A stretch of DNA of 63,444 nucleotides, counting the filler, from Choristocarpus tenellus KU-1152 (lineage: Eukaryota > Protista > Phaeophyceae): the NCBI GenBank assembly GCA_964200185.2. It is 8 parts of 8 records of this genome, joined end to end, with 100 filler letters (N's around TTAATTAATTAA, not from the genome) between each part and the next. Parts side by side here need not be neighbours in the genome. Positions count along the whole stretch, not along the records: positions 19,340 to 33,074 come from CAXNAD020001388.1; 7 more parts are not named here. The stretch is one strand, 5' to 3'. Within the stretch, counting starts at the first letter, position 1. The number at the start of each line of letters is the position of its first letter. The notes below the pieces were generated by a model that saw only the letters and a list, made by a program, of their open reading frames with translations, was not told the origin of the DNA and did no database searches. Both the position numbers and the translations under genes were made by a program. Below, one piece after another: positions 1 to 63,444 of this stretch.

Positions 1-269
1 TTTTTCCCAACCAAAAAAAAAAAAAAAAATCAAAAAAAAAAAAATAACTATGAAGCACCTTTTCCTCATCCTTGCCCCCCCCCCCCCCCCCCCCCCCCCC
101 CCACCCTCCCCAACGCTCCAAATGAACAAGATAAAAGTGGATAACAAACACGCCCTCTCGAGTGTGTAGTATGCCCATTTACACCCAGTCATTAACACAA
201 AACAGAAAAATACAGACATACCCACAAGAAGGTGATACAGCTGATACCATAAAATCACAGCTGTGTACA

Positions 270-490
270 TATATACACAATTACACACATATACACGTAT
301 ATAATACATAAGCAATCATACATACATTCATCCATCCATCCATACACACATACATATATAATACATACACACACATCCATCCATCCATCCATACACACAT
401 ATATAATACATAAACACATATCCATACGTACATCCATCCATCCATCCATCCATCCATACACACATACATAACACACACATGCACACACCT
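270..490. repeat. Compound (ATCC)n/(CA)n/(TA)n microsatellite in SNF2 intron
   Basis: Runs of catccatcc and catacacac; these explain the spurious MDGW/CVY ORFs. Confidence 0.9.
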
Positions 491-557
491 GTAACTTCAA
501 CTCCCCAGACATAACGACCACAAAAAAGCAAACCAAATGAGACCAAAAGAGACCAAC

Positions 558-699
558 CTTCATAACATAGTCATAGGTTGTTAGTAATACATTGTACTGC
601 CCAGACTCCATCTCCTGGCGCTGAATATCCTTTCGAGTTGCTGGTGTACCCTGCTTACAACAAACAAACACAATACACAACACACAACACACAACACAC

Positions 700-737
<38 letters not shown>

Positions 738-1133
738 TCTCAGTTAAAAAAAACAAACTTCCAAGTTCTAAAATGGTTAAAATATATATATATATATATA
801 TATAAATATAAATATAAATATTTTGATATGAAGAGACTCGTGAAGTTTTTAAAAAAAATTGAATAAACAAAGGAAAGAACGAAACGGTCAGCACTGAAGA
901 AAAAATAATAATAAAAAATAATAATAAAAAGAGAGAAATGAGGTTCGTTCGAAGCGAAACATACTCCAAGGAAAAAAATAAAAAATAAATATATATATAT
1001 ATATATATGGGAAAAATAAAATAACTAAAAAGACAACTAACCTGTAATAAAAAGAAAAGATAATAGACAATAATATAAATAATAATGCGGTCATGGCCAA
1101 AGAAAAAAAATGTGTTTTTGTTTGTGTTATCTA

Positions 1134-1164
<31 letters not shown>

Positions 1165-4100
1165 TGTATGTATGTATGTATGTATGTATGTATGTATGTA
1201 TCTGACTGTGCCGACCCAAAAAACCGTCAAACTGTATCTCTCTTTTTTATATTTTTATCCCGCAAAATAAAAAAACGCCTCCTTCCCTAAGTTATTTTTC
1301 TTCCCGAGAGGGGTCATAAAACAAGGCAAAACATTAAAAAACATTAAAAAATAATACTGTTAAAAAAAAGAAACCAAAAAAAAGAAAAAACAATTGTGTC
1401 ACTTTTTTTCACCATCAAAATAAAAATAAAAACGTTAATTCTTTTATTTACCACACACACAATACATGATACATATACATACATAAAACTCCCAAACAAA
1501 CTCTAACAGGGCATTGGCCACAGCAAAAATTAAAAATATGTATTTTTTCAGATGAGAATAATAAAAAATAGTGATTCTACCTCTGTACGGTAGGATCATT
1601 AGTTTTTTAATTGTGAATCATGTCCCGTAGAGCAGAGGACATTTTTTTTTGTTCAAAGAGAAAAAGAATCGTAAAATATAAAAATTGCATTCCATCGAAA
1701 AGAAAGTACTCTTTTCAAAAACAATCACCAAGTCAATGATAACGCTTCATCAATATATTTTTTCTGATTCCTTTCCACAAGAAAAAAAAAACTGAATGCA
1801 TTCTAAGAACTATACACTCTTTTACACTTTTTTTTCTTTTAATGAGGACGGTGCCAAATAAATATAATGCTAATAAAAAAATGTTCTATCACAGTAGCGC
1901 AAACAGTTTTTTTTGTCTAATAAATAAAAAACCCGGTCAGCACAGTCCATAGAGGAAGTACTCTTCGAAATTAAAAGTACTCTTCGAAATTAAAAGTACG
2001 CTACACAGCGATGCAGCCCATAAAATAATACATTAAATTATCTCGTACTTCCCGTAAAACAATACATATTTCTTAAATATTATCCTCAGCACTCTAACCT
2101 TAACCCTAACAATAACCCTAACAAAAACTCTAACAATAATAACCCTAACACTAGCCCTAACCCTAACAACGAAAGAAAAAGAAAAGGGTCAAGAAACGCT
2201 TCTACTTTGGAGCGGTTCTTGATTTTGTAGTGTTGGGTGTTGAGCGATGCTCGGTAAAATATCAGTATAAATATCAGTGTAAATATCAGTATAAATATCA
2301 GTATAAATATCAGAGTGTACCTTGTGCATTGAAGGGATGAAGGTACAAAGAGGAGATGCACATGTGTTCAAGAGTGAGTCACAACCCTAGTCCTACATAC
2401 CCATAGTTTAATTATTCCTACATAAGCATAGTTAAATTATTCTTACACAGTTTAATTATTCCTGCATAAACCATTGTCAAATTATTCCTACATAAGTATA
2501 GTTAAATTATTCTGACATACACATAGTTAAATTATTCATAAATAACCATATTTTAATTATTCCGATATACCCATAGTTAAATCTGATTTACTGTGTTATT
2601 ACTATATATATATTATGATTATTATTATTGACGCAGGGTATTGGTGTACCAGAGGGGTCAAGGTAAGTACAAAAGAGGATCGGTATTACCCAATGTGGAG
2701 AGGTACAGGTCTGTTTTATCTTTTCTCTTTAAATTGCACAATGATACCTTGTAGGTGACCACTAGGATGTCCGGAGACCACTTCGTGAACTCGTTGACCC
2801 AGTTGGATAGTGTAGAAAGAGGCACCACCACCAGGAAGGGGCCGTGGTTTTGCTTAACCTGAAAGAAAATAAATATTTTCTTAACAATAAATCACATTCC
2901 TTTTTTTAATATTGCATCACGTTTTTCTTACAATAAACCACTTCTTTCTTCTTACAATGTATCACATTCTTTTTACAACAAATCGTATTTTTCTTTTTAC
3001 AATGTATCACATTCTTTTAACAATAAATCCCAATTTCTTAAAAAAAACAATTTCTTCACTTTTTTCTCTGTAATACAACAAATAAGAATAAAATAACAAT
3101 TTCTTTTCTTTTTTTTGCTAATAATACAAAAAAATCCAACAAAAGACCACTACTAGTACTATAGAGAAGCAGGGGTATACCAACCGTACATACACAACGC
3201 CTTTTGTCAGAATAATTTTTAAACTTGAAAAAAAATCGTACAGCTCAACCTCGGAAAATGAAATAAAATCAACCAAAAATATTATACTTTATACATTTTA
3301 TTTTAGTTCACGTAGAGAGGGTCATACTGCATTTAAGTAACAAAAAAGTACCACATACTACACCAACATTCTCTCTCTCTACAAAAATACTCCAGGCGTT
3401 TTCCCACAACCTGTAACGTATAGAATAAATAAAAAATGATGCCCTAACCCTAAATATCTAAATACTTCATGTTCCTGACCTTAATTTGACAAAACGAACA
3501 AAAGGGTATACTCCTATCCCTACAAAACATACCCCTACAGCCCTAACCTTAACTCCGAGTCAAAAAAGTATACTTGAAAGTATAATACTAGTCCTAACCC
3601 TAACCCCAACCCTAACCCGCAAAAAGAATCGAAGCATCATTCTATCACCACATAATAATAATAATAATATTAAATAAAGTATAATATCCCTACCCCTACT
3701 CCCAACATTGGTACTTAGCCCTAAGCCTGGACCTTCAAAATAAATATATGATAGTAATAATAAATCCTATTCCTAATCCCTACAAAATATATCCTTAACC
3801 CTATTATCAATCCTTGGCCCTAACCCTGAACCTTCAAAATAAATAATAATAATAATAATAAATCCTATCCCTAATCTCTAAAAAATGTCCCTATAACCCT
3901 ATAATCAAAACTTAACCCTAACCCTGGACCTTCAAAATAAATAATAAAAATATAATCCTGTAACTAATCCCTACAAAATGTATCCCTAACCCTATGATCA
4001 ATACTAATCCTAAATAAATAATAATAATATAATCCTATCACCTACGAAATATCCCCTAACCCTAACCCCAACATCAACACTTCAGTCAGAAAAACTCAAA

Positions 4101-4983
4101 ATAAACAAAAAATAAAAAAATCCCTACCAAATATTTATCGCCCCAGGCCTTTAAAAAAACATCGATACTTAGCCCTAACCCCGACCCCTCAGAAAAATAC
4201 ACAATGTAACGCCCTAACCCTATCTATCCCTACCTCCTCGAATGATCTCACCCTCTGCAAACATCCGAAGCAGTTAGAACGGTCTCTGAAAGAGTTTCTC
4301 ATTCAGATTTGTCCAAGCACAGTGTATTTATTGCCTACATACATACATACGTCATAACACACTAATATTTCCCCTTGTATGCCCATGTATGTATGTGAAC
4401 GTTGGGGGGTAGGATAGATAGATAATGCGCACTGGCTTTCTTCAATTCACATCACCGCCTCTTTTCAAGCTAAAAAAATTGTGTTTCGTTTTTTTCAAAA
4501 AAAAAAAATAATAATACATGCTTCACAAAACGTAAGCGCTTGTAGGTACAAAAAACTAATAAAAAAAGGAAAATACTATTCCGAGAAAATAAATAAATAT
4601 ATATATACATATATATTTATTTATATATATATTACAATATATATTTCGAAGAAGTGAACAGCCTCGGTGCTCTTACTCTCTCTCTCTCTCTCTGAAACTG
4701 CATTGTTGGAGAAGTCAGAACAACAAAACTGAAATAAACACCACAGACAGTAATAGTAACAATTTTTTTTTTAGTTATAGTGACATTTAAATATACCGGT
4801 AGAAGCACAAATCATAGGGGGGGAGGAGGGGAGGAGGGGGAAGAACTATCTCAGCCACGGCAACAGTCTTACACTTCACTTCACCTCCATGATGTAGGCA
4901 ATGAGGGCAATGGACTGGATGGTCTTCCCCAGACCCATCTCATCGGCGAGGATGCCGTTAAGGTTATTGTTGTACAGTGACAC
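558..4983 (-). CDS. SNF2: SNF2/Brahma (SMARCA2/4-like) chromatin-remodelling ATPase, internal fragment (3 exons)
   Basis: Exons 4983-4885 ([33 protein letters not shown], motif I), 2858-2748 ([37 protein letters not shown], motif Ia) and 650-558 ([31 protein letters not shown]). All are GT-AG, phase 0 and join in frame. [19 protein letters not shown] is typical of the Snf2/Sth1/Brahma subfamily. Both ends lie outside the contig. Confidence 0.93.
1134..1202. repeat. (TATG)n microsatellite
   Basis: Perfect tetranucleotide run. Confidence 0.95.
2255..2585. repeat. Intronic minisatellites (12-bp TAAATATCAGTR array; ~28-bp CATAGTTAAATTATTCCTACA array)
   Basis: Tandem units visible at ~2255-2312 and ~2390-2585. 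Confidence 0.8.
3640..4070. repeat. ~99-bp minisatellite built from CCCTAA telomere-like motifs
   Basis: ACCTTCAAAATAAAT recurs at ~3731, ~3830 and ~3928, each preceded by CCCTAA(C/G)CCTG. Confidence 0.8.
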
Positions 4984-5023
4984 CTTGGAAGGCGATTCGA
5001 CGTAGGGTGTGGGAAAAACAGCG

Positions 5024-5055
<32 letters not shown>

Positions 5056-5084
5056 AGAGCCCACGTCGGAACCCCAGCCCCCCC

Positions 5085-5184
5085 NNNNNNNNNNNNNNNN
5101 NNNNNNNNNNNNNNNNNNNNNNNNNNNNTTAATTAATTAANNNNNNNNNNNNNNNNNNNNNNNNNNNNNNNNNNNNNNNNNNNN
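5085..5184. other. Artificial contig linker
   Basis: 44 N + TTAATTAATTAA (stops in six frames) + 44 N. Confidence 0.99.
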
Positions 5185-5564
5185 CCTCTACAAAAAGTAC
5201 CGTAATATTTGAACAAAAACATATGCGAAACATTTCCAAAACAAGGTTATAAAAGGGGCCCTTCCAATCGCATAAAAAAATCTCAGGGTACTTTTTTAAG
5301 ACCGTTTTCGCAAAACAACCATCCTCGTAGTCCCGCTCCATCCCCAATTTTGAAAATCCTCTGTTATATATTTTTGTATTTTTGAATTAGCATGACATTA
5401 CTTTTTAGTGAGAGGAGGTTTCTCTCCTCGTCGAACAAATGTTTGACGTCGAGAGAGAAATCGGAGGGAATATACATAGTTTAATCTTCCAAATGTTCCT
5501 AGGTACTCCTTAACAATTGCTTCAGCATTACGGTGTTCTCTGGCCCTGCTGTCCTTTTGGCTGA

Positions 5565-8558
<2,994 letters not shown>

Positions 8559-10590
8559 TGAAAGGGAAATCTTGGGAACTGCTTGCTGTTTGGAATGTTG
8601 GGAGGGGAGGGGGATGGGTGTTGGTCTAGTTTGGTGAGATGTGTGCGAGCAAGTAGTTGTATATGGTGATAGGGAGAAGGAAGTGGCACAGGAATGGCTG
8701 ACAATACAAGGTACGGGTCTAACTGAGTGCTTGTAAGGACTACTATAACAGTGGTTGGTACAGATATTGGTACTGCATACTTGGTGTAATGCACGGTTCT
8801 TGCCCTCAATTAGAAGGCGTCTGACTGCTTTTACCACACTGCAAGCAGGAACAGGATAAAAGGAAGAAAAAGTTTCAAATTTATTTTTTTGTGTTGAGAC
8901 ATCCCCTTCCCCGTTGAGTGGCAACCCACCAGAATGATATGTGCTTTGAGTTGGTGTTGTACACACCGCATGATCGTACGGCTCTGCTATGTGATGTACG
9001 ATTGACAGTTGTGGTTGTTTCAGCTCTAGCTTGATTGACTTTACCGCACCTTTGTGTCTCACAGCTTAAACATGTTGTCAGTTCATGCACTGACTGGGCA
9101 GACGTCTCCCGTGCACGCGAGATCACCTGTGCATACATGTTGGTACATTGTAGAGGCCTCACGGTTGTGGTCATCTAGTGGATATTTTTGTATGTGGACA
9201 TGCTGAGTAGAATCAAAGATGTCGAAAACTGCAGGATGTGGATAAGCCAGGAAGCAAGCTCGAGAGGATGTAGGTCAGGGTAGATTGAATTCCGTTGATA
9301 TTCAAATGTAGTTAGTCTGATCGATGCGTGAGAGGACAGGGAGAGGCGATTCATCAGAAGCTTGAGACGGGATGGTTGAGGTCACACAAGTGGAATTCCG
9401 TGTAAGTGGTCCTCAGGCATCAGATGCTTGCATGGATTTGTGATGGCAAAGTAGACAGCGTCATAGGTGGTAGTGTGTTGGCTGTACTGCGTCCGAGAGG
9501 GGGGAGAGGCGTCGTACATCACATAGCTGTTGCATGTGTCTGAGTCACTTGATAGGATGCGTTCGACTGGATCCTATCTAGTGGGTGCGGTTGAAGTGGA
9601 GTCTTCAACTGTTTGGTTTGTGTTGTGCTGTGTTTGATGCCGAACACTTTGCCACCAAAAAATCAGAAACAGGATGCCCACGATCGCTGTTCCCTTTCTT
9701 AGTTGCTGCTTGCTTGGGGGGGTCTTGAGAGCTCTGATGTCGTGTTTCCTCTTGTGTAGAGTACGCTTTATGGTGTGTTTGATACATCCTTGGGTTCAAA
9801 GTCTATGTGACAGTGCATTCATTAATGGCGGCAATCGGGAATGTTCATGTGCTCCAGAGTATTTAACGTTTTGTACTGACTTATTTGCCTCCAAGAGCCT
9901 ACTCCAGTCGAGCTTGACAGTGAAGTAAGTGGTAGTGTGTGCTTAAATGGTGACTTCGGAGGAATTTTTATAATGGAAGTGCTGTGCGTCAGTCTCTTGC
10001 AAATCGACTTCCTTCCACCTGGATTGCTGACTCAGCTATGCATGAGAACTCTTGAGTTTATACCGCTATTACATAAGAGCTAAACTCTGTATGGGGATGA
10101 TGGCGTTCTTTCTCGCACATTATTATTTTTTATTATTGTTGAGTTAAATGTCAAGACCAATTGGAATACGTTCTTATTAAATTGGGTTGAATAACTCTAC
10201 CCCACACTCTGAATAGATGGCGTAGGAATGGTGTTGTTAGAATGCAACTGGGATGACTTGGATAATATCGTGTCAGCAAAGACTCTTGAACCTTGGGTAC
10301 AATAGAATAAGTTAACAGTGCAGAGAAATTTCTTGATGACAAAAGGAACCCTATATAAGATATATACAATATATTATATTATTATGCAGTTAAATTCCAA
10401 CACGTCCATACAGTGAAGATTTGGGATAAGGCGAAAGGTTACATAGAGCGTCAGGGTGAGAGTCACGGCTCAGCTTTATCGTTGCTTTTAAGCTCCACAT
10501 AAATATAGTCAATCATTGGCGGAGAAGGCAAGAACCCTAAGATGTATTGATTGAAATCAACATGCTGAATCAGCAGAAGTGACTGCTTTT

Positions 10591-10746
10591 GACTCAAAGT
10601 ACCTGGGGGGGGTGGCGGCTGTCCATTTGGGGCCGATTTTTTCATGTCTCGATTTTTTGGTGATTTTGGCTCCATACGTTGAATGGATAATGAAAGTGCA
10701 CTTTTCCTGGTTTTGGTCCAAATGGACACTCTGGTGTAGACCCCCC
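10591..10746 (+). mobile_element. MITE family A copy, truncated by contig end
   Basis: Starts GACTCAAAGTACCTGGGGG; interior matches the complete copy at 44826-45004. Confidence 0.85.
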
Positions 10747-10846
10747 NNNNNNNNNNNNNNNNNNNNNNNNNNNNNNNNNNNNNNNNNNNNTTAATTAATT
10801 AANNNNNNNNNNNNNNNNNNNNNNNNNNNNNNNNNNNNNNNNNNNN
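10747..10846. other. Artificial contig linker
   Basis: N44-TTAATTAATTAA-N44. Confidence 0.99.
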
Positions 10847-10879
10847 CCCCCCCCCCCCCCCCCCCCGATGCTTTGGGTC
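10847..10879 (+). mobile_element. MITE family A right TIR remnant
   Basis: Poly-C followed by GATGCTTTGGGTC, matching the family right end (C)nAGATACTTTGGGTC. Confidence 0.65.
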
Positions 10880-10987
10880 CTTAACGGGTCCAAGTGTCCC
10901 CCCTTATATTGATACGAGCAGGGATGACTCTGGAAGCCATACCCCTCAACTCATTTACCCTCGGGAATCAATTGTTTCAATCCACAG

Positions 10988-11617
10988 GGGAAACTTTCGG
11001 ACATGATACTCACGCTACACCGTCAAACAAAGATAACCAGGAAGGGCCCAGCCAAAGGGAAAACCTTGGTTGCACAGCCTTTTGGACACACTGATGCAGT
11101 AGCCATTGATCAAGGACATCGTCGTGCACCCTCCTTGACCAAGCAAAAAGGCCAGTGCACTGCAGGCTTTGGTGAAGCAGAGTACCTCGACTCGAATGTA
11201 AGCACTTTCCACCGAAACAACTTCCCGCAAAGGGAGGAACGTTCAAAAACCTTCAACAAGGTCGACTCAGTAGAATGGAGACGAAACAGCTCCATGCGTA
11301 ACCTTTATGTAAATGCCGAGACGAGAAGGGCTGGTGGTTACAGGGCTTGCCAAGGCATGGCTGTTGGTCATGGCCATGCTATCGTTGATGCTCCTGGTGA
11401 CAACGGAGAAACTATTGGCTTGGCCAATCAGGGTGTGGTTCCAGGGACTGGTGCGAGTGATGGTAGGGAAAGTAGCTCGAGAGCAGTGTATGATACCGTC
11501 ACAGCCACACGTTTCTCGCAGTTGCCAGTGCTATCATCAGACGAAGACATTCTAAACTTGATTGAGTCTGGGAGGCTGTGGAATCAACGATTCAGGCATG
11601 CTGGGAGGAATTTGTGA
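10988..11617 (+). CDS. Probable terminal exon of a hypothetical protein
   Basis: Acceptor ttcaatccacag at 10987 is in frame with a 210-codon, GC-richer ORF ending at TGA 11617. No recognisable domain. Confidence 0.45.
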   Translation, partial: GKLSDMILTLHRQTKITRKGPAKGKTLVAQPFGHTDAVAIDQGHRRAPSLTKQKGQCTAGFGEAEYLDSNVSTFHRNNFPQREERSKTFNKVDSVEWRRNSSMRNLYVNAETRRAGGYRACQGMAVGHGHAIVDAPGDNGETIGLANQGVVPGTGASDGRESSSRAVYDTVTATRFSQLPVLSSDEDILNLIESGRLWNQRFRHAGRNL

Positions 11618-13999
11618 AACCTAATGAACTCAATATTGCTATATTCTTTAGGTGCACCCTATGCACCTACATCAGATATGAGGAATTCAAGCGTTAAAAT
11701 GTGTTGGAATTTGCAGGAATCATTTTGTAGGATGGCTCAGGATAGGGACTTGACAGTGAAAGCAGTGTGTTTTTTTCCTACTCTGGTGGGGTGGTTGATG
11801 ATCTAGATTGAGTCCTGCAAGATCGTGATCCAGTGGTCCCTTAAGTAGACTTCAGAAGAGTGTTTAGGTGCATCGATTGCTGGGATCCAATGCTCAGTTG
11901 TAAGTTGTGTTATTTGGTTGAGAATGTAGAGTGAAACAATAGTGTATGACTCTGTAAATGTTGAAAGGCAAGGGTAAGTCCCCGGGAAGTACAGAGTGAA
12001 GGGGGTAGAAGGGGGGAAAACCTGTGTCTCCATCCCCTTGTGTTACAGCAGAATCCTCCTGTGGTTGAAATAAATATGTGGATTTTTTAAAATCTGACGT
12101 CTATCAACTGTAGCGGATAGCCATATTGGTCTGTTAACATGCAAATATTAGTACTTGGTCTGTTCATGAATGAAGTCACCCTGTCGCAAGTCTCTAGAGT
12201 GTAAGCATAGACCAACTTACATCGGTGCTATCAGGCCTTATGTGCCTATACTTCATTAGAGGGGACATGCTGATATCTCAACCATAGGTTAGGATCTACC
12301 TGTACTACATGTGGCTAAGGCTGTTTAGCTTCAAGTAGGGATTGTAGCTTAGGTTTCGACTCTTTTGGCATCATGAGATAGAAGCCCTCTGCGGTTACAT
12401 AATACCCCTTCAGCCTAGTCAAGCATGGTAGGGACTGTTTAATGCAGGCAGCAAAGTAGTAGAATTGCGAGTTAAGCCCAAGTATGTTAAGAGAGTAAAG
12501 TCGCGTCCATTCAGGGACCGAAATCCCGAGGGAAGCGAAGCCCCAAATGGAAAATCAGGGGAAAACTTGTACCCTCCAAGATACTTTCACTCTCTTCTTG
12601 ATATTCATTGTGAGAAGATTGCCTTGGTGAGCGTTGCTCCATTGCATTATCTGCCTGCTAGGCTTGATCCCAATCCCCAAGGAATTCGTCCTTTATTTGT
12701 ACTTAAAATCAAAATCTCAACCTACAAAGAGGGAATTGCACTGCACGCATTCCAGTCAACTAATGCGTCAGTCAATTTTCGATGTAGATTCTGCAGCTCT
12801 GCAGGTGCGCCTGTGTATTTGGAGGCACAAATGTACAGAAAATACAATAATATTGATGATGTAGGGGTAGGATTCATCGTTGGTGTGCATCTACAAGGAA
12901 AGGATATTTACATTCGTTTGTTGACTTTGAGAAAGGTGAGAGACGATAAGGCAGAAGGAAGTATGTAATAAAGGATTGAAGGATAATGAATAGAAGGCAG
13001 AATGTATAATATGTAACGGAGGTCTATTCGTTATGTATTACCATGTCCTTGTTGAGAGCATTCAAACAAAGTGTGGAATCCATAACTGCTCTCTGTAGGG
13101 CTTGGGTACGTGTGGACCGAAGAACAAATCTTCATCACAACACTTTACTTGTAACTACTTCGTTTTTTGTTACTATAAATTAGCATTTCGTCACCGCTGA
13201 CACCCACAGGAGGGGGTTCCTAAGCAGTACTTTTCCAACCGCAGACCCAGCCGACTCTTCCTCCCCTCCATCTGATATTTCCACTCTGGTGGTCACTCTC
13301 AACCTCCTTTGTCGGAGGCATTTTCTCAATGGGTCCTGTAGCCAATAACTCTGTGGCCCCCCATTGTTATTCGCCTTTGTTCTATACCCCATTCGATAGT
13401 ATTCAAGAAAACTACATGAATGGGCCGCACTCTGCCCTGAACAGGTTGGAGCCATTTCATCTTCCTCCATATTTGTGCTCCCCCACTCGCACGAGTCATT
13501 TACCTAGGGGCTTTGGAAACATCCATGCAAAAGGTCAAACTCCGCATCATCACTAGCTACAACTGCTTTGTGTAAGGATATATATCTTCAATGAACATGT
13601 ACAACGATGCTCTGGTCACACAGGTCCTTTCTCCTGTATGAGTTTGGATATCAGCTCTGTGTTGTCCAGGACCCATACCATCCTGGGCATGACATTGTTG
13701 TGATGCTTTGTGTATTTGTTTGCATGCTATGGACTATTGAGGATATGGAAGGTATTCTTTTTGTCTCACCTCCTTATTATCCTCGGCGGTACACAATACC
13801 TACTCTTCCACAATACCAACATTGCGGACCTGTGGATTGGGTGGAAGACAAGTGTGAGTTAAGTGGAGGATGAGAAATATAGGCAGAGGAAGAGATTGCT
13901 ACTTGAAAGAGGCAAGAGTCCCTGCGCATGATGGTGTATGCTGCAATATTTATTGGTGATATCAATCAGTGCGTACTACAGAGCAATGAAGGGCATGTG

Positions 14000-15218
14000 T
14001 AGACCCTGCATCTGTGGTGGGTTACATTTGGAGTGAAATATAGGATGGAACATGTTATCTTGGCAAGCCAAAATTGCAAAAACTCGTCTCTACGAATAAA
14101 TCGCAAGTGCCGGCCAGGTTTGCCAAGACTGAGTCGAGATCCGCATCCTCCAGATTCAAAGAGTCTGCAACGGAGGAGGTTATGCTGTGCCCAGAAATAC
14201 GCGCTTGGAGGTATAGCAGGGCGATTTAGTTCACTTTCCACAGGATCCTGAACAACAAAGACAGACGGAGAGGCCAAGAACAGGAACAGCGGAGGGAACA
14301 GTCTTTGACAGTAGTTCACAACAGTTTGTGCAGAGAAGACCATTCGCGAGAGAGCTTATAATGTCACTGAAGTACTAATTTTTCTCTTCAAATGGGAGCA
14401 TGTGTGTAAATGTTAATGTATGAAAGGCTGATGGGTTTTTGCAAATTACTTATTTGATCCATTATCAGTTCGTCATGGAGGCAAGCGTTTGTCACGCACG
14501 AAGAATTCTTCATCAAATGTAGATGGTATGAAGCATATCCAACACTGCAAATGTTCACTATTGGTGATCATTCAAGTGTAAACTGACCTGGAAGAAATAG
14601 CTTGTCCAAGTTCGGGCAGGATACTCGTCCACACACCCCTCCATGTATCCCTCGTCCGCCACCTTGATGGTAAACATCTTCACCCTCCTGTAACGCAGAA
14701 GGGCCAGCTCCGCAACCAACTTACTAGTCCCGTTGGCCAACATTATAGTATCCACAATTGAGATGTACCTGTTGAAAAGAGGTCCGCTGTAGTAGTACGG
14801 GTTTAATGTGAAGAGTGACTCTATGGAACTTGCATTACAGGGCAAGGGTAGGATACATGTTTGAAATGATAAAGTGGACACAGTAAGAACACAGAGGCAT
14901 GCGACTGATACAAAATGAAAAACAATTTAGACAGAGGAAAAAGAAAATCCAGAACTTGTCTCATCTGTTAAAAAAAAATGGCAGACTTCTGATTAATGTC
15001 CCACACAACCCTTTCCCTATCCAAGCCAATCTTCGTCTGATACACTCTATTTTTCTCTTTCATCAATCCATACAGTGATTCTGGAGTGGTGTCCATATTA
15101 CAGTAAGAGTTCGTCCAATCTAAAATACTACTCCCATGTATCGTCTGAGGGTGAACTTTGTGTTGGGCTATAAATAGTATTATATCACCTGAGACGTGCT
15201 TGGCGCAGAATAGCCAAT
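14000..15218 (-). CDS. Exons of a hypothetical protein (unassigned)
   Basis: Exon 14768-14588 has acceptor ttttcaacag and donor CAG|gtcagt (YISIVDTIMLANGTSKLVAELALLRYRRVKMFTIKVADEGYMEGCVDEYPARTWTSYFFQ). The next acceptor at 14247 follows a pyrimidine tract and is open only in the matching phase 0 (DPVESELNRPAIPPSAYFWAQHNLLRCRLFESGG); its donor is unresolved. Possible 30-nt exon at 15218-15189. Confidence 0.55.
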
Positions 15219-15439
15219 CTGTTGGCAGGAGAACTATTCTCTTTTCTCTCATGTTTTGGATTTTTGAGGAAAGTATTTTAGAGGGTACAAGTTTTTCCCT
15301 GTTTGTCCGTTTGGGACTTGGCTTCCCATGTTTTTTTTCTGGCATTTTCCTACTCCAAATTTGTTCGGAGTAGGTAAAATGTATGCATTATGAAAAGGTG
15401 TGACCGCAACAAGGATATTGACACTTCCTAACTAATACG

Positions 15440-15523
15440 ATAGCCAAGATTACATCAAAATCGCAACGTTGGATCTTGGTCCTTTAAATGGACACAGCTC
15501 TGCCCTCTAAGATACTTTGGCTC
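15440..15523 (-). mobile_element. Degenerate MITE family A fragment
   Basis: caaaatcgcaac...aaatggaca...agatactttggctc resembles the reverse left half seen at 41972-42040. Confidence 0.5.
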
Positions 15524-16852
15524 AAAGGGTACGTGATCCTAAGGTGTACTTCAAGGGGGGAGTGCTGGGGGTTGCGGCAAACTATGCTACAACTGAACTT
15601 CGTGTCTGGGTGGATGATAGCGTATAAATAGGATAATGGGCAATACCTCAGGGCACATCACGCTGAGCAATTTCGTGGAAGGATAGTGTATGCACCAGAG
15701 GGACCACTATGCACTTGTAATATTTTCTTCAGAAACTCAGGGACAACTAGTGGCGATGGCAGCGACTGGTCAAGAAAGAATTCTGGTCATTGACTCGCTA
15801 GAGCTGAAGAAGTTGAGGTACAACAATGAATAGTGGTGGAGTAAATATATGAATGTGTCGAATTATTTTTGCACTTCTTGGCGCTGCACAGAATGTGTGT
15901 TTGTGTTGTCTGTGTGTTGGTGCCTTCAATGTTACATGGAGAATTGTTTCTTGTCATGGGTGTTCAATATTTAGCACAATATATGTTTTTCTCTGAATGT
16001 AGCATGTAGGTCCACTGTTACAGGTGATCAGCGTATATATTGCCTCTCGCGCTCTAAGCGATGTGAACAGTAGGTACGAGGGTGGGCAATCCAAAAGGGA
16101 ATGTTCGATTCGCTAAAGTTATAGTGTAAAATCTGTATCATAAAATAATAAAGCAATAGTTTTCAGTTGTATCACGGCTTCTGAAAACAAAACCCTTTCA
16201 GACTGTGACTGTGGATGAAACTCACTTTGACAGTCCTGATACATGTTGTACACTTACCTTGAGAACAACAATACCTTTATCTGTTAACCCGATAACCACT
16301 TTTCGTTGGTTATCCAGTTATCGATACATCGCAGGTGCCGTCTGCGAGGCTCATCGTCAGCCTACAGGATTGTGGATCGGAGCTACATATCCTATTCAGG
16401 TAAGCTGCGGAGTGTTTGCAACACTGCTACAGCTACGATTTTGCTATGTGCAATAGTTTTATCGGGATTGTAAAGCGTGTAGTCTGTACTTTCTATAAAG
16501 TGTAAGTTTTAGAAATATTATTCTGGAGGAGGTATTCAACGTGCATTATTCTATGTAGTGTGGGTATTGTTCCATACATCGCACGTACATACTACTACCA
16601 CTATTGAACTACTTCATTAGATTTTTCTCGTGAAATACATGATGATGGTGTGTAGAAAGCGTCAATACGTGTTGTTCACAGCGAGTTTTGGTCATGGACC
16701 TGACGCCTCCTCCTATCTTGTACCTGTAGTACCACTCTCTACATCCTTTGTCCTTATCGTACGTATTTATTGTTGTAAATAGCAGTGTCCTCATTCAACC
16801 AGTAAACACACTTAGTTGCTAATACTTGTCATACATAAGGGTACATTCCTTT

Positions 16853-16947
16853 GGATGGAAGATGATGTAAATGCACCATTCCTGATTTTGCCCCAAATGG
16901 AGACTGGTTTAGACCCCCCCCCCCCTCACCCCCAAATACTTTAGGTC
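16853..16947 (+). mobile_element. MITE family A right half
   Basis: atgtaaatgcaccattcctgattttgccccaaatgg...agaccccccc...aaatactttaggtc. Confidence 0.75.
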
Positions 16948-19239
16948 TTTACATGTAACTCACCATCCATAACTGGTTCAAAACCAATATATCGATCCTT
17001 CAACTTCAACATTCACCGAGGAATGGTATACTATCTCACCCCTCACTCCGTACATGATGCTTTCATGGCAATGGAGAGCCACTCCACCTATCTATTATGG
17101 TGTAACTGAGAAGATTCAAACAATAATTATTTGAAGCAGGGGAATTCTTGTTCTGTATTTGTTCTATTGTTTTACCCTTTGGGAAGTGCACAAAGGTTGA
17201 GATGGTGGGTTGTCGTGACTGTGGAGGATCACCAGTGCAGTCTTGACCAAGTCACATTTGATCACCAGGGCAAATAGAAAAATGAAAAAGAGTGAGTGGG
17301 CCAGCTACCTAATATTTCTAAGCTTCACTTTCTCTTCATGGCGAGGAGGGTTTGGGCATATCTCCCTTGGATACAAAGTGGGACAATATTGAAAAAATAA
17401 ATGAACTGCTTAGAGGCAATCTTCCCCACAAACATCAAAATTATCTCTTGCCATTTCATCTTGTAACAACCTCACTACTGAGACAGGGACACAGGTGAAT
17501 TTTATATGATGTTTGAAAGTTAAAACATACAAAATGTTATACACACATTACAAGGATAGTGATGCACTCCCAAAAAACACGAAATCAGAAAACCATGCAC
17601 CAACCAATCAACGTATCCCTTTCAACACCAAACCACAGGGTTTCTGGCATTTCCTTGACTAAAATACAACTCATCTAGCCTCCGAGGGGAAAAAAAACCC
17701 TTGTCCGAAGTGTGACTGGAACCAATACAATAGCGCCACAGTGAGAATCCCTCAAACCTCTGTATTGCACATGGTTCAAAGTATGGAGTACTTTATAAAA
17801 TCTACATACAGAAATACGTCACTCATGGATTTGATCCGACCTCTCCACTCGGTTTGACAGAGGGACCAAAGTAGTTCATGATGAGTCCCAAGAATGCAAA
17901 CCTGTGGAAAAGGTAAAGAGAGGGTTGGAGGTTCAGGTCTACATACGGGTTGTTGAGCATTATCTAAAATACTTGTGAGCTGCTGCTACTAAATGAGTCA
18001 TTTGTAGCTATCTCTAGACGTAGGGCAGTCGATACCTGTAACCATCTTCATACTGACCCCTTTATATGAACCTATTTGAAAAGATGGAGGAAAACAAAAA
18101 CACATGTAATTTCTAACAGATTCATTCAACATCCCGATTCTTGAAGAGATCAAGAAGGTCACTGTTGTGCAATTTAGGGCATGAAAGTGAACACAAAAAG
18201 GTGTCCACCTACCTATGGCGACTTTTCTTTGGAGTACCCTAGAGTTACACGTCTAAACACTCTGCGGCTAAATATGCATAGGTGCCTTCCCACCTCAGAG
18301 AAGCAGTCCTTGTGCGATTTTTTAACCTCTGTTTCACTTTGCAAGAAGTGTGGGTTTAGTACGATGATCAAGAAAAAAAAACAGAGGTATTGCAGATCAA
18401 TGTGGTAGGGGCGATGCATGAATAGGAACACTTTGCACTAATGAAACACTGTAAGCCTCTCTACGAGAAAATAGCATTCTTTTGCACTGCAACATCTCCT
18501 ACCTCCTTAATAATAGGGTCGAAAGGATCAACCTCACCACATGATTGCATAGTGACAATCTATTGATTATATCACGTCGGAAAGGGACGATACAAAAGAT
18601 ACATCATTTCTCACCCCCAAAATGGTTTAATTGAACACGTTTTTTCCTGCACTTCTTTGTTTTACCACTAAAAATAAACGTGCACTGCACCACTTTTTTA
18701 TTTCTTCACCATATTAACCACCTTTGTTTCCAGATTTGTAGAAGTTAAGGTGTGATTTTGCCATGTGGAGCAAGCGTCACTTCAGGTATGTTCCCAAGAA
18801 AAGAAAAGAAAAAACTTCAGCTTTGGAAGAAAAAGGGCGGACACACTGTATGACTGTGTGGAAAACCACCGACAACTAGTGATTATTATAGGCATTACCT
18901 TTTTTTTGTTTTGAAATAGTGATTATTCTTACACGATTATACCCTGATGCCGACTACTTTTTTTCTTTTTATAAAAAGTCCCTGCGTGTATCCACTCGCA
19001 TTACGGAAAAGCCTATCTGCCGCACGTCCACCGCTGTGGTCTTGAGATGTGTTAGGGTAGACATGCAGGAGAAAAGAGATACCCAAGCTGCAAGCTTTGA
19101 CTGCCAGGAAGCCAAGGGAAAGTTGAAGTACGTTACAGATACATTTGGGGGGGGGGGGGGGGGAGAGGGGGAAGGGGGGGGGGGGGGGGAGAAGGGAAAA
19201 AAAAAACAAACCCCGGGGTGTGTAGGGGGAAAGAACGAA

Positions 19240-19339
19240 NNNNNNNNNNNNNNNNNNNNNNNNNNNNNNNNNNNNNNNNNNNNTTAATTAATTAANNNNN
19301 NNNNNNNNNNNNNNNNNNNNNNNNNNNNNNNNNNNNNNN
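19240..19339. other. Artificial contig linker
   Basis: N44-TTAATTAATTAA-N44. Confidence 0.99.
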
Positions 19340-21284
19340 TCTGGATTTGACAAAAACAAAATCCCCAAGGGCCCCATAAGACTGGTTCGGGGGGGGGGGG
19401 GCTGGGGGCTATGACTATGTCAACCTTGGACCTGTTGCTGACATGGACTCAACAATATATCTTTCTTGAGCACACTTTGAGGCCATGGGTTACTTCCTAA
19501 TGTTTTGATAACTTGAGCCTGGGGGTATCAGGCTGCTCTGTTAAAAAGTTGGAGGCATTGTGTAGTGGTAGGAATAAAAATAAAAATACACCGAATGTCA
19601 CTGTAGGTGTTGAAACTAGAATACAAAAATATTACATCACCTGTGGAGGTTTTCAATCTTCAAGAGTCTGGATGCTGCTGCAAGATGGTTCTCATAAACT
19701 TATCATCTTCAGAGTGTTTAGGTGTGTGTAAAATTCACACTTAAACCCCAACCAGAACACCCATATTAGCACAGGTTTCAAACTGTTGGTGAGGCAGATG
19801 GGAAGTATCTGCCTTATAAACCCGATTCTAACCCAAGAACCACAAATCAGCAACTCAAGTAGTCTGGAAGCAGCATCAAAACATCTTCAACCACCCATTT
19901 TGTAATTTGTTGAAGTTGCTCCAAGGTAAGTAGAGTCTTTTGAGCACTCTGAAGAGTGTATCGCACTTCACACTACAATTCAGACCAATTCCCAAATGGG
20001 CTGGCTTCATAGTGTAAGAACTTTGTGCATACCATGTGCACAGGTTGGGTAAAAAAACTTGTTTAAATGTCACACCACATTTATCCTTCCCACCTTTCGA
20101 ATGACCACTCCGCGAATACATGCAGGCTTTGCGGCTCCCATGTGAGAAAGCATCTGCCAGGTCAAGGGAAGGTTAACGAAGTGTTCCAAGCACAGTAGAG
20201 GATCAAAAAACAATTATTAACCATGCTGCAAAACTATGCACACATACACTCTGCCATTACAAAGAGAAAAAAGAAGTTCCGTGTAGGTGCCTGCAGTGTC
20301 ACCCCAGACATGGTTATCAACATCCATTCACATTGACTGAACGACATGGGGCCTGGTTGTTTGCCCTTCCAATTTTGTTTCTTGTAGCACCAGTGGTCAC
20401 TGCGGTGAACATTCAATAGTAGTCAACTAATAATAGTCAAGGTACATAGTCACAAATATCTTTAACTTGTGCGAATTACTCTGATCGCATTCAAATATTT
20501 TTGGAATATGATGTCAAACCACAAAAGATGCCAAGGATACACAACACACACAGAAGTTGATCAAGTTGCGAATTTTGAAAGCGATCCTAAGTGGAACGGC
20601 ACTGTAGCATTCTGTTGAGTATTTGCAAAATGATTGACAAGAGATCAGAATATTGCAATGCCTACCCTATAATGCCACGCACACCTTTGAGCTGCAATAC
20701 TATCAAAGCAACAAATTATAGGGTTTGGCAGATGTGAAAGGAGTACAGACTACACCAGTGCTTCAGATGTCAAATTTGGGACAGTGTGTGTGTGTGTGTG
20801 TGTGGACTAAACCAACAGTGCAAGCTAGTTCTATAGGGTAACACATTACATCCCATTGCCAGAAACTTATTGAACCAATTACGGTTTCAGATTATAATCG
20901 GTGCATGAGGTAATGGAGAAGCCATTGGATTGATTGTGTGAGTACGCTATCATTTCTACTTTGTTGACACCCAAACATCGACATCACAAACAATTCACGA
21001 CTACTCGTACTACTTAGGCTCAACATCTTATCTCCCCCCCATCCTTTGAGAATAAGGTAAGTAGCTCGAGCGAGATCGCATTGGCTATATTAAAATTTAT
21101 CTACTTGATATCGAGTCGCGGTGGGCAAAGGCCCTCTCAAGGTGGAGGGAAACCGCAACCTTCTTTGTAATTAATACCCCAAATCGACATATCGACGAAT
21201 TGTTCAACTAATAATACCTGTTAGTTTATGGTGTTAGGGCTTTACATTGATCCTGCAACACAAAAACGAAGTGGGATTGCTTAC

Positions 21285-21944
21285 CATTACTTCGATTGCG
21301 TCCCCTGCCCGGAAATCTGGCAATTCTAACGGCACCGCAGCTTTTGCCTCGTCGAGAAGCTCTTGCAGCAACTTTGATGCTCTATGGGGTTGGAAGAGAA
21401 ACAAAACAAGTACGGATAGGAAAGACAGTCAATTTCATTCATGTGGCAGGGTTGAGACTTCCACAAGTCAAACGTATATGGAAATGGACGATTGTGGAAC
21501 ACATATGATGCCTGCAATGACATCTTAGTTTCATTTTAAGATAGGTTCCACCTGCAGCTGTGTCTCTCACGTACCAGCTCATACTGCGTACCGTTTTTGC
21601 GGAATGCGATGCTTGACTCTTTTTGGGACTTCGGATGATGGGGGCTCCTGCTCCGTAATTGTCACTGCGTTCTCTGAAGATGACATCCACATCCGCCCAT
21701 CACCAAATTTAACTCTCGATCTATAATGTGGTGCTCCCTTCCCGTTCTTATCACTTGCCCCTGTCAGAAGTGCCCCAGACCTCTTCGTACAATCCAGCCC
21801 GATTCCAACCCCTGTGTTAGTCGCTTGCAAACTAAACGGTTGACAGGGGATGCACGGTCGCACTGACTCTTGCTTATTCCATTTTACCACGCTTCCGATC
21901 TGGGACAACACGAGCCGCCTGCCAGCCCTGATAGGGGCAGCCAT
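21285..21944 (-). CDS. MRPL19: Mitochondrial ribosomal protein bL19 (L19), first two exons
   Basis: Exon 21944-21592 (Arg-rich N-terminus lacking acidic residues, MAAPIRAGRRLVLSQ...; ends IPQKR, phase 2) joins exon 21381-21285 (ASKLLQELLDEAKAAVPLELPDFRAGDAIEVM, donor gtaagc). LPDFRAGDAIEV matches the bL19 IPxFRxGDxVxV motif. Later exons were not found in the contig. Confidence 0.8.
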
Positions 21945-22402
21945 CCTTGTTCAACGCCTCACCTCAACAATGTCTTAAAAACCTCAAATCCCAAATTACA
22001 TACATAAATGGTCATACACGCCTTCACAATATACACAAGAACGAAGATATCAAGTTCATGAACAAAAAAAGTGTATTGACTGACTACTGTCACACACTTT
22101 GAAAGAAATTCATCATTCAAGCTGGAGCTGTCGAGTCTTCGGTGGTTGTGATATAGCCCTTGCTTCGCAACCATGCTTGCTTCCTACCTGGCACGCCAGG
22201 TGATCGACTTTTGGAAACTTCAACTTTGCAGAGAGTCAGTATCCTCCCAAGCACACGACCCAACCTAGGAGGATTGCCAAATCCAAACTCGAGGCGAAAT
22301 ACAATAATCTACTCATCAAGCTGCCTCTCTCAACATCCTACCGACAGTACATTTGTTGTTCATGTTTCATTACACACACAGACCCGGCCTTTGCGAGGAG
22401 CC
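21945..22402. promoter_or_regulatory. Probable bidirectional promoter between bL19m and GLDH
   Basis: Divergent ATGs at 21944 (-) and 22403 (+), with 458 nt between them. Confidence 0.55.
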
Positions 22403-25400
22403 ATGTTCCTCACCAGCCGAACTTTTGTGCAAACTCAAGGACCTGCAGTGGAAAATTGCGTGTCTCTCTTACCATACAGACGGAACTCTATCCCTTCACC
22501 AGGGGGCATCGCTGTCTATTTTTCATCCCTGTCTGCTTATCCTAGAACTGAGGGCTCTAAACTTGCGGCTTGCCTTTTGATGGCGGCAGCGTCTCTTGGC
22601 ATTGGCTTTGCGCATCGTGAAAAGATTTGCCAAGTAGCAGACATGCAGGTGCCAGTGAAGCCTGTACATTAACTATTGATATGTTTGCTTTCTTATGTGA
22701 TGCCGAACCTCGGATACCCTCGTCAAAGCTGACCACTCAGTGCGATTCTGTCGAAAAGGTAAGTATTGTCACCTCTCGTCCCCTCCCTTCTCATTGTATC
22801 TGATAGAAATGCCCCTGCCCCTCCAATCCACCCATCCGACCTTTTGATATTGGACATGTTCCCAGGCAGAAGCGGAGGTTGAGGAGGTTGAGGTGGAGAA
22901 CTGGTCCTCAACTCACTCCGTCAAGACTAAGTGCTACATGCAGCCAGAGTCACTACCAGAGGCAAGTCGTCGTATCTCACCCATCATCAAAACCGACCCC
23001 CACACATATGAGATTACCTTGTTTCGCTGTTCTTTGATTCTTTCTGTATACAAACGAATGTACATTGATTGTGCTCATCAACCAATCATTGCAAGAGTGG
23101 ATATTGAAAGTTGGGCTGGCATTGAGGAGTTGTGTAATTTAACAATTACGCCTTCTTGCTGGTATCCCATAGCCCTCATGGTACCGTAAGGTCAAAACTA
23201 CCTATTCCCCCAAGAAAAACGGGATTTAATGTGTGTTGACCGTGAATTCATCAGGTAGAGCACATCATTCGTGAAGCTCACACAAAGGGAAGGCGCGTAC
23301 GAGTTGTGGGGAATGCCCTCTCACCCAGTGGTCTGGGCCTTAGCAAGGATGGCATGCTGTCGTTGGGACTGTGTGACCGCGTTCTTGCTGTGGACAAGCA
23401 GCGACGAACAGTAACAGTAGAGGTGTGGTGTTTTTGTGTTTGTTGTGTGAACCAGCTGTCTTGTCCTTGAAGTACTTGGGGTGGATACTGACTCTGACAT
23501 CAACATTCATTGGGATGGGATGTGAACACCAGTGGGGATTATTTCGACCATTGCATATTTCATTATCTTTTTGATTCATATACTTCACACTGTTGAGGTA
23601 GATATTTATGCTGTGGTGTGCTCATGATATTCAGCAGGTAGGAGTTTTTATGAAGTAGTGTATAATGGGCGATAGTGCCCACATCTTTGTAAAGCAGCAC
23701 ATATGACAGTTCCATCAACTCAAACTCCCAAGTTCAAACAAATACCTAAAAAAGAATAGTATTACGATTATTTTTTAATACTTTGAAACCAAAGACAGAT
23801 CTCCTTGCATCCAACTTTTTGGAACTCCTAGGTTAGACCACTATCTGTACACCTGAAGTCAATATTGTAACAATGGCCAGGCAGTAAGACATATTGTTGA
23901 CAGCTTTGAAACAAAACAACCAGCTCTGAAATCTTTCATAATGTTAACCGCGGCTTATTAAGTTGAAAGCTGAGCCTTCAAGGCTATTGCAGAGTGCCTA
24001 TTGCCATTGTGATCGCTATCCTTAACCCTATTTAACCCTATTTAACCCTATTTTCCCATGTTTTGTTTCTGACCATTCCGTTGCTGTAGGCTGGAGCAAG
24101 AGTGCAGCAGGTGGTGGACGCCCTGGCCCCTCATGGCTTGACACTGCAGAACTACGCCTCCATTAGTGAGCAGCAAATAGGCGGGTTCTTGCAGGCATGT
24201 GGCTACAGTAACCTCTCTCGAGTCACTGGTGTGGATTTGCCTTGGTTGATTTGCACTCATGTGTGTTGTGTGTTGTGTGTTTTGTGGCAGTCGCCAGTGG
24301 TAAGTAAAGGTTTTGTGTGGGATTCTCAGTCCGATCAATCAATAAGTGAAGATGAATTACTATTACCGCCTTGGAGCCAGGCATGCACACCTGACTCACA
24401 GAGAGCATGAACAATTTGAAGTCTCAGTTGTTGATTGGTATGTGAGTTGTTTGGTATGACTTTCCTCTCATCTCCTCTTTGTTCTGTTCATTGCAGCACA
24501 GATTACACAGATCACACTAACCATGCTGTTTGCAGTTGTTTGTTTCAAGGGACAGTAGCATGACTCGTCATCAATGTGATGCATGCAGCCAAGAGCGTGT
24601 GTGAGGTCAACAAAGCAGCCATTTTACTTTTGACAGCTAACGTACACCTGCACTACTATACTTTTTTTGACTTTTAACTTTTAACTTTTTACTTTTTACT
24701 TTCGACACATCCTTTGTTTTGTCCCACCAACAGCATACCCTACTTGTCCTTTCTTTTTTGCCGCCTGTGTCTCCATGCTGGCTGTGGTGGGGTGACATGC
24801 GATGATATGATTCTCTTCATGCCCCATCTAAACAAACTAATCAAGCTAATCAAACTAAACAAACTAAACAAACCCTAACCCTAATCAAAGGTGGGAGCAC
24901 ACGGAACGGGAGCGTTGGTCCCTCCAGTAGATGAACAAATCGTGTCCCTCAAGTTGGTCACACCTGCCATGGGGACCATTGAGCTCAGCAGGAGAGATAA
25001 CCCCGATCTGTTCTACATGGCCAAGGTGTGAGAAACTTCTTGTGGTCTAGCTGACCTTATTTGAAAAATATGTATACGAATTTGAGATTCGAAATCATGA
25101 TGATGCTTGTGTCAAGTATATGGCCATGTCTGTAATTGCTGGTGATGCCTGATACTCCTTACATAGTACTCTACTGCGAGTCTGTGTGATGGGGTATTTG
25201 ATACTTCAGGATGTGATGTCCTCTCTCTGTTCTGGTTGTAGGTTGATTGTGTTGCTCTCTTATCAGAGTATACCTCTATCATATATATGCATTGAATGAT
25301 TGGACTATGGTCCCTACCCCTAAGTCTGCACCAGAAGGGCTAGAGCTCATTAATCTCTCTATTGTAGGGACTGATGCAGGGGAGGTTGCTGGGCAAAGGC

Positions 25401-28400
25401 ATCCTATTGGCCCATACAATATATGCAGTTCAAAGTTGAAGTTTCTACTTGGCATACCTATTGGTTTCCTTTTCCTGTTCCCAACCCCTCAATACATATA
25501 CCTCTGATCTCACTTTTCAATTAATATTTGATGTTACTCCTTTCCATCACTTCAGATTTTTGTTGACCTCACCTCCAATGGTGTTCACCTGCCCACTCTA
25601 ATATATGATATGTGATGTTGACTCCAATTTTTTTCTCCTCTTGTATCCACTGTAAGGTTTAGCTGTATTAACTGTATTAGCTGTATTAGCTGTATTAACT
25701 TTATTAGCTGTATTAACTGTATTAACTTTATTAACTGTATTGTTTTCATACTTACATCTTATGTTTATTCCGTGATTAATTAGGTGGGACTTGGTGCATT
25801 AGGTGTGGTGACAGAGGTGACCATCCAATGTGTACCTAGACACCTCCTTGTGGAGACCACCTCTGTCATGACCAGGGACCAAGTTCGGAACAAGCATCAC
25901 TCCTTGTTGAGGGAGAACCAGCACATCAGGTACTATTTGAGACATCTACCAGTACAAATTATTTTTTCTAATTTAAGGGGCATCAGTCTGTTGCACCAAT
26001 TTAATAGGTTTAATTTAATGTCTGATTTAATGTCAAATTTAATATACCAAATTTAATACGTCGAAGCGGATAGAATATGTGGTAGATACAATGATACAGT
26101 AACTTCCTGACCATGACTGCTGGTATTACCTGTTGAAGCAGAGTCTCCTCTTGATCCCTGCAATATACCTTGAAATTTTGTATTAACAAATGGCACTATA
26201 CACTATTGCATTTTGTGGTCCTTTTTCAACTATGTATATATATATGTATGTATGTATGTATATATCTTTTGGTGTGTGGCAATTGACTATTAATTGACTA
26301 TTAGTACAACCTTTGAATGCCCGGTTGACTTGAGTAGAATAAATACCTCATGCACCTCATGGGGAAAACAGCGTTGTTGGATAAGACAGGAGACAAGACA
26401 TTTTAAAAATCCAATTCCTTCTAGTATGTATCAAGCGATCAATTCGGGTGTCACAATCTGTTTATCGGTTTATCTGTTTATCAGTTTATCAGTTTCACCT
26501 TTTTGCAGGTTAGGCTATGAGTGTACAAGGTGACAAGATTCTATCATCAGATTCTTAGTTATATTTTTGTCTTTGGATGTCTTTCAGAAATCTCATTGGG
26601 TGGTAGACCCGAAAATGTCAGTGAAATCTGACTCGCTCTATCTGTTCTATGCCACCCACTACAAAGTCGTAAGAAACACCTTCCCAATTCACTATTAGAC
26701 ACTGCGATGCAGTAACTGCTGTATAAATTGATCCTCAACAGAGAGAGCATATGTTTATATATATATATTGTGTGTTTGATCCTATTGTATCCAGGTACAT
26801 GTGGATCCCTTATACTGATGCTGTAGTGGTGGTTGGCAGCAATCCTGTAGGAAAGAACAATGGCCTGCAGCGGCGAGGAACTCAGGTGACAAAGTTACTG
26901 TTTTTAGTAATAGTTTTCAGTAGCATACATAATCATCATCAAAATTATCAATGAGTATAGTTATTATTGGGAGCCGTTTCACCATCAATGTATCCCACAT
27001 CGTTAGGAGTAGCTTGATCACCTTTCTTGGCCTTTGCTTTTGATTCTGTTTCATAAGTTTTTGAAGACTCAGCCAATACCTTTATTTGGTTCTCTATATC
27101 CTTCTTAATAATATCTAATTCTGGTTTCACAATAGAGATCTTTTTGAAATCTGGTAGAGAAATGTCAGGTTTAAGTTCAAACTCTAGGTTAAATTTTAAA
27201 TCTTTTCCTTCTTCATTGATAATACTGATGATACTAGGATCTGTTGCTATTTTTGTTATCATTATCAATTTCTTTGTTATCATTGCTCAAGTTAGTGCAC
27301 TATGATTAGCAGTTTGAAATGGTGTGAAATGTACTATTATTCAGTATCTTGTGTCTGTAAGGTGTCCTGTCTTGTCAATACCAACATTTATGTGTGTGTG
27401 TGTTTGTTTTTCATAAACTTGTTTTGTACTGTGAAAGTTTTCCAAAAGTGTGAGTGAGTTGTAGGATGCACCCAGATTGTTCTAGTATGTACTATCTACT
27501 ATGTACTATGTACTGATTGGCAAGTGGAATGTTTTGATTTCATTGTTATTATTGTTATTATTATTATTGTTATTATTACTGTGGGATATGTGTAATGTGA
27601 GGAAACAGTTATATGTTAGAATATGGCATGTTGATAAGAGAGACCTTTCAGAAAAGTCTTTTGAACCCTATCCCTAAGTTGATTATATTATTGTCCTGCC
27701 TTCCTATCTTTTTTTATCTCACTTATCTCACTTGCATTGGGTATGATCACTTCTGGAAATTTAGATTATTATTATTATTATTGTTGTTGTTTATAGTTAC
27801 GTGACTCCTTTCTTGTTGTCAAATTGTGTTCATCTTCAAAATTGCTTTGGTAGCATTGATTGGCATAAAAGGGGACACCGGGTACACCACCTTGGTCGGC
27901 GTATTCATGTGGATGTGAAACATTGATGTAAATGGACAGATAGTTAGTTGTCTGTTCATTGGCGCGAGCGCTAATTTGATGTATATAATTTATGTAGTAT
28001 GGCATCAATGTTGGTACAAAAAAGTATTGTAAATCTTGTTTCACTCTCTTTCCTACCTCACATACATGGAGTTTATGCTCGCATACGTATACATGAATAA
28101 ATATATAAATATGTATCTATGCATCTATGTTCTTGTGTGGGTTGTATCTCGGGTGCCTCAATTTTTTTTTCCCGAAAGGCTCCGAAACACATGGTGGTCT
28201 GCCAAGAACACTCTGAGAAGGAGGAAAGCAGTCAAGGCTCAACAGGTGAGGGCATGCACAATGCATTACTACTGGAGAACTGAATTATTATTATTATTGT
28301 TATTATTAATATTATTTATCCCATATATTTTATTTGTTGATGGTGTAGTGGATCGATGGCAGTAAAACAGCGTCAACGCCTTCCATTGTGTTAGAATGTT

Positions 28401-29010
28401 AGAAGAAGTTCAAAATATTGTTTTTTTTATTAGTAACACAGTGTTCGTCTTGTGTGTGTGAAGTAATGAGTGTGTGTGGTTTAACTTGCATCACCAATTT
28501 GGGAAGAATTTGATTATCTTACATCACAAAACGATAGCTCTATGGTATACCATAATGTATTTTTTGTAACTCAAGAAGTGGTTCCATCCCATGTCACTGT
28601 ACAATTGTTTTATGGCTCTTGCAGTCATGCAATGTTGTTGTTACTGTTTCTTTCTATCATAGTATTGTATTGTATTGTATTGAAAATAATGGTACTACTT
28701 TGTCCTCTGATTTGTATACATACCCATGGTGATGTCACTTAGGAGCAAAAACAGCGTGTTGATGTATGTTGACAGGACATGACATGTGTAGAAGTTGTCA
28801 TCAGTAGTGATGTTGTGCACACCTTTTGACACACATTACTACTGTCATGGTTTGATGGTTTGATGGTTTGATGGTGTGATGACTGCAGTAAGGTGGCTAC
28901 ATGCTTTGCACAGTGTATATGCTGATACATACTGTACAGTTACAAAGTTGTGGTGTTGTTATTGGTTGGAAAGGCATCATTCGATTATGCCAATTTGCAT
29001 ACTTTGCTTT

Positions 29011-29044
<34 letters not shown>

Positions 29045-32000
29045 GTGGGAAACTGTAGCGCCAACACATGATAACCAAGTGACTTAATTTGATTACATTT
29101 TGATTACATTTTGCACTCTGAACAACATGCTTCATTTGGGTGTCAAGGAGACGACCCTCTATGTATAATCCTTGCCTTCCCATTACCTGGACTAGTGCTA
29201 CAATTGTAGTACCTGTTAAAGCATCTCGAAGTTATTTTTTGGGTATTCTAAATTACTCTACATTATCTTGCCACATATTATCTTGCCGTAGATTTGTCAA
29301 CTCTTTATTGATGATTTGATAGTTCACTCATAATGTGGCCTCACATGCACTATTTTATTTATTATATTTTTGTTTATTTTTAGCTTTGGACTGCCTTCAG
29401 CCAATGAAGGACTTGCTACTGCAGAAGTTGAGTAAGGACAAGTCACCTTGTACACAGGAGGAGGTGGAATCAATGAACTTTGCTGCTCTCAGGGACAAGA
29501 TGCTTGCACTGGGTCCTCTGGACACAGCATGGGTGAAGCAGGTAAGACTGTTTTGATGTGATCTTGGTCATGATTGGTATGTCTTTCTTAAATACATTAT
29601 GTCAGTGTACTGTGCTTGTAGGTACTTAGTAGTCAGTACATGTGTAGTCAGTACAAGAGTAGTCAGTAGTACAATGTACATGGTTTGATGTAAGAAAAAA
29701 GAGTAAGATAATGTCTAACAGTTGAAACGGTCTGTTTATAGGATATCATCGCACACAGTGGCTTTGAGAATAATGTTGGCATGATGAGTGCGTAATGATG
29801 TATAATACACTCAATGCATAATACAGACAAGTAATGATGTATAATACACACGTGAAGTATTCTGTAATTTGGCAGGGTAGGTAGTCCTTTTTTTTATTTG
29901 AGGTTGATAGGGGGACAAGTCATAGGTGCAGCGGGATTTTCGTGATTCACCAGGTCAGTACACATTGACACTATGGATGGTGACACATGTAGTTTGATGT
30001 CATCTCGGAGGTACACCAGAGTACCCTTGTGAGTCCATAATGATCAGTACTGCCTGTGACTGAACCAACTTACATGATATATTTATGTTCCTACTACTGA
30101 ATCATGTTTCATTATGTTGTACTGCATTGTTTTACATTTTATTTCATTTTATTTTATTTCATTTTATTTATTATATAATACTCTACTATGCAGGTGAATG
30201 CCTCTGAGGCAGAGTTCTGGCGCCAAAGTCAAGGTAAACGGGTAGACTATAGCGATCGAGTACTTGGCTTTGAGTGTGGAGGACAACAGTGGGTCAATGA
30301 AGTGTCTCTTCCAACTGGCTCCATTGACCAGCCTAATGGTAACGACCTCAAGTTTATGGTGAGTGTTCCTTCCATTCAAGACAGATGACCTACCCCAGTG
30401 TGTGTTCTGGGCGTGTGTCCTTGTGAGTTTGTGTGTCCAGTCTCACCATCGACGCTTTTTTATTTGTTGAGATAGGACCTGACCCCCATGCTGTAGAAGA
30501 GGGGAAATGAGCTGTCTAGCTCCCTCTGAGTACTTGGAGGGTGTTTTTGTTTTGAAAAGTAAAAAAAAATGGCACTGTGAAATTTTTGGCTTAAAAAAAT
30601 ATTTTGTTTGTTCCTATTTTTTTAATCTATGTTGGTACGGGGTACTTGTGAATCGCTGTATTTCCCAGAGGTTGGTGATTTTCTCATGCAATACACCCCC
30701 ACAGGGTATATGTATATACACACGCTAGTGCTTTTAGTCCCTCTCAGGTCTGGAGAGTTTTGATGAAGGCTTGTGTGCTAGGGTTAGGGTTATTGCATGA
30801 GTATTCTATAGTACCATGTTTGTACTGTCTATCGTTCCTAGCACTGCAATGCTTCAATGTGCAGTGGGATGTCAACAACTCTAGCCTCTGGTAATGAATC
30901 AGGAGGAGGTACTGAGGCTAATAGAAGACAATAACCTGCCTGCCCCAGCCCCAATTGAGCAACGCTGGACTGCCTCAAGCAGGGCTAAGATGAGCCCAGC
31001 ACATGATGAAGGTTCTGCTGACACTGTGAGACAGACTGTTGTATTACTTTAGTCTAGTCTCGTCTAGTCTAGTCTAGTCTTGGAGTTTTTACCATTGCTT
31101 CCTGTGATGGTGTGGTCTCTTGCCAAGGTGGAAATGTAGATAGCTCAATTTGGAGCTGGTGTCAAGATGTGTGTTAAAACGTTTCTGTAATGTGTGGTGG
31201 CTTAGTAATGACTGATTTCCATTGAACCTCTATTCCACATGTAGCTCCTAAACTATCTAATTAACTATGATTTGAAGTAGAAGGTTCTCCTAAACCCTTG
31301 GGTGGTCTGATAGTGAGAATATTAGGTTTTTTGCCCACGGTGATAAAGAGGTTTATATCTTTGGGCTTGTTTTATTAACTTTGGCGTAACTTTATCAGAT
31401 CATAAGCACTATTTCTTGTTTGAGTATGTGCACATGATGTTGACATGGTGTTTTGGCTTGATGATGACATGGTGTTGAAATGATGGTCTGTGAAGTACCA
31501 CAGACCTGGACATAGAGTACTTCTATTTTTTTAGGCAATATTGCAGTATTTTATGTGTAGTTAAGGTATCAGCCAATACCACATACTAGTATAAAATAAT
31601 TATTGCTAAATATTGAGGAGGTGAAAATGTGATGAACAGCAATACTTTGTCACCATCAGTAGAACATGCTACTGATATAGTAGGTTTGGTAGTAGTGGTA
31701 CTTATTTGATTGGGGTTGTGTGTCCTACGTACCCATGTACCTGCAACAGGGTGATCATTGTACCAATGTTGTGTACTTTGAACTATCCATCGTTGCTATA
31801 CCCACTGACCCCTCAACATACTATATTTTAGTCAAAAGTGATACTCATCCTGTTCAAACATACTACACTCCATGGGCACTCAGAACATATAGCCTCAACG
31901 GCTGTACCAACACCAACATCAACACCACTCTTACATTATTTTTGTTATATTATTTGTTGTTGAAGGTGTTTTCGTGGGTGGGAATCATCATGTACCTCCC

Positions 32001-32084
32001 CAGTGAAGACCCTAAGGTGCGTGGGGAGTTAACGGAGGCGTTCTTCAAGTACAGAGATGCCTGCAAGACTCAACTGTGGGACAG
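22403..32084 (+). CDS. GLDH: L-galactono-1,4-lactone dehydrogenase, mitochondrial (ascorbate synthesis); 12 exons, C-terminus missing
   Basis: Exons 22403-22648, 22866-22961, 23255-23422, 24090-24194, 24891-25025, 25784-25929, 26795-26885, 28179-28245, 29384-29541, 30194-30358, 30903-31025 and 31966-32084 join in frame. Motifs: NWSSTH, GNALSPSG, LQNYASISEQQIGGFLQVGAHGTG, GLGALGVV, RYMWIPYTD, GFECGGQQWV, PAPAPIEQRW, FSWVGIIMYLP. The start ATG and exon 28179-28245 rest mainly on phase logic. Confidence 0.95.
25661..25742. repeat. 9-bp tandem repeat (CTGTATTAR)
   Basis: About 9 units upstream of the acceptor at 25783. Confidence 0.85.
26978..27250 (-). pseudogene. tig: Bacterial trigger factor fragment (Rickettsiales-like) inside GLDH intron 7
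   Basis: IATDPSIISIINEEGKDLKFNLEFELKPDISLPDFKKISIVKPELDIIKKDIENQIKVLAESSKTYETESKAKAKKGDQATPNDVGYIDGE follows the trigger-factor pattern at the N-domain/linker/FKBP-domain junction (DLxFxxxxExxPxIxLxD...AKxGDxVxxDxxGYxDG). It is AT-rich, has no introns and is truncated at both ends. Confidence 0.8.
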
Positions 32085-32998
32085 GTGTGTTTCACTTTGT
32101 ACCCTATTAGCATCAATACTGTTTTGATACTATTAATACTATTAATTCTAGGGTTAGGGATGTACAGTGACAACACACAGCAATACTGTCCTTGTGAAGG
32201 AAGGTATGCCTAGGATCAATTCCACCTACACATGTACAGCTATTAATATATTAAAGTATGTTAAATGGTGATAGGTCAGTGGGGGAAGTGGGGAGTATTA
32301 CCTGCAAGTCCACAATTTTCTAGGAATATACTCTGAAACACAGCCAACCATTGTATGTTGATACAAGCTAACAACACACTTCTAGAATGAGAAGGTACTG
32401 TACACCATGGGAGGCATCTGCTGTACACGTGCAGTCATTGGTCAGCACTTTTTTTGAGGATATAGGCGCTCTAGGTAGTAGTGAAAGATGGTATGATGCA
32501 AAGGCATAGCAACCCCCTTACACGAAAGGCCTTGATGCACTGTGGAATGAACTCATGTATCCGACATGTGCTCATGTGTATTTCCATTGACTTTCAGTAG
32601 TGTAAGATAGTGCCAGGTGTTTTAGTTTTGTTTTTTTGGAGGGGGGGGGGCACAGGAGAATTGGACATGACAGTTTGAAACTATTAACAACCCTTTGATC
32701 TTGATTACAGTTACATAGATTTGAAACTGTAAGAGGTGTTCGACTATCATGGGTCAGGTAACTAACATGTATTTGATGGAGTTACCAGAACAGTGTAACT
32801 ACTTGTCAAGGAAAATAATATGATGGATGGTACAAAGTAGTGAGTATATACTGCCATTGGTATGGTATATATATATATATATTTACATATATGTATGCTT
32901 GAGGTAGTATAACATGTAGTGTCATACTGATTCACTGATGCCCATGTATCTATGTATCTGGTGGGAATCTCCGATTCTTGATCCTAATTGGTTGATGA

Positions 32999-33074
32999 GA
33001 CCCAAAGTATCTGGGGGGAGGGGGGGGTCTACACCAGATTGTCCATTTGGGCCAAAATCAGGAAAAGTGCATTT
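32999..33074 (-). mobile_element. MITE family A copy, truncated by contig end
   Basis: GACCCAAAGTATCTGGGGGGAGG...gtctacaccag...aaaatcaggaaaagtgcattt. Confidence 0.85.
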
Positions 33075-33174
33075 NNNNNNNNNNNNNNNNNNNNNNNNNN
33101 NNNNNNNNNNNNNNNNNNTTAATTAATTAANNNNNNNNNNNNNNNNNNNNNNNNNNNNNNNNNNNNNNNNNNNN
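33075..33174. other. Artificial contig linker
   Basis: N44-TTAATTAATTAA-N44. Confidence 0.99.
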
Positions 33175-33303
33175 GAGGGTTGCGGTCAAGGGGGGCAGTG
33201 GAGGCATGCCTGCAACAAATTGTGTGTGTAGTAGCAAGAGTATCAATCTCTAGGTAGGTGTGCCATGCAGATATCGGTTCAGTGGCCTAGACGGGGCTTG
33301 AAT

Positions 33304-33556
33304 GATCCACAGTATCCTAGAGGGGGGTTCAAGCCCCCATTCGGGGCAGTTGAGACCCGGTAGAGATTTTCAATCCAATTGAAAGTACGTGTCATATGTG
33401 AGGGCAATTTCATCATCTGAACGCACCCCTGCCTAAACCAAATCTGGAGGAAACTCACCCTCAAAACTGGCATCAAATTGGGGTGTTTACAGCACCCCAT
33501 TAAACCACGATTGGACTACCTGGGCTAAACCTCCCCCTTCTTGAATACTATGGGTC
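33304..33556. mobile_element. MITE family B (253 bp) with imperfect ~30-bp TIRs and AAT target-site duplication
   Basis: Left end GATCCACAGTATCCTAGAGGGGGGTTCAAGCCC; reverse complement of right end GACCCATAGTATTCAAGAAGGGGGAGGTTTAGCCC. AAT at 33301-33303 and 33557-33559. Confidence 0.7.
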
Positions 33557-34601
33557 AATGATTCATGGAACTCTTTCTTTGTTTCTAGTTCACCTTCGCA
33601 GCACCTTTCAGCATTAGTGTAAGTAGTTTTCTTGTTTTATTGCTTTCAAACACACTACAACTCTTGTTGGTATATCCAAAAGACTTTCCTGTGAGCAATT
33701 ACAGACTTTGTTGCTCTTCTCTATACGACAACATCTGCAATATATCTTACTTCAAAGTATGAATTTTTTTCAAAGTATTGATCTATTCTACATTCTCTGC
33801 TTGTATGTTGCTGCGGCCTCATCATCATGACAACACATATTCAAAGTGCCTGTGGGCATGTTAATGAATGTTTGTACTAAAACCCTGGTATACTGCTGAC
33901 GAAGGCATGCAGAACCAGGAGATTGCCTCCCCGCAAAAAGAGGAAGATGGTGGTGGCCTTGCCTTTACTCCCCCCTCATCACATAATACATTTATACTAC
34001 GAACTGGAGTAGTATACACAGAGAGACTCTTGCTACATCCAGCACCATCCACACAATGGCTGCCTGCTTGGTTACAATCCCACACCCTTCGAGACAAATT
34101 ATTGCATAAAATGATGCTTCTTTGAAGGTGCATATGAATCTCTATGGTTATAATACTGGTAACGGTAGTGTTACTGTACTCATATTAATTACAGTAATAA
34201 ACATAGTAGCACTACTTACTGCAGACCTGCACAGTAGAGTTGCAGCGAGTCTTACAGCTAGTTATGGGGATGCCGCTGTTGGATATAGAAAGGGGTATCT
34301 AGCAGGACATACCAGGGCGGACAGGTGTACTTGACTAACATGGACGAGAGTGTCGTTAAATCTGCTCAAGCCAATACACAAGCGTACATACATTCTCCCA
34401 AGACATAAGATGAAACCGATTTTCGTTTCTTAGTTCCAGTTGATTTGTACAGCATTTTGATCGCAACAGAAAATTCCATTGTGGACTGTTATGTGTTCCT
34501 CCTTTCCTCTCCCCTAACTCTTCACCTAACCAAGCAAGTAACCAAACTGCACCAAATCGATCAGGACTCTATTTGTTCCACAAATCGTACGCACGACGTG
34601 T

Positions 34602-37206
34602 ATGCCGGCGCAGTCCTATGGTCTTGGAGCAGACCCACGTCCCTTGGGGATTAGGTCGACAAAATTTCGGGCTGATGTAGACCCGATCAACATCCACCAC
34701 GATCCAAGGATATCCAGGGGGAATACCTTTAGCTCGGATAAGCGGAGCGAAATCCCAGGACCGACTTCGACCAAGGCCAGGCGTAGGAACGTTTCGCCGA
34801 AGGATAGGAGCAAGGAAATCCTTGCGCAGGAACGAACTCTTACGGCCGTGACATTATTTGACAGATACCAGGGAAGCAAGGCACAGAGGGAAGAGCTTGA
34901 CCTGACAAGGTAGTTGAAGGACAGTTAAACTTAATGACACATTACTGAATCGATACGCACTACTGAAGGTCTTTCTAAACTAACCCTGCCTATGACCCTT
35001 GACTATCACAAATATTGCATTTAGTCTCATCAACAATACTCGGAATGCGTCGCTTTCTTTCCCTAGCGGATAACAACCACTGCATATATCTTTCAATCCG
35101 CAGTTTCCTCAACATTGCGTTTGGGCAGGTTTCTCGTGGAACCCGGAGAAGGCGAAAAACCCTCAGAGTGTGACGAAGGAACACAAACAAATGAGTTTGA
35201 AGACAGGCCTCCTACACCTCCGTACGTGCCAAGGAAGACAGGGGTGGATGCGTGTACACAGATCGAGCAATCAGATGGCTTGTTCATTTTTAACGAAGAA
35301 GTACAGCCACTGCTTGATGTTCTCGTCGGCAAGGTGAGGAAGCTCTCACACTACTTCTATATCTTACCTATATAGCCACTAGAGAGGTGGTCATTGCTAT
35401 TTACTATATAACCTTGTTGTGCGTCACTTCTAGCAGTGGGGATGCTGCCCCTATACCTTACCTTCATATATGTGTCTACAAAAGGACAAAAAAGTCAATG
35501 CTGTGGACAAGAGTCATATGCCACCACAAATGTGCTCATGCTAGGAGTGTGTTCATGCCTGACGTAAGACCTAGGAGCCGACACACAAATAGGGAATAGG
35601 TGTAAATGTGAAACCCAATAACACCTTGTCATTACGGGGGAGAGACTTTATGTGTCCCACAGTAATAGGTGTGGAATCCTATGAACGTTAGACTGTACCG
35701 AGTATGATTATGCTGTCCGTCAAAAATTTGGCATTTACCAGACTCTTGAGCAGGCTAGGCTAGAGGTGGAGCATGAGTATGAGCTAGAGTGCATCCTTGA
35801 GGAAGCTGTGATCTTGAACCGTGCTCGTGAGGAGGATGAGGAGAGAATTCGGGTTACGGAAAAGGCAGAAGTGGAGGCTGAAAGAAGAGAGATGGACCTG
35901 AGATGCCAGGCCAGAGACAGGGCTGCTGCAAAGCAAGACGTTACAGCCAAGGTGGCCTGTGCTCAGCTCATGGAGCAGCTCTTCCCGCTTATTTTGGATG
36001 GGGCAATGAGTGACTTGTGTGCTAACTCATGGACAACCCCCACGGTCAAGCAGGTGAGTCTACAGTACCATTTATTTCAACCAGAATCAAACATGAACAG
36101 CGTAGGGTGCTTTACCTTGCCCAACTTATCCAGGAAAGAAAACGAGCTCATGAGAAGGACCATGTGCAGTTGTCACATAATTGTATGGTGGTTAGCAGGC
36201 TACACTGAATTACCCTGGAGTGCTCAGTAGAATGTCATGAGATTACCACAAAGAGATTATCACAAAGGAAATCCTGCCTGAGAGAGATTGCTGTTTTTTT
36301 ACTCGTTCTTGAGATATTAGTAATGATGTTGTACTTTACAGATTTTGTCAATTCCCATTTTTACCTATGAGTACGGGCGTACCTTTTGTAGGGAAAGCAA
36401 CATAAATGTACTCTTATTTTAAGTGATTTGAGATACCCAACAACTTTGGTCTTACCACAAAGGAAGGCTCGGAGAGTTTGGGCACAATAAAGAAGGTCCA
36501 ACCATCAGGTGTACCTACACATTCGCAAAAAAAAACACCAGCACCTATACCAAAATGCAACTCCTTAGAGAAGAAATAAAAACATGCCCAACGTCTACTG
36601 CTTTGAGACTATACGAAAAAAAGGTATGTGGCACTGCCCTCCCTCCAAAAAATATAGTAACTGAACTTCCGAATGTTGCTGCTGAACAATATCCGCATGC
36701 AGATTCGGAGTGGCTTTCTTCCCTGGCTATACAGCACTGTTGAAGAAGTCACAGATCGTCGGGCAGCTGTCGATGGAGTTATTGCTTCCCTGTACACGAC
36801 AGCAATAAGGGAAGCAGACGCCAAGGCCACAGCGAGGGAGTTGGATATCCAGCAGAGGCGTTTTGCTCTTGCTGCACTCCGTCACCGACAGGCTGCTATC
36901 ATTCGCCTGTTTGTTCGTGGGGAGGTTCTTGGGAGAAGTGATGGACAGGAGAAGCTGGGGCCAATCCTTGTTCAGGCTGGGGAGACAATAGTGGATGCAG
37001 AAGCAGCAATAGGCGCATGGGTACTTGAAAATGAACTTGTGGAGGGAGATGTGGAGGCACCTGAGGGCGGCTTCTTTGGGGCATACCTCCAGGGTGCTTT
37101 GGGTACAGATCAAGGAGAAGTAGAGGGTGTGTTTGGGCCAGAGACAACATTGCTGGAAGTCCAGGACCGAAAAGGGGTCGTGGAGACAGATGTAGTGCTA
37201 TGGTAG
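34602..37206 (+). CDS. RSP3: Flagellar radial spoke protein 3, complete (4 exons, 442 aa)
   Basis: Exons 34602-34909, 35129-35333, 35742-36053 and 36703-37206 total 1329 nt, GT-AG, in frame. Motifs: NIHHDPRISRGNTF, TQTNEFEDRPPTPPYVPRKTGVDACTQI, LFIFNEEVQPLLDVLVGKTLEQARLEV. Confidence 0.92.
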
Positions 37207-37805
37207 TAGCAAGGGTCTCTGGGGCAATCAAGGTGTTGTTAAAAACAGGTCCATGATCTTTTGGTAGAGGTGTGGCACACGCATTCATGTCTGGATCTTG
37301 GGGGTCCTTGTGATTTACTCAGTAGATACCTTGCAACAAATGGTCTGGAAGGTAATGCTGGTGTGTTGTGTGCATATATTTGGCTTCATGTTGTTCAGTC
37401 TTGCTTTGGAGCTCCCTTCCACCTCAAAATTATACATTCTCGGTAGAGATCTAGGGAGGGGATTCATTAGTTTCTGGTAGAGTGTGGCATCTGTCCTGGT
37501 TCTCTGGTAGGTACCTATTTGTCAGCAAAACGAGGTCGAGCACATATTTTGACTGGCAGAACAATACAAGGACTTAATGTTATTGGGTCTCATGTGTACC
37601 AGAATCTTCGTTGATCAGTACTTCATTCTATTTTTCTTTGCTCCCTGACCTCAATATAATTTCAACAGAAGTACTACACTTTCATATACATACATATATG
37701 TATGTTTCAAAATTTGAAGTGTTGCCTATACAGAAGCAATATAGTGGTGTACATCACATCAACCTCCAATCTAGGGTCATATATTTGTAGCACACTTCAA
37801 AACAC

Positions 37806-38110
37806 CTCTCAAAAGGTGGTTTTTATAACCTACATAATAGGTCTATGGTTTGAAAAAGTGTACCAAAGGTTTTGTTGGAAAGCCTATGGACAAAGGTTTG
37901 GACCGTACTTTAGAAGGTCAGTCCAAAGACAGTTCTTACAAACCTATGGGCCATAGGTTTGGAGTGTACTTTGGAAACCTACAGGCAAAGGTTTGAACCG
38001 CTCTCTAAAAGGTCGCTTAATGAGAGATTTTACAAACCTAGGACCATAGTTTTGGAGGGAGGTCTCTCAAAAGGTGGTGTTCACCAATCTATGGGCCTAT
38101 GGTTTGAGAA
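37806..38110. repeat. Array of ~6 degenerate palindromes (AAACCTATGGNCCATAGGTTT)
   Basis: Perfect 11-bp stem at 37939-37961; variants at ~37827, 37879, 37975, 38034 and 38086. The direct repeat CTCTCAAAAGGTGGT occurs at 37806 and 38064. Confidence 0.75.
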
Positions 38111-38574
38111 ATCGGATCAATAAGGTGGGGATCCGTCTACCTATGTAAATATATACATATGGGGTGGGTCTGCTGGAGTAGAAGATTTGAGGGATGAGAT
38201 AGAGTGATGAGGGTTGGGAGTGCTTAATCCAAGGAAGGTAGGATGGTGGCAGCACAGTTAGACCTTATTCTTCACACCGAGAAGGGGAATGGAAAGACCC
38301 ACAGGACGAACGGAAGGGAGAGGGACAAGGCGGGACGGTAAGCAACCCTCCAAAGGTCATTCAGAAAAGGGGTGAATAAGGGAAGTAAATGAGGTTTTTT
38401 TTAAAGCTCTACTTAACAACCCAATACTGACACCATCGAAACCAATTATGATGTGATGTGAGGAAACAGACTGTGAGGTATACTCTCTGAAGGAATGTAC
38501 TTCAAACTTGTACCTTGACAGGAAGTTCTTGCACAATCACTCCAGTTTTTTTCATTACCCCTCACTTTGATACC

Positions 38575-38728
38575 TGTGACATGAAATGTCTGTATGTTAT
38601 AAAAAAAATCGCTGTCCTGTGTTGTCAGATCCAATTATTATTTTTTCCATCAGTCACTGTGACATTTGTGACATGAAATGTTTGTATATTGTAAGAAAAT
38701 ATCGTGTCCTGTGTTGTCAGATCCAATT
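38575..38728. repeat. 62-bp direct duplication (period 92)
   Basis: TGTGACATGAAATGT...TGTCCTGTGTTGTCAGATCCAATT at 38575 and 38667. Confidence 0.85.
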
Positions 38729-39046
38729 CTTAGTATTTTCCTGGGCTGATTGTTGGATGATTGGTACTTTGGTTTAATATTTCAACAATTTTCCCCAACA
38801 TATATATCTGGAAAATTCTTACTTTAACGTTAAACTCTATATATTGAACTCAATATATTAGACAGTATGGCGTTACATATATGAATGTACACTTTACTCA
38901 ATAACGTAAGGATAATAATATAATATATAACGTCACATTTAAAATGAATAGTACATACTTTGTAGAGGGTGGTTGTGATGTTGGTTTGATTTTTCCCAAC
39001 ATATCTCCAAAATGGCAGAGGGGATTATATATGTATATATGTATCT

Positions 39047-39360
39047 ATTGTTAGTGTATCTACAGATCAGATCAACGTCACCAACATATATATATATATA
39101 TGTATGCCAATTGTGCAACATTCCATCCCACTTGTAACCCTCGTTCGTGTATGTATAGATCAGATCGATATCACCAACATATGCATACCAATGTCCAACT
39201 ATACCAATGTCCAACTATAGTTAGTGTATGTATAGATCAGATCGACATCACCAACATATGCATACCAATGTCCAACATTCCATCCCACTTGTAAGTCTAT
39301 AGTTAGTGTATGTATAGATCAGATCAACATCAACATATTATCCATACAAATGTCCAATTG
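39047..39360. repeat. Minisatellite, ~4 units of 75-95 bp
   Basis: Recurring GTGTATGTATAGATCAGATC...CACCAACATAT...CCAATGTCCAAC. Confidence 0.85.
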
Positions 39361-41871
39361 CAAATCCAAATTCCGTGTTGAACTTCCAAACATAGTCAAC
39401 TTATTATCACTATCAGCCATTCATCTTTCAAGTTAGTTTTCAAACATACTATTTTCTCCGCTATCGACCAGTTTGTTCAACCGCCTCTATTTGTAACTGT
39501 GGATGGAATAGAATTCACAATAACAAATAAATATACCGTGTAAACTACTATATGATTTAGTTATTTTTTCCTTATCTGTTAAATGATAGTTGATAGTTAT
39601 AATAGCAAACATAGTCATATTCTACGCTTCATATATGATTGAATATCCGTTATTCCAAAATCACGTGTTTGAGATCACTCAATTTCTAGTGATACACATC
39701 TGGTCTCTGGTCAAACAAAGAAAATGTCAACACTTCAGAAGGTATTTGGTACTCACGACGCCAACCTCCGTCCAAAGGCCCTCACAGAACCGAGGAGGAA
39801 CCGTACCCTCTCATCTCATATGCCACACCGACCAAACAACAGTGATGTCGTCCTTTCACTCCGTACTCCTCAGGTAAGCGGTTGTAGATGATTGGACTCA
39901 ACGTATTTTAGGTATCCCGGTTATCTGAGGAGTGAGTAGTAGACATAGTAAAAAGGGGGGAAACAATCGTTGTGACGCGATGTCTATATCCCCGATTGCT
40001 GATGATAGCGAGGTATGAAAAAAGGAGGATCGATATATCTCTCTATCCAGGTCCTGATGACCTTTTTCATCTGGTTGCTCTAAACCTCTTGATGTTGTAC
40101 CTTTTCTTCTTCAACTGACTCTTTATGGGTGCTGAGCTCGTGTGTGATGTGTAGGATCATATCCAACATTGCACTTGGTGTATATCACCTATGTTGTCTT
40201 CGTGGATGAAATTCCATACAGAATAATGTTCCATGTTGATGGGTCTTGTGTGCTGGTTTTTGAGGCTATGCATTCCCCTCCATCGCAACTATTGCTCCCG
40301 TGAAGTCTCGTCCTCTATCTGATCCCGTCTCTTCCCTTCACAATCCACTATGAACTTCATCAGCCTATAATGCGAGATAACACTTTCTCAAACCTAGACT
40401 TTGGACCTTCGAGGTCCGTAGCAGGAATGGGTATGGGCGCAGTATCGGAGCGCTACAGCAACCCGATGTCTGGCGATAGCATCTATCCAGCAAACTACCC
40501 GATGGACAGGAGGTGAGTCTCTAAATTGAAGAACTGAAAATAAGGAAAGTTCACGAGTATTTATATTTGAGCAAGCCTCTTGTTTGCTGTTCCCTGTCCC
40601 TGCTTTTGTTGTGGTTTGTAAGAAAATGCGATTGTTCTACGTGATTCATTTACGTCGCAGCAATGGGGATCTCACTACCGATGTTTTCCTATTGGACATG
40701 GAATGTCTACCCTAGTTTTGTCAGATAAAATCATGATACCAGCAAGTAAAAATCGTCCCGTCATAGCACTTGCATGACCTCGAAATACCTTGGTTTGCAC
40801 CACAGGTTTTCGACTCCCCTTATTATGGATATGACCTTACTCTCATGTGGTATGGTTTGAAAACAAAAAGCGACTTGATCAGCACCCGCTCCTCTATACA
40901 CCAAGTGTTGCATTCATTCAGCGTCTTGCAGGACGAAGGTATTAAGCCCTCTTTTGGGACCTTTTTGGTCCATGTATAGAAATCGCTTAACTTGTATATA
41001 TGCCGTCTTAAACAGGCTTAATGTGCAGGAACAGTACGGTACTACACCTCTTTTATGTCCCCCCGACACTTGAGTGAAGTCAGTCCTTACGTACGCTGTA
41101 CGCGATATAATTTTGTTTTAGTACGGGAGACAAGCTCTGTTCTTGCGTTTTTTTTTTAGGTCACTTAACCCTGTGGAGGGAAAGACGATTGCCTTTCAAT
41201 GTTATCTATCATCGAGACCAACCGTTACATGTGACTGCAGTGAAATTGCTTGTCAGTCATCTCCACGCTACGGAGGTCGTCTAGGTTACCACAATTATGT
41301 TTGAAAGGGGGCAGGTGTTATTGTATTTCCATTGGAAACGGCCCCCCCCGTGCCCCTGACCCCGTCCCCTCACCGAAAGGCCTGTTGGAAGGGAAGGAGT
41401 GTATTCCTCGTTAGAAAAAAACAAAAAACAAATAAAAGAAAAAATAAAAGTTGGAAGGTGTGGCAAGAAATTATACATTTTTTTTTTAACGATTATAGTG
41501 TATATTCCTTATTAGAGAAAAAATAAAGAACAAACAAAATGTGGGACGGATGACAAGAAAATTATATTCTTTTTTTTTTAACTATTAGAGTTTACCATCA
41601 TCCTCCAAGTCAACCGTGGCCTCCCTATGTATGCTATTTTTGTCCTCATCGTGACATCATCATGACATCGTCGTGATGTTCTGGACCATCGTATGAATTA
41701 CTAGGCGAATTGAGGAGCGCAAGCTTATACAGCGGTTTGATAGGTGAGGATGTGGAATCAGTGTGTGTGTGGGGGGGGGGGGGGGGGGGGGGGGGGGGTT
41801 TTTTTTTTTTTTTTGGGGGAAAGAGAATTTTTTTTTTTTTTTTTTTTTGGTTTTTTTTTTTTTTTTTTGTT

Positions 41872-41971
41872 NNNNNNNNNNNNNNNNNNNNNNNNNNNNN
41901 NNNNNNNNNNNNNNNTTAATTAATTAANNNNNNNNNNNNNNNNNNNNNNNNNNNNNNNNNNNNNNNNNNNN
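41872..41971. other. Artificial contig linker
   Basis: N44-TTAATTAATTAA-N44. Confidence 0.99.
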
Positions 41972-42040
41972 CCAAAATTGCGACATACAAAAATTGACCC
42001 CAAATGGACAGCCGCCACCCCCTCCCAGATACTTTGAGCC
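41972..42040 (-). mobile_element. MITE family A copy, truncated by contig start
   Basis: gaccccaaatggacagccgccacc...cagatactttgagcc. Confidence 0.85.
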
Positions 42041-44825
42041 TCGACATCAAGCTGAAATGCACCAGGGAGTATGTCAACCAAGGATTTTTCACAGTAAAGT
42101 ATGCACCCACGGCACTACATCTTGCAGACATCTTGACATAAAGATTATGCTAGAAGCAGTTAGAAGACATTGTAGACTCTGTGTTGACAAGATTAATGTC
42201 ATGTGTGTGTGAGAGTTGAAGCAATCTGTATTCTTTTCTCATGGGGGAGTGTGCAAAATAGGACAATAGTAAGGTGTACCTTATTTTTCGCATGTAAGAT
42301 TATTGCGTTAAATTGAGTCCAAATGATGTCACTAAGAGATAGTACATCTGAACTATCTATGGAATTCTGAATTATCTATGGAGTTCAGTAATATAGTTTA
42401 ACTGTTCTGACGCAAATAATAATAAAGAATAACAAACAATAGAAGACACCCCACAAAGGCCACTCTTCTATTTTCATCCATCCATTCTTTTCACGTTCAG
42501 CAAAGGGGGTCGTGTGAAGCTCCACACCTTCTTGTTTTCACTACCGATAAATAGCAATACCTCCCAAGGTAAACTGCACAGTTTGCGTCCGCAACAAATC
42601 GGGGGACCTTTTTCAAGTCCTGATAGATTATCCAGGTCGCACAAGGATACTACTGAGGATTATACTTACTTGATGGTCACAGAGAAGGGGAGTGGACAAA
42701 CAGCTTAGACTGGTTTTGGTTTGTGACTCATAGTTAACCTCAAGTATTGATGCCCCAACCAAGCAAGGAGTCCCAGGGTGCCGATTAAATAAATAGTCAA
42801 AAGAACTGAGAGTTAGGCAGGGCTGCACTTTGAGGATCCCGAGAAAGAGCAGAAAGATACCGTTTTGTACACAACGATGACAAAAATAGGCTTTGACGAA
42901 TTGTCATTTGCTTTTGTATATATGGAAAGGGGGAATATTGACTTTGTGTACATTATTGTACACATAAAGCAATGAAATAGTGAATTACGCAGGGTAAGCA
43001 AGATGACCTGGAATGCAAAAGGGTCCAAACCTGCTTAGCTATCAATTGGTTAGACTAAGAGTATGAGGTCGAGAGGGTCAGCCTGAGAGCCACCTGCAGA
43101 TGTAGGACGCGGCAAACCAGGAGGGGGAGGCCGAGGAAAGACCAAGCAAGGGCCCTCATGACTGTAGCGATGTAGAGATGGGTGGAGGAAGGAGCCAGAC
43201 ATCATGCTCAAGAGGTTAGGGAAGCTAATACAAAACAGGAAAAAGGAGAAACTCAAGTTGGTCAGCGGAGAGGTGATTTCGAGGGGCGGGGATGTGTACT
43301 GCTGATCCTGTACTACCACTTTGTTATCCACAAGCATATGGACTAAACTGAGGTGGTGGAGGTTGCCCAACTAGGAGTGGGAGTGGGATACGACAAGATT
43401 TTCTGCATCGTGAAAACTTGGAAGGAGAAAGGGAGATCTTTAGGGTTGGGAGTGACATTGTTCAAGAGGACTCCAACAAGAGGTGCAAACTCCTAAAACC
43501 AAAGGTTGACGAGATGGAACTCTTCATCTTTACGCAGCTTTTGTTGGGAAATGTGATCTTCCGTCAAGATTTGGTGACCTAGGTAAAGACAGAGTTAGGG
43601 GTGGAACTCTTATTGAGGAGGTACCATGTCGAAGCTCTGGGGTATGTTTTGGACACCGCCTCATCATATGCCCAAGTTTCAGGCCACAGAAGTGATTTGG
43701 CAACATGGGAAACACAATGTCAGGTTTTGGCATGCAAAGGGGAGAACGATCTGCCCAAGCACGAGATCAAGGCTGGGGTGTTACGATAACCAAGGCTGCA
43801 ATCGTATTGATGGTGGATGGAAACCAGCAGATGTTGGCAAGTTGATTGCCCATGCCTAGAGGGAGATGACAAAATACATCAAGATAGAGGACAGGATAGA
43901 GGAGGGAGACATACTCAACCTGGTGAATGCTCGAGATGAGCTGAAAGATACGGAAGGGTCAGTGAGACCAATGGATGTGTGGAAGAGGGAATGCATGACG
44001 ATATTCCGTAAGAGGATTATGAGGTGTAATTCACGGTGGAAGATGCCAACAATGACAACGATTGAAGCTGAAAAATCTGAGCCTGAGATTTAATCTTTAA
44101 CCTCAAAAGACAACCCACCAACACTCAGAGTACTCCAAGTACTCAAAGCATAATTCTCTCTAAATTGTTCTGCGCTGCCAGTCAAAACTTTTTGAGACAC
44201 CAAAATCATATCCTACCTGCCCTGTGCGTATCAGCATTCCAATGAAATAGGTTTCACATCGTGAACAGGTTAGAACAATTGTGTGAAATATGAAAACAAA
44301 AAAAAGACCCCATACATATGTATGCTCCCTTTACACAGATAATACACCCTATGTATTTTGAGTTGAAGACGGTACTATAGCTTGATCGATGCGATAAGAC
44401 TTCAGCCTCATTCCTCGCACATGTTTCATGGGATGAATCGACCTGTAGCAGATTTGACAGGGTTTTAATGTCTCCAGAGAGAGTAAACGTGAGGTATCAA
44501 GAGTTGCATTTTCAGGATGCTGACAAGTATGCTGAGTATTTGGCTTAGGAAACTAATTCATATTGAGACTTATCTGAATTCTGTCAAATATAACCTCCAA
44601 AAATAGAGAAATCAACTATCTCAAGTCAAACTTAGTACTTCATCGATAGAAATATGGGTGGATTGCAAAAGATTCGAAATCTGTCTTGAAATGCAAAATT
44701 ACCAAACTCTGGTACCTCTTGTTTACTTTGGGTCAGTCTACTTTGTGGGACTGAAGAATTTGATCCAAATTGGGCCTAATGCAGCATTTATCTTGTGTTC
44801 AATCTGGAGTCAGGACCTTAAACCA

Positions 44826-45004
44826 GACTCAAAGTATCTGGGGGGGGTGGCGGTTGTCCATTTGGGGTCATTTTTTTCCATGTCGCGATTTTTGGGTGAT
44901 TTGATTGCATACGTCGGATGGATAATGTAAGTGCACTTTCCTGGTTATGACCCAAATGGATACCCTAGTGCAGACCCCCCTCCCCCCCCGAGATACTCTT
45001 GGTC
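44826..45004 (+). mobile_element. MITE family A, complete copy (179 bp), CCA target-site duplication
   Basis: TIRs GACTCAAAGTATCTGGGGG and CCCCGAGATACTCTTGGTC; CCA at 44823-44825 and 45005-45007; inner inverted repeat TCCATTTGGGGTCAT / ATGACCCAAATGGA; no transposase. Confidence 0.88.
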
Positions 45005-46650
45005 CCAACTTGATGAGAACAGCTTATTCCCAAATTTCCAACCATACGTATTATTTCTTGTTGCCTAACCTCCAAAATTCTAGAAAATATTTTTAGATAA
45101 TAGCATATTTTATTTCCCACTATAATCGTATGTACTTTGTACCAGAAACAAAATAATGAATACCTCAGACCTCTCTAGTTGGTGGGATAGTAGTCAAACT
45201 AAAGAAATAAAATAATAATAAAATATATGGATTTGTGTGAGGCATCTTCCAAGAAGGTATACCTTGAAGGTAGGTAACCTATCTTGAATATCATATTCTT
45301 GACATTTGTTTTTGCATATTGAAGGTAACATCTGCTTGAAGGAAATAGTGGGTGGTCTGAGGGACTTTGCAACCCCCCCTCATTCACTTATCACTTGTTC
45401 ACTCTTTTCCTGAGTGATGTTCTGAGGGATTGCTCTCCCTCTTGTCTTGTCTCCCTCTTTTTACTTGCCTCCTGTGGGTGGGTCTTCCCACTCCCCTTCT
45501 TCAATACAAAGAACCTGTCGGCTTGTTTCCATCTGTTTCACATATTATGTAAAATAATAGGAGTCAAACTCAAACAACAAGAAAGAGGAAAAATATCGAT
45601 CTAGAAGAACTAATAGATCTGTGAAGGCCAAGGAATTACTTGGTTTCATAAGGTACGTAAGCGATAGTACACAGAGGTCGTGTTGGTGAGTTAAACACTG
45701 TTCTGGATTCCTAATCTGGTATGCGCGAGAGCGCGAGAAATCCTACGCGACAGGAGGAGGTCAGACTTGATAAGTAATGGCAAGGAAAAAAATGGACAGA
45801 CTGGAATTGGTTTTACCCTTTACATATATGATAGGGGTCTAAAAAAGGTGTAAAGACCCCTATCAAAACAGGAATGAAGACTGGTCCTTGTTTGTTTATG
45901 GAAACGCGGTGTATGGGGTGAGACAGGATGCAACTCGGGGATTGAGAACGAGATAATATCTGGAAATTGGTTGGAAAGACTTCTGTTGGCCTTGTATATT
46001 GAACATAATAGTAGTATCAGTAGTATGATGGTTGAAGGTTGATAAACATTGGGATGATTATACACATTTGCGCACTAGAATACTATTGTGATAAACAGAG
46101 AATGTAGTGATTTCCACATGTGACGAAACACAAATACATAGAACTCCAACCACATCGTTCAACCATAGTTTCAACTAATTTAATATCAAACATTCAACAT
46201 TAAATCCCGACAATATTTCAATACCTTCAATACCCTTCCAAAAAGTGTTGGATCCCAATATATACATGTGTGCGTAGGACACCCAGTGATTGGGTAGACC
46301 ATATTGTTGTTGTCGATGATTGGCTAGATTATTCTATTCATATTATATATTTTCATTCTTCAATATGCCCTCTTCCAAGTTCCATGTAATGTTTTGAATT
46401 TAGAACAGATATCAAGACAAAATAATTGAATGCGATCTTGAGAACACATCATCACCACATAATAGAACGACAGAATAAAGAATATTATGTCAAGTTACTC
46501 TGAAAAGTCTCAGGAATTTGAATATTATTAGTTCTGTGGATCAGGTGTTATCCAAAAGTGTGGATTCTGAACTATTTATTAAAGTTCGATGTGGAGAGAG
46601 ATGGAGAGATAACAGACACATGAAAGACTTCAGGTACAATCAACCATTAC

Positions 46651-46680
46651 TATAAACGTCTGTCCTAGTCTGGACAGACG
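46651..46680 (+). promoter_or_regulatory. TATA-like box followed by a 9-bp hairpin upstream of a candidate start codon
   Basis: TATAAA at 46651-46656, then CGTCTGTCC-tagtct-GGACAGACG; ATG at 46738. Confidence 0.35.
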
Positions 46681-46737
46681 CACGAGAGAGTGTCAAGGAC
46701 AGGATTGTCATTGTGTGACCCTTTACCTGTTGGGTGA

Positions 46738-49700
46738 ATGGCGCATACGGATTATTTTGGTCTTCGCCAAAGACCTGCCACACCAACAACGGATTTTAGT
46801 TTTACGGTCGGAGGCTCTGATATGTTACGAGGCAAGAGAGAGTATTTACCCTCCTTAGTCACATCAACCCATCGATTTCCCTACATTCAAGAGATAGTGA
46901 GATAATGGGACTGGAATCTAAAGGAAGAAGTCGTACTAGGTTGGTTGCATTACCCTCCACTCGATCAACTCAAATACCATACCTTTTTTTTTGTGGACAT
47001 ACATCCTTTAGTTTTTCTCTATTACTTCCTATCTTTCTTACCATCCCAATGTCTTTTACCCGCGACTAGTCAACAAGATAGGAGCTGATTGCGGTAAAAT
47101 TGTCAAAAAAATCTTCGCTCACGTTTCCGTTGTATCCCCTTTGTTGGTTGCAGAGTGTTCCCAGGCCTCTGGGGCTAGACCTGTTTCGCAACACCCTCCC
47201 TTCCATTCCCTTGAATATCGTGGGGCACAACAGCAACTCTATCCTCGAAAGTGTGCTCGGGGATCAGTCGACTCTTGGCGGCAACCCTTGGATGGAGCTC
47301 ATTCTATTCCTGGATATGTTGATGGGCTAACGTTGGGCGAAAAGCACGCTCACTTGCAACAGGGTATGGTGATGCAAGGTGGCCACACGGGACAACCTGC
47401 AAACATTACATGAGTGGTTCTTGTGCCTCCCATCTTCGTAGCTATCTTAGTTCGTCTCTCTCCCCTGCCTAAATTATTTTCCGCATTTGGAAGATCGTGT
47501 ACTCCCAGTGCGCGTTCCAAATAGCCCAACTTTAGAATTAGATTTCATTTTTCCTATAGAATTATTGTCAAATAGCGACTACACACACACACTAGTTCTT
47601 GCGCTCTTGTATTATATTTTAGTTCCCGCTGATACAGAATGCATTAGAAGCCTTGCGCAGGGATATCAGAGCCCGAGGACAATGGTACAGGAGCAGTATT
47701 GTTGACTTTGTGACAACTCGAAACCCTTGCATGCGACCTAAGGCTTGGTAGATAAGCACGGTTTTGGTCATTTTTTCAACAGCTCAGAACTTTGCAGATG
47801 ATTGAGGTGCAAGTATATGCAATTATAACGTTCGATTTACACACCTGTTACGTGAGTGGAGGTATTTGTGATACCATTACCCATCTATCTACGACCTGAG
47901 CTCTACGATAAGGGTGATTGGCCATTTCTTCAATGTAGTTTATTGTATATCAGAGCTTGCAACTTGCCAACTGTGGAATGATTCAATTGCAAACAAATCA
48001 AGTGTTGCAGCTATGCAGTTCATGGCCAGATGACAAGGATTTTCCTTTACAACTGATCATTTGAAGTAGAAAAGACAATCTGTTGCGTACATACTTCACC
48101 GACTTCACACCTCGTTTCCCCCTCTTAGCCATCCCGCGTCCCTCACCATGTTATTAGTAATAATTGCCAAACTCAATCATTGTTTGTTGTTCGGAAATTG
48201 ATGTACTACCTTGTATTCAATTATTGTGGCTGATTATTTTTACGATATTACCATGAAGGTAAAAAAGGTGTATTTTTTTTATGTTCCTAACTATTTGAGT
48301 AGGGTATTCATATCTTTTCAATTAGCAAGTGCTTTTTGCCAAGATGGAGAAAAGGATGTATCTATTTCTTGCAACCTTTCAAAGCCTATCTAGGGTTATG
48401 AGTGTTGGTATGTTCTGTTGGGAATTTGGTTGTTCAGAAGGGTGTGGGAACTACTGGGTGGCGCTGCTGTCTATATTGGCAGAGACTCTATTGCGTATTA
48501 TCCTTTAAAAGAAGGAATGGCGGAATGAAAACTTGCACTGTCAGCTACAGTTATTTTGTTCTCTTGATGAGTGAAGGAAATGACAAGATATTACATCTGC
48601 TTTTTTTTATTGAATTTTTTAATTTGCAACTTTGGATCTTGTACTAGAATTTTGTCTTGTAGCATGTTTGAATTTGGCTGTATCCCAAAGGGATTTCTTT
48701 ACCTTGGTAAGGCATTTCCCACTTATTGGTGTGACTACGCTCAATTCCAACTGCTTACTCAGTGAGCTTTTTTAAAATGAAGTGTGCATGTAGAGGTCAC
48801 ATAGTGGATATGTTTATATTCCTCCACATATCTCGATGTGCATGAACGCCTCCCTGCCTTTGTCGCTTGACTGGAGTATTGGTTTCTAATCCCTTCCAGA
48901 CTGAGACCAATTTGCTTTTGTGCCCAAGTCATACCTTTAACATCCACACCTTAACATCCACACCCCTCCTGTCCTACTGTGACCCATCAATTAAATTTTT
49001 ACTTTCGCATGAAGATACGTTTTTGCACAAGCGACCCATGCCTACTGTGGTTGCGTCATTGCTGGCCCGGAGGGGTTCTTTGATGGTTGGTGGGGATCGA
49101 GGTGAGACTGAGATTGCTGTGCCAGGAACTGGTTCAAGCAATGCAAACCACAGGATTGGTGGTGACAGCTGGGGTCCAATGTCGATGCAGCTCCAGTGGC
49201 GTCCAGTGCCTTCAGCAGGTACCCTTGGTCCCTAGACTGACTTTATGGTTTGAGGTTAGGGTTTGTTGGGAGTTCTGTGTTTGCACATATATAGTCATTG
49301 TACTTTTTTGTGTTCATGTACACATGCTTCATGTACACATGCATGTGTACGTGTGACAGAGCACAGCCCCGCAGATGCTGATGTGTCTTGATTGTGATGT
49401 ATCAGTACGTTTTTGACATTGCATGAAAGTAGAGGATGACGCCAAAGGGGATAGATATTTTCCCCTCACCATTTCCGACATGAAAACTGCAGCATTAAGT
49501 AGAATTTTGATTTCCTCCCCCCCCCCCCTCTTTTGTCTCCTATCACATGGGCTGTGATAGTGATGGTACACTCCTTCATCTCTGGGCCTTATGTTGCCCA
49601 TAAGTACTGACTCTACGCGCTGCAGATATGTCGAGAAATATGGAAGTACTCACATACGTTGATGAATTTGGACTTTACTTCTCACTTTAGTGAGAGGCCT

Positions 49701-52700
49701 GCTCGCATAGGATTTCTTAGTTTGCAGGATGCGAATGTGACATTTTTTTTAGTGCTATTACTCTGATCCTCCTTGATAGAATAAGAAAGTTTATCTATCT
49801 CCATAGTAAGATATAATAAATCCCCCCCCCCCAAATAGCATTTATCTCTTGCATCACAAATCTCTTCCAGAATTGAGACATGGCCTAGCACTAAATTTAT
49901 GTCAAGTAATTGCTTATCCTTTCCCTCTTTCCCGCCTTCTCCCCCCTCTCCATTCCCTTTGTACTCCAGGTGTTAATCAGCAAACACAACATGAGAAGAG
50001 AGATCAATGGGGAGTTGTAACTAGTGGAGAGATCAATGGAGAGGGGTGGGATGGGGGGAGAGGGGGCAGGGGGATGCAAGAGAAGCAGCAGCATTCACAG
50101 GACGGGGTGGAGGAGGGGAATAAGGGGGACAAGCAGATGGATAAAAAATATGAACAGGGACATCATAGCAGTGGCAGTGACAGCCAGGGGGGACCGCATG
50201 AGGAGGAAGGTAAGTGGACAGAGGAAGGTGGGGAACAGTGTTTGAATTGGGAGGATTTTTTTTATTTTTTAGTCTGTAGACCTGCCAACTATAACTGGAT
50301 TTGGTGTTTCCTGCTAAGGTTTGAAGCTGGTGGTTGGAGGACAGTAGGGCAGTACAATAATTTTTCAGTTATGGTCTCAATCGCTATCACATTTGAGTTG
50401 GAAGATTACATAATATATAATTCTGTGAATGAAGCTCTCAACATGTTTCAAGCACTTTTTGGTGTAGGAGGATGGGATGGATCAAGTGAGAAGGAATTTC
50501 TCTTACTTCGAAGTATTCGTTCCAGGACATCTTGTGATGGAGGTCTAGACTGATGTACGGGGTGTATACATCTGTTTATAATGCATTTTAAACCAGTTTT
50601 TTTGTCTTTTTGTGGTGTAGTCTTGTTTTTTCTTGAAAATATTGTTCTGAATTTGATTCAATAGTTAGTTGTTTTTAGGGTCTTGAAATTGGATTGGCCT
50701 CAGTACTGAGCCATGAATATACAAGAACATTTGAGAGCCTGGGACCAGGTCGATCAGAGACACCAGGTTATTGTCCGGACTGAACCTTTCACAAGCCCCT
50801 GCAGCCCAGAACAGGACCTTTTAGGAGAAGATAGAACCAGGTCATACCCCAGACATTTCAAGAACATAATGACTGAGGTGCTGTCCAGACCATGCCAATG
50901 TTTTAAATAGGATTTTGGTTTAGTCGGTGATACAGTGTAACTAAGAATGAAACTGTTGACAGTACATGTGGAATTTGTTGTGCCGTTGAGGGAAAGTGCA
51001 CAGCATTATTCCACTCAGTCGACCTCCGATTTCTTGGCAGAATTCCAGAATTTCAGGATTAGTCAATGGCCAGCCAGGCTATACACTTCTGTTTAGAATA
51101 TTGGACGTGACCTTAAAGAACCTCGAGCAGCCCAGGAACAGATCAGACCTTTCAGAAATACTCCATATGTGAGACTGTGCCATGGCCGAGGTCAAGCGTT
51201 TGTCAAATCTCGGCGGCTCGAGGCAGGGCTGTTTTGTAACACTGGGACAGACCAGTCAAAGAACATCAGGCCGATCCCTCTGCAGCTAAGCCCTGATTAC
51301 TGACTACCACAAGGTAGATTAGATTGTGAGGGTCAAAAATATTCATACAGGTTGTACAAGTTCAGTAACATTATCCCTCACAGCAATAGTGCATACATCA
51401 ATGGACCATTATTTGAGTATCACACAGAGTACTCTGGTCAGTAAACTGTACCAGCTGACCAGCAAGTACCTATAGACAATTTTATTGGTCCAAACATTGC
51501 AGTGGCCTACATGGTTGTCATGACTGTGATAATTGCAGTTTTATCACAGTTCCAGTTATGGGCCCACTTGCTGTTCCAGCTACAGTTGGGTAAAATGTCC
51601 ACGCATGGTCTATTCCTCAACCTTACACTCAGAAATCTACAACCTAGTGTTGGTAACTGCGGAGATATTGAAAAACCGTACACAACGATCATAGTTTCCC
51701 AATTGTACCACTGGTGGGTGTGGGTGCTGTTCACCCTACTGTTCTGTACCGTCCAGATAGTGTTCTGCTACAATGCCCACACCGTCAAGCTTTTCACAAA
51801 TCCTGCATGTAGTGTAGCCAGACTGTGTGGGAGTGCACTTATTGTGAATGTGCCTTCCGGTGGGACACTGACTGTAAAAATACACAAGAACGAAAATTGG
51901 TGCCTGTATTCTGTATTATCGATAAACACTATAACTTTTGAAACCTAGGTGAGAAACTAATCAAATGTGAAATATGTAGTATACAAGCATGATTTTTCTT
52001 GGAGAGAGGTAAATTTGTAGAGTTGTGAACTGAGAAGGTTTGTGATCTACAGTTATTCTAAATTGTTGGTATTCATTAATAGGCTACTCTGGTAGTTGGC
52101 CATTTAACAAATTATGGGGACGAAGAGAGAGTATGTGATAAATGGCCCCTCCAGCTTCTTCTGTGTATCAATAGTTGGTTTGTGTCTCTGATGACCGTCA
52201 GGTTCAACCAGGAGTTTAACCCATTGGTGGTCTATCGTGGACAAGAACAGCCTTGTTTGGGTAGAGAGAGCGTGATAAGTCATGCTCCAGGTAGACCAAC
52301 AGTAACTGTCATGTTTTGACCAACACGCACGTCTGGCTGGAGCCAGTGGTGCACCTAGCTTCTCTGGCGTTGCAGTTTGCCAAGTGGGTTTTTTGCCATT
52401 GAAGTGATCTCTATCTGCTGCTTTCTCAAGGCTGTACCTCTCCTCAACAATCGGCCTCCTTGACAGTCCCCCTTCTCTCCACCTGTAGCTGCACTTCACC
52501 TAGGAGAGCTCACAGTCTGTGTGAATGGAGGTAAGGTATATACCTTGATTGAGTACATGTTCGCCAATATTTCTACACAATCAACCAGGTCATCACCTGC
52601 AGTGGTACCAGAGGGGCAGATGCAGCAGTCCGCAGCAAGTTTGACTCTCTACCAAGATTTATTACTGAGGGCTAGAAGTACTCAGCAATCAGCACTCTCT

Positions 52701-55222
52701 GTTGGAGATTTGTGAATGTAGCACCTCCAGATAGAGACTTGCCTAGGGCCAATTATTGGAAAGCACACACATCATGCGGATCATCCGTAGTTCAACTAAA
52801 GATGTCGTTATCCCCAGCTGGTATGTCCCTCGGTATGGTACCAGTTGTAGAAATGAGTGACAATATCATACTATGTGATACGATAGTAGAGGTGTACTGA
52901 TATAACTTTTATTCAACACATTGATTACCTCTCCTGTACATAAGAATGGCTTAGCATCCTTGTCATCTCCGTGAATAACCATGGAAGGATCATCCTGCCA
53001 TCATTGTTGACCATGGGGAGAATAGGTTCAACTGTAACTGTGTTGTTGAAGTTAAAACTGCAACCGTACCTTCAAGTCAGAACTACAACTGAAATCTTTC
53101 TGTTGAAATTACAGACCTACAACTGTAGACTGGAACATACTGTGAGTTGAAATGAAATCCTAAACTGTAACTGCCCTGAATTATTTTCTTTTTTATGTTA
53201 GGGTTTTTACTGCAACAGGCCCCTGTCGAAATTGCCCTGTCCCACTACTTTTTAAGGGGAAAATAGAAGAGTGACCGTGTCAACTCACCTCACAGTCACA
53301 CATATTGGTACATATGATTGGGCAAACCTTGCAGTAGGAGACTGATGGAACCGTTAAAGAGTAACTGTGTAGTGCCTTAAATAGTTAGTCACTTGATTGG
53401 AACTACTGGGACTACCATCTGGACCGATCTGTTGGAGTTGGACCTATCCAGGAGTCAACAGGACTGTGGTCCAGTCCAGGCATTTCAGAAACCTTAATGA
53501 CCTGGGACAGGGTTACAAGAAATAGACTAAAGTAGCCCACTGTTGTATTGGACCTTTGAGAAGTGTTATGACTGTTCTTGATTTGCTTTTCAGATAAATG
53601 CAGATTTTTTCTTGTTGTGAGGCCTAGACAGTTTCGGAACAATTCCAACGACAAGAGAATTCTGTTTCTCTTTAGAACTTCTATTTGAAGTAGATTTAAG
53701 AAATGAACAATGAATAGGAAGAATACCTACTTCTCTAGGAGTTGTTTCGGGATTTATTTGTAAGATTCAACCACAGTAAGTGAATTTAACCCGTTTTATT
53801 GCAGTTTGAACTTACATTGTTTATACAAGTGTTTTGTGGGAAGTTTGGTCAGAGAAATAGGTAAACGACTTGTTTGTAACCATGTAAGTATGTACATAAA
53901 ATGAGATTTAAACAATATACTCATTTCATAATATCATGTTTGTACCACTTATAATAAATTATCCTAGAGCTACCTATGAAGCACATACATAATATATGGT
54001 GTGTGTGTGCGTGTTGCGTGCGCTCATTGTTGAACTAAATTTTAGATGAAGAAGTTTCATTAGAAAAGTGGGGTTTGTTTAAAGAATCGAGCTACCCCCA
54101 ACCCCTGACCAAGTTTGCAGTGCATTCTTGCATCCAGAGTTATAATTGAACTTGGCAGTCTGACAGGCGTATACAGCCCTTGAACCACTCCCATCATCCC
54201 ACAACCCCTCCCCTCTGTTAAATTGCATGATGACAGGATTCTCCAAAGTCGAAGGCAGTTTGCCCAAATCTGAAGCTGGTAACAGCAAAACTAGAGAAAA
54301 AAGAAAAATCTCGGGTTCTACTGCCACTAAGAGTGAGCATAACAAAGTATTGTCTTCTTGTGAAGTTTTACATCTTGATCAGGCAGCAGAGTGTAAAGTG
54401 TAGAGGAGACTGGTGGGGGGTAGGCTAATAGTTTTTTGCTTGGGAGACTTTGGCTTGGAGGGCTGACAGTGGGAGGAATCTATATTTCTTGTGATTGCTT
54501 GAATAGTGTTTTGCCATTTCTACTTCTCAATCCCTAGCATTAACCTTGACATCTAATCTGTTGTTGTTGTTGTTGTTGTTGTTGTTATGTTGCTGTCAGA
54601 AACAACCCGCCGTCAGATCTGTGAGCACTATGGTTGCTTGACACAGGCCAGCTACGGACTAGCAGGTGGGAAGTGTTGCGTGCTTTGTTGTGTTGGAGTA
54701 GTGGGCAAGGCGAAGGACGGGGTTCGCTGTGAGAGGGATCATTTCGTCAGTATGTCGCTGTAGCAACCACAGCACTTTTTTTGTTATTTTTTGTATCTGT
54801 TGCTGAAGTCTGTTTAGCAAACAGCAGTAGTACCAAGAGTGTGGTGTACTTAAGGTTTGTTCAAAAGTCTTGCAGGGTTTGGGCTAAATTGATAGATTCT
54901 GTATGTGCGTATGTGATGCAAACTTATTTCAAGTACTGCAGTTGTGGGTGACTTTGTTAGTTTAGTACTCGAGTTGAGGTACAGGATTCTGAAGTGCTCC
55001 TGCAACGTGGGCATGCAGTGAAGTTGATCGATTATTTTCCCTTTGAAAAAACAATTTGCTGCATAGTGCGCTAATAATAGCCTAACCATAGCACTCTCCA
55101 CATCGCTGTGTACACAATTGTTCTCATGCCTTTTCTGCAGGCACACAGCGACCAATTTTCTGTTCCACTCACAAAGAGGAGGACATGGTTAGTCTCAAGA
55201 ACAGGCCTTGCATGTACCCTGG
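46738..55222 (+). CDS. EsV-1-7 cysteine-repeat protein with long low-complexity N-terminus; 3' end missing
   Basis: Well-supported exons 54600-54665 and 55141-55222 give RQICEHYGCLTQASYGLAGTQRPIFCSTHKEEDMVSLKNRPCMYPG, the C-x4-C...FC-x2-H...MV EsV-1-7 repeat plus the start of a second. Phase-compatible upstream exons: 49015-49218 and 49970-50209 (strong pyrimidine tract, gtaagt donor). Tentative 5' exons 46738-46831, 47154-47363 and one from 47648; their link to 49015 is unresolved. Confidence 0.72.
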
Positions 55223-56807
55223 GTGAGACTCATAGAGATGGGAATTAGGGCTTGGGATAGTATTGTGAGGGTCAGGGATAAGGTGCTTTGGGATAACTGT
55301 GGTACTTGAGTTTGGGTTGGGCTCTGATTAGGGTTGGGGTTAGCAGTGCTGAAAGAGAAGAGTTACCTTGGCACTTAACACTCAAAATATCTTGATTTTC
55401 TACACAATTGTTCCCCTATTGAAAGAAATTTTATAGTTGCCTTCCTACCCTGGTCATTCCTCGCGAAATGCACATTTCTGTAGCTTGTGTGGAGTAAGAA
55501 GAACAGGAATATGCACGCAAATTTGGTGTGTAGGATTGAAAGGGCTTGCTGTATGTATTGATGCGTCACATCTATGATGCATTCCTACTTATGCCTCTTA
55601 ATAGTACATTATGCAGTCAACAATATTTTTACCTTGATGTTCCACCTGTCAGAAGCATAAAACAGTGATCTCCTACAACAGATTGTTTTCTTGATTTCTT
55701 TGTTTTCTTGATGAAGAGATAGTGTTAATAAAAATTGGACATTTTTGCTTAACTATTGCTCCATTCTTGACCCAACACAAACCTATTCTCACTGAAAAGC
55801 TTTAATTTCGATGAACTAGCTAGAAGTATATAACATCCCCAAAATTGTGCTAGGAGCGTTCCCCTGATGCAGAGCAATCTGTTAGCAAAAAAATATTGTA
55901 TTCAAAGGCGATACGGTTGGTTGGGAAACTTGATGAATGACAATACTTTTGACCTTGGGTTAGTTGAGGAAAGTGGTTGTCTTCTCCGACATGATCCTTG
56001 GTCCTGAGTGGCGTTAATTGGGGTCAATGGGCTATGTTCACCGCTGCAAATAGGTAATAAAAGGTTCGCCCTCAGTTTTCGACTTGCAGGTCCTACCTTG
56101 ACCTTGCTCCAGAAGAGGAGCCTAATGGAAGTGCTTTTGTACAGTGCTTCAGGACCAGAATCCATCCAACCTCCCCCTCCATTATTATTATTTGGAGTTG
56201 TTTTTGGTGCGTCATGAAATGATGCAAAATACATGTTGCTTCACAGTTTTCTGAATACACAATGTTAGTGCACGAAGTATATCCTCTTCGTTACTTGAAG
56301 AGAGATGAGTTGTATAGTTATCTTTCATTAGTAATATATTCTCTTCTCCCCACAGTGTGGTGGTGGATGGGTTGTGGGAATTGTAAGCTTCATTCAGTTC
56401 CCATTTTCTTAAGGAATCTAATGGCTATTATCCCGCATGCTGATTCCTTCTGTGAGTGAAGAGTTCTTTTTAGAGATAGAAAACACGTTGGGTTCAGCCT
56501 TCACGCCAATTTTTCCTGTCTCCTCCCACGAATATTCTTTTGGATCTAGCTCAGCGTTGCTGGGCAATGAAACCTTGCAACCTTGTTCTTGGTCTGGCAT
56601 TTTTGTGGTATAATGACAGATGGGATAATAGCTTGGAGGTGCACAATCCGTAGTGCTTGCCATGTGGACTTGGGGATAGTTGAAAACAGATTTCCATGAG
56701 AAGAAGTCTGGCGTGGAAGAGGTTGGATGGAACCCGCTGAATTCATGCAGGGAATAGTTTCTGTTGATCACTTGGTCACAAGAGATACCACCTATGTGTA
56801 ACTAACA

Positions 56808-56827
56808 GGCCAAAGGTATCTGGGGGG
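56808..56827. mobile_element. MITE family A TIR at contig end
   Basis: GGCCAAAGGTATCTGGGGGG immediately before the linker. Confidence 0.55.
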
Positions 56828-56927
56828 NNNNNNNNNNNNNNNNNNNNNNNNNNNNNNNNNNNNNNNNNNNNTTAATTAATTAANNNNNNNNNNNNNNNNN
56901 NNNNNNNNNNNNNNNNNNNNNNNNNNN
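56828..56927. other. Artificial contig linker
   Basis: N44-TTAATTAATTAA-N44. Confidence 0.99.
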
Positions 56928-59068
56928 CTGTTTGTGGAAGATAAAAAAAAAAAGGAACAACACTCACCTCGAAACAAATCAAAACAGATCAAAACAAATC
57001 ATCCCACAAAAAAGAACATTAATAGCGTCAACAGCTGAGAGTCTACAGTACATCAGGAAACGTGAGTGGGTGTACGTATCGCTGAAACGCCTTCCTAACA
57101 ATCTTTTTTTTTTTTTAACAGACAGAAAAAGGAGTTGCTTGGGAGATTTGAAGGTTTAGCTTCAGGTGTCCTGCATCTGCTGGATAATGCACTAGAGCGT
57201 GACTAAGCCAAGAATGGTGTCTTCCAAGAGGAGAGTACAATTCCATCTCAAAAGATGGCACCAGAGCTCTCATGGGAGGAGGCTAAACAGTTGTTGCCCC
57301 AGCGCTGGAGAGAACATTGGAAACTCTGACCTATGCAGGGACAGGACATCGACTAGCCCTCAAAAGAAACACTCAACACAACACTTTTGATACACCTGAG
57401 AGGGCACGTGGGGCTGGGCCTACTTCAACCAGTGGACCAATGAGCACGCGCAATGGAGGGGGGAAAGCAGCCGTAGCACTTTTGCAAGACAAAAGCAAGA
57501 GACTATCCTCTGTTACTGCACAGTAGAGTATATTAACACTCAGCTCAAAGATGCACACACTATTTCCATCTGGTCCTCCTGTTGCATAGCTCGGTGACTA
57601 GACTGTGATCAACCGTATTCCTCCTCCTCATCTATTTCACCCACTCCCCATGATCAGTCAGCTCAACCTTCAACCGATGCATGTCCTTGTCTCTCAGGTG
57701 CCCAAGGACACGACCAAACAGAAAAATCAGAACAATTAACCACTGATTTACAGCACCAGCAAATTACAATCAGAGCAGTAGCATCAACACCACTAGGAAA
57801 GTTAATCAATAATTCAGCAATACACCAGCATCTACCACTACAAGCAGACCAACGGATATTCTACCTGTCCTCGAATCACCTCCCTTGCCCTCCATCCCTT
57901 CACCCTTTTTCAAGACATCAGAAAAAACAAAAACAAAAGAAACATAGATACTCCAGAGCATACATTATCTGTCAAAATCGTTCTATAACTTTATGTACTT
58001 GAAAGGATTACACAGCTTGTTGCTGTGCAACTGAGGGCAAGACAATGACCACACCTACCCAGTACACCTACCTACCAAAGGATAACAATTGTTTTTTTGT
58101 TTTGTTTTTTTTTGGGGGGGGCGGGGGGTCACTGTAGTCGGGCAGAAAAAAATAGAAACAACATGTTCAGAAAAAAAAGGCACTCCTGCCCACCCCGATA
58201 AAACCGTCCTTGCGCAACCTGAAAAGCTCTGCTCCGCTTTGCAATGAAAGTGACATTTCCACATCAAAATAAAAACAATCGAACGCAACAACTTTAACAC
58301 TATCCATAACCCTAACCCTAACCCTCACCCTTCTTAGTCTTCCCAGTGTGCACTAACAAATACTTCAAGAATTCATACCACTATAGCATAACACGCCATT
58401 GTAACAGTTTGGGCTGTGCCTGCCAGTGCTAAAATTGGCTCGCGATAATAGCAATAATATTATGTTGCAGTGCAACACGAATATATGTCGCCGGAAAAAC
58501 TTTGGTTGTAGTGTGAGGTCATAAAATGCATTACAGCACGGCATTACGGTATGCTATCATAACGATCGAGTAGCAGTAGAGCTGGTAACATTGTGTTGTA
58601 CCACAACATAAAGCGATTGCATAGCATTCTGTGTTATTCCATTCTGTGTTATTCCATAATACGTTGCTATGTTGATCAAACAGGCAACAACTGTTGTGCG
58701 TATGTTCAGGACTGGAGAGTTTTGATCATTCACAGTGTTCTACTACATACACATGTCCATCTTTACTCTACCAAACATAACACAGTGTAGAGTGTTATGT
58801 TGTCCAAGGTGTGCAAGTACAAACAAACACACACACACACTCACGACAGAAGACAACACAAACCTAAAACATAGAGTGCGTGCAGTGATAGGCTCAGGTG
58901 TGATTTGACATCATCATCCACAACAACAATCCTTCTACCTAAGAACAAGCAACCGTTGCAATGCTAGAAAAATCTATCCTCCCATACAAACACTCCGAGG
59001 ATACTTTCCCCCATCAAAACTCATTCTATGCTCAAAACACACATACACGCATTTGTATATATATATAT

Positions 59069-59250
59069 ATCCATTAAGTAAAACAGGTAAAATATATTCT
59101 TTTTTTATATATCCATTAAGTAAAACAGGTAAGATATATTTCTTTTTTATATCCATTAAGTAAAACAGGTAAGATATATTTTTTTTACATGTATCCATTA
59201 AGTAAAACAGGTAAAGTATATTTCCTTTTTACATGTATCCATTAAGTAAA
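59069..59250. repeat. ~40-bp minisatellite, 5 units
   Basis: ATCCATTAAGTAAAACAGGTAA repeated, with T-rich spacers. Confidence 0.9.
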
Positions 59251-59384
59251 ATAAGAAGATGCAAAAAAGAAAAACAGGCAATAAACACTCTTCCACTGGA
59301 CCTTAACAACAACCACTGTAATTCATTGAGCACGCCCCGACTAAACTCTCCACACACAAAGCCGTTTTTTAAAAAAATAATCAC

Positions 59385-59661
59385 CTTTCTCGGAGAGAGT
59401 TTGGGGTAGGCAAACCATCGGCGGTGGTGAAGAACCTTCCAAGAACCTTCCACAAACATACTATCGAGGACACCTGTCCACAGCTCACTCCTATCAAATT
59501 GCCCAGTAGAAAGTAGCATGTACCACGGGCCAATCAAAAATGTTGAGGTTGCTAAAAAACAGTCAGGCGTACTTCTCTTCAGGGGTGCAGGGGGGTGTGG
59601 GGCAGTGGTAGCAACGATGGCCTTGGGACATGGATTTGACATTGTGGAATCTGAGCTCTGC
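59385..59661 (-). CDS. Probable internal exon of a hypothetical protein
   Basis: Acceptor acttgtag, donor AAG|gtgatt, 277 nt open (…PWYMLLSTGQFDRSELWTGVLDSMFVEGSWKVLHHRRWFAYPKLSPRK). A further candidate exon lies at ~57515-57395. No family recognised. Confidence 0.45.
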
Positions 59662-60201
59662 CTACAAGTAGTAGCTTCCTAGTCCCCCTCAGATCGTGCT
59701 CAAAGAACAGTCCTATGATTGATGAAAGAGGAGGGGGAAGGGAGTCTGGACACACTCTGTTTCAATCCTTGACTAGAAACTGTAACCTTTGCAAATTAGA
59801 AGGTAATGATAGGCCTAACTGCATATTAGTACAATCTCATTAGATGTAAGGATGGTTGCAGTCATACTCTCTTGGTACAAAAACAAAAGGCACCTGTGGT
59901 GAAAGGGAGTTGATACCGTCTTAAAACCAACCCCCGGCACTTAAGCCCCAGAGCAACATTTTGAAGGCCTGTAGGCTCCAGGGCGATTTCCATGAGCTAC
60001 GGGTGAAAAGCATAGTGCAATGGAGGCAGGCCTCCATGAGTTGCAGTGTATCTTCAAAGAAAACAGAGCTTCTAACCCCACCAAACATCCCTTTGTGTTC
60101 CAGGAGAACAAAGTTACACCACTACTCCTTGTTCCTTGTACCACTCATCACTGCTGAAGACCTCTGGAAAATTAATTCGTAGCAACTATAGAGAAGTTGG
60201 A

Positions 60202-60232
<31 letters not shown>

Positions 60233-60731
60233 TACATATGCACATAGTACATATGTTCTACTACTCTAAACCTCTTTGCAACCTATCAAAATAAACATGG
60301 CATATCAAAGGAACTCTGGGGTTTCCATTTTTCGGTCGGACGCACTGTCAGAGTCTTGAAAAATAAAAATAAAAATAATCTAATGACTCACCCCCCACAT
60401 CAGAGTCCTAGGTATACCTACTCTTGAATATTCTGCATTGGGCAGAAGGATTCTACAATGCATGCATGATACAAGAACATTGCAATAGTTCTTGCGCCCT
60501 GTTGCATTGGAGATGGTTGAAAGATTGTTAGGCCGAGTCTAGAGTCAAGGCAACAACTCTGCCCAAAACATGTAACAGTCTCACCGGGCATTTCGGTGTG
60601 AAGTAACTACTCACAAAGACAACCTAGTGTCAGGCCTGCCAGTGCCACCATACTTCAATCATGAGCATGCCATCCCAAGTACCCTTGCCCCACTCCCCAC
60701 ACTGTACACAGGCACAGAGACAACCCACTAC

Positions 60732-60831
60732 NNNNNNNNNNNNNNNNNNNNNNNNNNNNNNNNNNNNNNNNNNNNTTAATTAATTAANNNNNNNNNNNNN
60801 NNNNNNNNNNNNNNNNNNNNNNNNNNNNNNN
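60732..60831. other. Artificial contig linker
   Basis: N44-TTAATTAATTAA-N44. Confidence 0.99.
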
Positions 60832-62061
60832 ATAAATAATTTACCGTAACTGTCCGATAGAGTTGGAAGAGTCTAATCGAACAGAGGGCTCCTCGTCTCT
60901 CTTCACCTTGTAGTATGAGCTCTCAACAATCAGATTAATGTCGCTGTCACTCACATTCAGAGATACGAGCTTCTGATACATGAAAGATTATTTGAAAACA
61001 ATCATACACTACATATATAAATTCACCCCATAGATTGGGGTGGCTCGAACCAGTTGGAGCACGTCACTACCAGCTCTCTTTTGTATTGCGTATGTGCTAG
61101 GAATTTCATGTATCATGTGTTCGTGGCCATTACCATAGTGGCTAGTGATAATGCGACCTTTGTCACAACTAACCCATATGCCTCCAATAACTATTTTTGC
61201 GGAGCATTTTAGATTTTACAAGACATTTTCGTGGGTGGGATGAAGTGCTGTTAGCATTCAGACTTTTAGATGCACAGTTATTCGGATCCTCAAACGAAAA
61301 TGCTGCGACTGACTGGCTAACTGATTGGGTAGGTCGTGTCTTTGTATCGCCCTAAACCGCACCACAGCAACCTGTTTGCTCCCATCCATATTGAAGCTAT
61401 TCAGGAGTTCATAAAAACAAGTATGATTCACTAGCTGAATGTGTTCTTTCATCTCTGTGTGGTAGTTAGGCAACAAAAAAGCTCTGTACAGGAAAGGCTC
61501 TCCCACTTCAGTCGTTTGTCAGTCACCTTAATACCTTTTTGAGAGTGCTTCCATGTGGATAGCCACATAGTTGCATCCAAATTTCCTCCCTCCCTTACCA
61601 AGCCTCCAGAATCCCTATTTCAACCTCAACGCTTGCACGCCGACCTTGAGAAACACACTTCCATGTTGGGGCAGTATTAGTTTGGCTCTTGTTTCTAACA
61701 ATGGAGGTGGTGTACGCGGATTTCATGGTGTAGCGTAAATGCATCACAGTATACCACTCCCCTGATATAGCTGGTGGAAATTTCAGAGTTTACAGATTAG
61801 CTGGTGGTCTACTGAGCCATATGCTTCAATTTAAAATCGTTATTTGGGACTAACTTTGGTGTGGGAGCTTTGGTCTCTAGGGGATGATGGGGGGTATACA
61901 GAATGGCCTAGCATCGAGGAAGACCTGTCACAGTAATTTCTGTTACGCTTATTTCGTGTGCTGGTATACAAGTATGTTATATAGTGTGATAGTTTCATGC
62001 ATGTTTTTGTAATGTTCGATACAATACGTTGTGGTATCGTATATAGAAGTATGATGCGACA

Positions 62062-62227
62062 GACCCAAAGTATCTGGAGGGGGGGAGGGGTCTACACCAG
62101 GGAGTCTCTTTTGGGAGAAAATCAGGAAAAGTGCATTTGCCTTGTTCATCCGACGTATGCAACCAAATCGCACAAAAATGGCGACATGAAAAAATTGACC
62201 TCAAATGGACAGTCGCCACCCTCCAGT
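62062..62227 (-). mobile_element. MITE family A, near-complete copy
   Basis: GACCCAAAGTATCTGGAGGG...tgacctcaaatggacagtcgccaccctccag; second TIR eroded. Confidence 0.85.
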
Positions 62228-62604
62228 ATAGGTAATGCACCAGGTGATGGATATCTCACGGAGACAAAGATACGCTTAAATTAATATATGTTATTATCCC
62301 CTCTGAAATTTTGTATTCTGTGTCAGGGGAAAACCTAACTAATATCACAAGGACCCCTGTTAAAGTAACAGTTATAGTAAATATGAAGATATCTCTGTAA
62401 ATATATTTTACTATTTAAATACCAGCAATACTACAACACTCCCAATATGGTTGGTAATTAAAATGCTGCGTGTATAATGCTGCCATGCCTCTAACCTAGC
62501 TTAGCTGTATACAAATGAACGAGGAGCTAGGGAAGCATCCAAATAATCTGACAGGGTCCTTCTAGCCCATCTGCAGGGTGTCTCCTAGCTTGAAAAGCAT
62601 CACA

Positions 62605-63150
62605 CATCTCAAGAGAGTACTTGTGTCGTAACAGACACTATTTGTCGTAAACGGGATTTGACAGCCCGTTTCTTGCTACAAACTCACGCTCCTCTCCTCC
62701 CGACTGCATGTGTAGCTAACTCACCCAAAAAATATTCTGCTTACTTCAGAGGCTCCTTTCCACCACAAAGGTTTTAAGTTGAAAACTACGAGGGTCAGAA
62801 GAACCCTCCTAATGGTTGCGCTTTGATGCCTCAGCTCCAGCAGCAGCTACACCATTGCTGGTGGATAAGTGCAGTAGATGGGAGACTGCTTGCATTTCTG
62901 TAAACGCAACATCCCGGAGGAGACCTTTGTCCTGGTTGGGAGTCAATCCATTTTTCACAGGTACTCTAGCATGGAAGACCACATCCATGCGAAAATTCGG
63001 GTTCACTGTCAATGGGACACCCTTCTCCAAGGTGGGAGTACTGTGGCAGGTAGTACAAGACCAGGTCATGTGTGTCGTTTAGGTGCTGAGGCTCACAACC
63101 TGTTGAAACCTGGGATTGAATTAATCGTGCTCTTGTATGGTGGCAGGTTG
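62605..63150 (-). mobile_element. Decayed non-LTR retrotransposon, C-terminal restriction-like endonuclease (RLE; CRE-like) region
   Basis: Pieces in order: HLNDTHDLVLYYL; RMDVV...GLLRDVAF...AVSHL...GVAAAGAEASKRNH*; SFQLKTFVVE; FLGELATHAVG; LRQIVSVTTQV. This fits the RHD...RxD...DV...AAxxAExxKxxxY...VE pattern, with stops and frameshifts. Confidence 0.7.
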
Positions 63151-63286
63151 GTTGTGGTTGTTGAAACCTGATTTCATATGAGTTGTGTGTTGTTGTGATG
63201 TGTCTGGTTTGTGATGAAGGAGATCGTAACGCAACAAAGCACTGATGAATGACCACACTGCTTCTATACACATTGCCACTACAAAC

Positions 63287-63444
63287 GGCTCAAAATATCT
63301 GGGGGGGGGTGGCGGCTGTCCATATGGGGCGCTTTTTTTAATGTCGCAATTTTTGTGTGATTTGGTTGCATACGTCGGATGGATAATGTAAGTGTACTTT
63401 TCCTGGTTATGGAACAAATGGACACCCTGGTGTAGACCCTCTCC
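63287..63444 (+). mobile_element. MITE family A copy running to window end
   Basis: GGCTCAAAATATCTGGGGG...GTGGCGGCTGTCCA...CATACGTCGGATGGATAATGTAAGTG. Confidence 0.88.

Follow-up and report, generated by a model that had tools for sequence, protein, structure and literature searches.

A probable relic of a 'Candidatus Megaira'-type trigger factor gene in a GLDH intron of an alga near the brown algae

The window (the whole stretch of DNA that was analysed, 63,444 nucleotides, filler included) contains an L-galactono-1,4-lactone dehydrogenase (GLDH) gene, one intron of which carries a short piece of bacterial DNA in antisense orientation. In all likelihood, this piece is a dead internal fragment of the trigger factor gene (tig) of a 'Candidatus Megaira'-type member of the Rickettsiaceae, which became integrated in the GLDH gene of a stramenopile alga near the brown algae. 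The fragment is functionless and is transcribed only within the GLDH pre-mRNA, from which it is removed by splicing. An earlier note on this DNA had proposed an endosymbiont-to-nucleus insertion that stands as a fossil of an infection, and this proposal is borne out by the donor clade, by the contigs that bridge the insert and by the spliced intron around it. Relics of endosymbiont DNA in the nucleus are already known from other hosts; this algal case adds one.

The features to which the text refers are as follows.

22899..32085, plus strand: host L-galactono-1,4-lactone dehydrogenase gene, with at least 10 exons recognised by protein similarity and a 67-nt exon recognised by RNA joints
26795..26885, plus strand: GLDH exon upstream of the intron, 74% identical to Discosporangium GLDH residues 256-286
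26886..28178, plus strand: GLDH intron holding the insert, 1293 nt, GT..AG, from a spliced contig of run X3
26935..26954: 20-nt flank stretch, an 18/20 inverted copy of 27213-27232 (inside the insert), 20 nt past the downstream end of the insert
26948..27283, minus strand: open frame of 111 codons including the stop (from stop to stop, 26951-27286, 112 codons)
26975..27253, minus strand: core of the bacterial insert, 92-93 codons homologous to Tig residues about 86-177 (tblastn, Pfam, TIGRFAM)
27252-27263 and 27273-27284: exact 12-nt direct repeats, 21 nt apart, straddling the other junction (start of homology)
28179..28245, plus strand: GLDH exon downstream of the intron, 67 nt, with joints 26883>28177 and 28243>29382

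Host GLDH gene and the bacterial fragment in its intron

The host GLDH was compared with named GLDHs exon by exon, the exons never being joined. Over ten exons, the identity was 72.7% to the early-diverging brown alga Discosporangium mesarthrocarpum, which was the top match for 6 of the 10, followed by 67% to Ectocarpus, 65% to Undaria, about 55% to haptophytes and about 50% to land plants; a search of representative proteins with one exon gave fragments at a best identity of 74% or less, and a protein atlas search with one exon gave no information on the host lineage. One exon matched GLDH structures in the PDB (E 1.7e-14), and other exons matched the Pfam families FAD_binding_4 and ALO. The GLDH genes of the host and of Discosporangium are divided into exons at the same points of the protein. 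This closeness to Discosporangium, together with the common intron positions, points to a stramenopile rather than a green alga; judged by these comparisons, the host either branches early within the brown algae or is a near relative of them. A GLDH is to be expected of a photosynthetic stramenopile (Wheeler et al. 2015, PMC4396506). The GC content of the GLDH locus is about 40% in the host versus 46.5% in Discosporangium.

Run X3 is spliced at GT..AG sites, with joints at 25023>25782, 25926>26792, 26883>28177 and 28243>29382, and is therefore apparently transcript-derived. The X3 contig that joins 26883 to 28177 (cut +2), at a depth of 216, removes the intron holding the insert. The tig fragment is antisense to GLDH, and 89 nt separate its core from the 5' splice site of the intron. 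The earlier note had placed the fragment antisense in a GLDH intron with exons on both sides, and the splice joints and the exon homology agree with this placement. Its numbering of that intron as the seventh did not hold as well: counted on the gene model of Discosporangium, it would be roughly the eighth, although a diverged first exon may be absent from the window. Upstream of the gene, positions 19340-22800 have a GC content of up to 45-50% and open frames of up to 171 codons, and no Pfam match was found there. A candidate ribosomal-protein-L19-like motif on the minus strand near 21240-21430 was not confirmed and was dropped.

The open frame at 26948-27283 matched Pfam Trigger_N with an E value of 3.6e-9 (37.5 bits; gathering cut-off 22.2) and the NCBIfam equivalog TIGR00115 (tig) with an E value of 1.8e-18 over model positions 75-169 of 410. 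The TIGR00115 score of 66.6 bits is below the whole-protein cut-off of 180.2, as the fragment covers only a quarter of the model. Trigger factor structures of Vibrio and Escherichia coli in the PDB also matched the fragment (E 1e-6 to 3e-5), at about 30% identity. In a tblastn comparison of 18 full-length Tigs with this part of the window, residues about 86-190 paired with 27277-26954, and the ungapped, frameshift-free core of homology ran from 27253/27250 down to 26975; the first about 10 and the last about 8 codons of the open frame are not clearly Tig-like. Thus, the stretch of about 91 stop-free, AT-rich codons that had been noticed on the minus strand at 26978-27250 is confirmed with slightly wider limits. 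The insert has a GC content of 33% and the surrounding intron 26-34%, that is, composition does not set the insert apart.

No other piece of tig was found in any frame with the 18 full-length Tigs, and a search with 405 ORFs around 35 bacterial tig loci gave 0 matches to tig neighbour genes outside the insert. Rfam models gave no match in the analysed part, and an exact look-up of the open frame among called genes gave none. As far as can be read from these comparisons, the foreign DNA is a single internal piece of tig that measures about 280-300 bp and makes up roughly 21% of the gene. Aligned with a 441-aa Megaira-type trigger factor, the fragment reaches from the last part of the N-terminal domain through the linker into the FKBP/PPIase domain, of which it includes the first strand; it has neither the ribosome-binding N-terminus, nor most of the PPIase domain, nor the C-terminal chaperone domain of the full three-domain architecture. 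Compared with bacterial Tig (TIGR00115; PF05697/PF00254/PF05698), with which its homology is clear over model positions 75-169, the algal fragment covers only about 21% of the protein. By its predicted domain content, it is a piece of a gene and not a Tig protein, and it cannot act as Tig.

Linkage of the insert to host sequence and its junctions

The insert is physically linked to host nuclear sequence at a host-like single-copy depth, in short-read contigs that come from one study and probably one culture, one run possibly being the source of the window. In run X1, one contig covers 26274-27536 with 0 differences and holds both the exon 26795-26885 and the entire insert, at a depth (per-contig word depth, a coarse measure) of 24.1 versus 17.9-22.6 in neighbouring host contigs. 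In run X2, contigs 26543-27012 and 26988-27320 cross both junctions at depths of 6.1-6.3 versus 5.5-6.9 in their neighbours. In run X3, the unspliced contigs 26857-27237 and 27217-27472 cross both junctions at depths of 8.1 and 2.7, versus 171-216 for the spliced exons. The earlier note had named junction-spanning reads and coverage relative to the host as checks on its reading; contigs from all three samples bridge both junctions, and the depth of the insert is host-like in X1 and X2.

Two further observations concern these assemblies. Run X4, from a different organism in the same study, contains two 151-nt contigs (27013-27163 and 27185-27335, depth 2) whose sequence agrees letter for letter with the window over the insert and one junction. 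Because the GLDH exon of the X4 organism itself differs at 6 of 42 letters, these contigs are probably carry-over between samples rather than a shared insertion. In addition, one X2 contig matches only 27190-27222 (33 letters), its remaining 255 letters on one side and 22 on the other being unlike the window. This contig may represent a second tig-like sequence, either in a live symbiont or in another relic, or a chance match.

Both junctions carry short repeats. On one side, the 20-nt stretch at 26935-26954 is an inverted copy of a segment inside the insert, and none of 300 shuffles of the flank reached the same 18/20 match; it is possibly templated filler DNA from the insertion. On the other side are the two exact 12-nt direct repeats. 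Together, the junction repeats may reflect templated filler and slippage, as at end-joined insertions, or slippage at a later time. We propose no more than a likely course of events: a Megaira-type bacterium would have lysed inside an algal cell and released its DNA; a chromosome break in the GLDH intron would have taken up this DNA while being repaired by end joining, in the manner of NUMTs, NUPTs and Wolbachia nuclear inserts; templated filler synthesis during this repair would have left the 20-nt inverted copy at one junction and the 12-nt direct repeat at the other; and the fragment would then have drifted neutrally by roughly 10% per site since insertion. Apart from the junctions, short dispersed repeats occur near 26637-26684 and about 27376-27411. 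Several X1 contigs of 3.8-10.6 kb match 26637-26684 with 5-6 differences, and the region around 27376-27411 is where contigs of X1, X2 and X4 start or stop.

An indirect route, in which a virus, a transposon or another eukaryote first captured the Megaira DNA so that the donor was not the endosymbiont of this alga, seems improbable to us. Brown-algal genomes carry integrated viruses, and the dispersed repeats in the same and the preceding intron would suit such a carrier. However, neither terminal repeats nor a gene of a virus or transposon was found around the insert, and its depth is that of a single copy; moreover, Megaira infects the brown alga Nemacystus decipiens directly (Davison et al. 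2023, PMC10132079).

It is very unlikely that the insert is an assembly chimera or contamination, in which a symbiont read was wrongly joined to a host contig. Megaira-type bacteria are common in algal cultures, symbiont contigs do occur in eukaryote assemblies (one of the closest relatives described below, P0072, lies in an assembly of >270,000 contigs), and every supporting run comes from one study. Nevertheless, host intron and exon sequence flanks the insert on both sides, whereas a chimera would yield a join and not a 280-bp island. The independent de Bruijn contigs of the three samples bridge the junctions without a difference and at host-like depth, and the apparently transcript-derived assembly has the same junctions in its unspliced transcripts.

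Decay and age of the fragment

The nearest relative of the fragment shares 77.5% of its DNA sequence. In three-taxon comparisons (92 sites for each codon position), the fragment branch had 10.5, 12 and 17 changes at codon positions 1, 2 and 3, whereas the branches of live sister genes had 8-13.5, 2-4 and 11-33, which gives the fragment an excess at the second position of about 8-10 per 92 sites. This excess, with the near-equal distribution of changes over the codon positions, indicates that constraint was relaxed and that the fragment has diverged neutrally by roughly 10% since it was inserted. Of 11 near-invariant columns (at least 95% conserved among 120 Megaira-type Tigs), the fragment departs from 3, whereas 104 of the 120 real Tigs depart from none of them. 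Both results accord with the view, expressed in the earlier note, that the sequence is beginning to decay.

A gain of host function by the open frame or by an antisense RNA is a reading to which we give very little credence. It draws on the 111 stop-free codons in DNA of 33% GC and on the absence of an indel over 93 homologous codons. In simulations, the frame remained stop-free after 30-36 random substitutions in 13-23% of cases (P 0.13-0.23, for the absence of stops alone), and the open frame therefore needs no selective explanation; that 93 codons have stayed free of both stops and indels after about 10% decay is somewhat lucky. The other evidence runs against exaptation as well: (i) substitutions are nearly equal across the codon positions; (ii) near-invariant Tig residues have been lost; (iii) the frame is antisense to the sole transcript seen and is spliced out of it; and (iv) the fragment spans parts of two domains, neither of which is complete.

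The orthologous GLDH intron of Discosporangium (L043:9928-10421, 494 nt) contained no Tig-like sequence, so that the insertion either is younger than the deep Discosporangium split or was lost in Discosporangium. With the nearest relative at 71% amino-acid and 77.5% nucleotide identity, the comparison does not fully separate divergence of the donor from decay after insertion. The insertion had been described as fairly recent; this description is only partly supported, given a nearest known donor relative at only 77.5% DNA identity, the roughly 10% of neutral divergence on the branch of the fragment itself and the departures from near-invariant columns.

Donor lineage and comparison with known systems

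When one genome from each GTDB species was scanned by pattern, a procedure biased to exact shared words, 18 loci were returned, 16 of which belong to MAGs of the Rickettsiales/Rickettsiaceae (48-65% identity), the remaining 2 being from a member of the Christensenellaceae (37%) and a sphingomonad (29%). Two of the matched genomes, NVVL01 and JAFLDA01, have been assigned to 'Ca. Megaira' (Davison et al. 2023, PMC10132079). The 120 Tigs around the best match were then compared with the fragment, and the closest proteins among them were P0008 (71.4% identity), P0072 (70.7%) and P0003 (68.5%). The contig of P0008 (2.6 kb, bacterial; Logan assembly of run DRR496536) begins just upstream of tig; P0072 comes from a 6-kb bacterial contig (JAANSX010272018.1) in GCA_024449895.1; and P0003 comes from Tara metagenomes. 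The P0072 and P0003 contigs are small bacterial contigs with the usual M20-peptidase-tig order. The P0072 contig presumably belongs to a Megaira-type symbiont that went unnoticed in the sequencing of a eukaryote genome.

In a maximum-likelihood tree of 65 rows, built from 92 residues of one gene and with no Rickettsia or Orientia rows, the fragment and the two uncultured Tigs P0008 and P0072 form a clade with 100% SH-aLRT support. This clade is nested among sequences that carry the labels Megaira venefica, Megaira polyxenophila and Megaira endosymbiont of Nemacystus decipiens, and Tisiphia falls outside. The genus-level label of the donor, Megaira-type Rickettsiaceae, is thus likely, as read from 92 residues of one gene for a group that is defined by 16S and genome trees. 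The Rickettsiales origin put forward in the earlier note is upheld by the GTDB loci, by the best protein at 71% and by the fully supported clade within Megaira-labelled Rickettsiaceae, and its remark that the peptide is nearer to Rickettsiaceae Tig than to that of E. coli holds at 71% versus about 30%. The closest named relatives of the fragment belong to 'Candidatus Megaira', a group with genomes from algal hosts such as Nemacystus decipiens and Mesostigma viride (PMC10132079); these are live symbionts, and the fragment is 49-65% identical to the named genomes and 71% identical to two others. A metagenome scan found no relative closer than 59%. Three metagenome loci share an exact 9-residue word with the fragment, and were rejected as chance matches that the pattern search had singled out: their 25/26-nt match to 26982-27007 (in one locus, at 3091-3116 of a 188-kb contig) runs opposite to the coding strand of a tyrosine-recombinase gene. 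A plastid trigger factor is encoded by photosynthetic eukaryotes, but a pseudogene copy of the host's own plastid-targeted protein is scarcely credible, as the fragment is 71% identical to its nearest Rickettsiaceae Tigs and nests among Tigs of this family with 100% support, when other bacteria reach only 29-37% and E. coli and Vibrio about 30%.

Read as a Megaira-type relic, the fragment is direct genomic evidence that such Rickettsiaceae were once inside cells of this algal lineage, and that the symbiont was once close enough to the nuclei of generation-founding cells for its DNA to be fixed. Live Megaira symbionts are known from many algae, one brown alga among them. Relics of this sort can be used as dated markers of earlier infections, and annotators should take care neither to discard them nor to mislabel them as contamination; one decayed 280-bp piece alone has no functional consequence. 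More tentatively, and on balance doubtfully, the fragment might be one visible piece of an old, heritable association of a marine Megaira lineage with one early-diverging lineage of brown algae (or of a sister class), and its junctions might record a polymerase-theta/MMBIR-type capture in a stramenopile nucleus. If this were true and more relics were present in this genome and its relatives, Megaira infection would become datable across the origin of brown algae. We found no report in the literature of a comparable relic in brown algae or their relatives; the word 'Rickettsiales' is absent from a large brown-algal genome paper, and 'nuclear' is absent from the main text of Davison et al. 2023 (PMC10132079).

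Among known systems, three are close to the present insert. The first is that of organellar inserts in the nucleus (NUMTs and NUPTs), which the algal insert resembles in being a short, internal, neutral gene fragment in an intron, with junction repeats and an inverted copy that are filler-like. Filler DNA occurs at the end-joined junctions of such insertions. NUMTs and NUPTs have an organellar donor, whereas the donor here would be bacterial, with a repair mechanism that is suggested by the junction repeats alone. The second is the transfer of Wolbachia DNA to host nuclear genomes in arthropods and nematodes, reportedly described by Dunning Hotopp and colleagues in 2007. There, too, DNA of a Rickettsiales endosymbiont lies in host chromosomes and is mostly non-functional and decaying; the hosts, however, are animals with germline-resident symbionts, and the inserts reach whole genomes, as opposed to the tiny insert in this alga. 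The third, and the only nuclear relic of such symbionts in algae that we found in the literature, is the rickettsial insert of about 9 kb with four gene-like regions in the nuclear genome of Volvox carteri EVE (Kawafune et al. 2015, PMC4324946). In both algae, DNA of a Rickettsiaceae endosymbiont has been fixed in the nucleus, and the Volvox insert, too, is read as the trace of a past infection (PMC4324946). The Volvox insert, however, is about 9 kb long and lies in a green alga, whereas the present one is a single-gene piece of about 280 bp, intronic, in a stramenopile, and from a marine Megaira-type clade.
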